A DNA stretch of 13,714 bases from a virus. Positions within the stretch are counted from its first letter, which is position 1, and the number at the start of each line of letters is the position of its first letter. The translations under genes and the position numbers were made by a program. The notes under the pieces were generated by a model. It had not been told where the DNA came from and searched no databases. It saw only the letters and a list, made by a program, of their open reading frames with translations. Of this stretch, positions 1 through 13,714 are shown in pieces. The stretch lies in the IMG/VR virus record IMGVR_UViG_3300045988_037911, one strand, 5' to 3'.

Positions 1-83
1 GATTAACCACCACTGGCGGACATTTGTCTTTCCCCCACGGACACATTTGTGCGCACAACACGGACACAATTTGTACGTGGCAG
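1..83. repeat. Left inverted terminal repeat (perfect part)
   Basis: Bases 1-83 are the exact reverse complement of 13632-13714, checked base by base. The first mismatch is at 84 versus 13631. Confidence 0.97.
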
Positions 84-95
84 ATGGACATGATG
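17..95. repeat. Phased iterons inside the ITR (mirrored at 13620-13698), a candidate origin or protein-binding array
   Basis: The iterons are CGGACA-TTTGT (17-27), CGGACA-CA-TTTGT (38-50), CGGACA-CAA-TTTGT (61-74) and a degenerate TGGACATGATG (85-95). GGACA cores start at 18, 39, 62 and 86, giving spacings of 21, 23 and 24 bp. A perfect 12-bp palindrome TTGTGCGCACAA lies at 47-58. Confidence 0.6.
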
Positions 96-154
96 CGCTG
101 TAGCGTGGTAAAGTACTGGTATATTATTTTCTTATGGTTAGTATTAGAAAATAT
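84..154. repeat. Degenerate inner extension of the left ITR
   Basis: An ungapped hand alignment of 84-154 with the reverse complement of 13561-13631 gives roughly three quarters identical positions. Shared blocks include GGACA, CTAAAG/GTAAAG, GGTATATTATTT, CTTATGG and ATTAGAA. Confidence 0.7.
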
Positions 155-160
155 GTGATA

Positions 161-241
161 GATTAACCGCCACTCGTGGACACTTGTTTCCCTACCGTGG
201 ACAGGGAGCACTTTAGTCTATTAAAGTGACGGTATATAAGA
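161..241 (+). repeat. Internal degenerate direct copy of the genome terminus (fossil ITR)
   Basis: Bases 161-205 (GATTAACCgCCACTcGtGGACAcTTGTtTCCCtaCCgtGGACA) repeat 1-43 in direct orientation at about 80 percent identity by hand. Bases 197-237 (GTGGACAGGGAGCACTTTAG...TAAAG..GGTATAT) align with the inner ITR segment 84-125 and its right-end counterpart. The equivalent of bases ~44-85 is absent. Confidence 0.65.
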
Positions 242-268
242 AAGCCCGTGTATATTTCAACACGGGCT
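234..268 (-). terminator. Rho-independent terminator ending the single minus-strand gene array
   Basis: An 8-bp stem AGCCCGTG (243-250) / CACGGGCT (261-268) encloses a 10-nt loop. On the minus strand it is followed by TTCTTATAT. It starts 5 nt after the stop of the last gene (273). Confidence 0.6.
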
Positions 269-272
269 AATA

Positions 273-1136
273 TTATTCTTCAGAAGTCCCCATATAGAAA
301 ATGTCAACATAAAGGGGAATACAAAGCTCGTTATCTGTTGTTCCGTCAAGTCTTACGCCTGTTCCTACCTGTAAAATGTATCCGTCAACAACAGTAGTGT
401 TAAGGTGCAACCGTCTTGTTCCACGTATAGCACCGTTTGCGTCAGATTGCAGACTTGTGCCTCCGCCTGATCCACTTCCAACAATAAAGATTTGAGTTGC
501 ATCGTTATCGCACGTAATAACAACAAATAGCGGGGTTTCAGTAATTTTTCCAATTGTAATTGTTTGCGGTTCAATAGACGTGGGGAAGGGTAACGATGCG
601 CTATAAATTCGTTTTCTTAGCAATCCACGTTTATTAGCATTATTCGCTACCGTAGCCGCCGCCTGTGCGGTAGTGGTAGCATTAACCGCAGTCTGATTGA
701 CTGCATCCAACTGCGCCTTGCTTGCCCATTCAGCAGGGCCTTTTCCGTCAAAGGTCTGAGCGTCAACCACATCAGGCCAAGCCACAACAACCATTGCATT
801 AGCGGCATTCACCCACGCCACATACATTTCGCCGCCCTTGACAGTTTTCTGCTTGCCGTCCAATGCAACAATGTTGTTAACAGTCTCCTGATAACTCCAA
901 GTGTTAGCGTCACCTGCCGCCACGAACTTAAATAAAGTTTCGTTAGGAGTAGGATTCTCTGACAGTTTCAGCAGGTTTGCGCTTGCAGTAGTGGTATAGG
1001 TGGGAACTCCACCCTTCTTGCGGATTTCGGTAATCACGCTGTCAAGGGTTTCGAAGTTGTTGTTGGTGCTCAATGGGTTGAAAATGTCAGCGGCTTCACG
1101 AAGGTCAAGTTGCAGGTGTTCAGTCTGAGTACTCAT
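273..1136 (-). CDS. Putative tail fibre / receptor-binding protein (287 aa)
   Basis: ATG at 1136 is preceded by AGGAGG. It is the last gene of the structural module. The N-terminus (HLQLDLREAADIFNP..NNNFETLD) resembles the conserved N-terminal anchor motif of Gram-positive phage fibre/RBP proteins. An Ala/Thr/Asn-rich linker is followed by a beta-rich C-terminal domain. Confidence 0.5.
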   Translation of the reverse strand: MSTQTEHLQLDLREAADIFNPLSTNNNFETLDSVITEIRKKGGVPTYTTTASANLLKLSENPTPNETLFKFVAAGDANTWSYQETVNNIVALDGKQKTVKGGEMYVAWVNAANAMVVVAWPDVVDAQTFDGKGPAEWASKAQLDAVNQTAVNATTTAQAAATVANNANKRGLLRKRIYSASLPFPTSIEPQTITIGKITETPLFVVITCDNDATQIFIVGSGSGGGTSLQSDANGAIRGTRRLHLNTTVVDGYILQVGTGVRLDGTTDNELCIPLYVDIFYMGTSEE

Positions 1137-1154
1137 AATAAAATACCTCCTTAA

Positions 1155-1784
1155 TTAGTGCTGAACGACAAAATTCTTTGCGTCAGTGATAAACTCCTGA
1201 CAGGTCTTATTGTAAGTGACAATCTGCGTACAAGTGTTATTCCGGTCACGCATTTCGCCACATGTCAGAGCGTCAGGGGCATGGAACATACAAAGGAAAT
1301 CAAACATAGCCTGAATGGTCACATACTTACCAGTCAGTAGGTTATACACCTTTGCGTTCTTAATGTTCTTCGTGATAATGTCAGGCAACTGCAACAGCAA
1401 CATAGCAATGCTTGCATCCGTATACGCATTAGCCTGCCGCAACATAGTTTTGAGTTCTGCTCTTGCGTCCCTGATTTCCTGTTCAAGTAGGTCAATCTGA
1501 GCATTGACAAGTTTCTGGTAATCAGCAAAAGCCTTGTCCTGTTTAGCAGTGTAAGCCGCAAACTGAGCGTTAATGTCAGATTTGAACGCCGCAAAATCAG
1601 CTTCAAGTTCCGAAAAATCACGCCGCAATACCGCAATTTGCTGGTCAGTATAGGCATTAGCTTGCTTTAAGATCCTGTCCTCAATGCTATCAACTTTTTC
1701 GTCAAGCTCTTTGATTTTCTTTAGAATCCAGTCAAGATTTAACTCGTGGAAATTGGAATATGGAAATTGCTCAAATAATCCCAT
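1155..1784 (-). CDS. Putative coiled-coil fibre / appendage protein (209 aa)
   Basis: ATG at 1784 is preceded by AGGAGGTG. The N-terminal motif is FPYSNFHELNLDWILKKIKEL. A long heptad-like region carries a duplicated block (LKQANAYTDQQIAVL / LRQANAYTDASIAML). The C-terminal domain contains 5 Cys. It sits between the collar and the RBP-like gene. Confidence 0.4.
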   Translation of the reverse strand: MGLFEQFPYSNFHELNLDWILKKIKELDEKVDSIEDRILKQANAYTDQQIAVLRRDFSELEADFAAFKSDINAQFAAYTAKQDKAFADYQKLVNAQIDLLEQEIRDARAELKTMLRQANAYTDASIAMLLLQLPDIITKNIKNAKVYNLLTGKYVTIQAMFDFLCMFHAPDALTCGEMRDRNNTCTQIVTYNKTCQEFITDAKNFVVQH

Positions 1785-1796
1785 GTTTACACCTCC

Positions 1797-2489
1797 TTAA
1801 TAGACTTGCAGACAGAAACGGTTTTTGAAGCTGTTAATAATCACGTCAATGATATTATACAGTGCAACATCTCTTTCCGCTTCGATCATCTGTTGTGAAG
1901 TAGTCACGCCAATGTTGCCATGTGCACGGCCTTTCCGCAATAGGTTTCTATTTCCGGTTTCGTCCGTGGTATTCTCTGCTGACGTTTTAACCGCCACTGT
2001 GCCAACGTCCTTTTGTTCGCTCTCGTTCTTCTCGTTCTGCGTGTTGTTGTCTCGCTCCGTGGGTGTGAACTCAATTTCATTATATGCGCTCACATACTTC
2101 TGATCGTTGATAACGCCGTCCGTGTTACTCTGTCGGGTACTCGTGCCGTCTGTGACGGTTGTGCTTGTTCCGGTTGCATCGGCTTCCGTGTTTTTCTTCG
2201 TGTCCTCTGCTTCCGTCCATTCTTCCATTCGGTCATAGTTTTCAATAGGATTATACTCCAACAGTGTTGTTTTGTAAAGCCGTTCCCAGATCGGAAGCTC
2301 TTTAGCGCTCCACCTGCCAATCATGGCCTGCATGAAAATAGCATCCGGGTAGATGACTTCAAGCTCCGCAGTTTCCGCAAGCAGATTGTCCTTGACAAGC
2401 TCCACGTCCACGCCATCAGGGACAACCAACTCGCCCAGAATGCCGTCATTCAACCGTTTCAGTCCCAATAGGCTTACTGTTGCCGACAT
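1797..2489 (-). CDS. Putative lower collar / head-tail adaptor protein (230 aa)
   Basis: ATG at 2489 is preceded by a strong GGAGGTG SD. The gene lies directly downstream of the portal gene, as phi29 gp11 follows gp10, and overlaps the portal 3' end by 44 nt. The centre of the protein is a Thr/Asn/Asp/Glu-rich low-complexity region. The call rests on synteny only. Confidence 0.45.
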   Translation of the reverse strand: MSATVSLLGLKRLNDGILGELVVPDGVDVELVKDNLLAETAELEVIYPDAIFMQAMIGRWSAKELPIWERLYKTTLLEYNPIENYDRMEEWTEAEDTKKNTEADATGTSTTVTDGTSTRQSNTDGVINDQKYVSAYNEIEFTPTERDNNTQNEKNESEQKDVGTVAVKTSAENTTDETGNRNLLRKGRAHGNIGVTTSQQMIEAERDVALYNIIDVIINSFKNRFCLQVY

Positions 2490-3396
2490 TGTTCACACCT
2501 CCCTCATAAGCGTCAGGGAAACGCCACTCCACGGAAATATCTAAGCCAAACATATCATTTGTTGCCTTGATAGATTCCTGCAATTCCTCAAGCCACATAG
2601 CACACTTGCTCTGTGTCTCAACGTTATTTGCATTCACTTCATCCGTCACCAGCCGTTCCCGCTTGTCCGTGTTGGCGTTGGGAATGCCAATATCTGTGTC
2701 AAACATTGCTTCAATCTTGCGCATATCGCTCAAAATGTCGGAACTGATATAAACCTGCTTCAAGTTCTGTTCAAACGCTTCCCACGCTTTACTTCCGTCA
2801 TCCCGGAACAGGTTCTTGTCAATCACAGTGCAGACTTCGCCAGATGCTACACGGTCATACATCTTTTTGAAGCTCTCTGCGGCGGTCTTGTTACCTGCCG
2901 CAAACACATACGCAAGGTGTGTGTTCATAAGGTTCATTCCGACAGATTCAGCGCACAAGGCCAACATATCACCGTAGTAGCCCACAATATCCATAATACC
3001 GCCGTAATCCGGCTGTAAGCGGATAATTGTGCATTGGCTTCCGATTCTCGGCTCCATAATGCCACGCAACAGGGGATTTGTGATAATTGCGTTAGTCGGC
3101 TGATAGAACACATTGTAGCCGGTCAGGGTGCAACCCTGAGGAATAACGCCGAACTTGCTTGTATTGACCACTGCGAGATAGCCCCAGCAGTACAGCACAT
3201 ACAGGAAATAATTCTTACTCCAATGCTCCGGCAACTTCCACTTGAAAAGCGACATAGCCTTTTGAAGCAGGTACCGCCGGAAGTATTGGGACAGTGCTGT
3301 GTTTCTGCAATGGACGGTGGACGGACTGACGGCGGCGTTTTGCACGTTGATATAATCGTAGTTTGCCGGGATACCGTTACCAATCATTGCTATCAT
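2446..3396 (-). CDS. Portal (upper collar / connector) protein, phi29 gp10-like (316 aa)
   Basis: The C-terminal block IGIPNANTDKRERLVTDEVNANN...FGLDISVEWRF matches my recollection of phi29 gp10 ([23 protein letters not shown]...YGLNVKVKFRY), and the size is about the same (~309 aa). The ATG at 3396 overlaps the upstream stop (ATGA). An alternative ATG at 3387 has better SD spacing. Confidence 0.88.
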   Translation of the reverse strand: MIAMIGNGIPANYDYINVQNAAVSPSTVHCRNTALSQYFRRYLLQKAMSLFKWKLPEHWSKNYFLYVLYCWGYLAVVNTSKFGVIPQGCTLTGYNVFYQPTNAIITNPLLRGIMEPRIGSQCTIIRLQPDYGGIMDIVGYYGDMLALCAESVGMNLMNTHLAYVFAAGNKTAAESFKKMYDRVASGEVCTVIDKNLFRDDGSKAWEAFEQNLKQVYISSDILSDMRKIEAMFDTDIGIPNANTDKRERLVTDEVNANNVETQSKCAMWLEELQESIKATNDMFGLDISVEWRFPDAYEGGVNNVGNSKPIGTETVE

Positions 3397-3932
3397 CTCC
3401 TTTCTTTCATTTTAAATAGTAGCCAGATCGGTAGCTGTGAGATCGGCGGCTCGTGTCCGGTAATGTACTGATACCAGTATTCCGCTTGCTTGCTTCGTGC
3501 CGGTTGCGGCTTCACCGTTGGGCGCTCATAGTTATAAAGGAACGCCTGTGCAAGATATGCAGGCGGCTTGTCAGACTGCGAGAACTCCCGGAACGTCATA
3601 GGATAAAGGCTTGTGCTGATCCACTGCAAGTGGTTCTCAAGCTCATATATGATCCGCTCCATCTCTTTCTGTCCATTGTCCTGCCAATCAGTACCGGCCC
3701 ATTCAGAATAATGGGTGTATGGTGTCCACTGTACCAAACCGTAGCCGCCAACAAACGGGTCAAGGTTTTCCCAGATTCCCGGATTTAGGGTGCTTTCCGT
3801 CTGCATATTGCCAAACATGGCGGAGATAGCGTTATCCGTCCAGCCGTTAGACTTGAAGAAATAGTGCATAATGTCAGCATTGTTCTTCATTTCGTCCATT
3901 GACAGATAGCGGTTTCCAGTAATCCACGGCAT
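3393..3932 (-). CDS. Tail-associated peptidoglycan hydrolase (phage tail lysozyme, phi29 gp13 N-terminal-domain-like)
   Basis: It carries the motifs GNMQTESTLNPGIWE and GGYGLVQWT, which are typical of the phage tail lysozyme family. It lies between the tail knob and portal genes. The track ORF starts at GTG 3938, but AGGTGA at 3940-3945 is correctly spaced for ATG 3932. Confidence 0.65.
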   Translation of the reverse strand: MPWITGNRYLSMDEMKNNADIMHYFFKSNGWTDNAISAMFGNMQTESTLNPGIWENLDPFVGGYGLVQWTPYTHYSEWAGTDWQDNGQKEMERIIYELENHLQWISTSLYPMTFREFSQSDKPPAYLAQAFLYNYERPTVKPQPARSKQAEYWYQYITGHEPPISQLPIWLLFKMKERR

Positions 3933-3942
3933 CAGCACTCAC

Positions 3943-5358
3943 CTACTCATAGAAATAACCGGATTCAAGGTATCCCTTTATCATTCTGTTTTCTTCGCTT
4001 GTTCCGGCGATTGCTAAATCAGGATCGGCAATCACTTGATAGCCCGGAAGCGTGGACAGTTCAACCTTTTTACAGTAAGGTCTGCCTCTGTCCTCGTTGT
4101 CCTCGTCAGCGATTGAATAAAATTCAGACTTTAGGATAATGTTCTGCTTGATACCCAACATACTTCCGTTTAGTCCGCTGACGCTAACGTCCGGGAATGC
4201 AGTAGCTAAACCGTTACCAATAGCGCCGATACCGCCCATAATAGCACCGACAGCGTTACCTGTTGCAACAGAGGTTGCCGTTTGTGCAACAGACTTTACA
4301 GCACCGCCGATATTATTAAAAAATCCGCTTGTCATTTGCGCAAGGTTTATTGGAATTCCAACCTGTGAAAATGTCTGTGTCAAGAAAGTAGCATCTTGTG
4401 TTGAGCCTCCTAACACCGCAAGTCTTGCCGTATTCGCCAGAATATCAATCTGTACGAGTGTCCCAATCTTTGAATAGTTTGCAATCACGTTAGCGTCTAA
4501 TGCGATACTGCCAATACCGGGGTAATACAAAGTATGCTTTGTGTATGGCGCATTATTCAAGTAGTTTCCTCGTGCTACTTGCGGATGCTTCGGCACTGTC
4601 AGGAACACATATCCACTTGAAATATAGGCGTTCTTTGCTGGGATACCAGCGCCACTAACAGGGATAGTCCACCAACCGACACGCACACTCGAAAGTTTTC
4701 CGGTAATGGGAATTTTAATTGGAAACCAGTTGCACGAAACAATGTATTGCATGGGATTAAAAAGTGCTTTAACAAGATCCTCTGAAATATCGCTAATTCC
4801 TGTCCAGGTTGCATCACCAAGCAAATATGCACACAAGCTATTAAATGCCGCCTGGTCAAAGACATAATAGTGTGTAGCACCCACGCCGTCAGGGTCATTG
4901 TTTACAATACCGACAACATAGCTTCCCTGTTCAAAGTCCGTTGCAAAGGGGTTATCGCTTGTTGTCAGAACGGTGTTTGGTGTTGCTTTTGCCGGATACA
5001 GATTGTCAACAACATTTCCGTCAAAGCTATGTGAACTCCTTGTTACATATTGAGTGCTGTTTCCGATACTGTTTTTCCAACTTGCCAACACATCAACTTC
5101 CATGTGGGCAGTCCACAAATGCCCTTCTGATACAGTCCAGTCTCTAATGAAATAGTATCTATTCCCAAGGTCTGAAATGTATGCGTAGTTGTAAAAAGAT
5201 GGATTTCCCTTTAAACCAAAGTCAAAGGTAATTTCTGGTCTCAATAAACTTGTGGGCATTTTAAGAACAGCTCTGTGGTCTCTCTGCGTGGCACTTGCAT
5301 CAGGTCTTTTGGTGCTATTCTCTCTTTTCTTGAACTCATAGAGTGTTACTGTTAACAT
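3943..5358 (-). CDS. Tail knob / distal tube protein, phi29 gp9-like (471 aa)
   Basis: YAYISDLGNRYYFIRDW...HMEVDVLASW parallels my recollection of phi29 gp9 (YIMFQNADYGNKWFYAFV...HFEIDVLQTW). A Gly/Ala-rich loop near the C-terminus (GGAVKSVAQTATSVATGNAVGAIMGGIGAIGNG) resembles the gp9 membrane-active loop. An AGGAGG SD is present. Confidence 0.7.
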   Translation of the reverse strand: MLTVTLYEFKKRENSTKRPDASATQRDHRAVLKMPTSLLRPEITFDFGLKGNPSFYNYAYISDLGNRYYFIRDWTVSEGHLWTAHMEVDVLASWKNSIGNSTQYVTRSSHSFDGNVVDNLYPAKATPNTVLTTSDNPFATDFEQGSYVVGIVNNDPDGVGATHYYVFDQAAFNSLCAYLLGDATWTGISDISEDLVKALFNPMQYIVSCNWFPIKIPITGKLSSVRVGWWTIPVSGAGIPAKNAYISSGYVFLTVPKHPQVARGNYLNNAPYTKHTLYYPGIGSIALDANVIANYSKIGTLVQIDILANTARLAVLGGSTQDATFLTQTFSQVGIPINLAQMTSGFFNNIGGAVKSVAQTATSVATGNAVGAIMGGIGAIGNGLATAFPDVSVSGLNGSMLGIKQNIILKSEFYSIADEDNEDRGRPYCKKVELSTLPGYQVIADPDLAIAGTSEENRMIKGYLESGYFYE

Positions 5359-5375
5359 AAGACCTCCTTATTATA

Positions 5376-5401
5376 GGGGCAGGACACGAGGATAGTGCCC
5401 C
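5376..5401 (-). other. Intergenic stem-loop between the capsid and tail knob genes
   Basis: GGGGCA (5376-5381) pairs with TGCCCC (5396-5401) around a 14-nt loop. No U-tract follows. It could be an mRNA stabiliser or attenuator. Confidence 0.3.
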
Positions 5402-5415
5402 ACCCCTCCAAGTGC

Positions 5416-6630
5416 TTAGTCAAGCAACAGCACAACGCCCTTCTCGCTCATGTCCATGATAGCCCGGAAGTTAACATGGTCATAGGTGTTCCAATAGCCA
5501 GCCTTGGCATTGAACGGAGTGACAGCAGCCCAGTTCTTGACCTGAGCATATCCAAGCGCTTCCTCGTCAAAGATAACACCAAAGATACCTGCCTGTTCAA
5601 CAGCTTCACCGGTAGTAGCAGTGCCGGTAGTATTGGTATACACAGGAGTAACGTTGATGGAATCAGGGGTTTCAATCGACTGCCAGAAGTTCACGCCCTC
5701 GTAGTCGGTAAACTTCAAGTAGTTATCATGGAAGGTGTTAGCCTTAACCATAGCGTCAAACTGATCCATAGCCTTAGCATACAGGTAAACCTTCTGCTTA
5801 TTGGCAGGAGTATGACGCATAACGTGCTTCTCATTGATAACAGTCTGATACATTTCAGAACGTTCAGTCATCATGCGAGAAATAGTGGCGATTCTTGCAT
5901 ACGCCCACTGCATAAAGCTACTGAAATTCTCAGGCTGATAGACATTCTGTGCGGTCAACTTCAAACCAGTTTCTGCATTATACTCAGTCAGCAAGTGCAC
6001 AACTCTGGCGGTCTGCTTCTCAGCCAACAGAGAACCAATGTAGTTAGCAAGGATACCTCTTGCAATGTTCTCTCTATACTGCTCCAACTTGTCAGTGCGG
6101 TTTCCGGTCACAAGGGAGTTGAAACGCATAAATTCCTCTGCATTGGTAAAGGCTACATCCAACTGGTCTTTGAAAATAGTGTAGCTATTCTCGTAAACAG
6201 ACTGACCATAGAAGTTCACCTGCAAAATGTCTGGCTTATTCAGTGCGTACATATCCACACTCTGACCATCTCCAATGGCATTGGGCGCTTTTGCGGTGTC
6301 ATAACCAACAGGCCAAGTGAATCGGGCATCGTCTTCAATCGGCTTGTCTGCAATGGACAGCTTACGTACTGCATTGCCCCAACGTTCCATAGACATTTCC
6401 AGTCCAGAGAGCTTACGGCTGTAAGGTCTAATGCTGAAAATCGTTCTGCCCCACATCTGAGACATTGCGTTCAGAATAGGGTCATAGCCAGTCTTGAGTG
6501 CAGTCTGTGCCACACTGACAAACTCGCCGGGTGTACTGGCAGCAATAGTTACCTGTCCAGTTGCCTGTTTAACAAGGCTCTGCAAAATAGTACCAGCCTG
6601 AAAAACAGTCATGTCATTTACATTAGGCAT
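5416..6630 (-). CDS. Major capsid protein (404 aa)
   Basis: This is the largest head-module ORF. It lies immediately downstream of a small scaffold-like gene and upstream of tail genes, matching the phi29 gp7-gp8-gp9 order. An AAAGGAGA SD is present. I could not confirm similarity to phi29 gp8 by eye. Confidence 0.7.
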   Translation of the reverse strand: MPNVNDMTVFQAGTILQSLVKQATGQVTIAASTPGEFVSVAQTALKTGYDPILNAMSQMWGRTIFSIRPYSRKLSGLEMSMERWGNAVRKLSIADKPIEDDARFTWPVGYDTAKAPNAIGDGQSVDMYALNKPDILQVNFYGQSVYENSYTIFKDQLDVAFTNAEEFMRFNSLVTGNRTDKLEQYRENIARGILANYIGSLLAEKQTARVVHLLTEYNAETGLKLTAQNVYQPENFSSFMQWAYARIATISRMMTERSEMYQTVINEKHVMRHTPANKQKVYLYAKAMDQFDAMVKANTFHDNYLKFTDYEGVNFWQSIETPDSINVTPVYTNTTGTATTGEAVEQAGIFGVIFDEEALGYAQVKNWAAVTPFNAKAGYWNTYDHVNFRAIMDMSEKGVVLLLD

Positions 6631-6632
6631 AA

Positions 6633-6992
6633 TTACTTATCTCCTTTCGGTGCAGGATTGATAATCTCTGCAAGAATTTCTTCGGGTGTCTGAACCTTTG
6701 GCTGATTCACGTTAATAATGTTACTACCCTGAACCAGGCCCGTCAGCTTCTGCAACTCTGCAAGTACAGGGTCAACGGGCTGTGCCTGAGTAGGAACGGG
6801 ATGTTCCGTAGTAGGAACGGGCTGTGCCGGAGTAGAAACAGGCTGTGTCGGAGTAGGAACAGGCTGTACCGGAGTAGGAACAGGCTGTGCCGGAGTAGGA
6901 ACAGGCTGGTTAGCCACCATAGAAAGTCCGGCAATCTGCTGTGCAGTAAATCCTGCTTTTGCAAGGGTTAGGATTTCTTCAGGCTTAAACAT
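6633..6992 (-). CDS. Putative scaffolding protein with a proline-rich tandem repeat (119 aa)
   Basis: It is a small gene directly upstream of the capsid gene. Helical N- and C-terminal ends both contain PEEIL. The centre is about six copies of QPVPTP(A/V/T). The start overlaps the upstream stop (ATGTTTAA). Confidence 0.45.
   Translation of the reverse strand: MFKPEEILTLAKAGFTAQQIAGLSMVANQPVPTPAQPVPTPVQPVPTPTQPVSTPAQPVPTTEHPVPTQAQPVDPVLAELQKLTGLVQGSNIINVNQPKVQTPEEILAEIINPAPKGDK
6773..6909. repeat. 21-nt tandem repeat, about 6.5 units, in frame within the scaffold-like gene
   Basis: Plus-strand units run GAACAGGCTGTGCCGGAGTAG at 6878-6898, 6857-6877, 6836-6856, 6815-6835, 6794-6814 and 6773-6793, with increasing divergence. 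A partial unit lies at 6899-6909. Confidence 0.9.
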
Positions 6993-7299
6993 TCTGTCTC
7001 ACCGCCTTAATAGCATAGCCGTTCTCGTCCCAAGTAATCTTATACTGTCCCTCTTTGCACCACATGACCTGTTCCTGACCTGCCATAGAAATGTCACGCT
7101 TCATAAGGTCGGCAAGAGTAACAACATCCTTTGCAGGTTCGCCTTCCATAAAGCCTTCCTTCACTTCTTTTTCATCCCATCCGCTATTCTCACGAGGAAC
7201 AAGTTTCAGATTGAAACCCGCGTCTGCCAGACGCTTATTGATAACTGCATAGGAATCGCCATTTGCAAGTCCCTGTCTAATAATTTCCGTAATGCCCAT
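6985..7299 (-). CDS. Hypothetical protein (104 aa)
   Basis: ATG at 7299 has a GAAAGGAAG SD. The gene is packed between the NAGPA gene stop (7301) and the scaffold start. I recognise no motif. Confidence 0.6.
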   Translation of the reverse strand: MGITEIIRQGLANGDSYAVINKRLADAGFNLKLVPRENSGWDEKEVKEGFMEGEPAKDVVTLADLMKRDISMAGQEQVMWCKEGQYKITWDENGYAIKAVRQNV

Positions 7300-7300
7300 G

Positions 7301-7957
7301 TTATTTTCTTCCTTTCTTCAAATAAATTAAAATGTAGTGCGCTGTACGCCTACTGGAATAAACTTGACGTTTTTCCTTCTTGAAATATCCTTGAGAACTT
7401 CCACCACAGTCAAGCATAACTGCATCCTGCCATCCATAAGACTGCAATAAAGTTGCAAGCTGTTCAGGCGTTTTCTTGGCTGTGCTTCCGTCCTTGGAAG
7501 CGTAAAGACATAGTCTCCGTTGTCCGTTTACAAGTTTAGTTCCAATAGCTGTTCTTCCACGTCTACCGCCTTGTGCTACATTATAGATAGGCTTGCTTAA
7601 TTCTTTACCATTCATTACAATGTTAGAACAAGCAACGTAGTTGCTCCACCTGTCTGTAGGTACAATGTCAAGGTGGAAACTGTTGGTATCAAAGTTATCC
7701 CAAACATAACCACGATAACTGTACTTGCCATGAAACAAGACCTCACTATCATACTTCAATGGACAAACAGGTTTGCCATCTCTCATACTGTAAAGAGTTC
7801 CGTTAATTCCGTAGTCGGCACCAGTCTTTTTCATAATCGTGGACAACGGCAACCGCTTTCTTGTTTTCCTATTCCATACGTTTTGGTAAATTTCAATTTT
7901 TTCAATGTCATCAAAGGGAATTGATACAGCTATTTCATTCTGAATCTTTGCTCCCAC
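7301..7957 (-). CDS. Phosphodiester glycosidase (NAGPA / DUF2233-like) domain protein, a candidate lysin or wall-glycopolymer hydrolase
   Basis: The motifs GINGTLY, GRTAIGTKLVNGQRRLCLYASKDG and TPEQLATLLQSYGWQDAVMLDCGGSSQ fit the NAGPA-family pattern (xNGGFF ... RTAIG ... DGR ... LDGGGSS). The track ORF starts at GTG 7966, but AAAGGAG (7968-7974) is properly spaced for GTG 7957. The gene overlaps the holin 3' end. Confidence 0.6.
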   Translation of the reverse strand: MGAKIQNEIAVSIPFDDIEKIEIYQNVWNRKTRKRLPLSTIMKKTGADYGINGTLYSMRDGKPVCPLKYDSEVLFHGKYSYRGYVWDNFDTNSFHLDIVPTDRWSNYVACSNIVMNGKELSKPIYNVAQGGRRGRTAIGTKLVNGQRRLCLYASKDGSTAKKTPEQLATLLQSYGWQDAVMLDCGGSSQGYFKKEKRQVYSSRRTAHYILIYLKKGRK

Positions 7958-8159
7958 AAGTAACACGCTCCTTTAAAAGACTTACAACCTCTTTTAAATC
8001 TCGCAGTGCTTCTGTGTTTTCCTTAACAACCTCAGTCCAACGCTCACTTTCAGCGGCGTGACTTTCACGTTCCTTATTCTGCATCCAAAACATGACTCCT
8101 ACGCATACAATAGGGAAACCAAGATTGCTAACAAGCTGGGTAACAGTTGTGACGTCCAT
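7935..8159 (-). CDS. Holin, BhlA/UviB-like (74 aa)
   Basis: The true start is taken as ATG 8159, preceded by AAGGAGAATGAT. There is a single N-terminal TM segment (LVSNLGFPIVCVGVMFWM) followed by NKERES and a charged helical tail, matching the B. subtilis BhlA pattern as I recall it. The 114-aa track ORF is an upstream read-through of non-coding structured DNA. Confidence 0.65.
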   Translation of the reverse strand: MDVTTVTQLVSNLGFPIVCVGVMFWMQNKERESHAAESERWTEVVKENTEALRDLKEVVSLLKERVTCGSKDSE

Positions 8160-8189
8160 ATCATTCTCCTTATAGCCGGATTTTAGATT

Positions 8190-8262
8190 GAGAAGGGGGT
8201 TTCTTGCCCCAGTCAAGGGCTTGCACCAGCTTCCGGCTGTGACTTTGTGCAACCCCCTTCTC
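8190..8262 (-). ncRNA. 73-nt three-way-junction structured RNA element; candidate miniature packaging RNA (pRNA) or 5' leader stabiliser
   Basis: The minus strand reads 5'-GAGAAGGGGGUU GCAC AAAGUCA CAGC CGGAA GCUG GUGC AA GCCC UUGACUG GGGC AAGA AACCCCCUUCUC-3'. It has a perfect 12-bp closing helix and two internal hairpins. The bulge AGUCA is complementary to the hairpin loop UGACU. It lies in the only sizeable internal intergenic gap (8160-8278). Confidence 0.4.
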
Positions 8263-8269
8263 TGATTAT

Positions 8270-8299
8270 AAAATAGCATTATCGGAGATATTTCGTCAA
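8270..8299 (-). promoter_or_regulatory. Candidate sigma-A-type promoter with extended -10, firing at the first base of the structured RNA
   Basis: On the minus strand: -35 TTGACG (8299-8294), an 18-nt spacer, TGc, then -10 TATTTT (8275-8270). The predicted start at about 8263/8262 is the first base of the 12-bp helix. The core ATGCTATTTTATA is nearly identical to the right-end promoter ATGCTATTCTATA. Confidence 0.45.
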
Positions 8300-9316
8300 G
8301 AGATTTTCACAAAGATACTCCTCAAATGTTATTTTCTGTTGCATATAGGCTTCCCACAACCATCCATACATCCGTCTGAACCGCTGAATATCGGCTTCAC
8401 TGTCGGAATATTGTGGTGGGCTACCTGCTTTGTGCATTGAGACATAATATGTGCCGTCAGACTTGTGTCTGTATACACAGATTTTCGATAACGCACACAC
8501 GGGAACAAATTCCTTTATAGGACGGCTCCCTACATTGCCCATGTCATTGAAAGAGAACTTGTTATCAAGTGCCATTTCGGAGAAACGTGTTCCTTCTGTT
8601 GCTCTATACAGAACAGTATTGCGTTTTTCTTCCGAAATAGGAGACTTCTGTAACATATACAAGCAGATACCACGGTGGTTATCTTGATAGACTTCTCTGC
8701 CCTTCTCTAACATATCAGTCGCTTTCTTAACAAGATTGAAACCAATAAAGACAGGGTTTGCAACATCGTTTGCGTTTGCGAGACATAGAAGTTGTACAGG
8801 TTTCTTTCCTTGAAGCTCTCTGTTTCTGTTTACAGTCTCATAACAGTTCATAAGTGCTTCAAATTCATTCTTAATTGGTCTTTCTTGACGCTCTGGAATA
8901 AATTCATCAAATATCATAAGGTCAACGTCAGAAGCATCAAAACCTCTGATATTTGAGAATGTGGAGAGTGCGGCTGAATACCCAATAGGCTTACCGTCTG
9001 GAATTTGTTTCCCATCTTCATTTACTTTAAAGTAATAGAACGCACTGTTATACTTTGTAACAGGCGAACAGCTAATGTTTAAATTCCTATCCTCACATAT
9101 TCGCTTAAATGGTGAAAATTCAGGTCTTGTCACAATATCTGCTTGCGCTTGCGTTCTTCTTATGAATAGGAATGTTCTTTTTTCTTCCAAACACTCAACC
9201 AAACTTCCATAGGTTTTGCCTGTCCCTCGCCCTCCAACTGCGAAATTGAAGGGCAAGGAACGGCTCAATAGTTCATGGATATTCAGATAGCCGCTATCTA
9301 AGTAAATGCGGCTCAT
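8279..9316 (-). CDS. DNA encapsidation (packaging) ATPase, phi29 gp16-like (345 aa)
   Basis: Four blocks match my recollection of phi29 gp16:
- Walker A: FNFAVGGRGTGKTYG versus LNFVIGARGIGKSYA.
- FLFIRR versus FIYVRR.
- Walker B: LMIFDEFIPER versus TIVFDEFIREK.
- LCLANANDVANPVFIGFNLV versus ICLSNAVSVVNPYFLFFNLV. Confidence 0.92.
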   Translation of the reverse strand: MSRIYLDSGYLNIHELLSRSLPFNFAVGGRGTGKTYGSLVECLEEKRTFLFIRRTQAQADIVTRPEFSPFKRICEDRNLNISCSPVTKYNSAFYYFKVNEDGKQIPDGKPIGYSAALSTFSNIRGFDASDVDLMIFDEFIPERQERPIKNEFEALMNCYETVNRNRELQGKKPVQLLCLANANDVANPVFIGFNLVKKATDMLEKGREVYQDNHRGICLYMLQKSPISEEKRNTVLYRATEGTRFSEMALDNKFSFNDMGNVGSRPIKEFVPVCALSKICVYRHKSDGTYYVSMHKAGSPPQYSDSEADIQRFRRMYGWLWEAYMQQKITFEEYLCENLLTKYLR

Positions 9317-9322
9317 ATTGTC

Positions 9323-9658
9323 TTAGAGAAGGGTGCAAGTAATGAACTCACGGCCCGCCTTAGAAGTACCAGAAGTGACACCAACAGAGAATTCCTCACC
9401 CTCCATCAGAGTTGCAATGTTCAGGAAATCCTTCTTAAAGGTTGCACTGTTGGTAGCAAAAACGGAACCGTCAGTATCCATCACAGATAGAACTTCAACC
9501 TCTTTGTTATCCTTACTGTTAAAATCGGTGTAAATGCAGTACGCATACACATCAATGCTGGAACCAACATAGTCCTTCATTTTCTTAATGCCTGCGTCCA
9601 TTGTCATCTTGTACAGTTCCTTCTTGTTCAGTTCCTTGCTAATCTTGGTGATAGTCAT
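9323..9658 (-). CDS. Single-stranded DNA-binding protein, phi29 p5-like (111 aa)
   Basis: The start is taken as ATG 9658, preceded by AAAGGAGAAAG. The track ORF start at 9718 has no SD and overlaps the upstream small gene. The C-terminal half DGSVFATNSATF...VGVTSGTSKAGREFITCTLL resembles my recollection of phi29 p5 (DGSLYSAISKTV...VKVVQGTSSKGNVFFSLQLSL). Confidence 0.55.
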   Translation of the reverse strand: MTITKISKELNKKELYKMTMDAGIKKMKDYVGSSIDVYAYCIYTDFNSKDNKEVEVLSVMDTDGSVFATNSATFKKDFLNIATLMEGEEFSVGVTSGTSKAGREFITCTLL

Positions 9659-9683
9659 TGTTCTTTCTCCTTTAAAATAAATT

Positions 9684-9833
9684 TTATTTACCACAGCTAT
9701 GCTGTTGGTTACATTCATATTTGAAAATTAAATCCCAAACATTATCTATAAATTCTTCTTCCGTGTAGAACGCATCATCTACATAGTCATCATACATTTT
9801 AATGACAGCATCTACAAATTCTTTATCACTCAT
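9684..9833 (-). CDS. Acidic 49-aa miniprotein (not in the ORF track)
   Basis: Hand translation gives MSDKEFVDAVIKMYDDYVDDAFYTEEEFIDNVWDLIFKYECNQQHSCGK. The ATG at 9833 overlaps the polymerase stop, and AGCAGGT lies 6 nt upstream. It has 13 Asp/Glu against 4 Lys. It exactly fills the gap between the polymerase and SSB genes. Confidence 0.55.
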   Translation of the reverse strand: MSDKEFVDAVIKMYDDYVDDAFYTEEEFIDNVWDLIFKYECNQQHSCGK

Positions 9834-11844
9834 ATTCATACCTGCTTTCAGTCAATAGTCGCTTATAGTCGGCTGTTAATCCTAACGTGTAAGTGCTTGG
9901 TCGTAAGCAGACATTAGACGTAATTTTTCCTGTTCGTCCTTCCGCTGTGTATTCCGAAATGCTGGGTTTGTCATTATAAACTGCTTCAAGTCCTCCTGCT
10001 TTCTTAAATGTGAATCCCTCATGAAATGCTGTGATACCTCCATGTTCCTCTAACTCCTTTCCTCCAAGATTCTTTGAAACTCCTGCTATAGTGCAAACTA
10101 ATTTGTCCTCTGGCTTCTCTCTGTATACATATTTCTTTGCCCCCATCGTTCTAAACTCACACATATCATGTTCTTTCTCATAGACACCCATATAATGTGT
10201 GATTCCAGAGGGGTCTGTTGCATATGCTCCGCTTTCCTTACTGTCTTTAATACGTTCTGCGTTAAACTTATCGAGATTTATCTCTCCAAGGTATTTCACA
10301 GAATCCGTATCACAGTATACAAATTGTGGAGCATTGGGGTCATCCGTATCACCGTGGGCAAGTCTGATACCTTCCTCAAGTCTATATCGTGCCCACGCTG
10401 TCACCCACACGCCCCACTGGTATGCAAGGAACGCCTTTCGGTTATATGCTAATAGTAAACCGGCTTCGTCCTCGTTCTGTTCTTTAAAGTCATTATCTAT
10501 AAAAAGGATCGACTGCTTTACCGGGTCTTGCGCGCACATTCCATAAAGTGAGTTTAACTTGTTCTTAGATTTCATGTACAAAAGTTCCTGTCCATCAACG
10601 TTCTTTAGCTCTGTCTTGTAGTGGTAGTATTGGCAGATCGTTTTTATTAGCGGCTTAGGCAAGTACCCATACCGGGCAGTTGCTACATCGTAAAATTTCA
10701 TATCCGCCCATGCGTACTCACTTAACAGGATTTTCAAATCAATGTCTGTTATTGTGGTTTCCAGATAGTCAGCGGATATGATTCTGCCATTATCAAGCAA
10801 AGCATTTTGAACGTGTCTGCACTTGGCTAATGATAAATAGGGGCAGCCCCAGTCAACCCTTTGTAGGTGCGCGCCTGTAATTGCTACACGCATGATACAG
10901 GCTTTTTGTCGCTTACCTAACATTTTAATAACTTCATCAAATGGAACATCGCCCAGCCGGTAAAATTCGCTTACCGGAAATTTGCAGTTGCACATTACAT
11001 CAGGGTAACTGCTTGATCGGTCCGCACTGTGGACATTGTGCAATGTGTAATTTACATAGTACCGGTTTGCGTGAGTGTTTCCGCCTCTGAATGCTTCCCT
11101 AAGCATCTTGTATGTCTCAAAGTCTGGTAGCTGTTCCTTAACGAAATTGTAAGACACTTCCGACATTGCTTTCTTGGCATCCCGGCGAACGTAGCCGGTA
11201 GACGTTAGCGGAAATGTGTATAAATTATCTCCGTCATGCTCCATTTCAATCTGAATTGCTTCGGTTAAGCCTTGCACATCATGTATGCAATAGGCTAATT
11301 CCTGTTCACTCAATTCTGTCCATGGATAGCGTACTTTGTCATAGTCAAAAGTTCCGGTCAGCTTCTTGTGCTGTACGCCCATTTTCTTAGTATATGTGTC
11401 TAAGTTCATGTTGCTGTGCAGGTAACTGCAACGGAACTCAAAGCAATTGTACATATCACATTTCAAGACTTTGCGAGATCGGACAGCAAAAACTTCTTCC
11501 GGCTCAAATGGGTAAATACCTCTTAGAAACTGAAATTCATAGGAAAGATTGTGAACAAAAACAACCAGAAAAGTATCATCAAGAATACTCTGCAACTTCT
11601 TTTGAAATTGTGTAAATTCATCCCATGTTCTCCCAACAACCGTGTAGGCGTTTCCAAATTGCCATTGCCAAACATACATGATAGAGTTTTCAATATCTGC
11701 AAGTCTGGTTGTCTCAATATCAAACGCTGTTACAAGGTCTTTATATTTCCGGCGCTTCTTTGTGCGTTGGTTGCCTTTCTTCCGTTTTACTTCCGGTATT
11801 TGCTCAAGCCATACAAGTGGAAATTCTGACGGCTTAATTACCAT
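9826..11844 (-). CDS. Protein-primed family-B DNA polymerase (672 aa)
   Basis: All the expected motifs are present: ExoI AFDIETT, ExoII HNLSYEFQF, ExoIII YCIHDV, motif A DRSSSYPDV, motif B KNKLNSLYGM, motif C YCDTDSV (identical to phi29) and KxY GAKKYVY. ITRs and an upstream terminal-protein-sized gene support the protein-primed call. The ATG overlaps the upstream stop (ATGGTAA). Confidence 0.95.
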   Translation of the reverse strand: MVIKPSEFPLVWLEQIPEVKRKKGNQRTKKRRKYKDLVTAFDIETTRLADIENSIMYVWQWQFGNAYTVVGRTWDEFTQFQKKLQSILDDTFLVVFVHNLSYEFQFLRGIYPFEPEEVFAVRSRKVLKCDMYNCFEFRCSYLHSNMNLDTYTKKMGVQHKKLTGTFDYDKVRYPWTELSEQELAYCIHDVQGLTEAIQIEMEHDGDNLYTFPLTSTGYVRRDAKKAMSEVSYNFVKEQLPDFETYKMLREAFRGGNTHANRYYVNYTLHNVHSADRSSSYPDVMCNCKFPVSEFYRLGDVPFDEVIKMLGKRQKACIMRVAITGAHLQRVDWGCPYLSLAKCRHVQNALLDNGRIISADYLETTITDIDLKILLSEYAWADMKFYDVATARYGYLPKPLIKTICQYYHYKTELKNVDGQELLYMKSKNKLNSLYGMCAQDPVKQSILFIDNDFKEQNEDEAGLLLAYNRKAFLAYQWGVWVTAWARYRLEEGIRLAHGDTDDPNAPQFVYCDTDSVKYLGEINLDKFNAERIKDSKESGAYATDPSGITHYMGVYEKEHDMCEFRTMGAKKYVYREKPEDKLVCTIAGVSKNLGGKELEEHGGITAFHEGFTFKKAGGLEAVYNDKPSISEYTAEGRTGKITSNVCLRPSTYTLGLTADYKRLLTESRYEYE

Positions 11845-12500
11845 AGAAATTCATCTAACGCCTGCAATAACTCACCGGAAGATCGTTCAACCACATTTGA
11901 CTTGCGTTCAAATGGTGCATCTCGCTCCGATTGCCACGCTTGAAACGCCCGGAAAATTTCGGCTGATTTATTGACTTTCTGTGTTGATCGTTCAAATGCT
12001 TCTGAATTTTTGATTTTCTCATATACGTCCATTGCTACGAGACTACCATAGCCACGCATATTTGACGCTTTCCAATACCGGAAGAACTCGCCCAGATCAT
12101 TGAAATTTTGTTCGTTAACGTATTCATAGCCGTGTTCATGGAAAGTCCTGATTGCTTCTTTCCGATAGCGCTTAATGCCTCTAAGTGTGCCGGTCTTGGC
12201 CTGCATCATTTTAGCGAGGTCTGCTAATAGGATTTTCTGCTCGTATGGTTTCAGTTCTGACGCTGGTTTATACTTGTCCTTATTATAATAGTATGTCTTG
12301 CTTGCTCTGCCGATCTCGCTTTCTTCCATACGCTTCAAGCGCTTTACGGCGATTGCTCTTAGTCTCTGGTATTCATGCTTGATTGTTTCAGGTGTCCACA
12401 CGTCAGCATGTCGGATTGCGTCCAGTGTGTAAAGTTCCGGGGTGTCTTTTGGGTCAATCACTTCCCCGGTTTCCGGGTCTGCTGTTCGGTAAAACTTCAT
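11838..12500 (-). CDS. Putative terminal protein (220 aa)
   Basis: It lies immediately upstream of the polymerase gene and is translationally coupled to it, as in phi29 (gene 3 then gene 2) and tectiviruses. It is basic and helical with an AAAGGAGA SD. I see no recognisable sequence motif, so the call rests on position only. Confidence 0.5.
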   Translation of the reverse strand: MKFYRTADPETGEVIDPKDTPELYTLDAIRHADVWTPETIKHEYQRLRAIAVKRLKRMEESEIGRASKTYYYNKDKYKPASELKPYEQKILLADLAKMMQAKTGTLRGIKRYRKEAIRTFHEHGYEYVNEQNFNDLGEFFRYWKASNMRGYGSLVAMDVYEKIKNSEAFERSTQKVNKSAEIFRAFQAWQSERDAPFERKSNVVERSSGELLQALDEFLW

Positions 12501-12651
12501 GCTTTGCTATCTCCTTTCGGAAAAGCTCACGGCAAAACGCCGAGGTAGACATATCACGTTCAGCGGCTATGACCTCAAGCGTTTCCTTAAGGTCAGCCGG
12601 AACGGATAGTGTCAAGTGGGTAGTTGCCCGGTGCTTAAAACGGCTTCGCAT
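12454..12651 (-). CDS. Ribbon-helix-helix (CopG/Arc-like) DNA-binding protein (65 aa)
   Basis: THLTLSVPADLKETLEVIAAERDMSTSAFCRELFRKEI fits the strand-helix-helix RHH pattern. The gene overlaps the upstream ORF by 40 nt and the terminal-protein gene by 47 nt. The SD GAAAGGAG lies 14 nt upstream, which is rather far. Confidence 0.55.
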   Translation of the reverse strand: MRSRFKHRATTHLTLSVPADLKETLEVIAAERDMSTSAFCRELFRKEIAKHEVLPNSRPGNRGSD

Positions 12652-12815
12652 TGTTCATGTGTCAACTCCTTTCTTATCAAGGTGATCTTCACATCAGGGT
12701 GCATGCCTTTTACAAAGTCACAGCTGTGAAGCGCTGAACACAAAGTATCAAATAGATATGTGGTCTTGGGGATATGATTCCAATGGACGGTCAAAAGCCA
12801 ACGGTTAGCAGTCAT
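12612..12815 (-). CDS. Hypothetical early protein (67 aa)
   Basis: ATG at 12815 is preceded by GAAAGGAG. Its start overlaps the stop of the upstream 59-aa gene. Confidence 0.5.
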   Translation of the reverse strand: MTANRWLLTVHWNHIPKTTYLFDTLCSALHSCDFVKGMHPDVKITLIRKELTHEQCEAVLSTGQLPT

Positions 12816-12984
12816 GGTAAATGCTCCTTTCTAACAGGCGTGAACCTTGTTCGTTGTATTCCCAGATTTCAACATCGTAACCGCAGTCGTGGAAACGGAT
12901 AGAGCGCTCAAGAATCCAACTGTAATCATTTGACCATAAACTAAGCTGTAAGTAATGCTTGGAATATATCAAACGATAGCGCAT
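12805..12984 (-). CDS. Hypothetical early protein (59 aa, not in the ORF track)
   Basis: Hand translation gives MRYRLIYSKHYLQLSLWSNDYSWILERSIRFHDCGYDVEIWEYNEQGSRLLERSIYHDC. The ATG at 12984 abuts the upstream stop (TAAATG), with GGAAAGGAGG upstream. It contains a duplicated LERSIxxHDC motif. Confidence 0.55.
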   Translation of the reverse strand: MRYRLIYSKHYLQLSLWSNDYSWILERSIRFHDCGYDVEIWEYNEQGSRLLERSIYHDC

Positions 12985-13236
12985 TTAATACGCCTCCTTT
13001 CCAAAATACCGCAGTGCTAACTGTGCCATGCGGCGATCGTCTTTCATGAGTAGCATTAGCATATTCCAGACTTTCCATTCGCCTTTGAGAATTGCAACCT
13101 CTTGGTCATACTCTCCGTATTTGTCACGCTTGCTTGAGTAGAGATCAAAAGCAATGCTTTCCCATTCTTCAATGTACTTCATCAGGGTTTTAAACCGGAT
13201 TTCATCGTTGATGTTTTTATAATGAATTTCATTCAT
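12985..13236 (-). CDS. Hypothetical early protein (83 aa)
   Basis: ATG at 13236 is preceded by AAGGAGGG at a spacing of 7 nt. The predicted protein is helical. Confidence 0.6.
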   Translation of the reverse strand: MNEIHYKNINDEIRFKTLMKYIEEWESIAFDLYSSKRDKYGEYDQEVAILKGEWKVWNMLMLLMKDDRRMAQLALRYFGKEAY

Positions 13237-13261
13237 GATTTAACCCTCCTTAAGATAAATA

Positions 13262-13396
13262 TTAGAGAATATATTCTACATTTTCTTGAGTGTTAGGCAA
13301 GTTATACCCTGAACCGTTCCCACCTAAAAACAACTCTCCATAATCGTTAATGCCGCAAGAAATCCCACTTTTCGGATCATAGTCAAAAATAATCAT
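13262..13396 (-). CDS. Hypothetical early protein (44 aa, not in the ORF track)
   Basis: Hand translation gives MIIFDYDPKSGISCGINDYGELFLGGNGSGYNLPNTQENVEYIL. GGAAAGGTG lies upstream of ATG 13396. It is the first ORF after the right-end leader. Confidence 0.45.
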   Translation of the reverse strand: MIIFDYDPKSGISCGINDYGELFLGGNGSGYNLPNTQENVEYIL

Positions 13397-13517
13397 AATT
13401 CACCTTTCCATGTGTGGGCTTATGCAATATATTCAGTTGTCAAGGTGCTTCCCAGTGATCTCCACTCGTACCCCACGAGCCGGTCAAAGCCTGATCGGCG
13501 GCTCTTGAACTGTGTAT

Positions 13518-13546
13518 AGAATAGCATACGCAATACTAAAAATCAA
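13518..13546 (-). promoter_or_regulatory. Candidate early promoter (inner)
   Basis: On the minus strand: -35 TTGATT (13546-13541), a 17-nt spacer, TGc, then -10 TATTCT (13523-13518). The predicted start is at about 13511. Confidence 0.5.
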
Positions 13547-13557
13547 TAACTTTGAGT

Positions 13558-13587
13558 ATTATATATTCTAATATCCACCATAAGCAA
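13558..13587 (-). promoter_or_regulatory. Candidate early promoter (outer, inside the degenerate ITR)
   Basis: On the minus strand: -35 TTGCTT (13587-13582), an 18-nt spacer, then -10 TATAAT (13563-13558). The left-end copy of this segment has decayed to TTTCTT ... AATATG. Confidence 0.5.
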
Positions 13588-13631
13588 ATAATATACCTCC
13601 GCTTTAGCACGTTAAAGCACACCCTGTCCGC
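13561..13631. repeat. Degenerate inner extension of the right ITR
   Basis: See 84-154. This is the same hand alignment. Confidence 0.7.
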
Positions 13632-13714
13632 CTGCCACGTACAAATTGTGTCCGTGTTGTGCGCACAAATGTGTCCGTGGGGGAAAGACAAATGTCCGCC
13701 AGTGGTGGTTAATC
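13632..13714. repeat. Right inverted terminal repeat (perfect part)
   Basis: It is the exact reverse complement of 1-83. Confidence 0.97.

What the first reader, a model, noticed from the sequence alone, without database searches (positions are those of the whole stretch)
8190..8262. Miniature pRNA candidate: a three-way-junction RNA with complementary bulge and hairpin loops directly downstream of the packaging ATPase gene
**Seen in sequence**
- The only large internal intergenic gap (8160-8278) folds on the minus strand as follows:
  - helix A, 12 perfect bp: GAGAAGGGGGUU/AACCCCCUUCUC
  - helix C: GCAC/GUGC
  - a 7-nt 5'-side bulge: AAAGUCA
  - helix E: CAGC-CGGAA-GCUG
  - a 2-nt junction
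  - hairpin D: GCCC-UUGACUG-GGGC
  - a return to helix A
- The bulge AGUCA is perfectly complementary to UGACU in the D loop.
- A promoter-like element (TTGACG, 18 nt, TGc, TATTTT; 8299-8270) predicts a start at the first base of helix A.

**Established knowledge**
- phi29-type packaging motors need a pRNA.
- The conserved pRNA architecture runs in this same 5' to 3' order: a 5'/3' helix A, a three-way junction, a C helix with a CE bulge loop topped by the E hairpin, and a D hairpin.
- The CE and D loops base-pair between molecules to form the ring on the connector.
- Helix A contacts the gp16 ATPase.

**Inference**
- This is a roughly 73-nt minimal pRNA, about half the size of the phi29 core, encoded next to its ATPase partner rather than at the genome end.
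- Competing explanations are a 5' stem-loop stabiliser of the late (holin to structural) transcript, or an early/late boundary attenuator. No U-tract follows helix A, so the 3' end is undefined.
- Because all stems are Watson-Crick, the plus-strand transcript would fold equivalently. The strand assignment rests on the promoter and on gene orientation.
Basis: partly seen in the sequence, partly recalled or inferred. Interest (0 to 1): 0.85.

Follow-up and report, generated by a model that had tools for sequence, protein, structure and literature searches.

The report
Miniature pRNA-like RNA in gut phages
A 73-base folded RNA just after the DNA-packaging ATPase gene of this tiny phi29-like phage is real and is conserved by compensatory mutations in more than 150 related gut-phage genomes; it has the same helix-and-loop layout as the packaging RNA (pRNA) of phage phi29, so it is the first well-supported candidate for such an RNA outside Bacillus phages, though its function is untested.

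Summary
It is not chance: MFE z = -3.8.

**Conservation**
- A covariance model finds one copy per genome, on the gene strand only, in about 185 related phage contigs or loci. These have packaging-ATPase identity down to about 35%.
- 28 of 29 base pairs show double-sided compensatory changes.
- This includes the bulge/D-loop pairing, which has 27 different sequences.

**Relation to phi29 pRNA**
- Rfam's pRNA model does not detect it.
- The helix order, bulge side, 4-bp E stem and loop-loop pairing nevertheless mirror phi29 pRNA at roughly 60% of its size.

**Context**
- In about 90% of genomes, including this window, the RNA is the 5' end of the late (holin-first) transcript. Many of these also carry a covarying "X box" next to the ribosome-binding site that pairs with the E hairpin.
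- In one clade the same RNA is a stand-alone gene: promoter, RNA, terminator, then convergent genes.
- In another clade a larger, roughly 105-110-nt version has its own terminator.
- Its core job therefore cannot require a downstream gene in cis.

**Verdict**
- The best reading is a miniature prohead/packaging RNA, at about 0.55.
- No RNA-level or packaging evidence exists yet.
- A cultured relative that carries the RNA, Amedibacillus phage AD70P3, makes the idea testable.

The parts
8190..8262 (-). The 73-nt structured RNA (three-way junction); the single family member in the window
   Evidence: MFE fold z = -3.84. Covariance model R1 scores 82 bits, E = 9e-21, on the minus strand only. 89.9% of cells are paired across 69 distinct homologues, against 53.8% in shuffles.
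8251..8262 (-). Helix A, 5' strand (GAGAAGGGGGUU); pairs with 8190-8201
   Evidence: All 12 pairs show double-sided compensatory changes in relatives (helix 1).
8190..8201 (-). Helix A, 3' strand (AACCCCCUUCUC)
   Evidence: helix 1.
8247..8250 (-). Helix C, 5' strand (GCAC); pairs with 8223-8226
   Evidence: 95.7% paired; 4 of 4 pairs covary (helix 2).
8240..8246 (-). CE-type 5' bulge AAAGUCA. AGUCA (8240-8244) pairs with the D loop and directly abuts helix E.
   Evidence: 27 distinct pairing strings in 46 bulge/loop combinations. Mean Watson-Crick run with the genome's own partner is 4.24, against 2.49 with other genomes' loops. Column counts are, helix 3.
8227..8239 (-). Hairpin E: stem CAGC/GCUG with near-invariant pentaloop CGGAA (8231-8235)
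   Evidence: Stem is 100% paired and 4 of 4 pairs covary (helix 4). The loop C-N-G-A-A is conserved across the alignment.
8206..8220 (-). Hairpin D: stem GCCC/GGGC with loop UUGACUG. UGACU (8211-8215) is complementary to the bulge.
   Evidence: 93.4% paired; 4 of 4 pairs covary (helix 5).
8202..8205 (-). Junction D-to-A (AAGA), semi-conserved
   Evidence: Alignment A3.
8270..8299 (-). Sigma-70-type promoter: -35 TTGACG 8299-8294 (inside the last ATPase codons), TG 8278-8277, -10 TATTTT 8275-8270. The predicted start is at or next to the first base of helix A.
   Evidence: Scan hit. 53 of 82 distinct relatives have a TTGACA-like hexamer, a 16-19-nt spacer and TAnnnT ending a median of 6 nt before helix A. 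Independent promoters exist where the RNA is detached from the ATPase gene.
8174..8180 (-). X box UCCGGCU, 9 nt 3' of helix A and 2 nt 5' of the holin SD. It is complementary to AGCCGGA (the E 5' strand plus loop, 8232-8238).
   Evidence: Covaries with the E 5' strand in 12 sequence classes. Own score 18.8 against 13.3 for cross-pairings.
7935..8171 (-). SD AAGGAG (8171-8166) and the holin gene (ATG 8159 to stop 7935), the first gene of the late operon that the RNA heads
   Evidence: PHROG 4898 holin, E = 2.4e-6, matching from residue 44 of the long ORF. Sequence.
8279..9316 (-). gp16-type packaging ATPase, immediately upstream of the RNA
   Evidence: Pfam PF05894, E = 6.7e-25; PHROG 2150 terminase, E = 6e-37.

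Best explanation
The element is a small, stable, structured RNA of a previously undescribed family. The family is specific to a large clade of 12-15-kb phi29-like (protein-primed, gp16-ATPase) phages from gut and similar anaerobic habitats.

**Shown**
- It is transcribed from a strong sigma-70-type promoter whose start coincides with the first base of helix A.
- It folds into a three-way junction made of a closing helix A, a C-E arm and a D hairpin.
- The C-E arm carries a 7-nt 5' bulge directly abutting a 4-bp E hairpin with a conserved C-N-G-A-A loop.
- The D hairpin loop is complementary to the bulge.
- Every helix and the bulge/D-loop pairing are maintained by compensatory change.
- The RNA occurs once per genome.
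- In some clades it is a free-standing gene that ends at its own terminator.

**Inferred, as the most likely mechanism**
- It works like phi29 prohead RNA.
- Copies join head-to-tail through intermolecular bulge/D-loop kissing to form a ring at the portal vertex of the prohead.
- The conserved E loop docks on capsid or connector.
- The helix A spokes recruit the gp16-type ATPase.

**In this window and most relatives**
- The RNA is made as the 5' end of the late (holin-first) mRNA.
- It would be released by cleavage in the AU-rich spacer, or by partial termination where a U tract follows helix A.
- The downstream X box pairs with the E stem-loop in uncleaved transcripts. This would mask the docking loop, tune translation of the first late gene, or both.
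For: **Phage type**
- gp16 ATPase, phi29-type major capsid protein, connector, protein-primed DNA polymerase and SSB are all present.
- 154-nt inverted terminal repeats indicate a complete 13.7-kb linear genome.

**Structure**
- 89.9% of cells are paired, against 53.8% in shuffles and about 40% when partners are slid.
- 28 of 29 pairs have double-sided changes.
- The covariation score is 0.87 against 0.19.

**Loop-loop pairing**
- 27 different complementary sequences are seen.

**Same layout as phi29 pRNA in Rfam's own consensus line**
- The order is A, then C, then a 5' bulge whose pairing bases abut a 4-bp E stem.
- There are 0 nt between E 3' and C 3'.
- The D hairpin has a 5-7-nt loop and is followed by the return to A.

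**One copy per genome, gene strand only**
-.

**Action in trans**
- L232, L266, L267 and L268 carry promoter, RNA, intrinsic terminator and then convergent late genes.
- Three different terminator hairpins follow an identical RNA core.
- The L244 group has a roughly 105-110-nt version with an interrupted helix A and its own terminator. A separately regulated late promoter follows.
- In the L166/L172 clade the RNA is far from the ATPase gene. Neither neighbour is therefore obligatory.

**Other support**
- In phi29 the pRNA E-loop bases U54-G55-A56 contact the capsid rather than the connector (PMC6542822). This fits a conserved N-G-A-A E loop here.
- Linker lengths are short: 0 nt on both sides of E, 1-nt flanks in the D loop, and a 2-nt C/D junction. 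By my geometric reasoning this makes an intramolecular 5-bp pairing strained. This is inference, not computation.
- No other pRNA candidate exists in the window: the Rfam scan is negative and there are no tRNA or tmRNA genes.
Against: - Rfam RF00044 gives no hit even at E = 10, in the window or in relatives.
- Sizes and junction differ from phi29. Helix C is 4 bp against 9. Helix A is 12 bp without bulges, against about 25 bp with the essential CCA bulge. The unpaired junction bases lie on the D-to-A side rather than the C-to-D side.
- In 87 of 98 distinct contexts the RNA sits within 60 nt of an SD and ORF with no terminator. All known pRNAs are separate genes near a genome end.
- The X-box/E pairing is a cis feature unknown in pRNAs.
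- The connector lacks a basic N-terminal patch like phi29's RKR. That patch's role rests on my own knowledge, not on a paper read here.
- My scans did not find this RNA in the cultured phi29-like phages of C. innocuum, C. perfringens, Eggerthella, Bifidobacterium and Streptococcus. Separately, the asccphi28 authors report 'no evidence for a pRNA' (PMC7823558). An RNA adaptor is therefore not universal in the group.
- There is no experimental evidence of a discrete RNA, of oligomerisation or of prohead binding.
Confidence: 0.55

Rival explanations
1. A trans-acting small RNA with a job other than packaging. Examples would be a regulatory sRNA, a decoy or sponge for a host factor or defence protein, or an RNA-polymerase-binding RNA. 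On this reading the bulge/D-loop pairing is an intramolecular pseudoknot that compacts the fold, and the E loop is the binding site.
For: - Stand-alone gene versions with their own terminators exist.
- The E loop is conserved.
- There is no similarity to RF00044.
- The E loop can base-pair with an mRNA site, the X box. This shows that it is an accessible pairing surface.
Against: - The detailed match to pRNA architecture, in exactly the phage group that uses a gp16 ATPase, would be coincidence.
- No X-box-like target is seen in the late leader of the stand-alone clade.
- The short linkers disfavour an intramolecular 5-bp pairing (inference).
Confidence: 0.2
2. A purely cis-acting 5' leader of the late operon. 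It would be a 5'-terminal structure that protects the mRNA from 5' decay, or one that sets translation of the first late gene (usually the holin) through the E/X-box pairing next to the ribosome-binding site. The bulge/D-loop pairing would be intramolecular.
For: - The predicted transcription start is flush with helix A.
- 87 of 98 contexts have an SD and ORF within 60 nt, and the median distance from helix A to the SD is 14 nt.
- The RNA travels with the late operon, not the ATPase gene, in the convergent L166/L172 clade.
- The X box covaries with the E 5' strand in 12 classes. In other clades the complement of the E loop is fused to the SD.
Against: - In L232, L266, L267 and L268 the RNA has no downstream gene on its strand and ends at a terminator, while the late operon there has a different leader.
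- In the L244 group a terminator and a second promoter separate the RNA from the holin.
- The X box is absent from about half of the distinct sequences.
- The first gene after the RNA is not always a holin (L152, L153).
Confidence: 0.15
3. An early/late boundary terminator or attenuator, or a put-like processive antitermination RNA acting on the polymerase that made it.
For: - It lies at the boundary between replication and late genes.
- Helix A is a strong GC-rich stem, and 28 of 82 relatives have at least 5 U in the 8 nt that follow it.
Against: - In the window no U tract follows helix A and no terminator is called on the minus strand.
- The only minus-strand terminator called within or after the late operon is the final one at 268-243, so there is nothing to antiterminate.
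- A terminator needs neither a conserved E loop nor a covarying loop-loop pair.
Confidence: 0.04
4. Protein-coding: an N-terminal extension of the holin, read from the ATG at 8279.
For: The frame is open from 8279 to 7935.
Against: - The holin family match starts at residue 44.
- A strong SD precedes the ATG at 8159.
- Close relatives have 1-nt indels and lose the upstream ATG.
- Substitutions are compensatory in RNA helices rather than synonymous.
Confidence: 0.01

Closest known systems
Prohead/packaging RNA (pRNA) of phi29 and related Bacillus phages (Rfam RF00044)
   Same: - The host phage type is the same: gp16 ATPase, phi29-type capsid and connector, protein-primed linear genome.
- Both have a 5'/3' closing helix A and a three-way junction.
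- In both, the C arm carries a 5'-side bulge whose pairing bases directly abut a 4-bp E stem.
- Both have 0 nt between E 3' and C 3', and a D hairpin with a 5-7-nt loop.
- In both, a 3-6-bp bulge/D-loop complementarity differs between phages and covaries.
- Both have a conserved E loop.
- Some clades encode the RNA as promoter-RNA-terminator. There the terminator hairpin occupies the position of phi29 domain II.
   Different: - The covariance model detects no similarity.
- The core is about 73 nt against 117-120 nt.
- Helix C is 4 bp against 9, and helix D is 4-5 bp against 6.
- Helix A is short and, in the window type, uninterrupted. It lacks the CCA bulge.
- The unpaired junction bases lie on the D-to-A side (4 nt), not the C-to-D side (UUU).
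- The E loop is C-N-G-A-A against UUGAGU.
- It is usually fused to the 5' end of the late mRNA rather than being a separate gene at the genome end.
- An X box pairs with E.
- Intermolecular pairing, prohead binding and a need for the RNA in packaging are all untested.
5'-terminal stabiliser or leader structures of Gram-positive and phage mRNAs, and translational operators at the 5' end of phage mRNAs (for example the T4 gene 32 leader pseudoknot); recalled from my own knowledge
   Same: - The structure begins at the transcript's first base.
- An AU-rich spacer and an SD follow within about 5-25 nt.
- A long-range pairing (E with the X box) lies next to the ribosome-binding site.
   Different: - Those elements are simple hairpins or pseudoknots tied to one gene.
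- This RNA keeps its fold when detached from any downstream gene, as in the L232 clade and the L244 group.
- It has a conserved apical loop and a hypervariable, covarying loop-loop pair.
Three-way-junction RNAs held together by intramolecular loop-loop contacts (purine riboswitch aptamer, hammerhead ribozymes with loop-bulge contacts); recalled from my own knowledge
   Same: - The size is about 70 nt.
- Three helices meet at a junction.
- A hairpin loop pairs with a loop or bulge of the neighbouring arm.
   Different: - Neither a conserved junction core nor a ligand pocket is present. The junction bases are few and variable.
- None of these families is hit in Rfam.
- The pairing here is a full 3-6-bp Watson-Crick helix with very short linkers.

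Membership tests
phi29-type pRNA (Rfam RF00044) | Detected by the family covariance model at its gathering score | tested here: not met
   No hit at E <= 10 in the window or in relatives. The positive control, phi29 pRNA, scores 145 bits.
phi29-type pRNA (Rfam RF00044) | Helix A formed by the 5' and 3' ends closes a three-way junction with a C-E arm and a D hairpin, in that 5'-to-3' order | tested here: met
   MFE fold. Consensus structure and covariation in 69 distinct sequences. Compared with the Rfam consensus line for phi29.
phi29-type pRNA (Rfam RF00044) | A 5'-side CE bulge complementary to the D loop, with co-variation between phages | tested here: met
   27 distinct complementary strings. 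Own-partner Watson-Crick run is 4.24 against 2.49 for cross-pairings.
phi29-type pRNA (Rfam RF00044) | The CE/D pairing is intermolecular and builds an oligomeric ring | not testable with these tools
   Only a geometric argument from linker lengths is available (0, 0, 1, 1 and 2 nt). Settling it needs native gels, trans-complementation of loop mutants, or cryo-EM.
phi29-type pRNA (Rfam RF00044) | Bound to proheads and required for DNA packaging; absent from mature virions | not testable with these tools
   No experimental data exist. The cultured carrier, Amedibacillus phage AD70P3, was identified.
phi29-type pRNA (Rfam RF00044) | Encoded by a phage with a gp16-type ATPase and a phi29-type connector and capsid | tested here: met
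   PF05894, PF05352, PF25622 and PF03175 are all hit.
phi29-type pRNA (Rfam RF00044) | A separate transcription unit (own promoter and terminator), not part of an mRNA | tested here: inconclusive
   - The promoter criterion is met.
- In the window no terminator is present and the SD follows 18 nt after helix A.
- The criterion is met in the L232/L266/L267/L268 clade and in the L244 group.
phi29-type pRNA (Rfam RF00044) | Helix A carries conserved bulges (the CCA bulge) needed for ATPase function; a 3' domain II is present | tested here: not met
   - Helix A is 12 perfect bp in the window and is uninterrupted in the R1 alignment.
- An interrupted helix A occurs only in the larger L244 and L216 variants.
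Cis-regulatory 5' leader of the late operon | Always lies between a transcription start and the first gene's ribosome-binding site on the same strand | tested here: not met
   True for 87 of 98 contexts, including the window. It fails in L232, L266, L267 and L268, which have no same-strand gene. It also fails in the L244 group, where a terminator and a second promoter intervene.
Cis-regulatory 5' leader of the late operon | Conserved pairing between the element and RBS-proximal sequence | tested here: met
   The X box is complementary to the E 5' strand plus loop. It covaries in 12 classes and is present in roughly half of the distinct sequences.
Intrinsic terminator / attenuator | A GC-rich stem immediately followed by a U tract | tested here: not met
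   No minus-strand terminator is called in 7900-8500. At least 5 U in the 8 nt after helix A occurs in only 28 of 82 relatives.

The most novel reading that the evidence does not exclude
The RNA is a true minimal prohead RNA that most of these phages embed in the 5' end of their late mRNA. Its conserved E loop alternates between two partners: the prohead, and the X box beside the holin ribosome-binding site. Assembly of packaging motors (or release of the RNA) and translation of the lysis and late genes would then be coupled through a single 73-nt RNA. This would be a built-in link between the progress of virion assembly and lysis timing.
Probability: 0.15. Interest if true: 0.95.

Novelty: new variant of a known kind. 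Interest (0 to 1): 0.8.

Why it matters
**State of the field**
- pRNA is the only known RNA that forms part of a viral DNA-packaging motor. It is also a workhorse of RNA nanotechnology.
- By current accounts it is confined to phi29 and related Bacillus phages. A 2024 review (PMC11476376) says so, and a 2025 structure-based search (PMC12670572) added only pRNAs recovered with Bacillus-phage pRNA models.
- How other phi29-like phages dock their nuclease-less ATPase on the portal is an open question. For asccphi28 the authors report 'no evidence for a pRNA' (PMC7823558).

**What this family would add if it is a pRNA**
- It would show that RNA-scaffolded motors are widespread in gut phages.
- It would define a core roughly 40% smaller than phi29's.
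- It would supply dozens of natural orthogonal kissing-loop pairs.
- It would reveal a new way of encoding such an RNA, as an mRNA leader.

**If it is not a pRNA**
- It is still a new, strongly covarying RNA family at the head of the late operon, and it has a cultured model phage.

Tried and rejected
- **Rfam scans of the window and 15 related or cultured genomes.** There was no pRNA or other credible family hit. The weak snoRNA and miRNA hits are chance.
- **ARAGORN.** It found no tRNA or tmRNA.
- **Nucleotide BLAST of the locus against cultured phages.** No match.
- **Exact-pattern scan for the E-core.** It recovered only the close clade plus about 20 chance hits in unrelated contigs. Broader patterns were judged too unspecific to run.
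- **Single-protein locus searches with distant ATPases.** These found almost nothing. Alignment-based queries were needed.
- **Model R1 sensitivity.** R1 misses divergent members (AD70P3, L168, the L232 clade, the L244 group). These were recognised by eye and with a home-made descriptor scan, which gave 0 hits in 541 kb of shuffled sequence.
- **Coding hypothesis for the open frame 8279-7935.** Rejected.
- **Hammerhead, other ribozymes or a riboswitch.** Rejected, because there is no conserved junction core and no Rfam hit.
- **Processive antitermination.** Considered unlikely, because no internal terminators lie in the late operon.
- **Other strongly folded spots.** The windows at 12535-12614 and 9195-9274 lie inside ORFs and are not pRNA-like.
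- **Genome ends.** The left end holds a terminator, not a pRNA.
- **Connector N-terminus as a test of RNA docking.** The window's connector has no basic patch. This carries little weight, because the phi29 cryo-EM shows pRNA contacting the capsid rather than the connector (PMC6542822).
Full report
**What the window is**

The 13,714-base window is an essentially complete linear phage genome. It has 154-nt inverted terminal repeats, and all of its genes lie on the minus strand. Reading along that strand, the order is:
- small early genes;
- a 220-aa protein in the position of a terminal protein;
- a protein-primed B-family DNA polymerase (9826-11844);
- a phi29-type SSB;
- a gp16-type packaging ATPase (8279-9316);
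- the element under study;
- a holin (8159-7935) and a lysin;
- the phi29-type capsid protein, connector and tail genes;
- a final terminator at 268-243.

RNAfold gives the same three-way junction as the minimum-energy fold: -36.5 kcal/mol, z = -3.84, with none of 200 shuffles as stable.

That is true for energy alone. The family covariance model resolves it, scoring 82 bits on the minus strand against 11.7 bits on the plus strand.

The 'gap' is formally an open frame in phase with the holin. Three results show it is not coding:
- the holin family match begins at residue 44 of that frame;
- a strong AAGGAG precedes the ATG at 8159;
- close relatives carry 1-nt indels in the stretch.

**It is a conserved RNA family**

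ATPase-guided searches of IMG/VR gave several hundred related contigs of 12-15 kb. The protein database holds 2,983 ATPase relatives.

A covariance model built from 50 hand-checked sequences finds exactly one hit per genome, always on the strand of the late genes:
- 77 of 80 loci in the first set;
- 7 of 10 in the convergent clade, where the three misses are the shortest contigs of that set;
- 47 of 77 and 53 of 64 in two more distant sets.

On 69 distinct sequences, 89.9% of pair cells are standard pairs. The controls give 53.8% after shuffling and about 40% when partners are slid by 1-3 columns. 28 of 29 pairs show changes on both sides. The covariation score is 0.87 against 0.19.

The bulge/D-loop pairing covaries too. 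In 46 distinct bulge/loop combinations there are 27 different complementary strings, among them AGUCA/UGACU, GGUCA/UGACC, GACCA/UGGUC, GUGCA/UGCAC and GCACA/UGUGC. The mean Watson-Crick run is 4.24 with a genome's own partner and 2.49 with the loops of other genomes.

The E loop is nearly invariant as C-N-G-A-A. Some clades have a plain GGAA tetraloop or UUGGGAG/UUGGAGA instead.

**Comparison with phi29 pRNA**

Rfam's model RF00044 scores phi29 pRNA at 145 bits. It gives nothing for the window or for any relative, even at E = 10. The RNA is therefore not a member of that family as the model defines it.

Rfam's own structure line for phi29 nevertheless shows the same plan:
- helix A, then helix C;
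- a 5' bulge whose pairing bases (AACC) directly abut a 4-bp E stem;
- no bases between E 3' and C 3';
- a D hairpin with a 5-nt loop (UGGUU);
- the return to helix A.

The differences are size and junction layout:

| Feature | This RNA | phi29 pRNA |
|---|---|---|
| Helix C | 4 bp | 9 bp |
| Helix D | 4-5 bp | 6 bp |
| Helix A | 12 bp, no bulges | about 25 bp, bulged |
| Unpaired junction bases (A/C, C/D, D/A) | 0 / 2 / 4 | 1 / 3 / 0 |

From the literature:
- pRNA loops pair through 3-4 nt and covary (PMC12670572).
- The A helices contact the ATPase, and a 71-nt core was crystallised (PMC5066667).
- In the prohead structure the pRNA E-loop bases U54-G55-A56 contact the capsid protein, with no close contact to the connector (PMC6542822).
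- pRNA is regarded as unique to phi29 and related Bacillus phages (PMC11476376).
- The asccphi28 authors report 'no evidence for a pRNA' (PMC7823558).

**Context: mostly a leader**

A consensus-like promoter ends a median of 6 nt before helix A in 53 of 82 distinct relatives. In the window it is TTGACG-18-(TG)TATTTT. The -35 hexamer is embedded in the conserved C-terminal L-L-T-K-Y codons of the ATPase.

In 87 of 98 distinct contexts a Shine-Dalgarno sequence and an ORF follow within 60 nt. That ORF is usually a holin, and holins of more than one family occur. The median distance from helix A to the SD is 14 nt, and only 28 of 82 have a U-rich tail. The window has none.

In the clade represented by MT835998 and L172-L181 the late genes converge on the early genes. 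There the RNA lies about 8 kb from the ATPase gene, on the other strand, still at the head of the late operon. Adjacency to the ATPase gene is therefore not the invariant.

**An extra cis feature: the X box**

In the window clade and several others, a segment 8-11 nt after helix A and just 5' of the SD is complementary to the E 5' strand plus loop. In the window this is UCCGGCU at 8180-8174.

It covaries with the E stem through 12 classes, for example:
- AGCCGGA/UCCGGCU;
- GCCCGG/CCGGGC;
- GCUCGGAA/UUCCGAGU;
- CGGACGGA/UCCGUCCG.

The own-partner score is 18.8 against 13.3 for cross-pairings. In other clades the complement of the E loop is fused to the SD, as in UUCCGAGG and UUUCGGAGG. About half of the distinct sequences lack the feature.

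**Context: sometimes a stand-alone gene**

This is the observation that shifts the balance.

*The L232 clade.* L232 and its relatives L266, L267 and L268 have ATPases 98%, 87% and 53% identical to L232's. In all four:
- the RNA follows the ATPase gene with its own promoter;
- the RNA is followed at once by an intrinsic terminator;
- the next genes are convergent late genes on the opposite strand, including a tail spike and the connector.

Three different terminator hairpins follow an identical RNA core in L232, L266 and L267, and L268 has a fourth.

A descriptor scan finds exactly one family member in each of these genomes and none in 541 kb of shuffled sequence. The late operon of L232 starts with a different leader.

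*The L244 group.* Seven near-identical contigs plus the divergent L263 carry a larger version of 105-110 nt. Its features are:
- an interrupted helix A;
- an extra hairpin;
- an E loop of UUGGGAG;
- the same bulge/D-loop logic, with GUACA/UGUAC changing to UGUGC/GCACA.

This version has its own 11/12 promoter. In L244 and its six near-identical relatives a covarying intrinsic terminator follows the RNA, then operator-like palindromes, a separate late promoter and a holin homologous to the window's. In L263 a weaker hairpin follows and the holin SD comes next.

*Conclusion from context.* The RNA is thus detachable both from the ATPase gene and from the late mRNA. Its conserved function cannot require a downstream gene in cis.

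**Interpretation**

The best-supported reading is a small trans-acting RNA that most genomes economically encode at the 5' end of the late transcript. Three points make a prohead-RNA-like role the leading mechanism, at about 0.55:
- the phage type;
- the detailed architectural match to pRNA, including a hypervariable but always complementary bulge/D-loop pair;
- the conserved apical E loop.

The very short linkers around the pairing segments make an intramolecular 5-bp helix strained, as was argued historically for phi29. This is my geometric inference, not a computation.

The X box would then be an add-on of leader-type genomes. It could mask the E loop in uncleaved mRNA, tune translation of the first late gene, or do both.

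The rivals are:
- another trans function, about 0.2;
- a purely cis-acting leader, about 0.15, which the stand-alone clades disfavour;
- a terminator, attenuator or antiterminator, about 0.04;
- coding sequence, about 0.01.

Evidence against the pRNA reading:
- no model-level similarity to RF00044;
- an unbulged, short helix A;
- no terminator in most genomes;
- a connector without the basic N-terminal patch;
- absence of the RNA from several cultured phi29-like phages.

**Distribution and tractability**

The family extends to ATPases about 35% identical to the window's by the covariance model (L167) and to about 32% by eye and descriptor scan. It occurs in human faecal contigs (MT835998, MT836263).

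It is also present in the cultured Amedibacillus phage AD70P3 of the Guelinviridae, at L165 5862-5933. There the E loop is CCGAA and the complementary pair is AUCC/GGAU. That phage offers an immediate experimental system.

Noticed in passing
window 1-154 and 13561-13714: 154-nt inverted terminal repeats, 89% complementary. The window is therefore a complete or near-complete 13.7-kb linear genome of a protein-primed phage, among the smallest tailed-phage genomes.
   Followed up: partly
window 9195-9274 (minus strand): An 18-bp almost perfect hairpin (z about -5 to -6) lies inside the ATPase coding region. It spans the codons of the Walker A motif (LPFNF..GGRGTGKT). It may be a regulatory or pausing structure.
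   Followed up: no
window 12454-12651 (minus strand): The most strongly folded 80-nt window of the genome (12535-12614, z = -6.3) lies inside a 65-aa ORF. The ORF's sequence (LTLSVPADLKETLEVIAAERDMSTSAFCRELF) looks like a ribbon-helix-helix repressor. The ORF overlaps the start of the 220-aa gene at 12500.
   Followed up: partly
window 8294-8299; alignment A1 C-terminus: The -35 hexamer of the RNA/late promoter is encoded by the conserved C-terminal Leu-Leu-Thr-Lys-Tyr codons of the ATPase. Protein and promoter constraints therefore overlap.
   Followed up: partly
L115, L119, L120, L133 (between -35 and -10 of the RNA promoter); L223 and L244-L259 (downstream of the RNA): A perfect palindrome GTTTCACGTGAAAC recurs at late promoters. 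It sits either between the promoter hexamers or as a pair flanking a second late promoter. It is probably the operator of a phage repressor that controls the early/late switch.
   Followed up: no
L187 (Streptococcus phage Cp-7) 4860-5045: The deposited annotation places a promoter and a terminator around an untranslated stretch of about 135 nt at the head of the late operon. That stretch folds stably (z = -4.6) as a long irregular hairpin plus terminator. It may be an analogous late-leader or small RNA in a different phi29-like lineage.
   Followed up: partly
L205 (about 5990-6080): A divergent family member in which both the bulge and the D loop carry the palindrome UGAUCA. Bulge-bulge and loop-loop self-pairing are therefore possible in addition to bulge-loop pairing.
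   Followed up: no
L183 (Clostridium phage CI461P2) 11261-12184, compared with window 2446-3396: The connector of CI461P2, in which this RNA was not found, begins MSSKRRKIK. This is a basic patch like phi29's MARKR. The connectors of the window phage and of AD70P3 have no such patch.
   Followed up: partly
window 243-268 (minus strand): A clean bidirectional intrinsic terminator (AGCCCGUGU...ACACGGGCU plus a U tract) lies after the last late gene. It is the only convincing minus-strand terminator in the genome. Early transcription can therefore read through the ATPase gene into the RNA and the late genes.
   Followed up: partly
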